Source of the DNA: Podarcis vaucheri | Lineage: Eukaryota | Direction: 5' to 3' (one strand) | Assembly (NCBI GenBank): GCA_965113315.1 | Contig: OZ220365.1 | Length of the DNA stretch: 64,000 bases | Part shown: in pieces, positions 1-64,000 of the stretch | Numbering within the stretch: the stretch's first letter is position 1 | Layout of the letters: each line of letters begins with the position of its first letter | Made by a program: the position numbers and the translations under genes | Notes under the pieces: generated by a model | What the model was told of the DNA's origin: nothing | The model's database searches: none | What the model saw: the letters and a program-made list of their open reading frames with translations, nothing else

Positions 1-523
1 GTCTTGTGTGAGGTCTCAGTTTCAGCTCTCCAGACGGCTAGTTGTTTGCATTTGTCCCAGAGTGCAGGGTGGATTTTGTTACATAGTTTGAGGTGAAGAG
101 TGAGCAGATCTTTGTTGGTTTGGTTTAGTAGGTATCTTTTCTTATGTATTTCGTTTCTGATTAGGGATAGTTCAGTTCGTTTCAGGATCCTTTCGGTAGC
201 TGGGGTTTTAGAGTGGAATTTAAGTTGGAAGCATGTGGGAGTTAAGTTGTTGTCTCGGCAGTTGCGTAGGAACAGGAGATCACATAAGATGGTGGCTCTT
301 CGGATTTCTAGTTTCTCGTAGGTTCTTGTCAGCTGGAAGGTTTCCTCCCCGTAGAGGTGAGATATTTGCTTTCGTAGATTTTCACGGGTACAGGAATGCA
401 GGTTTTGGTGTCTTCGGGTGTCTTCCCGTGTAAGAGTCGGGGTGTCTGTGCGACGTTTCGACGAGGTCTCACTCGTCATCTTCAGGCTGGTGCTTTCGGC
501 TTCTTGTTACTGGAACAGAGCAG
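1..523 (-). mobile_element. Inverted (mirror) copy of the same PLE 5' end, truncated by the window edge
   Basis: 1-512 is the reverse complement of 521-1032 (position sum 1033; mirrored ORFs 100..321/712..933 and 233..433/600..800 are identical); 513-523 continues as the reverse complement of 3471-3481. Confidence 0.95.
450..487 (-). ncRNA. Mirror copy of the hammerhead-like motif
   Basis: Reverse complement of 546-583. Confidence 0.65.
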
Positions 524-545
524 TAACAAGAAGCCGAAAGCACCA

Positions 546-583
546 GCCTGAAGATGACGAGTGAGACCTCGTCGAAACGTCGC
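546..583 (+). ncRNA. Minimal hammerhead ribozyme-like motif in 5' pLTR
   Basis: GC-CTGAAGA-T-GACGAG-tgagac-CTCGTC-GAAAC-GTC-GC: conserved core boxes, 6-bp stem II, palindromic ACGT in place of stem III; only 2 bp of stem I visible. Confidence 0.7.
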
Positions 584-3274
584 ACAGACACCCCGACTCT
601 TACACGGGAAGACACCCGAAGACACCAAAACCTGCATTCCTGTACCCGTGAAAATCTACGAAAGCAAATATCTCACCTCTACGGGGAGGAAACCTTCCAG
701 CTGACAAGAACCTACGAGAAACTAGAAATCCGAAGAGCCACCATCTTATGTGATCTCCTGTTCCTACGCAACTGCCGAGACAACAACTTAACTCCCACAT
801 GCTTCCAACTTAAATTCCACTCTAAAACCCCAGCTACCGAAAGGATCCTGAAACGAACTGAACTATCCCTAATCAGAAACGAAATACATAAGAAAAGATA
901 CCTACTAAACCAAACCAACAAAGATCTGCTCACTCTTCACCTCAAACTATGTAACAAAATCCACCCTGCACTCTGGGACAAATGCAAACAACTAGCCGTC
1001 TGGAGAGCTGAAACTGAGACCTCACACAAGACAGACAGACACACCAACAAACTCTACAAACTAGAGAAACGCCAGAAACCCAGCCACCCTCCACAACAAC
1101 CCATGAAACAAACAGTACATAACATATCAGACAGGATCCTCACCCCAACTGAAACCAAAGTACTCTCCAAAGGTTTCAACTTTGCAGTCGCCCCCAGACG
1201 CATCCCCACGGAAAACATCATATGCGGAGTCGAAGCTAGCCTGACCAAAATCGACCCAGATGAAGCCAATAAAATCAGACTTGAAGTCACCAACATCCTT
1301 TGCTCCAGCAAACCACCCAGAAGCAATTTACACAAAGAAGAACAGAAAGCACTCACCAACCTGAGGAAAGACAACAACATAATCATTCTCCCAGCAGACA
1401 AAGGCAACGCCACTGTTGTGATGAACACATCGGACTACCAAGCAAAACTATCAAATCTACTCCAAGACCCTACCTACCAACCTATAAAAACAGATCCCAC
1501 CACCTATCTGGAAAAAACCACCAAATCCAAAATAAAAGCCTCTCCTATCAGTGAAGAAATCCAGCTAAGAATCATCCCCAGAGAAAAATCTTCCAGATGC
1601 CCCAAACTCTACGGTCTCCCCAAGATACACAAAGAAGGAACACCACTCAGACCAATAGTCAGCTCCATAGGCTCACCTCTACAAAATCTCGCTAAATTTC
1701 TCGCTAAGCAACTTCAGCCCTATGCAGAATCCATCGCTTCACACGTTACTAACTCCTTCCAGTTCATAGAAACAATAAAGAAGCAATACCTACATCCCGA
1801 TGACCTACTTGTGAGCTTCGATGTTGTATCTCTCTTCACTCAAGTGCCCATTAATGAAGCCTTGACAGCCATTCAAAACAAATACAACCCCCCCAAATAC
1901 ATCCTGGACCTGACCAACCACTGCCTAACCAACACGTACTTCATCCACAATGGACAAAGATACAAACAGATAGAAGGAGCACCTATGGGATCACCCCTCT
2001 CACCGGTCATCGCAAATTTGTACATGGAACACTTTGAAACCAATGCTTTAGACAAGTCAGAACACAAACCCAAACTTTGGCTCAGATATGTTGACGACAC
2101 CTTTGTAATTTGGCCACACGGGAAAGAAAAACTAGATAGCTTCCTCACACATCTCAACAGCCTACACCCCAAAATACAATTCACTATGGAAATAGAAGAC
2201 AACAACCAACTCCCCTTTCTTGACGTCCTAATCTACAAAAAACCTGATGGCTCCCTAGGACACACTATCTACCAGAAAAAAACACACACCAACCGCTACT
2301 TACATGCACAATCACACCACCACCCTGCACAAATAAACTCCGTAGCCAAGACTCTCATCTCCAGAACCAAACGCCTGGCTGACAAAGACCACTTGACAAC
2401 TGAGTTACAGAATCTCTCAAATGTGTTAATCGCCAATGGATACCAGAAAAACAGGGTTACGAAGCTAATCCAAAAAGAAACACCCCCCAAAAACCAAGAC
2501 ACAGAAGAAAACAATGGCATGGCCCTCCTTCCTTATATCAAGGGCACTACAGACAAAATCAGCAAAATCCTCCATAAACACAATATCAAAACAGCCTTCT
2601 GCACCAACCAAAAAATAGCCAATATCCTCAGAAACCCAAAAGACAAAATCCAGCTGGAAAACCAAGGGGTCTATGAAATACCCTGCAAAGTCTGCCCAGC
2701 CACGTACATTGGACAAACAAACAGACGAATAAATGCACGTATCGCAGAACACAAGAATGCCGTCAAAAAAGAAGAAAAAACTTCCTCTCTTTTCCAACAC
2801 ATGAAAGAAACAGGACACGAAATTAATTTTGCAGATTCCAAATTGCTCTTTAACATGGAACATCACCACAAGAGAATAATCATGGAAGCCATCGAGATAG
2901 AGAAACACCCTCACAACATGAACAAGCGTGACGACACGTCCCGCCTGCCAGACATCTGGAAATTAGCCCTCCCCACAAAAACCGACACCAGAACCAGAGG
3001 CACACAGAACGCCGTCACCAATCAACCACACCAGACCCAAACCCAGACCCTCTCCACAGACATATTACAGACTCCATCCAGTAGCCAAACTATAGTGGCA
3101 CCTCCGGATGCTGCACCCCCCTGCAAGCCCTACACAGATCTGGCTGGCACAAGGCACAAAACCACAGCTCGCCCCTATACACGAAGCCAAGCCAGAGCAC
3201 AACTAAATGCAGCACAGCCATCTTCTCAGAAAAACTCTTCACAAGCTCAAGAGGTCAAGACACAAAAGCTTTAG
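554..3274 (+). CDS. Penelope-like retroelement (Poseidon-like) ORF: N-terminal domain, reverse transcriptase and C-terminal GIY-YIG endonuclease, 906 aa, uninterrupted
   Basis: PLE RT motifs ADKG, LYGLPKIHK..PLRPIVS, SFDVVSLFT, GAPMGSPLSPVIANLYM, LRYVDD (2087-2098), LPFLDV; GIY-YIG GVYEIPC..C..YIGQT..R..EH starting 2666; no Cys-rich linker between RT and EN. Confidence 0.95.
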   Translation: MTSETSSKRRTDTPTLTREDTRRHQNLHSCTRENLRKQISHLYGEETFQLTRTYEKLEIRRATILCDLLFLRNCRDNNLTPTCFQLKFHSKTPATERILKRTELSLIRNEIHKKRYLLNQTNKDLLTLHLKLCNKIHPALWDKCKQLAVWRAETETSHKTDRHTNKLYKLEKRQKPSHPPQQPMKQTVHNISDRILTPTETKVLSKGFNFAVAPRRIPTENIICGVEASLTKIDPDEANKIRLEVTNILCSSKPPRSNLHKEEQKALTNLRKDNNIIILPADKGNATVVMNTSDYQAKLSNLLQDPTYQPIKTDPTTYLEKTTKSKIKASPISEEIQLRIIPREKSSRCPKLYGLPKIHKEGTPLRPIVSSIGSPLQNLAKFLAKQLQPYAESIASHVTNSFQFIETIKKQYLHPDDLLVSFDVVSLFTQVPINEALTAIQNKYNPPKYILDLTNHCLTNTYFIHNGQRYKQIEGAPMGSPLSPVIANLYMEHFETNALDKSEHKPKLWLRYVDDTFVIWPHGKEKLDSFLTHLNSLHPKIQFTMEIEDNNQLPFLDVLIYKKPDGSLGHTIYQKKTHTNRYLHAQSHHHPAQINSVAKTLISRTKRLADKDHLTTELQNLSNVLIANGYQKNRVTKLIQKETPPKNQDTEENNGMALLPYIKGTTDKISKILHKHNIKTAFCTNQKIANILRNPKDKIQLENQGVYEIPCKVCPATYIGQTNRRINARIAEHKNAVKKEEKTSSLFQHMKETGHEINFADSKLLFNMEHHHKRIIMEAIEIEKHPHNMNKRDDTSRLPDIWKLALPTKTDTRTRGTQNAVTNQPHQTQTQTLSTDILQTPSSSQTIVAPPDAAPPCKPYTDLAGTRHKTTARPYTRSQARAQLNAAQPSSQKNSSQAQEVKTQKL

Positions 3275-3443
3275 CAACTAATCTACACTTAATGACCCAC
3301 CCAGTGGTATTCAGAATATCACTCATGAAATCACTCAAGATATCCCTCAAGTAATTAAGGAACAAAAGAAGAAGAGGCACACTAATCTAGGAACTTCCTC
3401 TCTGCCCAGAACGTTGGAGGCTATACACCACACCCCTCAACAG

Positions 3444-3451
3444 TATTTATA
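3444..3451 (+). promoter_or_regulatory. TATA-like box (TATTTATA) of the PLE pLTR
   Basis: Lies 27 nt upstream of 3471, the position equivalent to the fold-back apex at 513-523. Confidence 0.5.
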
Positions 3452-3506
3452 GGAACTCAAACACCAGATTCTGCTCTGTTCCAGTAACAAGAAGCCGAAA
3501 GCACCA

Positions 3507-3544
3507 GCCTGAAGATGACGAGTGAGACCTCGTCGAAACGTCGC
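3507..3544 (+). ncRNA. Minimal hammerhead ribozyme-like motif in 3' pLTR
   Basis: Identical to 546-583 (CTGAAGA at 3509-3515). Confidence 0.7.
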
Positions 3545-3597
3545 ACAGACACCCCGACTCTTACACGGGAAGACACCCGAAGACACCAAAACCTGCA

Positions 3598-3624
3598 CAT
3601 ATATATATATATATATATATATAT
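3598..3624. repeat. (AT)n microsatellite at PLE 3' junction
   Basis: catatatatat... immediately after pLTR end. Confidence 0.9.
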
Positions 3625-5339
3625 CTTGTCCAGCCTATTTTAGATCATATATATATTTTTAATGATTCTCAAAACTTACGGATCCCTGACAATTTTAAAA
3701 ATGAAATTATTACCCAACTAGCCTGATAATCTATTTTCATACTTTAAACATACTGAAAGTGTTCTATGAGAAATGTGAACTATTGTGGCCCACAATGAAG
3801 ATAAGAGGTGGATGCAAACAGCGTTTGTATAAAAGCCAGCTGGCAGGGTTTTTTTTTTAATATGCATAGAATTGCATCCAAACTGCACAAAGAATGCATG
3901 TAGGAGACAGAAGACTGGATATGGTTGTCACAGCAACTCCTAATACCAAAATAGTTTATTGGAAGGAGACTGGTTCATGACAGTGGTAGGCGTAATCCGC
4001 TGCCCTTCACCATCTCTGGTGTATAGCTTTGGTCTGTTCCTTCTGATTATGAGACATTATTCCAACTCTGCAAGCTTCCTAACCGAGCTTCCTTCAAGTA
4101 GGATGGGGGGGGGCAGGGCTTGAGGCTTAAGAACACCCCATCCTACTTGAAAATCTCTGCTTGTCAGAGCTCTAATTGTGACAGCAAAGCACATACTGCA
4201 GTACTTAAGCAAACCAACTGTGACAGTAAACATATATTTTCTTAAGTGATCATTACGTAATAATTTCAACTCTTTGAAGTTAATTTTGTTTTTAACTTTT
4301 AGGCTGTAGTTTTTTGTTTGTTTTTAGTCTAATAATACCAGTTTTCCATTTATCTCAGTAAAACCACCCTATAAAGTGGGACTGGATGACTAGGAGAGGC
4401 CGACTTAAGCTGTGTCTTTGTTGGCACAAAAATCAGGTCAGTTTAACAATGATTGCACCATAATATGCAACTTGTTGGGATCTTCAGGAATAGTGTTGCA
4501 TGGTCATCCTTAATCTTAGTCTCTAGATTCTAGAGTTAGATATTCCTGACCCAAAACCTCTGTGGTCCAATCCAGTGGGAAGCCTATTTCAACTCAAATC
4601 TGCCCAATATAAATGGTGAAGTATCAAATTTTAAAATAAAGGAGGCAAATGAATGCGGGTGTCTAACCAATTACTCCCTGGAAGTCTCTTCTTTTTCCTC
4701 AGCTGAGCTCCAGAGCAGTAGTCTCTGCTGAAAAAAAGGCACTGCTAAAAGAAAGGCACAGAGCCGCTTCCTTTGTTACCTTAACAATACTTAGCTAGAA
4801 GGCCACTATCGCATCGAGAAGCGAGCCTGGCTGTTTCAGGAATTTGAATAGAATAGTTGCACTGGAGTGCAGAAGGAGTTAAAATGTAGTTTGCACACTT
4901 TAAAAATGTCTTCATATCTAGTAGTACACAAAGGATAAGCAAACCAGAATAGCTGTTATGAATACAACCAAGTTTTTTTTTAATGTAGTATTTCTTGAAA
5001 ACAAGGTTTAAATAACACAAAAAATTATTAGATGCTTTGAAACGGCTGTGAGCTCAGTACTGCAGGAGGAGCTCAGTACTGTGGAGGAAGAGACGAATCC
5101 AGGAAATCAATATAGAGGAACAAAAGAAATAAAAATACCATAAGAATATCTCACAGTTGTTCTATGAAGAACTAACCCACAACCTGAAGGGTGGCTGATC
5201 TAATCAAAGAAGAATGTAAAATTCTGCATAGGATTAGTTCTCCAGACCTTCTCTTAGTCAAAGAAATGAACAAATAACTAGTGAAGGTTTTCAGTAAAGT
5301 GTCTGGATTGGGTTGCATTGTGAAGGTTTATCTTTGTCA

Positions 5340-6030
5340 GGCTGTGGTTTAGTGGTTAGAATGTTGGACTAAGACAGTGTTTCCCAACCACTGTTCCGCG
5401 GCATACTAGTGTGCCGCGAGATGTTGCCTGGTGTGCCGCGAGATGTTGCCTGGAGGGAGGCGGGCGAGTTGGGCAGCGAGAGGCGAGAGGCGGGGCGGCG
5501 GCGGCGAGGAGAGGCCGCCCAGCGCGGGGCTCTCGCCGTCTGCCTGCCTGGCTGCCTGCGAGCTCGGCGGGCAGCGCCTCCGTCCGCAGCGCCCGCCTCG
5601 CAGCTCTCATTCCCTGCCAAAGCTCACCCAGCCAAGCCGCGCTCTCCTTCCTGCCTCGCTTTGCTGCCTCCTCCCCCCCCACCCCAAAGCTTGGAGGTTC
5701 CCCGGCAAGGGGGAGGGGAAAAAATTGAAACTTACACTTTCGTGCGTCCCTCCCGGCGTGACGCTGCGCGCTGACGTCACGGGGCTGTAATGGTGGTGTG
5801 CCTCGAGATTTTTTTCATCAAACAAGTGTGCCTTTGCCCAAAAAAGTTTGGGAAACACTGGACTAAGAGACCAAAGCGCAAAACCCTACTCAGGAAGTTC
5901 ATTGGGTGACCTTGGCCCAGTCTTAGCTTAACTCACCTCATAGGGTTGTTTTCTGAGGAGAAAATGAGGAAGAGCCGAGGAGGAGAACCATGAAGGCCAC
6001 CTTGAGCTTAGAGGAAAGGTGGATGTAAAC
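5340..6030 (+). mobile_element. Old tRNA-derived MIR/CORE-like SINE, interrupted by a hAT MITE
   Basis: A-box-like gtggtttagtggttagaatgttggact before the MITE; gggtgaccttggcccagtc..ctcacctcatagggttgtt after it; similar to copy at 8268-8440. Confidence 0.6.
5375..5860. mobile_element. hAT-superfamily non-autonomous MITE, CpG-rich
   Basis: 13-bp TIRs CAGTGTTTCCCAA / TTGGGAAACACTG; perfect 8-bp TSD GACTAAGA (5367-5374, 5861-5868). Confidence 0.92.
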
Positions 6031-6769
6031 ACAACAAAGCATAGGCATCATTTATAGACTTGGCAATAAATGTCATCTGTTTATCTAGGGGAAGAGAGGA
6101 ATCAATAATCAAACAATGTCTCCATTGGACGGAAGCAGAAGCAACTGCTTCAGGGAGTCAGGTGCTGGGACCAGGGGCGAGCTCATGAAGGACAGAGGTG
6201 TGTGCGCAGCTAGGTGGTCAGTCCTTCACCTGCAGCGGAGGACGCTGTTTCCGCTATTGCCAGTGGTGTAGAATGAGTCAATTCCCAGTTTGATCAGATT
6301 CTGTACTGGAAAGGAGAGACCTCGTGTCCTTTGCCTCTGATCCCATCGCCGGCTCCAAACATCGCTTGTAGCAGTCGCCTCTTTTTTGCCTAATAGGATC
6401 AGCCCTGATTTTAGCTTCAAAGAGGCTCCTAGAGTATCGATAGGTTGTGTAAACAGGGATCAAATACAAGCGTCTGCATAATTATTTTTGTAAGATGCTT
6501 GTGCACGTGTAGCCTCCCCCCCCTTTTAACATATGTTTGCATTTTAAATATCTAAAATCCCAGTGCACCCGACCGTAGACTATTCAGAAGTAGCATGTTC
6601 AGTCCTCAAGGAAACTTCAGAGCTTTTAAGTGATAATTCACCAGCATAGCTTCCTTTCTTCCCGACCACGAATGATGCACAGTCAACTCTCTCCTATTCG
6701 CAGCCATTTAATCCTGAGCAGAGAAAACGGTACGGAAGGGCAGTTGCAGAATCCATTTGCGACTAGCGA

Positions 6770-7520
6770 CTTGCATAGAATAGCCTTCGGCGCCTCGCTC
6801 TCGATTCCAGAAACCGGACGGAAAACAAAACGAACTCCATTTCCCAGCATGCCCCGGGCCCGCCCTCTCAACGCTCGTTCCCCTCCCTCTGCCGTGTCCC
6901 TAGCCGGGCGCCGTAGCAGCCGGCGGGGGCGGCTGTCAGGCGTCTGACGGCGGGCAGGACGCGCCCAGTTTGTTGCTGCTTCCACCGAGACGCGGCTGCC
7001 TGACTAGCGGGGCGCGGGCGTCGTCGGCGTCGTCGTCAGCGGCGGCGGCTCCAGGGGCTGCCCGGCGGTGGGGACTGCGTGGCGGCCTCGGGCCGCGGCG
7101 ACGGCTCCGGCCATGGACGAGCAGGCGGGGCCCGGGGTCTTCTTCAGCAACAACAACAACAACAACGCGCTGCTGCTGCCGCCGCCTCCGGGCGGGGCCG
7201 GGCAAGGGCTGGAGCCGGGGGAGGCGGCGGCGGCGGCGGCTGCAGCCGTAGCGGCGGCGGCCGGAGGCTCCTCGGCGGTCCCGGCTCCGGCCTCTGCGGC
7301 GCGGGCTCAGTACAGCGTCCCGGGCATCCTGCACTTCCTGCAGCACGAGTGGGGCCGCTTCGAGGCCGAGAGAGCCGAGTGGGAGGCGGAGCGGGCGGAG
7401 CTGCAGGTACCGTCCGGCCGCTTTCCCTTCGCCTTTCGCCTCGTCCGGGCCGCCGCCTCTTCTATGCAAACATCTCCACACGCGCGACTCTTCCTTCCCC
7501 TTCTCCGCCCGGACCTGTCT
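6770..7520. promoter_or_regulatory. CpG island / STRN promoter and exon 1
   Basis: Very high GC and CpG density surrounding the STRN start codon, GC-box-like motifs. Confidence 0.85.
7113..7406 (+). CDS. STRN: STRN exon 1 (caveolin-binding region, start of coiled coil)
   Basis: GCCATGG Kozak; MDEQAGPGVFFSNN...QYSVPGILHFLQHEWGRFEAERAEWEAERAELQ; donor CAG|gtaccg. Confidence 0.96.
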
Positions 7521-8267
7521 GCTGTTCTTCTCTCCTCCCTCCCTCCCCCATCCCTCTCTTCTCCGTTCTTCCCCATCGGTTGGAGGGTTTAGCCTCGGAA
7601 CTGTGGAGGATGACTGTGCCTCTGAGCATATGCAGAGCGCCTTTGCCTTGAGTGATTACAGTCAGCGCGCACTCGCAACCTGGGGGTTTTGGGGAGGGTT
7701 TCTAGCTTGTCTAAGCTGGCGGGGTCTTTCTTCTAAAGAAGCAAAGCCCTGGTTAGTGTTAGGCAGGAAGGGGCTAACAGGAGAGCTTCCTTTGACAACT
7801 GTTAGCTTGGGTCAGGCTTGCCTGTAGGATGCACAGATGCTTGGTGCCTCGATAATATTATGGTTTTGGTCCCAGCAGAACATGAGTTGTGTATGTGCCT
7901 CCTTGCTCCACATGGGAATAGAAAAGGAGAGAGGATGTGATCTGGTAGTTGCTCTCCCAAGTACTACCCTTTTGAGAAGGAAATTATCAGAGATTTGTGT
8001 GATGTCTGTTAGTTGTCTTTAACCAATATAGAATTGATGCGTCCCGCATGTGAAACAGCTTTGTTTTGGAATGTTGACTCAGTATGTGTGAACATTTTTC
8101 AAAGCACATCACATACATTGTCTGAGAAATACATTGTCTGAGAAATACTTACAACAGTCCTGTAAAATAGAGTGATATTAATATCCTCACCTGCTGAAGG
8201 CAGTTCCATTCAAATGGCAAGGGCCTGCTCCCTGTTTCTCTGTGCCCACTCACCCATCTTTCATGGA

Positions 8268-8440
8268 GGCCAGTAGTGGTTAGAGTGTCGGTCTAGGACC
8301 TGGGTTCAAATTCCCACATGGCCATGAAGCTCCCTGGGTGACTTGGGGCCAGTCGCTGCTTCTCTGCCTAACTTACCTCACAGGGGTGTTGTAGGGATTA
8401 AATGAGAAAAGGGAACATCATTTACAGATACCAATTTGAG
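8268..8440 (+). mobile_element. tRNA-derived MIR/CORE-like SINE
   Basis: tagtggttagagtgtcgg..gggttcaaattccc (A/B boxes), gggtgacttggggccagtc..acctcacaggggtgttgtagggattaaatga. Confidence 0.7.
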
Positions 8441-9105
8441 CTCTCTGGCAAAAAAAGTTGCACCAAAGCCCCACAATATGCTGGCTGAATGGGATGCAAA
8501 TTTGGCAGTTGGTTTATTGTGGGGAAAGTGTGAGGTCAGTAAGGGTTTTTTCTGATGCGGCATTTAGTTTCTTTGGCTGATGGAAACAGGGCTCCCTATT
8601 GTAAGGAGCTGTAGCAAGGTTTATGATTCTCAAGCATTTCAGAAGCACTTCTTTGATGTGTTTGTACCATGTGTGAAAAATCTTATGTCAGACTAGTTGG
8701 TAAAGAAAGTGGAATGGAAGGATATACACATGCATGTTCTGTCAGTATAGGCATACATGTGCAAAATTAGACAAAACCTGCAAGGTGTGGAGTTTGCTGC
8801 ATGTTCTTACATCTTGGGATATTGTGACAAGCCTTTGGACCCTAAGTTGAAGGAAGGTGGGGGAGAATCACTGACACTTATGATAGAAGGTTTTAAGATC
8901 TCCAAACAGCATGCTCTGTAGTAGACACGCTAGCTACAGTGGGAGTTTTGCTCAGCAGGTGGTTCAATTACTGTGGCCTTTACTAGGTATTTCAATTTTT
9001 AGTGGGTTCTTAAAAGCCTTAAATGTACAAGTGCAACAGGATGAAGATTCCTTCTGCATTCCAGATTGTGCAAGAAGCTACGAACATAACTTGGACTTGG
9101 TAGTA

Positions 9106-9349
9106 CAGGCAACTCCCCATTTATGCAGGGATTGCATTCCGGGTCATTGTGTGCTTGTGTGAAATTATATGAAATTGGAAACCCATTGGAAAAGCCTGCA
9201 TAAAGCCCCCACCCCACCCCCAGTTCCTCCCTTTTAGTGATATTTCAGTGATGTCGTTATGACGTTTCTGGGTTACTTCTGGGTTCGGGATATGTGCACT
9301 TGTGCATGATCACGCACGTACTGGTTGCGTCCAAAACGGGAGCTGCCTG
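9106..9349. mobile_element. Tc1/mariner (Tigger-like) MITE
   Basis: TA|CAGGCAACTCCC ... GGGAGCTGCCTG|TA. Confidence 0.7.
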
Positions 9350-10093
9350 TAGGTCTTCGAGCCTGAACTTGTCATAGGCTGCATAAAGTCCCTGGTGAAG
9401 GCACTTATCTCTGCTGTGTCTCCTTTTTCAGGTTGAGCAAAGGCTGATTGAGCGGTTCATGGTTATCTAATATTGTAGAATAGCCTCTGCTATTATTCCA
9501 CATGAGAGGTTGTTGTGTCATTTGAAGCAAAAAAATGTGCACTTCACTATCATCCATAGATAGCATGAGTTCTGAGATGCTCATTAGCTGTACAGCTGAT
9601 GGTAGTTTGCCACAGAGATGGTTGGAAAAACAATCAAGGATCAATAACAGATTTGCATTGAAATAGCAAATGTGAATCATGTAAGCAAGTATAAGGCACA
9701 TTGGGGCAAAACACTGCAACTTCACATATATGCTTACATGTGACTGGCCAAGAAAGACACCTTGCTAAATTCTGTGCTAGAGAGAATTAAGAAAGGAATT
9801 GAAAATAAAACTGCCCTGTCATAATGCCATTTTCAAAGCTATGATACAACCACACTTGGAGTCCTGTCCCGTCCTGCTTGCAGACTTCTTCTAGGTATAT
9901 AGTTGGCCACTGTGAGAACAGGATGTACTTTTCATCGAACACAGCAGGGCAGATAAATGCTAGTATAGGTAGTTGCTAGCTAGCATTTGTGTATGCAGAG
10001 AATAAGGTTATAAACCCTTTCTCTCTACCATTTGCTGTATTTTGTTTGTGCTGCTGATTGGTTTAAGTGTTTGTTTATCTATTAGATGTTTTT

Positions 10094-10768
10094 CATAGAA
10101 TCATAGAATTGTAGAGTTGGAAGGGACCCCAAGGGTCATTAACTCGAATACATTGCTTCCTAGCCTCTGGAGTAGGAGAAAACAAGCTTGTTCCATCCTC
10201 CGGGTGGCAGCCCTTTAGATATTTGAAGATAGCTATCATTTCTTCTCTCGTCTTGTCTTTACCAGGCTAAGCATACTCAATTCCCTCAACTGTTCCACAT
10301 AAAGCTTGGTTTGATCATGTTGGTCACCCTCCTCTGCACACATTCTAGCTTGTCAATATCCTTTTTAAATTATGACACCCAGAACCGGACGCAGTACTCC
10401 CATGTGTAGTCCGACCAAGGCAGAATAAAGCAGGAAAGTTATTTCTCTCGATCAGGACTCTATACATTTGTTGATGCAATCTAGAATAGCATTAGCTTTT
10501 TTTGCTGATGCATCTCACTATTAACTAATGTTAAACTTGTGGTCTACTAAAATCCCTAGATTCTTTTAACATGTACTACATTCGTGCAGCTGGTTCTTCC
10601 TGCCTAGGTGTAGAACCTTACTTTTGTCCCTATTGAAATGCATTTTGCTAGTTTCGGCCCAGTTCTCCAATCTGTTATGGTCATCTTGAATCCCAATTTT
10701 GTCTTCTGTGGCATTGGCTACCCCTCCCAGTTTGGTGTCATCTGCAAATTTGATGAGCATGCCTTCCA
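10094..10768 (-). mobile_element. CR1 LINE 3' fragment (decayed RT C-terminus)
   Basis: LIKFADDTKLGGVAN..IQDD..RLENWAE...MHFNRDKSKVLHLGRKN; CR1 tail catagaatcatagaat on + strand. Confidence 0.9.
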
Positions 10769-11446
10769 CACTTTCCGTCCCATATTGTGATCCTGATTAT
10801 TTAAGCATTGAAAAGTGGAGGAATGTACCTTCATGTTTGCTCAGTGCTACTGGTTAAGCTTGCTGTAAAGGTGCAGTCCTTCATACATTTACCAAGGAGT
10901 AAGCCCCATTGTACACAATAGGATTTGCTTTCAGAAAAGCCACGGGTATGATTGTGTTGCAACATTACCAAGACAGATAAGTAGTGACAGTAGTGCAAAG
11001 TGTACTCTCTTATGGGGTTATTGTGTTCGTTAAAATTTCATAGCCCAAAACCCTACAAGGTACTATAATCATAGCAGAATTAAGAGTCCTAGTCTATCTG
11101 TTGTAAGCTTAGTATTTTTAGTTGCCTTCCTACGATTGAAAGTGTGCAAGTAGAAATAGAAAAAAATCAAATGTTCCTATTGAACTAAGAAGTGAAAAAT
11201 CAGGTTAAATTATGTTTCTCACCTGTGAAGAGTAAATGACTTGCAATTTGTGGAATAGTTCTGTGACTAGCTGCCACTTCTCTGGTATTCTAAACTCTGA
11301 CATTCTAGATTCAGGATAATCTAGTTCAGTGGAAAATTAAATATTACTGCCTGCGCAGGCGAGTAGTGTCATTTCAGGCAGTGACAATAGGGTTTGACTG
11401 ACATGTGCGTCCATGTTTGTGTTCTTTGTATTATGTGCACTTAGGA

Positions 11447-11605
11447 ATATAGGAAACTGCCTACTATTTGGTCCATCTAGTTCAGTATTGCCTATACTGA
11501 CTAGCATCAGCTCTCCGGGATTTGAGGCAGGGTTCTTTCCCAGACCTACCTGGATATCCTGGGGGCAGATACTATACCTACCACTAAACTACATCCCTTC
11601 CCCTA
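11447..11605 (-). mobile_element. Decayed squamate tRNA-derived SINE
   Basis: ataggaaactgcc..ggtccatctagttcagtattgcctatactgact.. matches copy at 45153-45330. Confidence 0.55.
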
Positions 11606-13944
11606 ATGCAAATAGAGAAATCTCACATGTTATATTTCAGCTTATGCTGTGTTTCTCTTTCACAATTATTCTACATGAGCAAGTGAGACTTAATGCTTTC
11701 AATATTAATTGGCTATAATCCAGGAAACTCATACCTTGTTTGGCACATTTTGCTGGACTCCTATTTTCTGGGGAATGGCAAATCCCCATGCTACATGATC
11801 AGTTTTAAAACTTCAGGCAGATGGCTTTGAGATCTTCTTATTTCTGGGAGATCCCAAGTCCACAGGATTTTCTAAATTACCAGAAGTAGCTTTCAGGATT
11901 GCTGTGGTTGATTTACTGCCATCATAATACAATGATATTCTTTTGAAGTTAAAGCATCTCTGAGACTAAATGCAGTTCTATGCACATTTATTTAGGATTA
12001 AGTTCTCCCGAAGTGGGCCTGCTTTCTGAGCACTGCATAGAATTTCTCTACCTCCTAAAGATTCAAGAATGAAATGGAATAAAGTAACAGTCAACACTGG
12101 AGATAGAATCTTGAAAGGTTCTGCTGGAGCAACTGCTAATTGTGCAGATTTTATTTTATTTTCTCCTTGGGAAAGTACATCAGATTGGAAAGGTGACATC
12201 TGAAAGTTAATTTTCCTCCTCTAGAAATAGCGCTCTGTAGATTATAGGCAGATGGTACTATAAATGTAGATGTACTGTTTGTCCCACTGTTTGTGGGAGT
12301 GGGAAATTCTCATACCATAATAGCAATGGTTTTTGAGAACACTGCTTGGTTTAAGCAGTCTTTGGTCACAAGTGAATAGTAATTTATGTCTTTAAAAAAA
12401 AAATTCTCTTGATGGCTGCTTTTGCTTCGGTGACGAGAAAATGAGTTTTTGGTAGAAGTTTATGACCCTATGTTGGAATGGTGTATTTATTACCAGAGTA
12501 GAGCCTACTAACAGTGTGCTCCTGTACACAATCAAGCAAAGGGTTACTTCCTCTTTAGAAAGCAGAACAGAAGACGGCTCATGCAAACGGTATTGCCCTG
12601 TTTATTTACTTAATGCATTTATCCCTCACTCTTTCACAGAGTAGCTTACAAAAAAAGGTGAACCATCCATATAAAATACAAAACAACACAGTATCCCAAC
12701 AAATATTAAAAACACCAGGGAAAAGCACTGCCATTTTTCAAGGATAAATATGTTTTTTTAAAAAAAGCTTTCTTCCACCTGGCAAAAAAAGACAGCAGAA
12801 TTTCACCAGCAAGTTGCCATCACTCAAAAAGCCTTCTGTCTGATTACTACCTGCCACACCTCAATCAGCAGGCATATATGAGAAATCCATTCAAAGTTGA
12901 CTTCCTTCAATGGGCAGGCCAACACTGAGAGGCACTTAAGGTACCTAGAAACTGATACTGTAATTACAACCTTTGACTTTCTTTAGTTTTTTTATCATTT
13001 TAAAAATATGAGAAAAAATAGCCTTTTATGAATTCTTTTATAAACTCTGTGGGTGTAGGAAACCAGCACACATTTATCAAAGATAGATTTGGGTTAATGC
13101 TTTCCTGTGCTTTAAAAAATGAAGCAGATTTGTGTGTGTGTGTTTTGCACAGCAGCACATATACTGAAAACTCAAATTGCCATATCGTCTTTGTTTCTCA
13201 TAATATGCATATTAGGATCAGTCAAGTAGTAATCCTTTCCATTATTGAATTATTTTGTACTGACCCTTGTTCAGACTTGTCCCTCCACTAATGGAACGGC
13301 TTCTTCCATTTGTGGAAGGGATGGAGATCCAGCAGAGGCTCCCAATGGATGAAGCGAGGAGGTGATTTGTATTGATTCCCCCAGCAGTGTATCCCATCCT
13401 TTTCTAGGGGGCCACACTATCCTTCTGAGAAGCACTGTAGGGGAAAGGAGGAATCAGTAACAATTGCCTTCCCTTTCCTTCATTGAGAGTGTCCCATGAG
13501 CATGGTTACCTCAGGCAGCTGATTTTGGGTGTCATGAATGGGCAGGAAGTGGTTAGTTACCTGGTTAATTTTTATTGTGTATGTACTCTGAGGGAGAGGC
13601 ACTTAATGAAATTTTCTGTCTCGGGTACCAAAATCAGTTGGCCAGCCTTGCACCTTGATGTGGGGTTGAGGTGCTATTTCCTATTCCGCCTGTGGCAGCA
13701 TAATGTCTTGGGCCATCCCTGCTCATGAGAACTCTGGATCTAACCCAGACTGTTAATTGATTTTCAGGTAAACCTTCAAACGATATTAATGCCTTGCGCA
13801 GGTGCTGTGCAAAAGCTGCATTTTGTATGCAAAAACATATGAAAAGGGCTACTAGAATTGAATACAATAAAAACTGGAGATTTAAACCTGAACACTTCAT
13901 TGATCACAGCCCTTTAAGTCTGAGGGGCTCTGAATGCTCTGCAA

Positions 13945-14203
13945 AATAATAATAATAATAATAATAATAATAATTCATTATTTGTACCCCACCCATCTGG
14001 CTGGGTTTCCCCAGCCACTCTGGGCGGCTTCCACAGAAACCAAAAAACACTAAAATATCATACATTAAAAGCTTCCCTGAATAGGGCCGCCTTAAGATGT
14101 CTTCTGAATGTCAGGTAGTTGTCCATCACCTTGACATCCGATGGGAGGGCATTCCACAGGGCGGGCGCCACCACCGAAAAGGCCCTCTGCCTGGTTCCCT
14201 GTA
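13945..14203 (-). mobile_element. L2 LINE 3' end with (TAA)n tail
   Basis: Near-identical to 47420-47662. Confidence 0.85.
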
Positions 14204-15514
14204 GATTGCAAACTATACTCTTAGATAGGTGGGAGAATCATTGGTTGATCCAAGAGATCATCATGGGAAAGCTGCACTTAGAATAAGCTTTCCACACATG
14301 TATCCACCAGGGTAGTTCCAAATCTGCATCCCTCTTCTTATTGCTAGCTCACATTGGGGTTTCTGCCTGATGGAGGTACATGCCCCTATCTAGACCCACC
14401 AGTTTTTAAGCACAACTGAAAATGGGGCTTGTATCAGTTTGTGATTTAATGCTGCTCTGGCATATACTTGCTATTGATGTTTTGTTTATTTGATTTTATT
14501 TATTAAATTTATATCCCACCCTTCCTCCCAAATGAGCGCAGAGTGGGAGACAGTAAGTGATAAAACATCTTTAGAACTGTTCCAGTACAGATGCAGAATG
14601 AGAAAGATGCTATAACCTGAGCAATTTAATGCACTTTCCCCCTTTCCAATGTGACACTTTGAAAAAACACACACAACTACCTGATCCAAGCCAAAGCTGT
14701 CAATAAAGTGTGCTCCACATCATTCAAAATCTTCTGTCTTGACTTAAAATGCAAATGTATTTGAAGCTTTTGCATCAACTGTTTGGATTGCAATTTATTC
14801 TATCTTCTGTTTTGTTTTTGTAATCATCGCCTGTTCTAATAATACCACAGTCCTTCAGGCTATATATAATAAACACACTGCTGGCAAACAGCATTGATAG
14901 CACTCCAGTCATGTGATTCTCTCTCTCCCCCCCCTTAACTTTATTGCAGAAATGATTAATTGTCTAGAGCACAATTAAATGCATAGTATGTGCATATGTG
15001 TGTATGTATATGTGCACACATGCCTGTATGCATTTGGCTAAATATGGAATCCGATTTGGAAAAAAGATTGAGTGCAGCAAAAGATGGCGAAAGCCTCAGA
15101 AATGTATTAGTCTTATCAGTTCAGGTTGTGCAACAAGTTTTCAAGACATAAAGTGAAAGTTTTTTTTTTTAAAGAGATTTAGGGTGATAGCCTACTAAGC
15201 CTTACTTTTAGTATGAAATAAAGGGATGATTCTTGTTTGTGTCTCATTTAATCTGTCTTTTTGGGGTTGAAGATTCTGACTAAATAGCTTCAAGATTTCA
15301 TTGCCACAACTCAGACCTTAAAGGAACTAAATGTGGGATTAGGTTCTGTGTGTCCCAAGTGGTTCCTGGGCCCCAGATAAACAGTGGCAATCAATGTTTA
15401 AGTCCGCCTTCACACTATTTCATTAGCAACATGTTTCAGGCAAATTCCTTGCTATTGATTAAGAGAGAGCTTCATTTTCAAATTTTGTACAGTGTTGTTT
15501 ATTTTCCAAAATTA

Positions 15515-15774
15515 CCGTATTTTTTTGCTCTATAAGACTCACTTTTTCCCTCCTAAAAAGTAAGGGGAAATGTGTGTGCGTCTTATGGAGTGAATGCAGG
15601 CTGCGCAGCTATCCCAGAAGCCAGAACAGCAAGAGGGATTGCTGCTTTCACTGCACAGCGATCCCTCTTGCTGTTCTGGCTTCTGAGATTCAGAATATAT
15701 TTTTTCTTGTTTTCCTCCTCCAAAAACTAGGTGCGTCTTATGGTCTGGTGCGTCTTATAGAGTGAAAAATATGG
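15515..15774. mobile_element. Tc1/mariner (pogo/Tigger-like) MITE
   Basis: TA|CCGTATTTTTTTGCTCTATAAGAC ... GTCTTATAGAGTGAAAAATATGG|TA; TIR related to 41264-41754. Confidence 0.8.
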
Positions 15775-16063
15775 TACTTTGGAAGTACAAAGTTGTTGGG
15801 AGCCTTGATCTGTGCACTCAAGTCTGCAGCTGTTATTGCTATCACATCTGCAGGTGCATGTCTGTCCTAACTGGGCCAACAACTCTTTAAGTTAGAAAGG
15901 ATGGGAAAAGCACGATGTGCAGCAACAATTCAGTCCAACCCTGTGTTTATAGAACTAGCAGCATGGTACGTGGTGGAGAAGATTGGAAACACAGTGATAG
16001 ATCTTAGTTTTTCTTTCTGAGTATCCCCATATGAAAGTAATTTGCTTTGAAAACTGATAGGCC

Positions 16064-17118
16064 ACAAGTTTAACATGAGCCAACAGTGAGTGCAGCAGCA
16101 AAAAAGCTAATGCTATTTTAGGCTGCATCAATGGAAGTATAGTGTCAACAGAAGTGTAGTAAAAGTACCGCCCTATTCTGCCTTGGTCAGACCACACCAG
16201 GAGTCTTGTGTCCAATTCTGGGCACCACAATTTAAGAAGGGTATTGACGAGCATGGGGCAGATGGAGCTTGTAAACCTGGAAAGGTAGCCAATCTAGGAT
16301 AAGGAAAACTCTGATCCTAAGCCTTGGGATATCTTTGGGAGAGGAAAAGGCTTAGCCTACACAAATCCAGAGTCGAGTCCCTAAAACAGTTGAATGGTGT
16401 CTTGTACATCTCCTTCCAGCAACTCCTGCAGCCAGGCTGGTGCAGAATGTATTGCTCTGCTTTCCATCAGCGAGGTTGAGAAGGAGGTCTTATCATATGG
16501 GGAGCCAGGACCTCCATACATGCTGCACAGGCTTACGCTCCATAGGAGGTCACTTTGGTTTTGCCTACACAGCAAAAACAACATGAGAGGCAGCAGTTAT
16601 AGGTTACTGGTCTCTGCAGGTGCTGTGATTCTCCAGCGGTTTGACTTGAGTGGGCCCCAGAGGCACACTCCATTGTCTCTTGAGACAGCTGGATACCAAC
16701 AATTGGCAAGCTAGAATGTGTCTGGAAACCAAGCCTTATGAGGAACAGTTGAGGGAGTTAGATAGGTTTATCCTGTAAAAGAAGAGATAGAGAGGTGATA
16801 TGATAGCCATCTTCAAATATCTGAAGTGCTGTCTCATGGAAGATGGAGCAAACTTGTTTTCTCCTGCTCCAGAGGGCAGGATTGAACCAGTTTATTCTAA
16901 CTATGAGAATGGAGAGCCCAAGTAAACATTAGGAAGATTTCTCTGACTGTAAGAGCTGTTTGACAGTGGAGGAGACTCCGTTGGAAGGGAGTAGACTCTC
17001 CTTTAATGGAGGTTTTTAAACAGAGGTTGGAGGGCCATCTGTCAGAGATGCTTTAGTTGTGATTCCTACATTGCAAGTGGTTAGACTAGATGACCCTTGT
17101 ACAATTCTGTGATTATAT
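16064..17118 (+). mobile_element. CR1 LINE 3' fragment, interrupted at about 16250-16712 by unrelated repeat-like sequence
   Basis: aacatgagccaacagtg..aaagctaatgctattttaggctgcatcaa; resumes ggaaaccaagccttatgaggaacagttgaggga; ends gactagatgacc..ttctgtgattatatga. Confidence 0.8.
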
Positions 17119-18677
17119 GAACTGTATAAGGAATGCTGGATCTTAAAGCTTGGGCTGTAAACACATGTGTGCTTTAATAAATGAAATTTTAACGAGACTT
17201 GGTTAGATTGTTTTGCCCTTTAAACCTTTGTTTTAATTCTGAAATTCTTAGGATCCATAAATCTTCTCTCCCCACCCTCATCCCACAATACTGAGCTGAG
17301 AGAGATTCTAAGGTGTATTTTACCTTTGATATTATTGACTGAGGTCGGACTGGAACAAAAGGAGAAGACATGCTCTCCCCTGCCCCCGCCCCCCACGCAG
17401 TGACTAAAGCAATTCAGTATCCCTGCTCCATCCCTTCCCCCCTTCCAGGCCTTTAGGAATTGCTGCAACTGACTGAGCGGTGACCTTATAGCCAAGAAGC
17501 CTTTGCAAAACCTGTTGGTAATGTTTCTAGGGTGTGTGTATAAACTGGAATGTCGCGAGCAGCCTTGGGAGTGGCTGCAAAACTACCTTAAGGGGCTGTT
17601 AGTCCTAGTACATTTCAGTTTGCATTCCTTCTGTTAAAATACCTAATACAGTACTAAATACTAAAGTCTGATTTGGTTTAGGCATCTTGTGCGCAACCAG
17701 GCACTTGATGGTTAGGCCAGCCTACTATATTGTGGTTTGCAGCTTTTCCTCCTACTGCTATTTTTTAAAAAAAGTTTATTACCGGGTTTACAGTTTGCTT
17801 CATTATTGCCAGAGATACACAGTACACTGTACAGCTGTTTATGAAAGCCTTTGAAGCTGGCTTATCACTGATGCACTGCTTGTCATGTTGCAGTTAAACC
17901 ATGTCTTCCCATGCTAATAACTACCTTACAAACGCTTAAGGTTTAGTCCATGTATGGTGATTACAGCCGCAGGCACACCATACATCTGAAGCATGTTTAA
18001 AGCATATGGTTTCTCCCAAATTATTCTGGGAAGGTAATTTGTACAGGGTGCAGGGAATTGTAGATCTGTGAGGGGTAAGCTACAGGATTCTTTGGCATAA
18101 GTCATATGCTTTAAATGTGTGGACACAGCCTAAAACTATTGACCATGTGGCATTATAATGCCACCTTTTACCTTTCTGTGTGCTAGGACTCAGTTGCTTT
18201 TTCTTAGAATAGTGACTGCATCATGTGAAGGCTTTTCCTATAAACCTACTCTGAAAAGAGGTCTCCTATTGTGTATCTTTGATTTGTATTAAGTATTACA
18301 TCTTCCTTCAAATATATTGGGGGGGGGAGGAATAAATCCTCCTTTCCTTTCTTTTCCTTTTAAAATAGTAAAATATTAACTCCTACCATTTAATGCCAGC
18401 AAACCTCCTCAGCAATCTTTCTATAGGGAAATTCATGTCCGTTTGGTAAGTGGCAGGGCTTAGAGAACGTGAGGTCTGCTGTGGGGAGTGTATGCATTGC
18501 CACTGCTTGAGGTACTGTTACTTGCTTGGTTACAAGTGGGCAGACCCTCTATTTTGCAATGTAACATGTTGAAGAACGGCTTAACTTTCAGATTGCAAAA
18601 TTGTCCTGGAATGTCTTTGGAGAAGCAAGTTGGTTTTTTCCTTTGAAAACTGCAATGTAAAGTATTGTCTCTTTCAG

Positions 18678-18781
18678 GCCCAAATTGCCTTTCTTCAAGG
18701 GGAAAGAAAAGGTCAAGAGAATTTGAAGAAGGATCTAGTGAGGAGAATAAAAATGCTGGAATATGCTCTTAAACAAGAAAG
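18678..18781 (+). CDS. STRN: STRN exon 2
   Basis: tttcag|AQIAFLQGERKGQENLKKDLVRRIKMLEYALKQER|gtatgt. Confidence 0.97.
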
Positions 18782-18892
18782 GTATGTGCCAGTTTTCTAA
18801 ACCCTGAATTGTTAACTGTGAGTATAGGAACTGCTTCTCAGTCTTGGAAAGGCAACAACACTGACCTTCCAGTCTCTATTCATGCCTTCACC

Positions 18893-19339
18893 CAGTGGCG
18901 TAGCGTGGGGGGTGCCAGGGGTGCCGGCCGCACCGGGCGCAACATCTGGGGGGGGCGCGCTCGCTGCCTCCGGAGTCGCCGAAGAGCCTCGGGCGCAGGC
19001 TGTAGCGGAGCTGCATGTCTCGCGGAACCGACGAGCTGTGCGCGCGTCCGGGCTGAAGGCGCCCGGCAGGCAGCGGCTCTCAGCGCTCGCCGCGGAGGAC
19101 ACGCCAGGCAGCCCCTCTTCACAGCCCCGCCTCCGCCGGTGCTGCTGCAGCTGCTGGGCAGTTGCATTTTCCTCGCCTCTCTGCCCCCCTCCTCCTCCGG
19201 GCAAGCGGAGTCGTTTGGGCGGCAGCGCCAGCGGCAACTCGCGGGTTAGGGGGGGCGCAAATTACTTGCCTTGCCCCGGGTTAGGGGGCGCAAATTACTT
19301 GCGTTGCCCCGGGTGCTGAGAACTCACGCTACGCCGCTG
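18893..19339. mobile_element. hAT-superfamily MITE, CpG-rich
   Basis: TIRs CAGTGGCGTAGCGTG / CACGCTACGCCGCTG; perfect 8-bp TSD CCTTCACC (18885-18892, 19340-19347); internal ~34-bp tandem duplication 19243-19310. Confidence 0.92.
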
Positions 19340-19986
19340 CCTTCACCACAAAACAGCCTGTAGCTAAGTGCAGGCTTTTCCAGCAGAAAATATAATTTTG
19401 CCAAAAACCTCAGCCATACTTAACTTTATAGATATTAATATTGTTGCCCATCCGTGAGGCTTGACTTAAACTCTTTCCTGATGAGAGAGAGGGAGCAGAG
19501 CCCATGTGTCAAGTTATTTTAAAAATGTCTGGTAAACTAAATGCACCGAGAAGAACAGAAAGTGTTGAATAGTCAGTCTGAAGATGCAGAAAATATAGAT
19601 ATGGTATGTAAGGAATCAATCAGTTATTTTAATTTCCACAATGTAATTTACAAGTTATCTTGATGTGCTAAAATCCACAATAAAATGAGAAGAGGCTAAG
19701 TCAAGATGGGAAAGTCAACAAATAAATTACTAATGTGCATTTAAGCCAGACAGCTGACCAGTGCACTTGTTTATAAGACGGTGTTGACAAATGTGCATCC
19801 TGTATCAGAATAAATCAATTGAACTGCTATATTGATGCAGTTGAGCTGCTCATTGCTGACTTGCAGCTGAACTGTGTTTGGGAAAAGACCTAGGGCATAA
19901 TGAGACTTTAAAAAAATTACCAGTCCAGAAAAGGCTTCAAAAAGCACACAAGCTGTCAGGTGATGTGGGAAATAACTAAGAAAAAA

Positions 19987-20062
19987 ATAGAATCATAGAA
20001 ACCGTAGAGTTGGAAGGGACCACAAGGGACATTGAGTCCAACCACCTGCGATGCAGGAATCT
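19987..20062 (-). mobile_element. CR1 3' terminal fragment
   Basis: atagaatcatagaaaccgtagagttggaagggaccacaagggacattgagtccaacc. Confidence 0.75.
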
Positions 20063-21807
20063 TTTGCCCAGTGTGGAGCACTTTGCTTCCTTCCCAGAAA
20101 CTAGGGCTGGATTCAGAGAAATGTCCACCTCACAAAACCTTTCAGAAGGTGCTCCGTCCAGTTTTCAGATACCCACTTCCTTCCTCAGTTCGTCGTGCTA
20201 TAGTCCACCCCATTCAACAGAACCCTATAACCATTGGGAGAAGCTTTCTTGGCTGCTTGGAGGGGGACACTTTCCCCCCTCATCACGACCCTTTGAAGTA
20301 GGAGCTGCTGAGAGCTAGCCAAGGCCACCTACTGAACTTCATGGATGAACGGAGATTTGAACACCTGTCTCCCACCATTTTCCAGGATGTTGGCTAGTTC
20401 TGCATTTTGCATGATCGTTAGGTGACTGGTCTATCTCTGTGTTGTGGAAAACTTTGAGTTGCAGCAATCAAGGAAAGTGCAAGCTTTGGTATTGTTGTTC
20501 TATCTTTTCTAATGCCTAAACCCAGAATGCTCTAATATAGCTTAGTTTAGGTTTAGTTTATTGTTTATATTCCCATTTATATCCAAAATTGCTGCTTTCT
20601 GGTTACCGCCAAACTGAAACTGGCATTACCTCTGTGATAGACAAACAGGTAGCAGTTATGTTCAGATGGTCTCCAGGCAGGAAACTTATATTGCTTGTGT
20701 GAACTCTCAAATTGACCAATTCCTTTGGGGTCATTTAGGGTGACTGCTTTTACTGAATATTTTGAAGATGCATAAAGGACACAATTTCTAGAAGTGGTTT
20801 GTTTTTTTAAAAACACTTTATAATTTGGGACCCAAAGAGCTACTTTCAGCAAGCCTGTGGACTTGAGCTAACCAAATAGAAATGTTGACTTGGAGCAGCA
20901 GATTGTGATGCTGTCATAAACTGCCTCTGTAATTTTCAAGTTCCATTAGAGGGAACTGTTTAATTTAAAAGTTCACTTTCCATGAGAGCACAGAAGTAGC
21001 TGCGTGGCTCTTTGGATTCTGCCCTATGTTGTTGGTCTTGTGAGTAACACATTGATAAATTATTATGCATTGTGTTGGATCCAGAGTTTCTGTGAGCAGA
21101 GCACTGCTCCCAGGATGCTCCAGCAAGTTGCAGTACTATATCTGTTCTAGTACATTTCAAAGCTGCTCTTGTGTATTTCAGTGCTAACATTGTCAGGAGA
21201 TTAAAATGTAACAATATCCCTTAAAAGACACCCATCTTTTTATATGTCATACATGCCCACAATCAGTCTCACTCACTTTCATACCTTAAGTACTATACTG
21301 TACTAAAAAACCCCCGATACCCATATTTTTATGTAGGCCTTTTGGGTTATGTTTCTGGTCAGTGCGAGATTAGAACCTTCTCCTTGAGAGATCTCCTGCC
21401 TCAGTGCTTTTCCTGGCAGCATTGCTTGTTTATGTCTCTTGGTTTGGCAGCAACTCCTGCATGTTTGGCAGACTTGGTAAGCACAGCTGGATTGGATTTT
21501 TCAGGTCTTTAGATTGCAGGTTTGGCAAACTAAACTGGTCCTTTCAGTAGGAGCCGGCCTTGTGAGATTAATTTGCCCATTGTTAGTAATTCATATGCCA
21601 AGCATATATGAATGACGAAAAACAACAGCAAAGGCTCATTATGCTTCTGATGTTTAAAAAAGAATGATTTAGAGAAGGCATTTCTAGGAAAAATGCATGT
21701 ATTTTACACTGAAGAAACAAGTGGGAGCAAAATATTTTCATGTCCTCTTTCTAAAGGACAGGTAGCATTTTCACACACTAATTTACTCCTTTTCTTTTCC
21801 TTTATAG

Positions 21808-21881
21808 AGCTAAATACCACAAGTTAAAATATGGCACAGAGCTGAATCAGGGAGACATGAAGCCTCCTAACTATGATTCAG
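21808..21881 (+). CDS. STRN: STRN exon 3
   Basis: ttatag|AKYHKLKYGTELNQGDMKPPNYDS|gtaagg. Confidence 0.96.
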
Positions 21882-22661
21882 GTAAGGGTTGATTTGTGTG
21901 AAGGAAAACGAGACTGGGCAAAAGAGAAAAAGCTGCCGTTTTGTGAAATGTATTGGCTTAGTCTGATATGTATGTAATAGAAGGCTTTGAGGGGTTGGGT
22001 ATGACTACTGGCCCTGCACATCCTCTGTCTCTTCACGTGCAAATCTCCCTCTCTCTCTCTCCAATTAAGTCTGTCTAAATTTAACCTTAGCCTTCATAGC
22101 TGTTGTCCTCTTGGCTTAAAATTAAACCACCTGTATGCTGCCAGACCCATAATATATAAAACAATGTGAAGGAGGATGCTTATTGTTGGTTTTAATTCTT
22201 GTGCTCTCTTAACAAACAGTTTGCTGGCCCTTCTGTCCTTAGTGGGAGATTTAAGGAAAGTTACATTAGGAAAATACTTAGTAGCTAAGTATTGTCCTGT
22301 GCTGGCATGCTGCATATGCACCCATTGTTTCAAAATTTCCTCATTACCGAAAGCAACTTGGTTTCTTTCTCTTTTTGAGGGAATGTGACACTTTGTGAAC
22401 AGGTGGAGAAGGTATACTGTTGTTAAACTTATCACAACTTTTTATGTTCCTGTTCTGAATTCTTATGTACAGTTTGCATTTGTTCTCCTGTGTTGTATAG
22501 ATCCTTGCAAAAACACAGATATATAGGAATTAAACGTACATTATTCTACAGATATAAATAATTAAGAGAGTGTAACTATTTTATTTTTTAAAGCATGCTA
22601 TAATGTACAAGACTGCTTACGAAAAGCAGGTTTCAAAACTATATTGGTTTTAATATTTCAG

Positions 22662-22740
22662 ATGAAGGGAATGAAACTGAAGTTCAGTCACAGCCAACTA
22701 GTCAGCTAATATGGAAACAAGGACGACAGCTACTCAGACA
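22662..22740 (+). CDS. STRN: STRN exon 4
   Basis: tttcag|DEGNETEVQSQPTSQLIWKQGRQLLRQ|gtaagt. Confidence 0.96.
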
Positions 22741-22779
22741 GTAAGTGACCTAAAAATGGGTTTCAGATGAGCGTCTTTC

Positions 22780-22852
22780 CTATCTGGGACTGAACCTTGG
22801 ACCTTTTTACAGACAAAGCACATGCTCTCCTGCTGAGCTATGCTTCTTCCCT
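22780..22852 (-). mobile_element. tRNA-derived SINE head fragment
   Basis: gggactgaaccttggacc..catgctctcctgctgagcta (reverse B and A boxes). Confidence 0.5.
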
Positions 22853-23782
22853 GAGGATAGATAGCAAAATTATAACGAAGGCAGGATGAGGTATTGATTA
22901 AAACTTGAATAGCTTGTGATGAGAAAAATAGGGAGGGGTTAAAGTGTGTCACACTTGAAGGATGGTTCTTAAATTAGTTCTGCGCTGTCCTGATAGCAAT
23001 AAGGATTGGGTATGGAAGGCTGCTCATTCCACTCCTCCCCACTTGAAAACCCCATGTTAAGTGTTCCTGTTTGGAACTTCTGGTTCTAGATTGAGAGAAC
23101 TGGAACTCCTTTCACCAAGAGCCTTGAGTTTACTGGAACTGACCAACAGGGCTGGGTGACAGGTGAGGGAAGTCAGAAGCATGACAATATTTATTCTTTG
23201 TGGTCATTGCAATAATGTTTGAAACCTTTTTGCTCAAAAGTTTAAGGATTGCAAAAAGATTAAAAGCAAATTTAATCAATTTCTGACTTTATTGTAAGGC
23301 AGTATTCATGTGAGAAGGGAAGCTAGAAGGAAATGCTGTTTGGTAGAATAGACAGTTGAGAGAACACAAATTCTTATAAACTTGCCTAATGGCCAAGAAC
23401 GCTTTGGTAAGGCATTGGTTTTGATTTTGGAAAATTTCTTATAAAGAGTTGCCTATATAAAAGTAACTGTATTTATGAAAAAAATGGGTTGAAAATGCAC
23501 GGAGAACTTTTGTTTCTTTTGGCAAGTATAATGAATAAAGTATTGTGTATATGCAGACAGCAGAGCTCTTTGCCTTTCTTGGGGACTGTAGAGACTGGTA
23601 CTGCAAGAGACAATCCCCTCTGAAACTGGCACAAGAAGATTTGTAAGCCTGTTGTGTCAGCACACAGCTACATTCTTCTTCTTACCACAATCTATTGGTT
23701 GATTTTGGGTGGATTGTGGTGATTGACTGTAACATCTTTGCTGACAGCTCACGAGCAATTGACATGGTTTCTATATATACAG

Positions 23783-23950
23783 ATATCTGCAAGAGGTGGG
23801 ATACACTGACACCATACTGGATGTGAAGTCAAAGCGGGTACGAACTTTACTGGGTCTCTCAGGTGATGGCCCAGACAGGGAAAATGACAAAAACCAAGAA
23901 TCAATGGTGAACGGCACAGATGCTGAGATTAAAGAAAAGGTGATGATTGG
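23783..23950 (+). CDS. STRN: STRN exon 5
   Basis: atacag|YLQEVGYTDTILDVKSKRVRTLLGLS...KEKVMIG|gtaagt. Confidence 0.96.
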
Positions 23951-26900
23951 GTAAGTGCTTTTGACAGTGGGATGCTTCCAGTGGTAAAAATTATGCTTTT
24001 GAACATAATGTACTTAAGTACATTTTCCAGTGGTGTCATATACTGCACCAGTTTATTACATTTCAACTTTGTGTGTATATTTGCTGAATTTTTCATTCTG
24101 TTCCTTGTAAGCTAAGTGTCAGGGAACTAAATTTGCTTAGTCTAGGAAAATTAGTGGACTCCTTTTTTTTTTAAGTACTCTAGTAGGTTACATCAAGCTC
24201 AATTTAGGACATTGTTAGGTTTGTGAGTAGCCTGTTCTTCTAAGCAGATATTATGCAAGTCTTGAAAGAAGTGTCATGTCCTGAGATGTAACATGCTGCT
24301 TGCATCCCAAACTGCAAACACAACAATTGAGTTTCACAATGTATGTTAGTAATTTTGCTGATGGAGCAGATTTGGATGGAAACTGGAGGGAGAAAAGACT
24401 TAAATTGTTCATATGAACTTTGGGTTCAGGGGATTCCACTCCTGTGGAATTCTTTATTTTTCTTTGGTGACAACTCTGTTGATAAGAGTGTGTTCTTATT
24501 TACTATTATGAGACTAGTTCTAAATCAGCAGGGATAAATAACAAAAGACAAGAAAACATTTTCAAGAGCATTTTTTTAAAAAATTGCTGCTTTCTAAGGT
24601 GATGTAAAAATGTCATAATGCTTCCTTAAAGAAGAATTACTTGTTCTGTCCATGAACAATTTTATGCAAGTCAATGTATTTGCTAATGTACAGATCCCAG
24701 TGAAAACTTTTGCACTCAAGAGCATCATGTGGACTTGGGATGTATCCTGGAAGATATTGAATCCATCAGTGGAAACATTATCTTGATAGTTTGACAGTTA
24801 TAATCTTACTCACACATGTTTCATAATGTTTACTGAAAGAAATGGTTCACTACTTCAGATCAGCACACTGGTGCTATGAAAGATAAGTACCACAGCTCAG
24901 CATGACTGAACTCAGCAGGGGACACTAAAATAATTAACCTTTGTATTAACATCTAGGATTTCCAGTGTTTGCCGTGGATGTAAAAGATGCACTTTGTCAT
25001 TAACATATATGGCAGAAGAAAAACAAATGAAACCGGGTGTAGCCTTGTGTGGGGTACCAGTTCTCATTTTAATACCTGCTTCTTTAGTTTAATGATGTTA
25101 CCTTTCCTTTGCAAGTTAAGTAAAAAGTTGGGGGGACTGCATTGTTCTGCTATCTGATGCACAGTGTGCAGTAATAAAGCCTAGCCCGTGTAACATTTCT
25201 GATTTTCAAATTGACTTTGAAGCATTGTTGTAAACATTTGTAAATCTTATCGGGTAATATGTTTAAGGTGTTTTTCAAGCAATAAATGCTTTACTTCTTT
25301 TTTCATGAAAATGCACCTTTCAACTGTCTTGCAAATTGAGTTTTATAATTGATAAAAGTTATTAGTTGACTCAATTCCAACTTGGAATTCCTTCCAAGAG
25401 GTTCATGGTAAAGCTGAATGTACACAAATATCGGAACTTGCTAGAGGATCTTGCAGTAATAGTAATGTTGGTTTTAAAGTTCTCTGTTCTAGAAAGCAGA
25501 GATTGATTTTATTTTAAGCTTACATTTTAAGATTAGGGTTGTGCCAGGTATTTTCCAGTTCATACTAACATGCCCAAGGACTAGCGCTTTGCATATATTA
25601 TTTTCATTTATCTAATTGATTCTGTTTATGAATCACTTCCCATAAAATATGTCAGAACACTTCACAATGAGAACTTCAACAATGAAACTAATTAAAGACA
25701 AATTCTGTATATAAAAACAATTTCAAATCTGAGACAGACTGGGATTAAAACCTTGAAAAAGGAAGGTCTTCAATAGGTTCCAAAAGATGATAGAGATGGT
25801 GCCTCTCTGTTGTGTAACGGGAGGCAGTTTCAAAGGGTGCCACCACTCTGAAGGCCTGGTTCCACACTTCCTTCTGTTATTTGCTGCCTGTGGTTCAGCT
25901 AAAACAAAACAACTTGCATGAGCTGAAAACACTTCCAGTTGCCCAAGGAGTGACATAGGTTTCTGCTGATCTCGCCCACCCTGGCCAGTAGCTGCAGATT
26001 CTTGTACAATATGAAGTGTGCTCTGAGGTCACAAGGCAGGAGGAAGTGGGAAAGCCACTTTCTTTGAGCAGAACATTAGGGTTCTATATTGCTATTTTGG
26101 TGTTTTTTTCCCTTATTACTGCCACTTGATGTTCCTGGGACTGACCAAAAGCCAGTCAAGAATCATGTTGTAAATGTGATGACATCACTTAGCCAATCAG
26201 ATTTAGCTGCATTGCAGCATCAGAAAGCCAATTCAAAGTGAAGATGTCATCACTAAGATCTCACATGGAATGGTCTTAGTGATGACATCATGTGACAATT
26301 AGATTTGACTGTGTGACATCACAAAGTTGATTTGCCAAATGCCAGAAGGGGTGCTCTTGTTCATAGCATTATTGGGAATATTGATCAGCACTTAGGCTTA
26401 TAAATTGATTTAAAGCACAAATAATAAAAGTTTTAGCTGAATCCGAGTCTCTTCCACATTTGCGCCCTTTCTGATGTTTTAGGGATTCTGCTGTTGTGCT
26501 GTCTCTACTCTCCACCTCAAGTCTTCATCAGACAAAGAAACTATAGAATTGAAATCCTTTTTTAAAAAATTGAGATAAGACCTAAGGAAGGTGTATAGAA
26601 AAGATGTAACAAGCCCTTTTCTGTGTAACTCATAAGTATGTAATAGAAGAATAAGTGTATATGTCATATGATTATTACTTTTAAAAGATAAACTTTATGA
26701 TACTTCTTGGATTTTACTGTGTGATGTTATTTGATTTTCAATATTATGATTCTGCACATTGTGATATTTCTGTTTATCTGGGCAGTAAACTTTAACTGCA
26801 TTTTTAAAAGAATTTTGCATTAATCAATGTGATATTTGCATAATTTGTTGGGCAGTGTGTATAAAAGAATTCAGAATGTGTTCATCACTTGAGACTTGTA

Positions 26901-29286
26901 TGGGACAGTGAATATCATTTCTTTAGCAAGATTTTCGCTTTAACAGTGTTAGTATGATTACTGTTGCTTCATGTCCACCATTTATGCATACCTGCCAGTG
27001 TGTAAAGTCTGCATAAAGTGGAGAACAGGATCACTTTGTGTGCACCTATCACTTCCCTGGACTGCCTCATGTTCACATAGATATCTTTACCTAAACTCAA
27101 CTTCAAATGTATGTGGGTCTCATTGGCATTAGCCTTACCCCTAAAATTATGTGTGTAGGGTTGCATGTGCATAAATCCCATTTAAATATTATATCCAATT
27201 CGTAGATTCCAAGCAGACATGACTTAGGAGCAGGCAGCTATTGTAATTATTTTCTGCCACCACATGCAGAAATATTCATATATCTCTGTAAAAGGTTATA
27301 TTGTAATGTTTCTACAATATGGTGCTAGTTAGCCACAGAAGGCAATGTGTTTTATGACATTTATAGGACACACAATAGCAAAGTTCTCTGGGTGGCTTAC
27401 AGTTAAATCTGAATGTATGTTTCCAGAACTTTTGAGACACTTAGGCTGCAATCTTATGCACTTTTGAGCATAGGATTGCACTATTGGCCCTATTAATATA
27501 TTGACAAACATGCATGGGTTTTTTTCCCCTTGAAATTTCAGATTTTAAAAATTGTAGCCTTGCTAACTTTCCATTACATTTTTCTATACCCTGACTGACA
27601 TGGCATTAATTATGACCTGGCCCGTTTTCCTTGTTTTACTGCCTTTTGTTGCATAATGAAAAATTGCTTGTCTGCACTGCCTTGGTTACCCACACAGCCT
27701 CCTAGTATGCTTGAAGCTATATTTTAAATGAAAATGCAGTGTAGAAATAATAATGAATCCTCTCTCATTTTAGTGTTTAACTAGTAATTGGAATCAAGTG
27801 ACGGGTTAAATAAGAGAGACTTGTAGCTGGAAACTGTGCACATTTAAGAACAAAATAACAAACTTTGGATCCCAGCAGTGTTTTATTCTCAACTTTCTTC
27901 ATAGTTTCAGGAAAAGAAACAATACAACCATCTGGATAAGAGAAAATGTATTTAATAGTTACTAAGTGAATGAAGAAAACTGCAATTAGTTTCTTTAGGA
28001 AAACCTGAAGGAAGTATCAGTAAATCTAGGTGTTTGGGGAGCTGCAGTTGCGGCTTCATTTATTTTATTCTTGTCCAAGAAGGTCCCCCTCACCGTGTGT
28101 TGGGAATCTTGAAACCCAGCAAGTTGCTTCTTTTTTTAAAAAAACAACCCAAAACACTCCCCCACCACTGTCCCAAGTAGTAATCTAGAAACTGGAGGTT
28201 TAAGCATCTATCTATATCAGTGAAGACATTGCTTTCTAATCTCAAGAAAAAAGAAGACAATTTCAGGTATCAATGTGAGAATTGTGATATTGCTGATTAG
28301 TAGTGGTTGGCTAGTCTGTTGAAATGTGGATTCATATATGCTCATTTTCAAAAGTAGTGCTGCTTGTGGTGCTGTGTGTGTGTTTTCTTCTAAAAGTGGA
28401 TAATTTCAAATTTTCACTTTTCAAAGTGTTTGCTCAAGTGGAGTCCATGTTAAACGAAGTGTGGTAAATAAATTTAAAGAGTTTGGATCAAGAGGTAGCC
28501 TTCTGCAAATGGAAGAGCTGGCAATCCAGTGGAGGCTGCTATTCACAGAAAGAGGAAGAGGGGATTCTAAATTCCTGAGCACATTTTTAGGGGCACCAGG
28601 GGACTCTGCTCATGCAATCTCTGGATCCAGCCCAGAATGTAATAAAAGGCCCCTTCACTGTCATTTTTCATAGAAATAGCTGTTAAAGTCTTTAGTCTTT
28701 AGTATTTAGTAATCAACCAATTGCTGCTGTGGTGAAGTATCACTGCATATTTTGCATACATTTAAGTTCTAATTGAATTATCAGAATATACATTTTATAT
28801 TTATATTTAGCTCAAAACATTTACAGTTTTTCCCTTTTCTTGTGTGTGTATACCTTCAAACCGAGAGTTATGCTTTGTGCATTGAATGGAGTGGGCTGTA
28901 GTCTATAAAAGAGTGTGTACTGTCATTTTTTTAGTCCTGATGGTGCCATGAGACTCGTTCTAGTTTTTGTCGTGCACCACAATATACATTTACGAATGTG
29001 AAACTGAAGTTCCAGTAGCACACACACAGAGATCACTTGGACTAATGATAAAACTCTTTCAAACCAATGCTGTGTATAATGACATGGATGCCAAATTTTA
29101 TATTGTAAATGTTTGGTTTTATTATGAAAATAAATAAGAACATTTATATATTAAAAAGAAATTGCAGATCCATTGGAGAATTATATCATTTTCCCTATAT
29201 TTTTTATGTGTTTGGCTTTGTTAAACATAATGAAGAGAGAAAAACAGACAAAATAACCCTTTGCTGCTATTTTAATTTTTATCTAG

Positions 29287-29422
29287 GAAACCAGATTTGA
29301 CAGACTCTGCTTCGCTGCTAGAGACATTTAAATTCCTTGAAAATGCTGCAGCAGAATTTAGTGATGAGGACGAAGATGATGATATTGATGGAAGAGAGAG
29401 AACAATCATGGACACTTCAACG
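29287..29422 (+). CDS. STRN: STRN exon 6
   Basis: atctag|KPDLTDSASLLETFKFLENAAAEFSDEDEDDDIDGRERTIMDTST|gtgggc. Confidence 0.94.
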
Positions 29423-29576
29423 GTGGGCTGAGAACTCTTAATCATAGAACAAGACTTTCAGTGATGGGATCTTAAAAATCATGATATGGCATATATTCCA
29501 ATCATGTGTGAGCAAATGCAAAGATAAAAAAAATTCCTTCCAGTAGCACCTTAAAGACCAACTAAGTTAGTTCTTG

Positions 29577-29614
29577 GTATGAGCTTTCGTGTGCATGCAC
29601 ACTTCTTCAGATAC
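29577..29614 (-). ncRNA. Mirror copy of minimal hammerhead ribozyme
   Basis: Reverse complement of 31836-31873. Confidence 0.82.
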
Positions 29615-29647
29615 ACTGAAACAGAAGTTGCCAGATCCTTCTATATA
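29615..29647 (-). promoter_or_regulatory. Mirror TATA + Inr core promoter, antisense to STRN
   Basis: Reverse complement of 31803-31835. Confidence 0.55.
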
Positions 29648-29793
29648 GTGAGAAGGTGGGGAGGGGTGTTACTCAGAAGGGTGGTGGGAATGGGAGATAG
29701 GCAGATAGCTGGGAGAGCCTGTTGACGACTCTTAACGACTGTAATAGGTCTTACAGGAAAAGGCAAGGGGTGAGGAGGTGAGAAATGGTTTAG

Positions 29794-30636
29794 TCATGTA
29801 TAGTGAGATAAGAATCCAATGTCTTTGTTAAGCCCAGGTTTTTCCATGGTTTTAAGTTTGGTAATGAGTTGTAATTCAGCAGCTTCTCTTTCCAGTCTGT
29901 TTCTGAAATTCCTTTGTAGTAAAACAGCTACTTTGAGATCTTGTATAGAATGTCCTGGGAGATTGAAGTGTTCTCCTACTGGTTTCTCTGTTTTGTGATT
30001 CTTGATGTCAGATTTATGTCCGTTTATTCTTTGGCGTAAGGTTTGGCCTGTTTGTCCAATATAGAGAGCTGAAGGACACTGTTGGCATTTGATGGCATAC
30101 ACAATGTTAGACGATGAGCAATTAAATAGTCCCGAGATGGTATGTGTGATGTTGTTGGGGCCAGTAATGGTGTTGTCCGGGTGTATGTGGCAGCAAAGTT
30201 GGCATCTGGGTTTATTGCAGGCTCTGGTGCCAGTGTCTGTGTTAAGTCTGGTTGTAGTATTATTGTGGGTTAGGAGTTGTTTAAGATTGGGTGGCTGTCT
30301 GTAGGCAATGAAAGGTCTTCCTCCCAGAGCTTGAGAAAGAGAACTGTCATTGTCCAGGAGAGGTTGTAGATCTCTGATGATGCGTTGTACTGTTTTAACT
30401 TGGGAGCTGTATGTGATGACTAGAGGTGTTCTGTTATTTTCTTTTTTGGGTCTGTCTTGCAGCAAGTTCTCTCTGGGTATCAGTCTGGCTCTGTTGATCT
30501 GTTGTCTAACTTCATCTGCTGGGTATTTTAGTTCTGAGAAGGTTTGCTGTAGATCTCTTAGGTGAGAGTCTCTGTCTGTAGAATTGGAACAGATGCGGCT
30601 GTAACGTAGTGCCTGGCTATATACAATGGACTGTTT
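29794..30636 (-). pseudogene. Mirror copy of the truncated Neptune-like ORF
   Basis: Translation identical from KQSIVYSQ to FLSHYT. Confidence 0.9.
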
Positions 30637-31656
30637 AAATTTAATGATTTTCACCCCACAATCAACCTTACAATGAATCAATCTATGCAAGAAATACATT
30701 TTTTGGACACTACTATAAAAATACAGGATGGGCGCATAGACACCACCTTATACCGCAAACCAACTGACCGACAAACATATCTACATGCCTCTAGCTACCA
30801 TCCCAAACATACCAAACAGTCCATTGTATATAGCCAGGCACTACGTTACAGCCGCATCTGTTCCAATTCTACAGACAGAGACTCTCACCTAAGAGATCTA
30901 CAGCAAACCTTCTCAGAACTAAAATACCCAGCAGATGAAGTTAGACAACAGATCAACAGAGCCAGACTGATACCCAGAGAGAACTTGCTGCAAGACAGAC
31001 CCAAAAAAGAAAATAACAGAACACCTCTAGTCATCACATACAGCTCCCAAGTTAAAACAGTACAACGCATCATCAGAGATCTACAACCTCTCCTGGACAA
31101 TGACAGTTCTCTTTCTCAAGCTCTGGGAGGAAGACCTTTCATTGCCTACAGACAGCCACCCAATCTTAAACAACTCCTAACCCACAATAATACTACAACC
31201 AGACTTAACACAGACACTGGCACCAGAGCCTGCAATAAACCCAGATGCCAACTTTGCTGCCACATACACCCGGACAACACCATTACTGGCCCCAACAACA
31301 TCACACATACCATCTCGGGACTATTTAATTGCTCATCGTCTAACATTGTGTATGCCATCAAATGCCAACAGTGTCCTTCAGCTCTCTATATTGGACAAAC
31401 AGGCCAAACCTTACGCCAAAGAATAAACGGACATAAATCTGACATCAAGAATCACAAAACAGAGAAACCAGTAGGAGAACACTTCAATCTCCCAGGACAT
31501 TCTATACAAGATCTCAAAGTAGCTGTTTTACTACAAAGGAATTTCAGAAACAGACTGGAAAGAGAAGCTGCTGAATTACAACTCATTACCAAACTTAAAA
31601 CCATGGAAAAACCTGGGCTTAACAAAGACATTGGATTCTTATCTCACTATACATGA
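30637..31656 (+). pseudogene. 5'-truncated PLE ORF: RT C-terminus/thumb, Cys-rich linker, GIY-YIG endonuclease
   Basis: FNDFHPTINLT..IHFLDT..LYRKPTD..YLHASSYHP; CNKPRCQLC linker (Neptune-type); NIVYAIKCQQC..LYIGQT..R..H; GLN; RT catalytic core missing. Confidence 0.9.
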
Positions 31657-31802
31657 CTAAACCATTTCTCACCTCCTCACCCCTTGCCTTTTCCTGTAAG
31701 ACCTATTACAGTCGTTAAGAGTCGTCAACAGGCTCTCCCAGCTATCTGCCTATCTCCCATTCCCACCACCCTTCTGAGTAACACCCCTCCCCACCTTCTC
31801 AC

Positions 31803-31835
31803 TATATAGAAGGATCTGGCAACTTCTGTTTCAGT
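31803..31835 (+). promoter_or_regulatory. TATA + Inr core promoter of pLTR
   Basis: TATATAGA at 31803 and TCAGT Inr at 31831-31835 (A+1 = 31833, spacing 30 nt). Confidence 0.6.
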
Positions 31836-31873
31836 GTATCTGAAGAAGTGTGCATGCACACGAAAGCTCATAC
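31836..31873 (+). ncRNA. Minimal type I hammerhead ribozyme in Neptune-like pLTR
   Basis: GTAT-CTGAAGA-A-GTGTGC-AT-GCACAC-GAAA-GC-TC-ATAC: stem I GTAT/ATAC, core CUGAAGA and GAAA, stem II, palindromic AGCT stem III, predicted cut after C31869. Confidence 0.85.
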
Positions 31874-32291
31874 CAAGAACTAACTTAGTTGGTCTTTAAG
31901 GTGCTACTGGAAGGAATTTTTTTTATTTTGACTATGGCAGACCAACACGGCTACCTATCTACTACTGGAACCATCAAATGCAAAGATTTAATCATGGCAC
32001 ATTTTTGCAAGTCGGCCTGATAAATGGTATTCTAGTACTGTATTGCTACCTCCTGTCCAATTAAAAGAAGCCTAGCTTGGCCTCCTCCTCTACAATTTAC
32101 ACACGGCTTTGATTAAATTAGATTAAATTCCCTAGTGTTCTAAAGATTATATAGTACATTAGTATTTAAGTTAGATTTAAAATGAACAGTGATGTATATA
32201 TCCTTCTCTTCTGTCCCCCGCCCCCCGAGTTCAGGGATATGTAGAAATAATACAGACAGAAATGTTTCATTTCATTTTCTGTCCTTCATAG

Positions 32292-32427
32292 ATTGTGAGG
32301 AAAAGGGTGCTATCAGATAGCAGTGAAGACCGAGATACTGAAGAGGCCTTGAAGGAGTTTGATTTCTTGGCTACATCCGATGAAGGAGATGGAGAGTCAA
32401 GAAGTTCAGGAGACGGCACAGACTGGG
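32292..32427 (+). CDS. STRN: STRN exon 7
   Basis: tcatag|IVRKRVLSDSSEDRDTEEALKEFDFLATSDEGDGESRSSGDGTDW|gtaagg. Confidence 0.95.
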
Positions 32428-35400
32428 GTAAGGAAGTAAAAAGGAATTCTTCAGAAATGCAGGAACTTGGTTAAATGCAAAAAAATGTAGCCGTTGTAAT
32501 ATTGTTGAGGATATGCTGCTGTAGCTCTGGGGTGACACAAGCCCTGCCAGATCCTCCCCACCTTTGTATTTTATCTAGATAGAATAAACTATTTTATTGA
32601 AGTTATTATTTTCTATGAATAGTTTGAATTAGTTGTAAGATGTAACTTTTAAAACTCTATTCTGTAAGGAAATTGGCTATTCTTTTGGGATGCCACTAAA
32701 ACATCTTACAAAACCTTCTAACTCCTTAGGAACATGGCAGATACAGTGTCTTAGCCATGCAATGCTATGGAAACTGGCTGTAGAGGTAACCCAGTAGGAG
32801 AACGCTGTAGGTCATGTGCCTGTCATGACTTTATGTGTTTCATTGGTTGGCCAAGAAGGAAAAAACACTTGGTTCAATCTCATTACATAAGAGCACGACC
32901 AAGACATAGACCAACTCCACCACTTGATACTTCTCGGCGTTAAAGCCCTTGGGCCAGAATAAGCCCCACAGAGTCTGCTTTGGCATTAGCTTCATGACTT
33001 CAGTTAGTGAAATGGTAGAGTAAAAAAACAGAATGAAATAGCAGACAATGTGAGCCTGTTTCAGGGCAAAATGGCCAGATGGGAGTCTGACATGCAGTGT
33101 CAGGGCTTCCCATTCCTTCTGAAGCCTGTTTTGCATGCTGGGTTCACTTTCATTCTCCGCACTCCCTTTGCCTACCAGACCAAGATTGATATTTAAGAAT
33201 GTATAAAATGCTTAATATAGAATATCTGTGAGTGGTGAACAAGAGGACATAAGAATAAATAATATAAGATCAATCAAATAAAAACTATGAAGCGTAATTT
33301 AGCTTCTTTTGTAGATTGTATCTCTGCAAACTCAAAATACAACTGGGGAAGACCAGAGTAAACAGAGAAGTTTTCAGCAGGTGTCTAAAATGCAGAATAT
33401 CTGTCTCCTATCTCCTTACATGTCAGTTGTTATATACATTATTTTTACTTGGCACTTCCTTGATGGCATTTCACTTCTTCCAGAGTGGCCAAATACAAAT
33501 AATTCGAAACGGGATTGAAATGATGCCTTTGCCTTTGCAATCTGTTTCTGAAGGGTCCATCATACTAACCCATTTCCTGCAGATATTCTTGTAATCCTTT
33601 ATAAACTCATACCTATCCATATTTACTGTTCCTCTGGGCTGTGTGTGTGTGTGAGTGAGTGAGAGAGATGTCCCTTTACTTGGGAGCTCTCCTCCTGGCT
33701 GATACTCCAGTTACTTCACTCTTAGCCAGTTTCTGTTGCAATCATGATTGGTTAGTCCTTCTTATCCGGCATTCTTGTTGTAAACTCTGCATCTATTCCT
33801 ACTTCATTAGCTACTTGCTTCCTGACGATCACTTTTTGCTTAGTTTCCCAGCCTTTGGATTTTGTAACCTCCATTTGCTGATCTTCCTCTGCTCCATCCT
33901 CTCCACATCTGGCTATGTTTTGTTTTTCTTTCTCCCTCCCACACCTGTTCAAATGGCATAGGTTGAATCCATCATACCTTATGCTCCACTGACTCTGGCA
34001 GCCCAATCACATGCATGCTTTACCTGGAGGAAGTCCCACCAAATTCTGTGGGGCTTAATCCTAGGTAAGTATGCATATGCTATGAACGTGAAATCTGAGA
34101 GCGGGATACTGTTGTGCATCAGTATTCAGAAATGGAAGGGGAAAAAATCTGAGTAATCTATATAGTTTATTAGAGCAAGATTTGCCTCATGTGACAAACA
34201 GACTTTAAAAACAAAACAAAACAAAACAAAACACTGGAATGGGTTACTTTTCAAAAAGCCGCTTGAATGAATTTTTAAATGTGTTCTCACAGGTGATGTA
34301 TAAGCAGAGGTAAAAACACGTTAGGACAAGTCAGAATGCCATTTCTACACAATATCTGGGGTTATGTGTAATTATAGCAACTCCCTTCTCCTTGTGACCC
34401 TCCCAAAAAGGTAACAACAGGTGGAATGCCATTTCATAAGATCTGCAGAGGTAGCAGCAGTGTTGTGCACCTGACATGAACACAGTCAGGTGGTTGGCAC
34501 CAGGGACGTGAAACACAAACAATTTGTACCTTTTTTATTGGCTTCTTGGTGATGAGAGTAAAGAATAATAATAATTGGGGGGTGTATTAGTTTTTGTTAC
34601 TATGTTATGCATTTTTGTGTTTTTATATTATAAACTGCTCTGTGATCCTTGGGTGAAGGGCGGTATAGAAATTTTAATAATGATGATGGTGATGATGATG
34701 TTACAATGCTCCGTGTTGGCTTCATTGTAATACAGACACTCTTGTATAAGCAGATGGCAAGTTGCAAAATTCTTCTGAAGTTCAGCCTGCGCTTGGAAAA
34801 CAGTTCCCAAAACGCTGTGTTACATGTCATTACAGAACGTACATTTAAGTGTGCTTTCAGATGGAATCCTTTGCAAGTGTTAAGCATGCTCACTTGGCTT
34901 ATGCGACACCAGCATGGCATATGAAAATGTGCCAAGTCCTGTGGTAGACTTTGCTACTCTGAATTGACTTGCAGGATCAGTAATGTGGCAGTCTCCAAAT
35001 CAGTTATTAAATGAACCTCTTATTAGATGATACCCCTGGGCTTAAAGTACCTTCATTCCACTTGCTTTCTCATGTTACACTAGTTGGGGGTGCTTGTCAT
35101 TTTGATGCAGCCTAAGATTCAGCCTTGGTGTAAAGTGTGGTTTGTGGAACCACAGGACCTCTGGGTTGTGTGCCTTCTGCTATAGCTGGTGTAAAATGTC
35201 ATAATTTGAACTGTATGAATGAGACCAGGTTCTTCTTACAGCTCTTGAACACCATTATTGCAAGGAGACACACCCACATTGAAGCATAATGCCTAGATTT
35301 ACTGTTTCTGTTACTATCTAATGCAGTGGTGTGCCCGTTTTCTTACTAAAGAATTTTAGTAATTTATTTTTATCTATGTTGCGCAACATAAGAGAAACCC

Positions 35401-36158
35401 AGTCAAAAGTAAGTGGGTATTCAAAGACTCAAGTAACATAGACAGTGAAGACTGAAAGGGGAAATGTTTGAAGTAATTACCAATTACATTAAAAATGAAG
35501 TATTTTCACTCAGAATGAATAAAGGGTTGGGATCAGAAACTGGCTATTGTTAACACCAACCCCCAATTACATTTTTGAAGACTTCTGAACAAGTGAAATA
35601 GAATGGCACTTAGGCTCAATTGAGCTGTGGTGGAGTCAGCATTATTTTGGCTCAGTCCATTTATAAAGCGGAGAGGGGTGGGTCGATCTTACTTTTGATA
35701 GTACAAGCTGTGCAGCGAGGGGAGTGCTGAACTCTTTCCCCACTTATGCTTTATCTGTCTGCAATCAGTTGCTCCAGCAGCTTTTATCCTATTTCTGACT
35801 CTGATAACAGCAGTGAGCTGAGAACAGAGAAAAGGAGCTGGAACAACACTTAGGGAAAGCATGGCACTGAGTGGGGAAGGGTTCAGGGCTCTTCTCCTGT
35901 TCCTCTGCTAAACAACACTCCCCCTTCCTCACCATATGAACAAGGTGAACATGTGAAAAGAAGCACATACCACTTGCCCTTCAACTGCAGCACTGTTTAT
36001 TGTTGCCTTTAAAAAAAACCAAATGTATAGATCAGCAACTTCTGCCGCCTTCAGTGCAAAATAAATAAATTACTTATAGATCAGCAGCTGCTGCCTTCTT
36101 CAGTATCAAATAAATAAATGACATAAAGAGGATGTTTCATTTGTTTTACTTTGTCTAG

Positions 36159-36269
36159 AAAAGGAAGACCAGTGTCTCATGCCTGAAGCCTGGAATGTGG
36201 ACCAGGGAGTAATAACCAAACTGAAGGAACAATACAAAAAGGAGCGCAAGGGGAAAAAGGGGGTGAAGA
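36159..36269 (+). CDS. STRN: STRN exon 8 (111 nt, symmetric phase 1)
   Basis: gtctag|EKEDQCLMPEAWNVDQGVITKLKEQYKKERKGKKGVK|gtaagt. Confidence 0.95.
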
Positions 36270-37357
36270 GTAAGTGGAAAACATTGCACCTTAAAATTCA
36301 TAAATTCCTGCCTCTTTTCACTTCACCAATACTATCTTTCTTTCAATGTTTTCCTCAAACTACTTACTCTTTTACTTTGCTGCTCCTGACTGCTTTCCTG
36401 TTCACAGTTACCAGGGGTGGAAATTAATGATACTTTAAATCCAAAGGTGTTGGGGTCATTGCTTTTATCCAGTTGGATAAAGTATCGGGGTGGGGAGGAA
36501 TGCTTTTAAAATATTAATGTTTAATTTTTGGCTACCATAAAACACTTCTTGTTAAGGTTTGTCCAAACCAGCCAATTTTTGCTTGACTTAGAGACCATAG
36601 AGGCTGTTGTTGATTGTGTGATCTCTCTTGGTTTGTATTTCTGGGAATCTTTGTGCAGAACTTAATGCTTCAGTAAATGATTGCTAATCATTCCATCTAA
36701 TTTTTGAAGTTAGTTTAGTCTGTGCGTGCAGCCTGTCATTTACAGTGGGCAATGCAAATTGGATCAGGAGAACCATTCAGCTATTTTCACGTACCCAAGG
36801 ATTTGGGTTTGCATTTGCTTTTATTGAAGAGCGTTCCCCAATGCTACCTGGCAAAACGCTTTTGAAACTGAGGGAGAGTGAAAAATGTTCTGATAGCATG
36901 CAAGAAGTTACTTGCCATGCACAGGCCTTTGGACTAACCTGATCCCATCACTTGATACGTTCAACTGTTTATTTCCCTTTGGCAGCCCTGAGACAACTCC
37001 TTCCAAACATAGCAAACAGCTTTGTATGAAGTTATAAACTTTGCCATCCAGTGGAAATACCTCATGCACCCCCTCAGCACATCTGACAAGTTAGGGTGTA
37101 TATAGGAGGGTGTACGGTGCATATATTTAGCAGTTGCTGTTTTTTTTAAAAAAGAAATAATATAGTTCTGGGAGAAGAAGAGGAGATGTATGTACTGCAA
37201 ACCTGTAAAGAGCAGCTCATGAGACAAGCAGATAACTGAATCTTTGGTCTGGACATACCCTTAACTAGAAGCGAAAGATAAAAGCAAATTAATTTCTACC
37301 CTTGTTTCTATGTAATGTTTGCTACATGCAAGTCATGCTATCCTCATAATTTGAATG

Positions 37358-37505
37358 CAGGGCTCGAAATGGGGGGAGGTGGAATCTTACCAGGCTTTTA
37401 ATAATATCAGTAAGTCCTCATCAAACTTCGCCTAATTCGGTTGAGTGCTATTTTTATACCAGGCAAACAATTGGATCGGTATTTGAAGTTTAATTTCTAG
37501 CCCTG
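37358..37505. mobile_element. Short MITE remnant, probably hAT
   Basis: TIRs CAGGGCTCGAAAT / ATTTCTAGCCCTG (12/13); no clear TSD. Confidence 0.5.
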
Positions 37506-39048
37506 TGTGTCATACTTCCTTTCTGTGTTACATCTCTTACAATATAAATCCATTACGTAGAAGCTGTGTGCTCAAAATGTGCAATGCAACCCTTTCAGAT
37601 GTTTAATATGAAAATCCTAGGTTTATATGTCATACACAGCAGTTGTATTCTGAAAATTTGGGTAGCAATTATATGGAACAAATGCACACAGAAATCAAGA
37701 TTAACAAAAAAAATGTAAGATGCTTAATTTTTAATGTTAGTCTTTGCAAAATTGATTTAAAAATTACAGTATTAGCTTTCCCCATTATTCTTGGGGAGGA
37801 CTTTGCTAAATGCTAGCTTTCAGCATGTTGCAGAGGCTTTTGGTCTGTGCAGCCTTGTAGTGTTAGCACTGTTAAGATCATAGAACAGATAATTTTTCAG
37901 CTAAAAAATATTATGATTGGATCACAGTACCAAATTTTGGTAGCGTCAGAATATATTTGGTGATTACTTGTGGGCCTAATGGCAAAAGGCACAATAGAGT
38001 CTGAAATCTGGATGAATATATTCCTCTATTTTGTTGCTCAAATTGCAATACTCATTCATCATGCATTTACAAACCTGAGAGAAAGTCCTCCTTACATAAG
38101 CTATTCCTTCTGCTGTGTTTAATATGGTAAACTCTAAAATATGATACCTGGCAAGTTACCTGTATTTTCCCTAGATGTTGTAGGGAAAGGCGGAGATACA
38201 GGTCTCCCTCCTTGAATTTTTTGAGAGTGCTTTACTGAAGCATAACCACTTCATTGATTCCCTGTATTCTACATCTGAGTATTGAAAAGAAGGAAGTGGA
38301 TAATCCTATTTATTAAGTTTTTTGGTTATGGAGAAATGCTTCAGCAGCAATAACACAAGTAACTTGTCCCTGTCACCTTGCAAACCATTCTTTCAAAGTG
38401 CTGTACATTGTGTATTCCTCCAAAACATCATTTAAGGGTTAGCCACTTTTCTGGGACAATGTCCAGATCTCCTGGCAGCCTGCCACATTCTGTTTTGTTT
38501 TAAAACCCTAAGGCTTCTGCCAGCCCACCCAGTTCAGCTAAGGGGACTGGGACAGGCTTTACGCTGGCCGAATGAAGTCCTATCCATTGATCCTAAGGCC
38601 TACTTCAGGAGTATTCATTCTCCTGTTCATCGGTGCTGGCCCATAGTATGAGGGGACATGCTCTTGCCTTAGTCATTGCTACAAGATCTAGTAATTCAAG
38701 TTCTTTACTAGATTCCTCATTGTGAGGTTTGGCAAATTGCTTTTCCCTTTTCCATTCATTCCTCGCCACCCAAAAAATATCAGAATTTGGGTCTCACTAC
38801 AAGCTTGTTAAATGTTGAGACTCATGCATAGAACATGGATAGATAAGTGGTCTGAATATCATAGGTAGCATAGGCCACAGGAGTTTATGTCACTTTGCAT
38901 TAGAGCATGGGCCTCTGCAACTCGTCATGCTGAATCCAGCCCACTAGCAACATAGGCTGGAGCTACATTGATCTGTAAAACCATTAATTAAAAATAATGT
39001 TATATATCACTCAATCCATTTTTCCATTGCTGGCGACTCGCAGCTCTG

Positions 39049-39066
39049 CAGCGCCCCCTGGTGTCA
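39049..39066. promoter_or_regulatory. Candidate CTCF binding site
   Basis: CAGCGCCCCCTGGTGTCA closely matches the CTCF core consensus. Confidence 0.6.
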
Positions 39067-40689
39067 CATTTTTATAACATATTTTTAACGTTATAACCTA
39101 CCAGTGTAGGTTAGTCCCTAGTGTAGCCTGCCAGAGGCTCTCACTTTAAAACTATTTTTTTGCTCCCTACCTAAAACTAAAAGAACTGAGGTGGGGGCTG
39201 CCAAATGCCAAGCAGGTCATGATTGGTGGAATGTGTTTCATTTGGTGAGTAGCAGACTATTGATCAGGATGAGATAAAATTAAAACACAGAGGACTGCAT
39301 GAAGTTGCTGCTCAATAGAGTGGCATACCTGGCAGAAAAGAAATAGATTTTTAAATTTGAGATGAGGCATTTGTTTTGACTGGAAATTATTATGTGTATA
39401 ATGAAATTGGGTTTTAAAACCATTCCACTATTCTTTCTGAACTAAAGAACTAAATGTTTAAACAAGAGTGATGGATGAAAGAATGGAATTTGCTTCCCCC
39501 TCTCCCAGCTTTTCCCGATATGAAAAATAACTGGTTATGAATCTTAATTAAATGAAATCAAGAAGCGTTTTGCCATTACAGAAATTAAGCATCTGCTCAG
39601 GGCCAACACTCTTGGAAGATGCATCAGTTATGCATAATCTAGAATAGTTTGTAACTGTGATAAATCAGTTATATTTGGTGACAGAAAGGTTAAAAGTGGA
39701 AATCTAGGGGCATGAATGTTCAGCTGTAAAGCATATATAACTTTAATGAATGTGCACACCTATAGAATTTTGTATATTTGCAGACAAGCACTTCTGTTAT
39801 AGTCTTGCAAAATCCTGAATTGTTTGTCTGCAACAAATATCAGTCGTTACAAATCGTTGTTATTATTATGGCAGGATTTGGACCGAATAATTTGAGGAAA
39901 GTGCTGTGATTTTGCTAGGCTGTTGTAAAAAGTCCTTGTGAAGTGTGCTAAGTTCAGACCTGTCTTAGAATACACTTTAAGGTGACTAGAAATAGTTATA
40001 TTATTTAGTAGATTAGGAAAAACGGTTATGGACTGTGGGTAAGATATTTTCCCATTCTTAATTAAACTTACAACAGGAAAAACTACCGAAGATATGTTTC
40101 AGCCTCAGTCCTATATAAAACAGTCAAAACAGGGATGTGGGAAAATGATGGAGCAAAATGCAGGTAAGTTTTGAGAAGGGCATGGGTTTTCACCACATGT
40201 AGTTTCAGGGAGAACAAAACCAGCGACTCTTGCTTGATTGTTTTTGTTTTTCAATTTTTTAAAGTAATTGTCATTGTTTAGATTGTGGCACAGTCACAGC
40301 CCTGCACAATTTTGTGAAAGTTTGAAAACTTGTGCAAAAAATTCAACTCACAAGTGTTACAGTCTTTGGAAAAATAAAATTATTTTTTGTTTTATTTGCT
40401 GTCACTTGGATGCATTTTACATTTCTCAAGCAAGTCCATGCAGTGAACAGAAGTGTGTGTGCAAAACCTCAGTTTTCATCACTTCCTTCTTAAAGCACTT
40501 CATTTCATGCCATAAATTTAGTTACTGGTGGAAGTAGGAATCATTATTTGACTCACGTTCATCTTTTTCTTTTGCTATAAATAGCACTCATTGTCATTAT
40601 TGTTGGTGCAACTTGTTAGTTAATAGTAACACTACTTTTATTAATGTTTGCAAAACTCCCCCCCCCCACATTTTGTTGTTTTTGGCCAG

Positions 40690-40833
40690 GGCCCAACAGG
40701 TCAAAACTACAAGATATGCTTGCTAACTTGAGAGATGTTGATGATCTGCCTGGATTACAACAGTCAGCCATGTCTCTCACCAGATCCAGTACTTCACGGC
40801 TTATTGAACAAGAAATCAATAGAACAGATGAAG
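40690..40833 (+). CDS. STRN: STRN exon 9 (144 nt, symmetric phase 1)
   Basis: ggccag|RPNRSKLQDMLANLRDVDDLPG...EINRTDE|gtgagg. Confidence 0.95.
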
Positions 40834-41263
40834 GTGAGGGCTGCTGCTGTGTGTGTGTGTGTTTGTGTGTAAGGGGTGCATTAGAGCTATTGCTTGAGAA
40901 AACGAGGCCTAATCAGGACTGCCAGACCTCTCTATTTTGGCCAAACTACACCCCTTGGGGCCCTAAATTGAAAGGGTGTTTTGCAGGCACCTTTGATGGG
41001 TTGATCAAGTAGTGCTTGCAAAATAGGGCTTTGGAAGGTGCTTCTGAAGGCCTCTGCAGTCACCTGACATCATTGTGACATTCAGGCCCTACAGGTCTGA
41101 TGGCTGGGGGAAATAACAATCTGACATTTTTGGCCAAAAAGGGTCCCTACTCCTGAATTAAAGGAATCTGAACTAGCTTTTGCCTATTATTCTGTCAGCT
41201 TTGTATATGTGTTCTGAAGCGAAGATGTTTTTTAGATGATGCATGATAACCTTACAAGAAGTA

Positions 41264-41752
41264 CCGTATTCTTCGCCCTATAGGACGCACCTGGATTGGG
41301 GGGGGGATAAAGGAAAAAAATCTTATTCCCCCGCCCCAGGCTTGGGGCTGGGGCGGGGGAAGCCCGAGCTTCCCCCGACGCCAGCCCCCAGAACAGGCTG
41401 CCGCCCGCAAGCCTTGCGAGCCCGGCAGGACCTCCCGCCGGCCGCGCAAGGCTTGCGGACATCTGCCCGAAGCACGGGGCATGCTCCGCAGCGCGTCCCG
41501 TGCTTCGGACTGCAGGCTGCTGCCCCAAGCCTTGCGAGCCCATCGGGACCTCCCGCCGGGCGCGCAAGACTTGCGGACATCTGCCCGAAGCTGCAGGCTG
41601 CAGCTTCCGCCCCAAGCTTTGCGGATAGCTTCCTGAAGCCTGGAGAGCGAGAGGGGTCGGTGCGAAAGCCTGCATTCGCCCCATAGGACGCACACACATT
41701 TCCCCTTCATTTTTTGGCGGGGAAAAAGTGCGTCCTATAGGGCGAAAAATAC

Positions 41753-41754
<2 letters not shown>
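41264..41754. mobile_element. Tc1/mariner (pogo/Tigger-like) MITE with CpG-rich internal repeats
   Basis: TA|CCGTATTCTTCGCCCTATAGGACGCAC ... GTGCGTCCTATAGGGCGAAAAATACGG|TA; internal ~68-bp direct repeat near 41405 and 41524. Confidence 0.92.

Positions 41755-41802
<48 letters not shown>
41755..41802. repeat. (TAA)n microsatellite, tail of a minus-strand L2-type 3' end that follows
   Basis: taataataa... followed by tttatttatatcccgccctcccc. Confidence 0.85.
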
Positions 41803-41804
<2 letters not shown>

Positions 41805-42454
41805 TTTATTTATATCCCGCCCTCCCCAGCTGAGCCGGGCTCAGGGTGGCTAACAACAATCAAATAAACAATCAAATAATAACACATTCTAAAAATATTT
41901 CATTATAAAAATTAGTTAAAATCAAATTGATGGCAACCGATTAAACAAAATTCTGTGCAGGTTCCTTCCTATGTGAAAACAAAGGGGAAATCACAAGATG
42001 GAGCTTCCTACCTGTGGTTTTTATAATTATTTGTATTACAAATACATATGCTATACATTTCTCTTTAAAAAGAAATCTCCCCCAATCTGTTGTCCAAATA
42101 TTTGGGGGCATCTTTTTAGCTGATTAAATGTTCTTAATCAGTTACTCCAACTAAGAGTTGATTAAATGCTCCATCCTTTCTTTGTATACATACTAGCAAA
42201 CTTCCTTCCTTTAAGTTTTGCAAATCTGCTGTTGTGCATGGTAATTCTTATGAGTAAAGTGCCGTGGGAAGATCGCAAGACTACTATGTCCTGAAAATTT
42301 TAACTTTGCTAGTATTTTTCAAGCGCATGGCAAATTACAGAACCAACTCTTAATGCACCTTACCAATACATAAAGCAGGAGTGGATTAATGGTAGATCTG
42401 GATCTACTGGAAGCTCTGGATGATTTGAAGCAGAGTGACAAGGATTCTGACTAG

Positions 42455-42527
42455 TGTTGTTGTTTAGTTGTGTCTGACACTTCGTGACCCCATGGACCAG
42501 AGCACGCCAGGCACTCCTGTCTTCCAC
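42455..42527 (-). mobile_element. Bov-B (RTE) LINE 3' terminal fragment
   Basis: tgttgttgtttagttgtgtctgacacttcgtgaccccatggaccagagcacgccaggcactcctgtcttccac. Confidence 0.7.
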
Positions 42528-43662
42528 AATGGCAACAAAATGACCGCCTTAAATTATGCTGCTAGAATGAAGAAAATTGGAGGCAAGGAGTATATTAGAA
42601 GAAAGGAAGTAAGGCATGTGGGTGGGTGAAGAGAAGCAAGCAGCCAGGAATAGATTTTTGTGTGGAAGGACTGTGAGCTTACATAAGTTTTGGTGCTCAG
42701 AATAAATGTTTGGATTCAGAAGACTTTAATTCCAGGTGCTTATCTTTTGCACCAGTCTCTAGTTGATAGATATTGGAGGGGAAAATTAAGCAAGTCCTGA
42801 AAACCCGAAAACATATAAAACCTGAAAACATATATAAAAACATCACCATTCCACTGTCAACTAGCTAAATAATTGGTTTTCTTTAGCATGTCTTCCAAGA
42901 AAGCCCTTTTGATTTTGTGTTAAACTTAACCTTGCTAAGTTTAAGGGGCAGTTTACACTCGATGAGCATTCCAGCATGCAAATGAAGGTACCATTTGTGT
43001 AGACCGGCACGTCCCCATGGGTGCTTTCCATTTCAGTTATTGTGGATGACACTTTTTGAGAGGCTGCAGTTGCAGAAGTTGCAGCTGATTCTGCCTCAGA
43101 GGTAATAATGCCTCCAACTTGAACGCTGCCAGATACCGGCCCTGAAATCTCCCAGTTGCCAATTGCAAAGCCACCTCTAGTCGTGAACTGGATCCAACTT
43201 CCTCTGTTTAAAATTGCTGTCTGGGCATATTTATAAATAGAAAATATGTATTCGTCATGTAATGGCTACTAGTCTGATTAAAACAGCTTCTGCTGACTGC
43301 ATTTTAAGAAGTGGATGTAGCACACTCCATGGAACAAGGGCAGCAGAACACTGAAGGATCAACAGCCCACATGCTTAAAATATATGCTTTGAAAGACAAA
43401 ATGTTACTTAGCAACACTTTGAGAAGTGGGGGGAAATCTCCTTTTGCTTGGAACATTTTTCCCCCATCCCACGTTGGGTTCACTGCTGGAAAGGCCTAGG
43501 TGGTAGTTTTTCTACAATTGCTCAGTTGGGTGTCCTGAGCTTTCAGTCTCAGCATTGCTTTGACCTTCACACAATTGGGATGAAGGCTACCTTCGATTTT
43601 TGAATGGGTGTTCAATGTTTTGGCAAACTTACGGCAAGATTTAGGGCTTTTACAGGTGATCT

Positions 43663-44017
43663 AAGGGACGCAGGTGGTGCTGTGGGTAAAACCTCAGTGC
43701 CTAGGACTTGCTGATCGTAAGGTCGGCGGTTTGAATCCCCGCGGCGGGGTGCGCTCCCGTTGCTCGGTCCCAGCGCTTGCTAACCTAGCAGTTCGAAAGC
43801 ACCCCCGGGTGCAAGTAGATAAATAGGGACAGCTTTCTAGCGGGAAGGTAAACAGCGTTTCCATGTGCTGTGCTGGCTTGCCAGATGCAGCTTGTCACGC
43901 TGGCCATGTGACCCGGAAGTGTCTCCGGACAGCGCTGGCCCCCGGCCTCTTAAGTGAGATGAGCGCACAACCCTAGAGTCTGTCAAGACTGGCCCGTACG
44001 GGCAGGGGTACCTTTAC
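43663..44017 (+). mobile_element. Full-length Sauria SINE
   Basis: 5' gggacgcaggtggtgctgtggg, B-box ggtttgaatcccc, 3' (ACCTTT)n tail; 16-bp TSD CTTTTACAGGTGATCT (43647-43662, 44018-44033). Confidence 0.9.
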
Positions 44018-44480
44018 CTTTTACAGGTGATCTCCCCTCCCCCCAGCCACTGCCATGTACTGTTTTTACTTTGTTGCATTTTCCTAGCATTTAGAATGCA
44101 ATATTTTTATTTTTTAGGAAAATATGAATGTGACCCACCCCCTTTTCGGCCCCATTGAATTTTGGGCTGAATATTTCATTCTCCCTTTGGAATCAATGGG
44201 ACTACCTGAAAGCATCAGGGTGAACTTGGATCAGGCCCATCTAATCCAGACTCTGGTCCCACAGTGGCCAACCAGATGCTCCAAAGGATGCTTACAAGCA
44301 GAACCTGAGCACAGCACTCATCCCACCTGCGATGCAACTGGTATTCAGAGGGCACGGTGGAACTTAGCCTCCGTGGCTAGTAGTCATTGATCGCCTTTTC
44401 CGCTATGAATTTGTCTAATCTTTTCAAGTCGTCAGAATTAGAGTGGCCACCCCTGCGTTTTGTAGGAGTGGATTGCATAG

Positions 44481-44482
<2 letters not shown>

Positions 44483-44525
<43 letters not shown>

Positions 44526-44680
44526 TAATTTATTTGTACCCCGCCCATCTGACTGGGTTGCCCCAGCAACTCTGGGCAACTTCCAGCACATATAAAAACA
44601 TAATAAAACATTACACCTTAAAAAGCTTCACCATACAGGGCTGCCTTCAGATGTTTCCTAAATGTCATCTCCTTGACATC
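44483..44680 (-). mobile_element. L2 LINE 3' end with (TAA)n tail
   Basis: Similar to 47420-47600. Confidence 0.8.
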
Positions 44681-44954
44681 GGAAGTCTCTTGCACAAATA
44701 TTAGTGCCATCAGCCAAACAGTATTTCCTTTTTTAGTGCTTAATCGTTTTGAACAATTCTGAAGAAATCAGCTTCCGAGGTATGTGTATTTAAGAACTTT
44801 ATTTCTGGCAAAAATTGGATTCTGCTGGTGCTGATTTGCGCATGTTAATTTCACTTTGTTTTGTAAAGAGCTTACTCTACTGAATTTCAATTGAACTGCT
44901 TATGCCAAGCTTCTGATTGTATGGAGTACTTAACTTTCATTTCTTCTCTTTCAG

Positions 44955-45091
44955 TGGAAGCTTTAACATTCCCTCCTTCATCCGGAAAGTCTTTCATTAT
45001 GGGAGCAGATGAGGCCCTTGAAAACGAGCTGGGTCTTGGGGAACTAGCAGGCCTAACAGTAGCCAACGAGGCAGATTCTCTGACGTACGAT
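44955..45091 (+). CDS. STRN: STRN exon 10
   Basis: tttcag|VEALTFPPSSGKSFIMGADEALENELGLGELAGLTVANEADSLTYD|gtaagt. Confidence 0.96.
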
Positions 45092-45152
45092 GTAAGTGCT
45101 AGTTTGTCACTGTTGCCTCTGTTTTTCAACAGGTAAAAATTGTGATAGGAAA

Positions 45153-45330
45153 ATAGGAAGAAGCTGCCTTATAATGAGTCATTGTTCCATCTAGCCCAGT
45201 CCTGTCTACACTGACTGGGAGAGGCTCTCCAGGGTTTTGGACCAGAGTCTTTCCTAGCCCTATATGGAAATCCTGGGGCTTGGACCTTCTCTATGGAAAG
45301 CAGGTGCTTTACCACTGAGTTACGGTCCTT
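45153..45330 (-). mobile_element. Squamate tRNA-derived SINE
   Basis: ataggaagaagctgccttata..ccatctagcccagtcctgtctacactgactgg..ggaccttctctatggaaagcaggtgctttaccactgagtta. Confidence 0.65.
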
Positions 45331-47027
45331 TTGATCTACCTTATAGGATTGTTACAAGGACATTTCCTCAAGGTAGGAGTGCTGCATGATGCTCTGAAAG
45401 TCACAATAAGCCCAAACGTCTGGCTCACTGGCTGCTACAGCCTTCTCCACTCCCTCTGTCGCTTCTGTGATCTCTGCTTCCTCCTCTGCTTTTTCGTTCC
45501 CTCTTCCTCCCCACCTTTTTTCCTGATTTTCTTCCGAAACCCTTCCATTGGTGAAATGGTTGAGCAGCACTGTGGCAACAATAGGGCATCTGCTACCTGT
45601 TTGCAAAGACATGCAAATCAACATGGCTGGAGTGGCTGCAGTGCCATCTATAGGCAATTCTGACCTCTGCAGCTCAACCCTTTGAGTGCAGCTGTGTTCC
45701 TTCGCTTTGCAGTGGGAGGGAGAATGTTCTTTCTCTATCCTAGGTGCCAGACCTAATAGTATGGTTCCTTTGGTGACCAGACTTCTGGAATGTTGTGTTC
45801 CTGTACAATGCGTAGTTTGGAAAAATCATAATTTAACATGTAAGATTAATAAAACATGCAACCATGCAAACATGCAAGAATATGAAAGCTTGCATTCACA
45901 AGGGCGCTCTGCCATTTATCTCTTTAGCAATCGATTCTCATAAGTATAATCTGTTTACAGTCCTACAAATGATGTCTATGCTGTGCTGATCCCTGAACTA
46001 CTTAAAGCTGCCTTAAGTAGAGGATGTTCTTTTACAGGACAATGCTCTGATGTGGCAGTAGTTATTTTAAAATTGGAAGTGGCTGCTCTTTCCAGTGCAT
46101 GGCCAGTGATTTCCAGTGCATGATGAATGATTTATTGCTGACCATTTATTGCATACACTTCCAAAAGCTTTTCAGAGGCACTGAATGGGTTACTTTCCAT
46201 ATGAATTTATCAACTTGTTGGAGTCATCAGCCGAGGCCTTCCTTTCTATCTCACAAGCATTGGTGTTGCCTTGAGACAGGGCTTTTTCAGGAGCAGTGTT
46301 CAGACTTATTTTGCCAGCTGTTCATTATTGATTAATGATTGCATTGTATTTTGCTGATCCATGCTGTGCTTTTATTACAGTTTTCATCTGGTATTTTAAT
46401 GTAGTGATTTTGGATTGTATCTTTCCATTTTGCAAGCTACTTGGGATGAAAAAGTGGAATAGACATGAAATAAATGGTGAAGCATGTTTTAAAGAAGGAA
46501 TTGGAAGGAAGCTCTTTTTGCAGATATTTAAAGAAGCCACCTCTTTGTGTGGATGAAATAGTAGGGAGGAGGGCAGAAAGTATGCGGACATCCAAGAATA
46601 TACACAGGCTTTTATGGGAAAGGGGAGCAAAGAGAAATTGATGAGAAGAGGGGAAGAGGAAAATGACGGGCAGAGCTTGAAGTTTATTGATACAGCTGCC
46701 AACTATTCATAAGGCATGCTGTGTATTTCTTAAAAGAGAATGCTTGTCCCCTCAAGGTTCCATCTCATGCTGTTTTGCAGGCAACACTGTTAGAATGAGG
46801 AAATACAGGTCATGCTGCTCTTGACGTTTTTTTGTTGTTGTTGACTTTAATGACTGGAGGGTTAACTTTAATAGGAAAAAACAGTTGCATCTCTATTTTT
46901 TCTTGTTACTTTTTCTTCCACATAGTCCAAACTCAGCATTTGATAGCAGGAAAATGAAATACCATCTGTTTTGATAGTTCCCCGCCTCACATTGGCTAAA
47001 CTGAAGCTTTTGTTTTTATTACCACAG

Positions 47028-47203
47028 ATAGCAAACAATAAAGATGCACTGAGGAAGACCTGGAACCCCAAATTCACCTTAAGGAGTCATTTTGATGGAA
47101 TAAGAGGTCTTGCTTTCCATCCAGTTGAACCTGTGTTAATTACTGCATCCGAAGACCATACATTGAAAATGTGGAATTTACAGAAAACATCTCCAGCAAA
47201 AAA
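47028..47203 (+). CDS. STRN: STRN exon 11 (first WD40)
   Basis: ccacag|IANNKDALRKTWNPKFTLRSHFDGIRGLAFHPVEPVLITASEDHTLKMWNLQKTSPAKK|gtaaga. Confidence 0.97.
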
Positions 47204-47419
47204 GTAAGAATCTGATTGTTAAAAGATATGTGGAGATTAATTTTTTAGACTAATCATTGTAGAAACATGGTAGCAACATAATGACTAGTTTAGGCCTGAT
47301 TAATCCTCTCAAGGATAAATATTACCTGCTGACTCACTTATTGGGTTAAGGAATATTGTTTCTCTTCCAGAATGCATGCCAGTTAGATTTAAACGTTATA
47401 AACATTTATAAGTCTTATA

Positions 47420-48352
47420 AATAATAATGATAATAATTTATTTGTACCCCGCCCATCTGGTTGGGTTTCCCCAGCCACTCTGGGCGGCTTCCATAGAAAC
47501 CAAAAAACACTAAAATATCACACATTAAAAACTTTCCTGAACAGGGCTGCCTTAAGATGTCTTCTGAATGTCAGGTAGTTGTTTATCGCTTTGACATCTG
47601 ATGGGAGGGCGTTCCACAGGGCGGGCGCCACCACTGAGAAGGCCCTCTGCCTGGTTCCCTGTAGCTTCGCTTCTCGTAATGAGGGAACCGCCAGAAGGCC
47701 CTCGGCGCTGGACCTCAGCGTCTGGGCAGAACGATGGGGGTGGAGACGCTCCTTCAGGTATACTGGACCGAGGCTGTTTAGGGCTTTAAAGGTCAACACC
47801 AGAACTTTGAATTGTGCTCGGAAACGTACTGGGAGCCAATGTAGGTCTTTCAAGACCGGTGTTATGTGGTCTCGGCGGCTGCCCCCAGTCACCAGTCTAG
47901 CTGCCGCATTCTGGATTATTTGTAGTTTCCGAGTCTCCTTCAAAGGTAGCCCCACGTAGAGCGCATTGCAGTAGTCCAAGCGGGAGATAACCAGAGCATG
48001 CACCACTCTGGCGAGACAGTCCGCGGGCAGGTAGGGTCTCAGCCTACGTACCAGGTGGAGTTGGTAGACAGCTGCCCTGGATACAGAATTGACCTGTGCC
48101 TCCATGGACAGCTGTGAGTCCAAAATGACTCCCAGGCTGCGCACCTGGTCCTTCAGGGGCACAGTTACCCCATTCAGGACCAGGGAGTCCTCCACACCAG
48201 CCCGCCCCCTGTCCCCCAAAAACTACTTCTGTCTTGTCAGGATTCAACTTCAATCCATTAGCCGCCATCCATCCAGGACTTTCACCGCCTTCACTGGTTC
48301 TGATTTGAAAGAGAGGTAGAGCTGGGTATCATCTGCATATTGATGGACACCC
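47420..48352 (-). mobile_element. Young 5'-truncated L2-clade LINE (RT C-terminus, frameshifted near 48220)
   Basis: YADDTQLY, NGLKLNPDKTE, VRSLGVILDSQL, ISRLDYCNALYVGLP, QNAAARL, HITPVLKDLHWLPV; (TAA)-rich tail. Confidence 0.92.
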
Positions 48353-48589
48353 ATCCATAAATGGCGCGTGTATATGTATATATGTGATTGTGTATCATAT
48401 CAAATTATATAAAAGCAAATAAAGGTCCTATTTAAGTAACAACCTGTTGCCATTATAAGAAAAGGGAACTTATTCATAGTCTTCACTATTCTCCTATAGC
48501 TCAAGAATCTTAGGAAGGATCAGTTGGTATTTACAGGGGGGGGGGAGAGGTAGCTGTTGCCGCAACAAGAATTGCTTGCTTCTGTGAAT

Positions 48590-48890
48590 ATTCATTAGAA
48601 TGCTGCGGGTAGACCAGTGAAGGGGGCAGACTACCTCCAACACATGACACTGGTGTTAAAAGACCTGCACTGGCTTCCTGTGTACTATTGAGCCAAGTTC
48701 AGGGTTCTTCTGCTAGTGTACAAAACCCTGAATAACCTAGGCCCAGCATAACTTAACCCCAAGTTAATTACTGGGATCATCGGAGGGAGCCCTTCCCACA
48801 GGAAGTTCGACAAACACCATCTCTGCCCCTACTAAATCTCGGGACTCTTGGTCAAAACTGTTTTATCTGAGGAGGCCTTTGCTTGAATGT
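48590..48890 (+). mobile_element. Older decayed L2 fragment, opposite orientation to its neighbour
   Basis: agaatgctgcgggtagac..acatgacactggtgttaaaagacctgcactggcttcctgt..gccaagttcagggttctt. Confidence 0.7.
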
Positions 48891-49331
48891 TTCTCAGATG
48901 TTTTACTTTGGGGGGGGGAAAAGAAAATTATTGAGTTTTAAAGTTTTAGAGGTTTTAATTTATGTTTAAAATTTTGAATATTGTATATTTTGTTGTTTTG
49001 TAAGCCTCTTCAAGACCTACATGATGAAAAGTGGGATATACATAAATACATACTGTATATACACACATAAAATAGCTTTGCAAGAGCCACATTTTTTGTT
49101 TTTTTCCTTACACAGTATATAAGCTATTGGTGGTTGGCCACTGAAATCAGCTGTTGCTGATTCTTTCACAGTCCTTTTTGATTCTTTGTTTGTTTGATTA
49201 TGATTTTTACAAGAACAAGAACTGCCTGCCTGTGGCTTATAAAAAGTGGGGAGGGGCAAAGAGGAGGAGTCAGGGACACTTAGTGTGAATGTGGAGATAA
49301 AAGTATTCAAAGGCTTCCTGTGAGTTTAGGC

Positions 49332-49468
49332 CAGGCATAGGCAAACTCAGCCCTCCAGATGTTTTGGGGACTACAACTCCTATCATCCCTAGCTCACAGG
49401 ACCAGTAGTAAGGGATTATGGGAATTGTAGTCCCAAAACATCTGGAGGGCTGAGTTTGCCTATGCCTG
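49332..49468. mobile_element. Palindromic hAT MITE
   Basis: CAGGCATAGGCAAACTCAGCCCTCCAGATGTTTTGGG ... CCCAAAACATCTGGAGGGCTGAGTTTGCCTATGCCTG; 8-bp TSD GTTTAGGC. Confidence 0.93.
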
Positions 49469-49552
49469 GTTTAGGCCAACCGGGAAGCTAACCTTTTCAT
49501 GCCTTAACAAATATTTTCTGAACCTGTGATTCTGCTTTTTAATTTTGTTTAG

Positions 49553-49600
49553 GAGTGCCTCTCTTGATGTTGAACCTATCTACACTTTCAGGGCACACAA
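49553..49600 (+). CDS. STRN: STRN exon 12
   Basis: gtttag|SASLDVEPIYTFRAH|gtaagt. Confidence 0.95.
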
Positions 49601-50892
49601 GTAAGTCAACATTCAGAAACTTCTTTCGTTATCAGAGAATATAGCTGCAGCACTTGACAGAGTTCTCCTTTTATGGGATAAACAGTGTGTTGACTCAGTC
49701 TGTCAAATGGTCATGTGGTTTCTTCTTCTTGTGGCTCAAGCTCAGCTCACCACTCCTCTAGTATGCTAGTGAATTCTTCCTTCCAAAAGGGGTGGGGCTG
49801 GTAAAAGCTGCAGCCTGGCAAGGTGACGGTGCAATCTGAACTGCAGTTCAGCCTCTGGTGAGGCAGATTGCATTAGCCTTCCCTTTTTTTTTTGCTTTTT
49901 TCTCCTTTCGCCTTTCGCTTGTGTGGTGCTAGTGTCCTGTTATGTACCACGCAGAGCACAGATACAACACTTACTTACCAAGAGGGACTTAACTGTCTTC
50001 AGCATGTGAATTGGAGAGGAATGGCCAAAGAGGTTGATAAGTGTGCAGCAGGGATAGGGAAGGGACAATTTAAAAGTGGTTGAAAATAGACTAAAAAGCG
50101 AGGTTATGGCCAGAGCCATCCCACGACAGTGCCCCCCCCCCCGAGGTGGGCTGCTGCCACTTTTCCCCTCCTGAACGATCAGCATGAGCACCACCAGCAC
50201 TTCCAAGGCCATCTCCTCGAAGAGTTCTTCGCAGCGCAAGGCATTGTGTGTGACGTGGCCCTGGAGGGCAGCTTCACTACCCCCGGTGCTTTGTTGCAGT
50301 GTTGGCACATACTGCTTAAATTCTTAATGTTAAACAGTATTTCCTGCTGTTGCAGCAGAGCTGCACTCTCTGAGGCCACCTCACCCACAATGCTTTGCTC
50401 AGAGCGAGATGAAGACCAGCACTCGGGAGGCAACCTATCTAAGTGCTGCTGGCTATTTCCCTGCAGAAGCAAATGCTGTTTTACTTACCACAGCAGCAAG
50501 AGTGAAAGTGGTGCTCTGCAGGTGGATGGCAGCAGTGGCAGATAGTGCCATGGGCTGCTGATGGGGGTGTGATCTGCTGCCAGAGCCCTGTAGCTTATGA
50601 CCTCATTGGCCCCGTTATGGCAGTTCCGTAAATACCTTGTTGAGGGGATCATGTAGAGGAGGAATGCATGCCAGGAGGCAGAAGGAAAAAATGTTTCCTG
50701 TCAATTATGTTGCTCTGAAGGTATACGCCACATTCATTTTCTTCAGTAATGTTTTATTGTGGATTGTTTTATTGGTGTTTTAATGTGTTGTAAACCACTT
50801 TGAGATTTTTTCCCCTTAAAAATATAAAGCAGTATAGAAATGAAAATATTTGAAATAAAACTCCACTAAATCAGTATTGCTTCCTCTTGCAG

Positions 50893-51014
50893 CAGTCCTG
50901 TGCTTTGTGTGGTAATGAGTAATACTGGTGAGCAGTGTTATAGTGGGGGAACTGATGGCCGCATTCAGGGCTGGAATACTACAAACCCAAATATTGACCC
51001 TTATGATTCCTATG
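50893..51014 (+). CDS. STRN: STRN exon 13
   Basis: ttgcag|SPVLCVVMSNTGEQCYSGGTDGRIQGWNTTNPNIDPYDSY|gtaagt; tandem acceptor allows start at 50896. Confidence 0.94.
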
Positions 51015-51447
51015 GTAAGTGTCCCCCCTTTTTTACAGGTTTCTCTTTTAGCGGGGGGCACGGGAGGGAGCACGTTAAAAATGCACAACAGCTTATTGAA
51101 AGCAGTGCAACTGACTATGAAAAAGGGAAAACGGTTCTATTCAGGAACAAAATGCAGCTTGAACCGGGTGAAAGAGAAATGCCTGAAAAGAGATCACACG
51201 GGATAGTTCTGTAATTTGGAAGCAATCTTGGCTTAGGATCCCAGTAATAGGAAAAAAGATATGGAAGAAGGTCATGATGTATTGTTGCTTTGTAGGTAGA
51301 CTGAGTCAGCAGTCAGTGTTGTCAGGAATTCTGCTGTTAAGGAAGGACTAGAGGGTTTGTAAACTGCCATTAGAGCATCTTTACAGCACATACTATTTAT
51401 AAAGAAATCCCATTTCCTTTTGTATTGTGCATTTTTTCATCCCACAG

Positions 51448-51615
51448 ATCCTTCAGTCTTAAGAGGTGCATTTGTAGGCCACACGGATGCAGTGTGGGGC
51501 TTGGTTTACAGTGGAGCACACCAGCGCTTGCTCTCCTGTTCAGCAGATGGCACTATCCGTTTATGGAAAGCTTTGGAGATCTCTCCAGCTCTGAACATAT
51601 TTAATGATAATCAAG
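51448..51615 (+). CDS. STRN: STRN exon 14
   Basis: ccacag|DPSVLRGAFVGHTDAVWGLVYSGAHQRLLSCSADGTIRLW...NDNQ|gtattt. Confidence 0.96.
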
Positions 51616-53039
51616 GTATTTAATAAATCTCCTGGATTGTAACACTATCAAAAGGAACTTCGCTTTTAATTATCCATGCTTCTGTTTATAACCACACTCT
51701 GACATAATTGTGCAATACAGGTAGGTTGATTTTAGTATGCCATTGGGTTTTAGTGGATTCCCAGCATCACTACATTGACTCTTGCTGGGAAAGCGTGAGA
51801 TGAGAATCAAAACCCCACTTGCCGGTTGCATTTGTTTTGAAGGATGTGTGTGTTGCAGAATCTCACAAATGTTTTTTTTTTTTATAAAGTAGCCACTGTT
51901 AATAGAACATGTTGATTGCTATATTTGGGGCATTATAATGAGAGATTCATTTTTTAAGCAATAACGCAATAGTAAGTTACATAGCAAACCACTATATTTG
52001 AATCTTGCTGTTTTCCTCCCGAGGCAATACATTAGAAGTTTAAAAATGGAAAAAATATACAACTATTATTGTAGCACGCACACTGGACAGCACTGAACAC
52101 TTCTTCATCATAGATTCTAGGTTCATGTTTAAGAAATATTTTGGCTTCAGGGAAAGCCTGGACAAAAAAACAAGGCTTCACAAGATGTCTGAAACAGTTG
52201 GCAACTGCTTTGCATATGGAAGAATGAAAGGCATTCCATAGTCAGGGGCAATATGAGAAAATGCCTGATTTGCGTTGGTCAGAATCCATTCACTCGTTGG
52301 GTATGATCTCATTCAGTGACAAGAGCATAGCATTCTGGGAGGCAGGCATCTCCTCTCTCTGTTTTTCTCTCCTGCCAATGGAAAATGCCTGTTTCCATTC
52401 AGGTCACCGCCCTATGATGTGTGGTGCATAGTTTACCAGATTCCATGAGAGATTCTGCTAGATGACATGGGCCTTGCAGCAGAGCTGCTATAGCCTAGAC
52501 CCAAGCTTTCCAAACTGTGTGTCAAACACGTTAGCATGTCGGCTGCGATGTGTTGCGTGAATGTTCCCCATGCTCCTCCCAGTGGGTGAAAAGTTTCCAA
52601 AGCTCTGACCTAGACTCTCTTTCTTGTCTACCTAGAGCCCTTCTGCCTTCCTTTCTGAACCTTTGTACTTGCCCACCCAATATTAATCCATAAGACATTT
52701 GTGATGCATTAGTCAGTATACTAGCTCTTGCTCCTCTGCTCCTCTTGGGCATGGTGGGTGCACTGCACATCTCAGGTTACAGCAGGTCCTGATACCTATG
52801 TAAATGTAACGGGTTTGAGGATTGATTGGCTCATTACTGAAACAGAGTTCTAATAGTCCAACATTCACACATCTTTTTGGACACTTGAGAAACCATATTT
52901 CTTGCTTTTACCAACTTGGCTGGAAAATTTGAAATGACTTCTAGATTTGTGCCAAGAAAATGAATTAATGTGGCTGCTTTCAGGTAGTGGCTAATGGACC
53001 AAGCTTCCTATTCTTCCTAACACTCTTCTGCTTTTGTAG

Positions 53040-53180
53040 AGATGGGGATTCCATCTTCTGTGGACATTGTGAGCAGTGACCCAAGCCACATGGTAGCATC
53101 CTTTAATAGTGGCCACACAAGCATATATAACATGGAAACAAGACAACGCATCCTTAACTTGGAGTCCAACGCAGATACTA
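53040..53180 (+). CDS. STRN: STRN exon 15
   Basis: ttgtag|EMGIPSSVDIVSSDPSHMVASFNSGHTSIYNMETRQRILNLESNADT|gtatgt. Confidence 0.95.
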
Positions 53181-53701
53181 GTATGTATCCAAAGGGGTTA
53201 TTTCCATGTGTTTTCATTGTTCGTGTTTATATTGATAAAGTCTGAAACCATCATGCATAGAAGGGAATTAAATGAAGTGTACTTCCATTTAGGATACCGA
53301 TGTTTGCACCTAATCGTCTTTGATGGACTGCTGGCGTCAGTCCACATGGGACTGATAAATCTAGCCATAAATGTACTCTAATACAAACAATTCTGAAATA
53401 ACAAGTATGAGGAAATAGCAGATTAGCTCTCTTATTCTCCCTGACCCTCATCACCCACTTGCCATGCTTCCTTATATGATCCATAGGTATTTTGGACTTC
53501 CTTAAATATTAGGTTTCCACCATCCCCTATGCAACTATATGGTGTTCCTGAATTATACGTAGGTTAGTTTGAGAAGCAGGTTGACAATATATTGAATGAG
53601 CATAGTAAGGTACAAGTAGATTGAGTGGACTGAACATGTTGGGATTTTTGCACCAGATTGGCCTGCTAAATCAGGTCGTTAGTCTTTCCAATAGCTTGTT
53701 T

Positions 53702-54183
53702 CAGAGGTTTTCAACCTTTTTGGGTCCACAGTTTCCTTGACCAACCAAATGCTTTTTTGCAGCACCCCTGTGGAGCTCAGGAGCCCAGTTATGCCACCCC
53801 TTGCCTGCAGAGCCAGCAGCCCCTCACCCTTTTTCGAACACCCTCCCTTGTGGCGTGTCCCCTCAGCCTCCTCTCTGCTCCCTTCTCCTTGGGGCTGTTC
53901 TCTGGGCAGCTGCAGCTGCCACTCCTGGTCTCTGAGCTGCCACCCCGGCCCAAAGAAAGGTGCCTCCTCACACTGCCCCACAGGGGCCTGGGAAGCACCC
54001 CCTGGCCAGCCCCAGGGGCACCTGGGGAGCTTGCAACAAACAGCTGTGCAAACCTTTGGGAGGCAGAGATGCAAGAGGCCATCAGAGAAAGGGAGGGAAG
54101 GAAAGAAGGACAGTGTTGCCTGCGGCACCCCTGATCAGTCAAAGCACCCCAGGGTGCCAGAGCACACTGCTTAAAAACCACTG
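53702..54183. mobile_element. Older hAT MITE
   Basis: CAGAGGTTTTCAA ... TTAAAAACCACTG; degenerate TSD gcttgttt / gcttatgt. Confidence 0.65.
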
Positions 54184-54244
54184 GCTTATGTGAATGAAAT
54201 AATTTTTCTGTGTTGACTGTGTTTGCACTTGTTCATTCCTTTAG

Positions 54245-54352
54245 CAGTCACCTCTTCTTGCCAAATAAACAAAGTAATCAGCCATCCAACTCTTCCAATT
54301 AGTATCACAGCCCATGAGGATAGACACATCAAATTCTATGACAATAACACAG
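54245..54352 (+). CDS. STRN: STRN exon 16
   Basis: ctttag|TVTSSCQINKVISHPTLPISITAHEDRHIKFYDNNT|gtaagc; tandem acceptor allows start at 54248. Confidence 0.95.
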
Positions 54353-54494
54353 GTAAGCATAATTCTTCCCTCAGTAGGCCTAACATAAAAAAACAAAAAT
54401 ATCATGAAATTGTCTGAAGTCCTACCCATTTAGAGAGAAATTTTGAAATTGAGGTTTGAAAGTTCTATGACTTGTAAAACGGATGACAGGAATA

Positions 54495-54730
54495 CAGTGG
54501 TACCTTGGTTTACAACCATAATCCTTCCGGAGGTCCGGTTGTAAACCAAAACAGGTTGTAACCCAAGGCGCGCTTTCGCCAATGGGGCCTCCCCCCCAAA
54601 AAAAAAATTGGTTGTTATATATAAAAAAGGGTTGTAATAAAAAAATGGGTTGTAATCTAAAAAAAGGAACACGCAGTTCCGGGTTTGACATGGTTGTAAT
54701 CCAAAGCGGTTGCAAACCAAGGTACCACTG
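54495..54730. mobile_element. Tigger-like MITE
   Basis: TA|CAGTGGTACCTTGGTTTACAACC ... GGTTGCAAACCAAGGTACCACTG|TA. Confidence 0.9.
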
Positions 54731-56573
54731 TAAAGGCTTATTGGCTGTGCAGAAGGAATTGGTGTGGCTCAGCATTTGAGTTACAGCTTTAACATCCTTC
54801 CCAGCCAATCCTGATGCTTGTCTTTGCTACAGAAAAGTGGATGGTCCACAGGATCATGGAGGGAAATTTATGCACCCCAAATTTCCACACTGCACAAGAT
54901 GGAATTGCTGCCAAAGCTTATAGATGCTTCTGTGTGTTATAGATGCTTGTGTGTGTTTGTCCCCTTCTAAATATCTGAAAGAGGAGCGCTTAGACTTCTT
55001 ACCCTTGTTCTTAAAGCTCCATGTTCTCCATGTTCACCCACAGTGAAGGAAAATATGTAAATCATAACTGTTAGAAAACTTGCAGTCATTTCAATTGGTA
55101 TCTTAATTATGTGCTTAAAACAAAAACACACACAATGCATCATATTCCAAAGCTAGGCACTGTGTTAATGAACTCTGTTATTTAATTCTAGAAATTTTGG
55201 TCCAGGTGTTTCCTGCTTAGTTTGGCAAAGGATCAGTAGGCAGAGTTAATACAAGCAACTTTGTTAAACCTGAGCCACTAGATAACTTCAGCCTTGTGAC
55301 TTGCAAGGTTTGCTTTCAAAAGCTCATATCTAAGCTGCCTAGGAGTTCAGACTCTGTTTTCCGTGAATTGAGCTACCTTTTCTTTGATGTAGCAAACTGA
55401 GCTCAGGGCAGGTTTTGCTTTGCACTTGGAACAACAAAATTGGGGGTACATATGAATGATTAACATACTGTATCAAAGCACTTGTAGAAATCTCTGCTTT
55501 ACCTCTGCATCTCTGCATAATATATGGATATGGCAACTAAGGCAGGATTGGGTCATTGCTTCCATTTTAAAGGGGAACATTGAAGGATTTATTTGCAAGT
55601 ATTGAGCACAAATGATGGGCGGTCGTTATCCATTTTGTATCTGATTATGTGAGAATCCACCCTTCTGCAGTTTACTTCAATTGATAGTAACGTTATTCAG
55701 GATAGGGATTTCTAAGATATGTGCCAGGACACACCACTCTGCTGTGAAAAATGCTGAAGTGTGCCTTGTAAAAACTCACACACTGTGATGGATGCATTCT
55801 ACCTTTTCTCCATCAGATTGGCGTGACCCCATGCATTGTTAGTTCTCCCACCCCCATTACTATATGGACAGTGACATCACAAAAGAGTGAACAAGGGTGC
55901 GCTGGGATGTCGCCTGTACAGGGAACTCCCAGCATCATTACCCTGAAACAACGTGTTCCATCCCTGATTGACTGGGCAAAGTAGGGAAGTGGGATGCAGA
56001 GCAGCAACAATCTGTGTGGCAGCTGTAAGGAAGATGCCTGCTTATTTCCGTGGGAGCTAATGAGTAAAAACCTGTCTAGGTTGTACCTAATGCTGCAGGA
56101 GCAGAGTTCAACTCATTTCCACTCTTGCCCCTAAAATCTGCTGCAGGCCCCTGGAGCTGATTCTGAGGGTGTGCAGGGGGCTGGAAGGGACAAGATAGGA
56201 ACACATGCATGCACAGAAATATGTGCAAGTGGAGCTGCAGTGTTGGGTAGAGCCCTTTGGTATTTTTTTTTAGTGTGAAAGTGAATGTTTCTTTCACTTT
56301 TTTAACTGCGGGAAGGGACCTGAACCAGGTACCAGGTTTGGGAAGCAGAGCTCTAGGAAGTAACCGAGAAAGTGAAAGTGACCAGCACAGAGACACAGTC
56401 AGGTGATCACTTTCCAAAGGGAAGGGGGCTATGCTCATATTCAAAGATCCTCTGTTTCAATGAGAATAGTTGCTACTATGCTTGATATCAGTATCATTTC
56501 CCATAAGTTCTGTTAAAGCTTTGTTAAAGCTCAGACAAGTTGTTGTTTTTTTTTAATTTCTTTAATTTCAAAG

Positions 56574-56660
56574 GAAAATTGATCCATTCCATGGTGGCCC
56601 ACTTGGATGCAGTCACAAGTCTCGCTGTTGATCCTAATGGCTTGTACTTGATGTCCGGCA
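56574..56660 (+). CDS. STRN: STRN exon 17
   Basis: tcaaag|GKLIHSMVAHLDAVTSLAVDPNGLYLMSG|gtaagt. Confidence 0.96.
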
Positions 56661-56749
56661 GTAAGTACATCCCATATCCCCTCTTAATCTACTCTTAATT
56701 AAACGTAACTGCAAATCTAAATGTTTTCCCTCTTCTTTGCCTAACCTAG

Positions 56750-56919
56750 GCCACGACTGTTCAATACGCTTATGGAACCTTGAAAGCAAGACCTGCATTC
56801 AGGAGTTTACGGCTCATCGCAAGAAACACGACGAATCCATTCATGACGTAGCATTCCATCCCTCGAAATGTTATATCGCCAGTGCTGGAGCAGATGCGCT
56901 TGCTAAAGTCTTTGTATGA
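56750..56919 (+). CDS. STRN: STRN exon 18 (last coding exon)
   Basis: acctag|SHDCSIRLWNLESKTCIQEFTAHRKKHDESIHDVAFHPSKCYIASAGADALAKVFV*. Confidence 0.97.
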
Positions 56920-58125
56920 CGCAATATTTCTCTTCCTCTCTAGCTGCCGTGTGTGTATATATATATATACATATATACACAACAAGCTGTACAAATGACA
57001 AGGGCTTCATGCCCTTTAATTCAGTGAATGTTAGCAAATGGTCTAGGGTTATATTTCTTTCTTTTCTTTCAGGGTGCTCTTTTCTAAATTAGGGGGTTCC
57101 TTGGGTTATATGAGCTCAGCTAGTGCTGAGAGCTGGGAAACCCTCTGTTTCCAATGGTCCATACAGAAGAACCGTTTTTATTTTTGAAGGTGTCAGTATT
57201 TGTCCAGGCCGGCCTTGGGCAAAATGAGATCCTCCGTAAACAATATGTGCAGTCCAGTGTGGGCAATAAGGAAGCAGAAAACTCAGTTTCTGTAGGATGT
57301 GGGTAGATAGAAACTTTTCTGCCTGCTTTTTCTCCTCGAGAATATTACCCATGTATTTCTGTAAAATCAGCCTGAATTTGGTGATGTAACTCTTAGAAGT
57401 ATAACATAAATATTATTTCTTCTCCTTGTTTTTTTACGTGTTGTACGGTTCAATGATGTACAGGAGAATAAGGCTTGGTTTTGTCTCAGCCTGCTGGCTG
57501 TTACATTAGGTGGATTGGGTTTAAACATCAAATATTAATGCAGTTTCCCTAAATTGTATTAAAGCAGATATTAACAAATGCTTTAAAATGTATGTTTTAT
57601 TTTAAGCCTTTGAAAGAATTTGTTAACAAGTGACTGGCACCACAGTTTACAACAGGGATGAGGCTTAATTCAGATGTTGATGACTCTTCCATTCATAGCT
57701 GAGCTCAGTAAAATTATGAAACTCTTCCCTTTTCAATAAACAAGAAATGATATCTGTGTTGGCTTTAATAGGCCTTACTGTTGAAATGCATGTTAATGGC
57801 ATCCTAATAATTTTCATTATCTTGAATAAACCTGCTTGGATACCCCTCCCCTCTCCAAATCTTACTCACACACTCATGCATAGAAGTGACCTCTCTGTGA
57901 TTCAGTCTTTGGCTGCTAAGAATAGTGTGTTTATATATCTAGTGAGAGAGTTATTTAATCAACCATGTGGGTGGGGCCTGTCTGGAGGAGATTTTCTGCT
58001 TGGTACTCACCCTTGTAATAGGGTGGTGATTGGCAGGAAAAGGGTGTAGAGTTGGCCAACCTGGTTGCCAAATTCACATCCTCCACAGCAGCAGGAAGCT
58101 GTTTTCATGGGGTGTGGGTGTGTAG

Positions 58126-58205
58126 AGCAGCCTTCACCAATTTGGTGCCCTCCAGATATTTGAACTACAATTCCCAACTGCTCCAGCTGACACAATGGGC
58201 TGGAA
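58126..58205. mobile_element. Decayed hAT MITE fragment in putative 3' UTR
   Basis: gccctccagatatttgaactacaattccca, related to 49332-49468. Confidence 0.6.
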
Positions 58206-59914
58206 TTGGTTTTTGGAAGAATTTGGAATTCATAAAAATATGCCTTCATTTTTTGGGAATAACTACCACACAATCCAGAAAAGAAACCATTTATTCTCTG
58301 TCATTGCATTACCAGCCTTAGGTTTGAACATGTTTTCTGCATTTGGTACTAAAAATATGTGGCATACCTATTTGTAGAAGTTTCCACTCTTGCAGATTCT
58401 GATGTGCAACATGTTTCCCTGTAATGGAATCAAAAAAATTACCAATATATCTCAAACTGTTCAGCCTTCGTTAAACCTCAATTTTGAGTCAAAGCAGAAA
58501 GACCAACTGCATCAAACATACCTATCTATATGTGACTTCTGTGTATGTATCCCTTCTCTCTGTGATCTTATTTTTAAAAGGATATTGCAAAGATTTATTT
58601 AGAAAAATACATAAAGTTGTGTATATTGTGTGTGTACATATATATATAGATATATATATAGAAAGAGAAATTGTAAACAGTATGTATTAAATGTGTCTTA
58701 AGGGAAGATTCTATGGGTAATTTTAATGTTTTAGTATTAAAAATTCTCCAGACTTTGTTGCGTACAAAGGATAAAAGGTATGGTTATTGTGCTTTTTGCT
58801 TAAGCAATATAATACATAGTTGCTGATGTTTAAATTGCTGTACATACAACTAATAGACCAGCATGCTTGTTTTGGAGACTCCCATTTTGATTAAATTATG
58901 AATGTAAGAAAAAAGTTGCTATTCAAATTTGGATTGGAAGTTGTTCAGTCCTGCTTAGTGAATTCCTGATCCAAGTGAAGCAACTTTGAAAACAGGCAAA
59001 TAACTAGAGGCTGAGGTGCCTTTTGACAAACAAAAAATGTAGCCTTACCACGAGGTTGTGGACTCTGTATTTGTGTTCTTCTCTAGACTCTGTCAGTGTC
59101 TGTCAGTCTTCTTTGCTTGTGTACTATAGACTGCATTGTACTGTGCACAAATATTATAACTTCTTCAAGATGCTATCTTCAGTTAGAGATGAAAAAGACC
59201 CTTTCTAACCTTGACTGACCTATTCTGTTTACCTGCAAGTATTGGGTTGCACTACCATTGTGGATTTTATAAGCATTTGGTTAACCTCCAGACCACATTC
59301 TTTCCTTTCCCCTTTTGCCTTTACATGACCCTGTTGCAGCTGGCCAGGTGAGCTGCCTTCATTCGAATGTTAAGATCATGTCCAGTGATATCAAAGTTCT
59401 GCCTGTGGGTTTGATCTCTGAGGAACCGTTGTATATATGCCTGTTATCTGATGCTGTGATTGTTGAGCGGTGAACCTGCATGCATGAGCTTAATTCTAGA
59501 AGAAACTTGTGAACCAACAATGCACAGGTACCTTCTCTGATTTGTTACAAGAACACACCATAGCGTAACTTCCCCTCCCTTTCCTCCTTCCTTTGTAAAC
59601 AAGGGGAGGAAAGTAGAGTCTTAACAAAGCACAATTTTCCACCCACCCACCCACCCCCCGGATATGAGAAACACTGGTTTGTTCAAAACATGGATGCTTT
59701 GCAAGCCAGGATCAGAGCCATATTTGGATGAAACAGTTTGTTATAAATCACAAGCGGATGCTTAAAATATTCCCACACATATGTGGGTGGGTGGGAAGGA
59801 AACAGTGCTTCATCCCAAGGCCCACCCATTGCAGCACATTCTCATAACAACTGCGCATAGTTGATTTTTGTCAGAGTCTTACATGTGTGTGCAAGTGTCT
59901 GGTTAATGTAACCC

Positions 59915-60021
59915 TCCTGAGGTTGGTGGACTACAACTCCCATCATCCCTGACCATTGGCTGGAATTGTTGGGAGTCAGGAGTTCAACAACATCTGGAAG
60001 GCTAGTAGTTGGCCACCCCTG
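59915..60021. mobile_element. Decayed hAT MITE in putative 3' UTR
   Basis: ggactacaactcccatcatccctgaccattgg..caacatctggaaggc..gttggccacccctg. Confidence 0.65.
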
Positions 60022-62821
60022 ATTTAGATACAGTGAAAAATGTAGGAAAATGCTGAAGTTTAAAAACATAAGAAGCCCTACACACAGACAGAAAAGGTAT
60101 GTGGTATAGTCCTTCTGGTTATGTATCTTTTCAGAATGCAAGTAGGAAACTGAATATTTCAGTGTTACCCCACGTAAAGAAACCCTGCAAGTAGAAATAT
60201 TCAAGAATAAGGCTGGACTACAACTCTTCTTGAGACCTAGATTTTCCACAGGCAGGGATGCTGCTCTTATGCTTCGATTGACCTTAAGATCTTTAACCAA
60301 AGCAGAGCTACTTAAGTAATCTCTCCAGTTTCTCCATTAGGATATCCTCATATTGAATTCTCTGTATGGAAGCCTCATACTTACTTTAATTTATACAGAC
60401 ACTATGTATTTCTCTAATTCAGATACAAATGACTTTGAAGTCAAATGTATTAAAGATTGAACAGCTTACCTTCATAGTTGCCATATTAAGACAAATCTTA
60501 CATGGTTTACTTTTAGAGCCTAAGCACCTTTTTGGAACCCTTGCTTAGAAACTGCATTGCAATGAATTTGACAGGTTGTGAGCTTAGAACAGAGTTATCT
60601 CAGAGCTGGGAGCCCAAGCAGCCCCTACAATCCTCGCTCCCTGGCCATGGGAACTCTCCGCAGCTCTCGCTCCTCCTGCTTTGCCTAGCAGGAACATGTG
60701 CTTGAACTCTGATAATGCCTCTTTCTTTTCTGGATGCAGGATGTAGAGGAGGGTGAGGTAAAATTAATCTTTGATGAAATTTACCTTTGTTGCTCCTTCC
60801 ACTTTTATCTCTGGCGTGTTGCTCGGAAGAGCTGCACAAGTTCCCCCGTCCCTGACGTAGAGTATATTCAGTGGAGTGCACCTCCAGGGGTGAAGTCAAA
60901 CCACTGCAATAGCAGGACTGAAGCGACCTCCCTGCCTGGGCTGCCCAGAAAACAAGACACCCCCCTCGGCGTTGCTGATATGGTCCAAAGGAAGACAGAG
61001 CAATACATTTGGCCTAAGCAGTGATGAAAATGTTGGATGATTCAGTAGTCACGGGGGGGGGGGAGAGCAGTTTTAAAAATCAGACTCTTCTGCAGCATAG
61101 TGAATGCCAGAATATTTTAAAAGTTCAATTTCCCCCAATAAGCTTTTAATGCATAGATTGATAAATTCACACTGCAGTTGATCAGAAGATACGCTTTCTG
61201 CTGTTCATGTATTGGATACACACTGAAGTTTACGTAGAACTTAAGTGTTTCAGAATTGCCTTAGGTTCTGATTGGACGAGGTCTGAGAATTCTAACTTTT
61301 TTGCACTCTGTTTGAATGTAGAGATCCTAATTTGATGTGACTTCTGCGGCATATTTGTCCCAGTACTCAGAAAAGTTACACAGCTTTTTGCCAAGTAAAA
61401 CACACCATTGCTTACATGGATAACTTAATGAAAACCAACCAAATTATATAAGGAATAATTGGAGGTTTCAGACTGAACCATTTTTCTTGCTCCTTTTGGA
61501 ACTGGTGTTCCAATATAAGTTGGCTTCTAGGTGGACACCTTCCAAAATATTCCCTGCGATAGTCAGATGACCATGATAAACACAGATTTTAGTGCCACAG
61601 CATCTGTGCCATTTTATATAAAGTACAGGACAGCTTTTGAAACCAGACAAAATACGTAACATCTTGTAACTGGGCAGCCCAAATTAACTGAAAGGGTCTC
61701 TTGTACTGTGTTCTTGGCTTTCTGAAACTCTGCAAGCTTAAAACACAGATTGACAACAATATTTCACAGTAATGTGCACTGGGCAGGTTTACCAATAGCA
61801 GTTCTTTTGAAGGGAAAGGAAACTATATTAGAATACTTTGTCTTACTGACTAAACTTATTGCGGAGGTGGGTTAGATCTGCATGTTGCTCCATGCAACTC
61901 TGGAGCCAACACATTGTATTTTAGACTGAAAACTTGTATTAATCTTTGTTTTATATATTGCGAGATCATCTCCATTTCTTTTAATAATCTAGTTTGTATT
62001 TTCCGCATGTTGGCCAGCTGTTTTCTTTTTATACATGCCTGCATGCTAGATGTTAGCAAAATTACTAGGCCACCACTGGCTTTTGTTCTCCTGCAGTAGT
62101 TTTTCCTACTCTTCCAAACACTAAAGAAACTTGAATTTAATTTTTTTTTATTTTTACTGCTTGTTCTTTAAACACTTGTCCCATTCTCATCTTTAAAGTA
62201 AAGGCTGCTGATGGTAGCCTGGAAGTGCAAGGTGTGTTCTTCATTCCTGACAAGGTAACTGTACCTTGCTTCCATTGCTTAAATACAGTTGAACTTAAAT
62301 CGGAACCAATTTTGAAAAGGGATGTGGAAACCTAACGTAAGTAGCCATCCTTCTGCACTTGCATAGTGTTTTATTTCAAGGGAATGTTCCAACTGGTTAC
62401 TAGGGATCATAACATTTGACGCTTTTATCATGTTGGGAATAGCAGCAAGATAGATGTGTATATGGGAATAGCTGAAATATGAATAGGCTACAGAATGCAT
62501 GTGTGGAGTGGATTAAATTAGGACCAGTGTGAGGTGTGTACTATCCATTTTCTGATGCATGAATGGTCAGTTGCACCACAGAGTATGGCTGGTTGCTTAG
62601 TCTAGTCAATCTTTCCAAGAACAGTCATGCTCACCTGTCCTCGTGGTTTCTGTCTTTATCATGGGTAATAAATTGCATATTGTTCATAGATGAACCGAGA
62701 ATAGTTCCTGTAGTAAAAGATGGAGGGATGCTCCTCAACGAGCATGTGACAGTACTCCTTGGTTAAATACAATCAGCCTTTTTGCTTGTATACAGAATAG
62801 TCATTTTGGTGGAAAACCTCT

Positions 62822-62910
62822 ACAGTGCAATCGTATGCATGCATACTCAGAGGTAAGCCCCACTGCGCTCAAAGGGGCTTACTCCCAAGTCAGTAAATAT
62901 AGGATTGATA
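62822..62910. repeat. Short palindromic dispersed repeat (other copies near 10870-10960 and 34000-34080)
   Basis: gtaagcccc..ggggcttac hairpin flanked by caatc..atgcat / taggattg. Confidence 0.55.
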
Positions 62911-64000
62911 CCTTAGTATTGATGTGGAAGTTTTAATGTTACAATGTGATATATTGATTCTTCCAAATTTTGACCAACATAAGTTATCTAGGGGTGTGAA
63001 TCAGTGTTGCCCTTGTTTTCATTGCTTTAGGAAGATTGAGCATTAATGGGGAAAGCAGTGTCGGTAGTACAGTTTCGGCACAAAGTTCTTACCGGAAAAA
63101 GACTCTTTGTACTCTAGAGTTGTCGCTTTCCTCTGAGAGACCATTATTTCATCCCCAAAAGTTCAAAAATCATTAGCAGCAGAGTAATGTGTGTCTGAAG
63201 AACCATTTTCAATATTTCGCCATTTTTCTCAAAACCAGATGAGTTGCAAAAGCATCAATAGTACCTGGTTTTTGTTTGTTTTTCAGTCTTTTAATATTTA
63301 ACTGCCTTTAAAAGTAAAGAACAGCAAAGCAGTTTGTGGAAGATTTTGAGTAAATTTGTTCTGGAGGTTGAGAAAGTTGTTCTCATTATTAAATACAAAA
63401 ATAACTTCTGTTAATACCTCACGTAAATGAGGCAGTGCTGAGGTACTAATAAAGGCAGTGGCACTGAAGAGTTGCAAAGTGAATTTCTGTGTACAGTACC
63501 TGCATTCTATGTTGAGTAAAATCAAATGGACCTTCCTGAAGTAACACTATACAGAGCAGCTTTACTGAATATTACCGCAGCAAATAAATGTCCTTTGTAC
63601 TATGTATTTATGTAAATTGGGTGCTAATAAATACTATTTTTCAACATCTTTGTGTGTGTTCTAAATGTATATTACAGTTTATGGAACCTCTCCAAAAATA
63701 CAAGCCACAGGGTGAAAAAAGCCTCTTTATATGTCATCATTTGCTCCACAGACTTTATGAATTACATTTTTACTCAGAGGTAACCATGTTGGTCCACTGG
63801 AAAAGAAAAAAATCAAAAGCTGCCGTAGGGCAATTATTTCTTTGGATTCTTGTTTTTGTTTGTTTTTATGTTATTTTTATTTTATTGTTATGTTGTACAC
63901 CACTTAGATTTTTTAAAACATTAAGCAGTTTATAAGCACTTTTAAATTTAAAAACCCTTTTAATCACTATCAAACAGAATATCTTAAAGTAGTAAGTATT

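Follow-up and report, generated by a model that had tools for sequence, protein, structure and literature searches.

At the start of the window (the whole 64,000-nucleotide stretch of Podarcis vaucheri DNA analysed here), a complete and intact Penelope-like element (PLE), spanning positions 521-3597, was found to be joined head to head with a second, inverted copy of the same element, with zero letters of target DNA between the two. The two copies meet at a position that recurs as the full-length 5' terminus of the element family, since the 5' ends of two other copies fall at 3472-3473. The mechanism that we consider most likely, and to which about half of our confidence is given, is that both nicked strands of the target would have primed reverse transcription, with the two cDNAs then joined by microhomology. 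The head-to-head layout itself is textbook for this class of elements.

A repeat search of the window placed the two arms of the palindrome at 1-512 and 521-1032; each is 512 nt long, they are 100% complementary and they are separated by 8 nt. The same search showed that the 127 nt at 397-523 recur, in reverse complement and at 100%, at 3471-3597. When the apex was read directly, CTG was seen at 510-512, GAACAGAG at 513-520 and CAG at 521-523, whilst positions 3471-3481 read CTGCTCTGTTC, the complement of which continues the left arm up to 523. The original prediction had described mirror arms with an 8-nt loop, a left arm continuing to 523 as the complement of 3471-3481, a terminal CAG able to pair with the CTG at 510-512 and a short microhomology at the join; all of these were recovered at base resolution, the microhomology being the 3-nt overlap of CAG at 521-523. 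A junction overlap of at least 3 nt would be expected in approximately 1.5% of random joins.

The inverted copy is composed of the equivalent of 3471-3597 followed by the equivalent of 637-1032, and it carries a hammerhead core together with approximately the first 160 codons of the open reading frame (ORF). It extends 11 nt further in the 5' direction than the direct copy, to the equivalent of 3471. The eight letters of the spacer are those that immediately precede the 3' pLTR in the element, in inverted orientation, an agreement with a chance probability of 4^-8, and because these letters match element sequence, the left arm is to be regarded as a longer inverted copy and not as a fold-back of the right arm. 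The right arm has a C at 1027, matched by a G at the mirror position 6 of the left arm, and at this site a T was found in every one of the family contigs counted (contigs of public runs). The features of the pair are collected in Table 1.

Table 1. Coordinates of the features of the head-to-head pair, in positions of the window
Feature	Position	Strand	Basis and remarks
Inverted element copy	1..523	-	5' end of second PLE copy, clipped by window start; repeats, blastn
Hammerhead motif copy	451-485	-	Sequence reading
Spacer GAACAGAG, 8 nt	513..520	.	Complement of element positions 3474-3481; left (inverted) copy only
CAG, 3-nt overlap (microhomology)	521..523	.	Inverted-copy end = direct-copy start
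5' pLTR of direct copy	521..636	+	Identical to 3482-3597 (repeat search)
Minimal hammerhead motif	548..582	+	Sequence reading; stem II in centroid fold; PAc-like layout
ORF, 906 aa, RT + GIY-YIG	554..3274	+	Domain search, translation motifs
AC-rich stem-loop region and following stretch	603..671	+	Stem-loop roughly 603-650; fold, (AT)n loose ends
TATA-like octamer TATTTATA	3444..3451	+	27-29 nt upstream of recurrent 5' end
Candidate transcription start, inferred template-RNA 5' end	3471..3473	+	DNA junctions only
3' pLTR of direct copy	3482..3597	+	Repeat search; terminates at 'no tail' start site
Hammerhead motif copy	3509-3543	+	Sequence reading
C(AT)13 microsatellite, right-side target of insertion	3598..3624	.	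Sequence reading; family-wide (AT)n flanks

The direct copy encodes, in a single ORF, a PLE-type reverse transcriptase (RT) followed by a C-terminal GIY-YIG endonuclease. Residues 358-536 matched the Pfam domain RVT_1 (E 6.7e-15), whilst the GIY-YIG match at residues 705-744 (E 0.0011) scored 19.7 bits, which is under the Pfam cut-off of 22.6; the motif letters GVYEIPCKVC...YIGQT could be read in the ORF translation. N-terminal to the RT core, the translation contains LPADKGNATVVM, a DKG motif of the kind described for PLEs (PMC8557442). A partial tandem duplication of the pLTR type is also present, in the form of a direct repeat of 116 nt (521-636 and 3482-3597, 100%). As both the pLTRs and the arms are 100% identical and the ORF is intact, the insertion appears to be very recent, and no later homogenisation is needed to account for it. 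No further copies of this PLE family were returned when the element was searched against the whole window with blastn. Site 584 is polymorphic within the family (A/C), with approximately 29% C in the public run X1.

Three copies of a putative minimal hammerhead motif were recognised, its parts being a CUGAAGA core, a 6-bp stem II (GACGAG/CUCGUC), GAAA and ACGU, with a stem I of only about 2 bp by eye. The start codon of the ORF (ATG, 554) sits within the hammerhead core, and the predicted cut falls after C581, 27 nt downstream of the ATG. No Rfam hammerhead model scored at E <=1 on the motif-bearing sequence, the Rfam matches being only spurious miRNA/SRP-like ones that arise from the palindrome. 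When metagenome contigs were scanned for the 35-nt hammerhead stretch, there were zero matches. The 3' ends of the family, which represent reverse-transcription start sites, were located at 636/637 (+83 of the ORF) and at 671 (+118), with 637-671 forming an optional 'tail'. Among the best-supported loose ends, those running into (AT)n were found behind 636/637 and 671 in runs X1, X5, X6 and X23, and a mirror (AT)n loose end was found at 362, also among the best-supported ones of the short Logan contigs. Copies of the family end, as is typical of PAc, in or behind an AC-rich stem-loop some 80-118 nt into the ORF, beside an AT-rich target.

These properties recall the published description of PAc, a Poseidon element of Anolis carolinensis (Frangieh et al. 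2024, PMC11167929). In both elements the start codon lies at the start of hammerhead stem II and the cut site 26-27 nt downstream, the 3' ends fall in an AC-rich stem-loop, a second site (+118 here, +111-118 in PAc) gives the 'tail', the targets are AT-rich or (AT)n, and the host is a lizard. A point of difference is that the PAc paper contains neither head-to-head full-length pairs nor a map of the RNA 5' end (PMC11167929). On the basis of its PAc-like features the element can be assigned to the PAc-type Poseidon PLE retrotransposons, in agreement with the Poseidon-like identity originally proposed; the RT and GIY-YIG domains of the ORF, the pLTRs and the DKG motif are those of a canonical EN+ PLE (Penelope/Poseidon clade). 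An extra Zn-finger-like linker motif would mark Neptune or Nematis.

The octamer listed in Table 1 starts at 3444, 27 nt before 3471, which agrees with the TATA-like box of the original prediction, and the whole element has just one other TATA-like octamer; only 0.6% of element positions have such an octamer 25-33 nt upstream. In contigs of run X1, a joint of the form 671-ATATA-3472 placed the 5' end of another copy at 3472, whilst a palindromic contig centred at 3473 contained a head-to-head junction similar to that of the pair described here, so that at least two other copies have their 5' end at 3472-3473. This evidence is drawn from the best-supported joints and loose ends, beyond which there are a further 81 joints and 383 loose ends. 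Amongst the best-supported joints from reads mapped to the element, none involved a change of strand.

The recurrent terminus at 3471-3473 is plausibly the transcription start of the element, and we infer that the pLTR is the terminal redundancy between this candidate start and the internal start of reverse transcription. The proposal that the fold lies at a transcription start was in part upheld, in that the recurrent 5' ends at 3472-3473 and the TATA-like box both favour it, whilst no pile of read starts was seen in the public RNA run, where depth was only 1-30. In parts of the element, RNA reads of both orientations were present, and at 1541-2380 the two were about equally frequent. Hammerhead cleavage was considered as the origin of the 5' end and was rejected, the predicted cut at 581/582 (equivalent to 3542/3543) lying 61 nt inside the copy.

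It is very unlikely, in our judgement, that the left arm is an assembly or sequencing fold-back artefact produced by a chimeric long read or a misjoin. Such an origin would be compatible with a window that starts inside the left arm, with the perfect identity of the arms and with DNA runs that consist of short Logan contigs, none of which spans the stretch, and the inverted structures of PLEs are known to disturb assemblies (PMC8557442). However, the 8-nt spacer is true element sequence that is missing at the 5' end of the right copy, and folding back the right arm would not have produced it. The apex is furthermore situated at the canonical 5' end of the family and not at a random position, an independent contig from run X1 has a similar head-to-head junction at 3473, and the same architecture is the textbook one for PLEs.

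Since there are no target letters between the arms and both share a minority letter at 1027, the pair appears to stem from one event and from one source. Under priming from both target strands, a dimeric element protein would nick the (AT)n target, which is self-complementary, on both strands, and each 3' OH would prime reverse transcription at the internal start site, using RNAs from the same source. The left cDNA would run to the RNA 5' end, the right cDNA would halt 11-14 nt short of it, and their 3' ends would anneal via CAG/CTG, each then being completed on the other. Cleavage and extension of both strands have been demonstrated in vitro for the PAc protein, a predicted dimer, with the same start sites on either strand (PMC11167929), and a typical PLE has an inverted pLTR with the canonical 3' end outermost and a tail at one end only (PMC3846280, PMC8557442). 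A complete Neptune-like pair lies at 29513-31987 in the window. It is flanked by a direct target duplication of 13 bp (29513-29525 and 31975-31987) and carries a tail at its right end alone, and its two copies meet in a blunt join at the centre, 177 nt off symmetry. The both-strand activity of PAc, the published layout, this Neptune-like pair and the lack of an intrinsic cDNA hairpin are the reasons for which two-strand priming is favoured here; the view of the Poseidon pair stops inside the left arm, its left flank, its outer end and any target duplication, by which the two models would be told apart, lying beyond the window. The perfect identity of the arms counts against two-strand priming, as it is most simply accounted for by a copying of one arm from its partner.

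Snap-back self-priming is a real but clearly lesser possibility, in which the cDNA of the left arm would reach 3471, its terminal CAG would pair with the CTG lying 8 nt back in the same strand, and the cDNA would then itself serve as template for the polymerase, giving the right, sense copy. The centre, with its 8-nt spacer and 3-nt overlap, fits this route exactly, as do the 100% identical arms and their common family-minority letter at 1027 (left-arm position 6). The route is also self-consistent, in that only a left-first order is possible; a right-arm-first snap-back is ruled out, the spacer letters being missing from the right copy. Self-priming is not a new idea for PLEs, having been inferred in 2013 from the palindromes that occur where inverted pLTRs are joined (PMC3846280).

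The same footprint is left, however, by two-strand priming. Two cDNAs annealed through CAG/CTG give an identical sequence, and the claim that the footprint is specific to a hairpin-primed mechanism did not hold. At the apex a short loop has letters able to pair at its foot, and the arms are identical, but these features are expected equally under two-strand priming; the centre sequence is predicted equally well by both routes, and the junction does not discriminate between them. The proposed 3-bp stem with its 8-nt loop was, moreover, missing from the predicted fold. In minimum-energy folds of 500-523 and 480-523 (z-scores against shuffles of -0.3 and +0.3, respectively) no priming hairpin was formed, CTG and CAG being unused and GAGCAG or the last letters unpaired, and the cDNA end was no better than shuffles (z -0.3). 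A microhomology held by the enzyme may replace an intrinsic hairpin. A CTG within a few tens of nucleotides of any cDNA end is common, with two in the last 40 nt here.

Snap-back also gives no account of the inverted pLTRs in the literature that end at canonical reverse-transcription start sites (PMC3846280, PMC8557442), nor of the usual one-sided tail, which is seen both in the literature (PMC3846280, PMC8557442) and in the Neptune-like pair. An extra step is required as well, in which the hairpin is unfolded and joined to the other target end. Hairpin-primed second-strand synthesis occurs in vitro in classical cDNA cloning, where the 3' end of the first-strand cDNA folds back and is extended into a perfect inverted repeat around a short loop; it is not known as a genomic integration route for PLEs.

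Three other routes are, taken together, unlikely: self-priming at the RNA level on an antisense transcript, two independent (AT)n insertions, and a later rearrangement or gene conversion between neighbours. Self-priming on an antisense template has been argued for PLEs (Arkhipova 2013, PMC3846280) and would be in keeping with RNA reads in both orientations, about equal at 1541-2380. (AT)n tracts are repeatedly targeted by the family, as the contig loose ends indicate, and could have been hit twice; yet there is no (AT)n between the copies and the minority variant is present in both arms. On the same grounds, with no target DNA of any kind between the copies and the minority variant shared, a double insertion was discarded as the main reading. 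Homogenisation by a later rearrangement or by gene conversion is not called for in so young an element.

Other described PLEs resemble this locus in having pLTRs as direct repeats, an inverted copy that adjoins the upstream one, microsatellite targets, an optional tail and the self-priming already proposed for them (PMC8557442, PMC3846280). The overlap and palindrome at the inverted junction likewise have a counterpart in PLEs of Adineta vaga, for which a 15-bp overlap and palindromes of 18 and 38 bp were reported. The inverted copy described here differs from those PLEs in that it is not 5'-truncated, its 5' end lying 11 nt beyond that of the direct copy, and in that it continues for at least 396 nt into the ORF. 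In LINE-1 twin priming, reportedly described by Ostertag and Kazazian in 2001, two target 3' ends prime, the products are joined by microhomology, and inverted segments come to lie within one duplication. The proposal for the PLE pair is alike in its two target-end primers and its cDNAs joined by microhomology, whereas in LINE-1 one RNA serves both primers and the outcome is an inversion accompanied by a deletion or a duplication, and two full mirror copies are not produced. Both-strand nicking and extension, in contrast to LINE-1, is a property of the PLE enzyme in vitro.

The left arm is probably a whole second unit and not a solo inverted pLTR. A complete left arm is a reasonable expectation because the pLTR-ORF junction is the only place at which reverse transcription of PAc begins (PMC11167929), and the left arm already extends 396 nt past this point. 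If the left arm is complete, the locus would be a perfect palindrome of approximately 6.2 kb, interrupted by an 8-nt spacer and followed a few kb downstream by a CpG island, and such a structure would be expected to be unstable.

The manner in which PLEs build tandem and inverted structures has been called undefined (PMC8557442), and the steps that follow first-strand synthesis in PAc are unvalidated (PMC11167929). The value of this locus is that a recurrent 5' end is pinned to 3471-3473 beside a TATA-like box and that a microhomology join can be seen; it is one data point, compatible with both snap-back and two-strand priming. It is rather doubtful that PAc-type full-length elements self-duplicate by a deterministic snap-back at the capped RNA 5' end (CAG on CTG, with an 8-nt loop). 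If they did, the second strand would be self-primed, perfect palindromes of about 6 kb would be a regular product of the family, and the pLTR would simply be the stretch from the transcription start to the internal start of reverse transcription.

The right arm of the palindrome is the 5' part of a complete Penelope-like element (PLE), whose single, intact ORF has Pfam matches to RVT_1 and, below threshold, to GIY-YIG, and whose translation contains the motifs ADKGNATVV, YVDD and GVYEIPCKVC...YIGQT. The ORF start codon lies within a hammerhead core (CUGAAGA-U-GACGAG...CUCGUC-GAAA-CGUC) with a predicted cut after 581, 27 nt beyond the ATG. This motif was found in three occurrences; an Rfam search reported no hammerhead model for it, giving nothing but miRNA-like matches that stem from the palindrome. 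The right flank of the element is C(AT)13. PAc, the Anolis carolinensis (green anole) Poseidon element, has been published with this same layout: its ORF begins at stem II, the cut falls 26 nt downstream and targets are AT-rich (PMC11167929). These PAc-like features support the original reading as a Poseidon-like PLE. The overall architecture is the standard one among EN+ PLEs. Some 2-4 kb downstream of the pair, 5400-7600 is GC-rich and CpG-island-like with GGC/GCC triplet runs (GC of 57% over 6001-8000).

Coordinates of the palindrome, the element and the second PLE pair
Feature	Position	Sequence or extent	Basis
Inverted-repeat arms	1-512 / 521-1032	100% complementary, 8 nt between	repeat search
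Second inverted pair	397-523 / 3471-3597	127 nt, 100%	repeat search
Direct repeat	521-636 / 3482-3597	116 nt, 100%	repeat search
CTG	510-512	CTG	sequence
Spacer	513-520	GAACAGAG	sequence
CAG	521-523	CAG	sequence
Complement of left-arm end	3471-3481	CTGCTCTGTTC	sequence
TATA-like octamer	3444-3451	TATTTATA	sequence
Complete element (+)	521-3597	3,077 nt	
ORF	554-3274	906 aa	
Neptune-like pair, arms	29521-30636 and 30814-31929		

The mirror symmetry noted around a non-random 8-nt loop proved exact to the base. The spacer is complementary to the element stretch directly upstream of the 3' pseudo-LTR (pLTR), hence the left arm is a separate inverted copy, and its being a reflection of the right arm was ruled out. 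This inverted copy extends 11 nt beyond the direct copy in the 5' direction, as had been claimed and as the 127-nt inverted pair bears out. Its terminal CAG and the CTG with which it was proposed to pair, and the TATA-like box 27 nt before 3471, were likewise read in the sequence; an overlap of at least 3 nt occurs in ~1.5% of random element-end joins (script). At 1027 the right arm carries C, matched by G at mirror position 6 of the fully complementary left arm, whilst all family contigs counted at 1027 have T; both arms, sharing a minority letter, hence derive from one source.

Contigs of DNA runs from organism A (X1, X5) and organism D (X6), and raw RNA reads of organism D (X23), were mapped onto 1-4200. 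No read spanning the apex was found among these contigs and RNA reads; we regard an assembly artefact as highly improbable. Several coded organisms have DNA runs containing the stretch, and runs labelled as seven organisms (A-G) contain at least half of the sampled 31-letter words of 1-6000; as the element constitutes 60% of that stretch, near-identical family copies seem to be common to several related species. The flank (3633-4200) is single-copy, and the summed depth of the element is very large, increasing toward the 3' end in the usual 5'-truncation gradient. Copy ends adjoining (AT)n lie behind 636/637, within a CACGGG/CCCGUG stem-loop of the RNA fold, and behind 671 (left-arm mirror 362). 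[quoted passage not shown] Only the best-supported joints and loose ends were listed (81 joints and 383 loose ends exist besides); among those listed, many X1 contigs join upstream 1496, 2353, 2630, 2837 and 3468 to 3071, pointing to deletion derivatives or to a non-autonomous subfamily with only the final ~530 nt of the element in common.

Among the same listed joints and ends, at least two other copies begin at 3472/3473, close to the window's 3471, in agreement with the expectation that apex positions recur. At one joint of single-copy depth (671-ATATA-3472) the 5' end is 3472 or 3473, given that T3472 may be part of (AT)n. In another contig, the 14 letters preceding 3473 (GTTGCTGGAACAGA) and those following it are reverse complements, marking a further head-to-head junction whose arms both end at 3473 with a GC overlap. 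Together with the window's own apex these make three junctions, which locate the full-length 5' terminus at 3471-3473, 27-29 nt past the TATA-like box. Such an octamer 25-33 nt upstream is found for only 0.6% of element positions (script), because the 3,077-nt element contains only two.

As to the origin of the pair, we give about an even chance to priming from both target strands. Two nicked strands would each prime one cDNA, the left terminating ...GAGCAG-3' and the right ...TTACTG-3'; these 3' ends would anneal via CAG/CTG, and each would be completed using the other as template. PAc protein acts on both target strands in vitro, cleaving and extending them; it is a predicted dimer and has the same start sites on both strands (PMC11167929), and self-complementary (AT)n offers an identical cleavage site on either strand. 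Inverted pLTRs typically have a canonical 3' end as their outer end, with a tail at one end only (PMC3846280, PMC8557442), features explained by initiation and not by termination of a snap-back copy. A second, unrelated and complete head-to-head PLE pair (Neptune-like, 29513-31987) served as comparator. Its 13-bp direct target duplication (CAAATGCAAAGAT), its tail of ~48 nt at the right end only, and its blunt, off-centre join without microhomology, the right copy being 177 nt longer at the centre, were counted for two-strand priming.

The footprint had been taken to indicate a specific hairpin, in which the left cDNA snaps back and self-primes the right copy. This is consistent on paper, solely in left-first order, and the arms are perfectly identical; two-strand priming, however, gives the same centre, which is thus non-discriminating, and the predicted fold of the cDNA end shows no inherent propensity for that hairpin. 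We hold snap-back to be the less likely of the two, and other routes unlikely. A palindrome of ~6 kb is expected under both models, the left arm being already 396 nt past the only known start sites. Self-priming was inferred in 2013 from palindromes at inverted pLTR junctions, but with an antisense RNA template (PMC3846280); we found no paper applying twin priming to PLEs. In 1541-2380 (RT region), X23 RNA read pairs occur in both orientations in about equal numbers, thus family antisense transcripts may exist, which is relevant to that idea of Arkhipova et al. The inverted arm of the X1 junction at 3473 carries GTTGCTGG in place of GTTACTGG, the sequence expected from mirroring the window; the two arms of that copy may differ here, 12 nt from the apex, which would help to choose between snap-back and two templates provided that both arms can be read.

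The predicted placement of the apex at a transcription start stood in part: the end recurs, whilst no pile-up of RNA molecule starts was found on 1-4200 at an RNA depth of only about 1-30. T3472/G3473 is a pyrimidine-purine step, and 3471-3473 fits a candidate transcription start. Hammerhead cleavage was rejected as the cause of this end, its cut falling 61 nt inside the copy, consistent with unprocessed RNA being the main substrate in PAc (PMC11167929). X23 RNA depth is 23-31 over the C-terminal part of the ORF but 0.8-6 over the final ~190 nt of the ORF and the 3' UTR, and increases again at the pLTR (3081-3360 and beyond); same-species DNA depth varies at most about twofold over the bins of the drop at 3081-3360. 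The drop is in line with the published coverage profile of PAc and points to continuous multi-unit RNAs being a minority of the transcripts.

The addition to PLE biology is modest: an apex located at a recurrent 5' terminus beside a TATA-like box, and an inverted copy without 5' truncation. This terminus fits reports of the start site lying within the pLTR of Penelope and Chlamys (PMC8557442), and from it we infer that the pLTR of a newly made copy would be a terminal redundancy, running from this start to the point in the following unit of a tandem source at which reverse transcription starts internally.

Follow-up and report, generated by a model that had tools for sequence, protein, structure and literature searches.

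An inverted duplication within one intron

The stretch of Podarcis vaucheri DNA which we analysed (64,000 nt, hereafter the window) holds a gene which, judging by the translations of two of its exons, is predicted to belong to the striatin family, and the insertion described here lies in the intron between these exons (Table 1). The splice donor of the upstream exon is 101 nt from the left arm of the insertion, and the intron is 2869 nt long with the insert and 407 nt long without it.

We compared the two arms of the insertion by script and found them to be exact reverse complements over their full length of 1113 nt. A repeat search gave slightly wider arms (29521–30636 and 30814–31929, with a gap of 177 nt), which the script trimmed to exact ends: the match stops outward at 29523 (G) and inward at 30637 (A), both of which are mismatches. 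The 3′ end of the inverted copy points toward the left flank. The + strand copy is truncated at its 5′ end at 30637, from where its frame stays open, through the spacer and into the direct arm, until a stop codon after 31656. Its 3′ tail of 48 nt is missing from the inverted copy. At the apex, where the two copies meet, the microhomology is 0 nt and the loop is 177 nt long. The whole structure is enclosed by two copies of a 13-bp TSD, CAAATGCAAAGAT, and the AT at 29524–29525 is common to the left TSD and to the inverted arm, of which it forms the first two bases. This repeat is unlikely to be due to chance, since it is an exact repeat of 13 nt which sits precisely at both ends of the insert and which is present as a single copy in contigs carrying the empty site. 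The initial annotation had described perfect inverted arms, a spacer consisting of more 5′ RT sequence of the + copy, a tail at the right end only and a single enclosing 13-bp TSD with an AT overlap at the left join, all of which was confirmed.

Table 1 Features of the insertion and its flanking exons, with positions in the window
Feature	Position	Strand	Basis
Upstream host exon (predicted)	29287..29422	+	Open frame, AG/GT boundaries; weak match to Striatin-3 (7k36_B), residues 241-265, E = 0.33
Left TSD copy, 13 bp, CAAATGCAAAGAT	29513..29525	.	Exact repeat; single copy in empty-site contigs X1, X5 and X13
Inverted 5′-truncated PLE copy, 1113 nt, without the 48-nt tail	29524..30636	-	0/1113 mismatches; X15 contig
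Partial ORF of 340 codons without internal stop, encoding RT C-terminus, C-x4-C-x2-C linker, GIY-YIG nuclease with CCHH	30637..31656	+	Translation; PF01541
Spacer (177 nt): 5′ extension of the coding sequence in the RT C-terminal/thumb region, + copy only	30637..30813	+	Continuous ORF across 30813/30814
Direct arm of + copy: remaining ORF and 3′ untranslated part	30814..31926	+	Exact-repeat comparison
Hammerhead-like motif: helix I GUAU/AUAC, CUGAAGA, palindromic helix II, GAAA, AGCU loop	31833..31873	+	Read from sequence; MFE fold
3′ tail, 48 nt, + copy only	31927..31974	+	Occurs once in the window; X15 contig from 31945
Right TSD copy, 13 bp, CAAATGCAAAGAT	31975..31987	.	Exact match to left copy
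Downstream host exon (predicted)	32292..32427	+	Open frame, AG/GT boundaries; Striatin-3 (7k36_B) residues 288-329, E = 6.4e-10

Class and family of the element

The element is an endonuclease-bearing (EN+) Penelope-like element (PLE) of the Neptune type, as had been proposed from its sequence. The Pfam model for the GIY-YIG domain, PF01541, matches the partial ORF with E = 1.3e-5 (25.9 bits, cut-off 22.6), and the CCHH motif which marks the nuclease of EN+ PLEs, with two cysteines between GIY and YIG, reads VYAIKCQQCPSALYIGQ...INGH...H in the translation. Upstream of the GIY-YIG domain lies the linker C-NKPR-C-QL-C, as expected for Neptune, although it should be noted that a CX4CX2C linker is common to Neptune and Nematis and that the motif alone does not separate these two clades. 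The architecture of the insertion (an adjacent inverted 5′-truncated copy, a tail on one side and a TSD) is also that of EN+ PLEs. Only the C-terminal part of the RT remains, the RT core having been lost by 5′ truncation.

A second PLE, distantly related to the first, is present at the start of the window, and the earlier claim that it shows the same geometry was upheld: its arms (1–512 and 521–1032) have 0 mismatches and are separated by a loop of 8 nt. The body of this element (521–3597) carries direct terminal repeats of 116 nt and a complete, Poseidon-like ORF (554–3271), which is only 23% identical to the Neptune-type ORF. When the two were aligned, the part encoded by the spacer of the Neptune-type element fell on residues 534–593 of the second protein, just past its RVT_1 domain, and the C-x4-C-x2-C linker had no counterpart at the corresponding position of the second ORF.

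Pattern searches, blastn and tblastn found no further copies of the Neptune-type family in the 64,000-nt window. The family is very abundant in the sample reads, where word depth climbs approximately 100-fold toward the 3′ end, as expected for 5′-truncated copies, and loose contig ends from other samples show family copies which reach further upstream than 30637. Those at 31930 and 29527 were considered as the ends of tail-less copies and rejected, as their consensus resembles an indel variant of the tail or T-run, not flanking DNA.

EN+ PLEs are recognised in part by a hammerhead ribozyme motif in their terminal repeat or 3′ region. The 3′ region here contains a hammerhead-like motif, mirrored on the - strand at about 29577–29617, in which one additional A follows the CUGAAGA box. 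The MFE fold of this region shows hammerhead-like helices and was not more stable than that of shuffled sequence (z = -0.3 to -0.75). Local Rfam scans of the hammerhead-like region gave no hammerhead match even at E ≤ 10, the only matches in these permissive scans being chance ones to snoRNA and miRNA-like families, and at the gathering threshold no family was found in the whole window. We therefore read this feature as a putative hammerhead at the level of the motif only.

Empty and filled alleles

The initial annotation had proposed a single insertion event and suggested a comparison with the empty site. We found this site in public contigs from one sample with the same species label but from a different study (X1) and from two other species (X5 and X13). 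These contigs run from 29512 or 29503 straight to 31975 and hold CAAATGCAAAGAT once. The best-matching sample (X15) carries the filled site: one of its contigs leads out of the left flank and into the inverted arm as far as 29534, with unique flank and TSD abutting the A8T... end of the inverted element 3′ end, and another begins at 31945, crosses the right TSD and continues into the flank. From the empty site in X1, X5 and X13 and the filled outer junctions in X15, we conclude that this is one young insertion which is not fixed. The retrotransposition was very recent and the insertion is still polymorphic, and the element family has thus been active very recently in the lineage of Podarcis vaucheri.

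Contigs derived from reads back the outer junctions, and the assembly is the source of both inner junctions (30636/30637, 30813/30814) and of the length of the arms. A simple 5′-truncated insertion could have been made palindromic by mis-assembly of long reads, or by a later fold-back duplication; mis-assembly would also yield perfectly identical arms, and there is a published warning that tandem and inverted PLE structures trouble assemblies. We consider this very unlikely, because the X15 contigs, which derive from reads, show outward-facing element 3′ ends on either side, the arm directly adjoins the TSD and the same layout has been published for many PLEs.

Origin of the mirror-image copies

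A layout of pLTR, adjacent inverted 5′-truncated copy, one-sided tail and TSD recurs in published PLEs (Arkhipova et al. 2013, PMC3846280; Craig et al. 2021, PMC8557442). The structure found here is real and its layout is textbook for the class, so that it represents no new phenomenon; the novelty which had been implied does not stand, since earlier work on PLEs had already reported the inverted 5′-truncated copy and the one-sided tail and had put forward a self-priming hypothesis (PMC8557442, PMC3846280). With canonical EN+ PLEs (PMC3846280, PMC8557442) the insertion shares the head-to-head position of an inverted 5′-truncated copy beside a direct copy, a tail limited to one of the outer ends, a short TSD which encloses the entire unit, the GIY-YIG/CCHH nuclease and strong 5′ truncation in the family. 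It differs from them in that both copies are truncated inside the ORF, the repeat being 1.1 kb of coding sequence and 3′ UTR and not a short pLTR, in that there is no direct pLTR, and in that an empty allele is available. The sequence at 31927–31974 corresponds to the published PLE "tail", with a length of 48 nt versus 30–40 bp.

L1 twin priming gives an inversion with little or no duplication, as each of its two primers copies a separate part of one RNA. Ostertag and Kazazian reportedly described in 2001 that the second nicked strand also primes in this process, leaving an inverted 5′ segment in one TSD. An inverted segment inside one TSD is seen here too, and priming from a second nicked strand is part of the mechanism which we propose below, but twin priming leaves essentially non-overlapping segments whereas in our insertion 1113 nt are present twice, in both orientations, and each copy begins near the 3′ end of the element.

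We favour, with a probability of approximately 0.5, an origin in which both target strands primed reverse transcription and the two products were then joined end to end. The purified protein of PAc, the Poseidon PLE of the lizard Anolis carolinensis, nicks and extends the top and bottom target strands in vitro and starts reverse transcription at two adjacent internal RNA sites, which bound the tail; the protein is predicted to form a dimer (Frangieh et al. 2024, PMC11167929). Two-strand nicking and extension from two start sites, as seen in vitro (PMC11167929), directly accounts for a one-sided tail and a mirror copy. Both elements are lizard PLEs, and the tail, as well as the nicking and extension of both strands, could be accounted for in the same way in our element. 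The protein of PAc cleaves AT-rich DNA at 5′-ATT-3′ (PMC11167929), and the top strand at our locus is cut within this preferred motif, between AT and T. The two belong to different clades, the element described here having a CX2-5CxxC linker which Penelope/Poseidon elements lack.

In detail, the GIY-YIG nuclease would make two nicks 13 bp apart, in the top strand after ...AAAGAT and in the bottom strand after the complement of CAAATG, and these staggered nicks would leave two 13-nt 3′ overhangs, the 3′ ends of which would both prime reverse transcription of element RNA. We infer that priming by the bottom-strand end took place at the distal start site, giving the + copy with its 48-nt tail, and that the top-strand end started at a putative proximal start site, 31926, giving the inverted copy without the tail. 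Pairing of the top-strand 3′ end (AAAGAT) with the RNA AUUUU at 31925–31929 is possible over 5 bp, one of them a G.U pair. The two antisense cDNAs would have stopped at 30637 and at the equivalent of 30814, each after an A-run in the template, and a homology-free junction between their 3′ ends would then have been made, either through an end-to-end template jump or through end joining. The spacer of 177 nt would be the difference in length between the two cDNAs, and fill-in would produce the 13-bp TSD.

Hairpin self-priming, as in classical second-strand cDNA synthesis, depends on a few bp of pairing where the strand turns, and the loop which remains is usually short. The template jumps known for R2-type RTs land on the 3′ ends of templates, not on internal sites. 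The initial annotation had explained the insertion by a snap-back, in which a single TPRT from the right end yields a cDNA which stops at 30637, folds back at 30814 and copies itself back; copying would end 48 nt short, where RNA and protein occupy the tail, and the left target would be joined through the AT microhomology. We regard this as possible but less likely. The insertion resembles a fold-back product in its identical arms, which a snap-back yields by construction (0/1113), in its head-to-head copies and in the 2-nt AT overlap at the left junction; in addition, the loop of the second PLE in the window is only 8 nt, and self-priming was inferred from palindromes at inverted PLE junctions by Arkhipova et al. 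2013 (PMC3846280). It differs from such a product at the turn itself, where no complementary base lies inward of the arms (30637 onward is not complementary to 30813 and below) and where the loop of 177 nt is long for a hairpin primer. A snap-back also needs to land on an internal site, unlike the known jumps of such enzymes, it leaves out the experimental nicking and extension of both strands, and it gives in itself no reason for the recurrent absence of a tail of defined sequence from one end. A recurrent tail of fixed sequence needs a defined start site, not an arbitrary stop of copy-back, and the combination of zero microhomology and a 177-nt loop suits a blunt joining of 3′ ends better than an annealed snap-back. 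The snap-back is thus one of two models which fit the insertion, and it fits it less well than priming from both strands.

Some observations also weigh against priming from both strands. The in-vitro element belongs to the Poseidon clade, not to Neptune, and the study describes no joining of the two primed products and makes no mention of inverted copies (PMC11167929); in the literature which we searched, no link was drawn between two-strand priming and inverted PLE copies. Identical arms require that both cDNAs were copied from the same RNA or from RNAs of one source locus, while a snap-back yields them automatically. Zero-loop palindromic joints of the Neptune-type family were seen in the sample reads, e.g. 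29614 to 31836 in all four sample runs, which would favour a snap-back, as it would be rare for two separate cDNAs to end at one and the same base if the 5′ end of the RNA were not defined. We gave the 29614 to 31836 joints little weight as a sign of many zero-loop palindromes, because their short sides are under 31 nt and helix II of the hammerhead-like motif is itself palindromic.

The least probable of the explanations which we considered is that the template was already palindromic, i.e. that a read-through transcript of an older head-to-head PLE was inserted by one ordinary TPRT, with the left end being a 5′ truncation. PLE transcripts are indeed multi-copy read-throughs, but the enzyme would have to copy through a perfect RNA hairpin of 1.1 kb, and the left end would match the boundary of the tail only by chance.

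Returning to priming from both strands, this locus provides a clean before-and-after pair for one PLE integration, with an empty allele, nick positions, a 13-bp stagger, two RT starts and a homology-free apex, and it allows the in-vitro findings of 2024 (PMC11167929) to be compared with an event which took place in vivo in another clade. We suggest, more tentatively, that the locus and its empty allele may be a trace, left in nature, of a PLE dimer which carried out target-primed reverse transcription on both strands in concert, with each 3′ overhang of the 13-bp stagger priming at one of the two internal start sites. If this is true, integration of PLEs would by default produce a mirror copy and a one-sided tail in the Neptune clade too, and long perfect palindromes, still segregating in lizard populations, would continually arise from active PLEs. 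Since the perfect 1.1-kb inverted repeat lies about 100 nt from a predicted splice donor and is not fixed, carriers and non-carriers can be compared for splicing, RNA editing and local instability.

Architecture and coding content of the insert

A repeat search of the window returned an inverted repeat at 29521-30636 and 30814-31929 with a gap of 177 nt between its arms, in which the three bases beyond the exact arms include one mismatch. By script, the exact arms have 0 mismatches over 1113 nt each (inner junctions and arm length being assembly-based) and are limited by mismatches at the next outward base, 29523, and at the next inward pair, 30637 vs 30813. The repeat search also found the direct 13-nt repeat forming the TSD, whose AT at 29524-29525 is shared with the inverted arm. 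When the whole window, which has an N count of 0, was searched, the 48-nt tail occurred only once. The arms, spacer, one-sided tail, TSD and AT overlap described in the initial annotation were therefore all recovered, and we consider it very probable (about 0.9) that the feature is real and reflects one young PLE insertion of canonical architecture.

Coordinates of features of the insert, its host gene and the second PLE
Feature	Position	Details
Inverted copy, second PLE	1-512	Exact reverse complement of 521-1032; loop 8 nt; cut by window edge
Direct terminal repeats, second PLE	521-636 = 3482-3597	116 nt
ORF, second PLE	554-3271	906 aa; RVT_1 + GIY-YIG domains; no CX2-5CxxC linker
Upstream open segment	29287-29422	AG/GT boundaries; weakly matches Striatin-3 (7k36_B residues 241-265)
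Left TSD	29513-29525	CAAATGCAAAGAT
Exact arm, - copy	29524-30636	
Spacer, + copy	30637-30813	
Exact arm, + copy	30814-31926	
Tail, + copy	31927-31974	
Right TSD	31975-31987	CAAATGCAAAGAT
Downstream open segment	32292-32427	AG/GT boundaries; matches Striatin-3 (7k36_B residues 288-329)

On translation, a + strand frame is open for 340 codons from 30637, with a stop after 31656, and it crosses the boundary between spacer and arm uninterrupted, so the spacer is further 5' sequence of the + copy. At its C-terminal end the encoded protein has a GIY-YIG nuclease domain, which scores above the curated Pfam cut-off for PF01541. The GIY and YIG motifs are separated by a stretch with two cysteines, a hallmark of PLE nucleases, and the linker carries a C-x4-C-x2-C motif, which is found in Neptune and Nematis but not in Penelope/Poseidon (Craig et al. 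2021, PMC8557442). For this copy, whose RT core is missing, "Neptune-like PLE", 5'-truncated within the RT, appears to be a fair label. The N-terminal 60 residues align just past the RVT_1 domain of the second PLE's ORF, to which the truncated protein has an identity of only 23%.

This second PLE is complete and Poseidon-like, with a body (521-3597) that ends with a (TA)n tract. By script, its 8-nt loop proved to be the reverse complement of the 8 nt directly before the 3' terminal repeat (3474-3481), indicating that one copy extends into the loop at its 5' end and that the inverted copy came from a tandem-type template. Two distant PLE clades thus share the same geometry, as had been proposed, in line with published accounts of PLEs in general. 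Inverted-pLTR units with a one-sided 31-bp tail and TSDs of 8-10 bp have been described (Arkhipova et al. 2013, PMC3846280), and earlier papers already cover the geometry, its occurrence across PLE clades and the proposal of self-priming. To this known architecture the insert adds an unusually clean, polymorphic example from the Neptune-type clade.

Empty sites, family abundance and host intron

We compared Logan contigs from four public runs across 28600-32900. Sample X15, which has the window's species label, showed 0 differences over ~1.9 kb of flank and is probably, judging by this identity, the window's source individual. One of its contigs covers left flank, TSD and the inverted arm as far as 29534, and another covers the tail from 31945 onward, the right TSD and adjoining flank; an assembly artefact is very improbable. 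Sample X1, from a separate study, shares this species label, and well under 1% of its listed flank positions differ; here a contig joins 29512 directly to 31975, giving an empty site with a single CAAATGCAAAGAT. The same empty site was found in X5, from another species, and an empty site with a small local indel just to its left in X13, from a different species again. The single CAAATGCAAAGAT which the initial annotation expected in the empty allele was thus present in all three, indicating a joint arrival of both arms. The insertion postdates the split between two haplotypes under one species label, in agreement with the open ORF and the 0 arm-to-arm differences.

Word depth over the element was 300 to 35,000 times flank depth in contigs of the four runs and climbed ~100-fold toward the 3' end, so the family is very abundant and strongly 5'-truncated; PLE insertions are known to be highly 5'-truncated (Craig et al. 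2021, PMC8557442). Thousands of contigs matched at ≥ 99% identity and the family was recently active.

The open segments on either side match consecutive parts of Striatin-3, placing the insert within an intron of a striatin-family gene (29423-32291), 101 nt from the splice donor and with the + copy in sense orientation. The intron measures 2869 nt when filled, against 407 nt when empty, the latter as had been calculated. Pre-mRNA from a carrier would hold a perfect 1.1-kb hairpin starting 101 nt past the donor, and carriers and non-carriers offer a natural contrast for effects on splicing and RNA editing.

Possible origins of the two copies

Two models fit this anatomy, dual priming, in which both target strands prime, and snap-back, in which the cDNA 3' end re-primes on its own cDNA 177 nt back. 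A purified PLE protein from Anolis, a predicted dimer, cleaves and extends the top strand as well as the bottom one, which sets it apart from R2 and L1. It begins RT at two adjacent internal RNA sites without target homology, the genomic tail being the sequence between these sites (Frangieh et al. 2024, PMC11167929). We give dual priming about an even chance of accounting for the insert. A staggered cut would leave two 13-nt 3' overhangs, each priming one cDNA; the right-hand cDNA would start at the distal RNA site and carry the tail, while the left-hand one would start at the proximal site and lack it. These antisense cDNAs would stop at 30637 and the equivalent of 30814, each just past a copied AAA run, and be joined end to end without homology. 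The top-strand nick would fall within AT|T, the motif preferred in Frangieh et al. 2024, in agreement with dual priming, and 5 bp, one of them G.U, could form between the top-strand end AAAGAT and AUUUU at the putative proximal start (chance expectation ~1 in 20). Against dual priming, the Anolis PLE belongs to another clade, and the study gives no evidence of joining and never mentions inverted copies; identical arms also demand a single RNA or source locus, and zero-loop palindromes, which contig joints weakly suggest to be frequent in this family, would be easier to explain by one enzyme's turn-around or by defined RNA 5' ends.

Snap-back, favoured in the initial annotation, accounts for the identical arms and head-to-head orientation, but not one base can pair at the re-priming site and it offers no reason for a defined tail missing at one end. 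Of that interpretation, the Neptune-like PLE type and, given the empty site, the single insertion stand, whereas snap-back, with its 177-nt loop and unpaired apex, fits less well and is rather unlikely. A pre-formed palindromic template is very improbable.

An AAA run (sense strand) directly follows the 5' truncation point of each copy, at 30637 and 30814, so that both cDNAs end in TTT and a TTTAAA palindrome is centred exactly on the apex (30636|30637). Truncation at such runs may stem from weak rA:dT hybrids releasing the cDNA.

Tail and hammerhead region

The tail/TSD junction at 31971-31984 (CCATCAAATGCAAA) matches the element's coding CCATCAAATGCCAA at 31355-31368, mirrored on the other arm at 30082-30095, at 13/14 positions; the insert's final 4 nt and the start of the target resemble an internal RNA site. 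Chance is one possibility (estimated at ~0.3 once multiple testing is allowed for), but the match may instead record annealing between target and RNA in the first priming step. The tail's final 14 nt, 31961-31974 (ACTACTGGAACCAT), are unlike the GTAACT... which follows 31960 in many family copies (contig loose ends) and repeat the element 9-mer CTACTGGAA (31904-31912); possible origins are a subfamily variant, a small template switch during initiation or an RNA start lying slightly further 3'. GUUGGUCU (31888-31895) and AGACCAAC (31939-31946) would form a perfect 8-bp stem in the predicted RNA fold, spanning the arm/tail boundary (31926/31927) and involving the tail's AC-rich part. This stem resembles the "AC-rich stem loop" at which reverse transcription begins in the Anolis PLE; the fold containing it was no more stable than shuffled sequence.

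A hammerhead-like motif is readable at 31833-31873, with helices that appear in the MFE fold, and it received no Rfam call, permissive settings included. Many short contigs from all four samples link inverted and direct hammerhead regions, joining 29604-29618 to 31833-31858; among these joints, whose shorter sides are <31 letters, 29614->31836 is an exact zero-loop palindrome. This weakly suggests that very short head-to-head PLE dimers are numerous and that their apex coincides with the motif's 5' edge.
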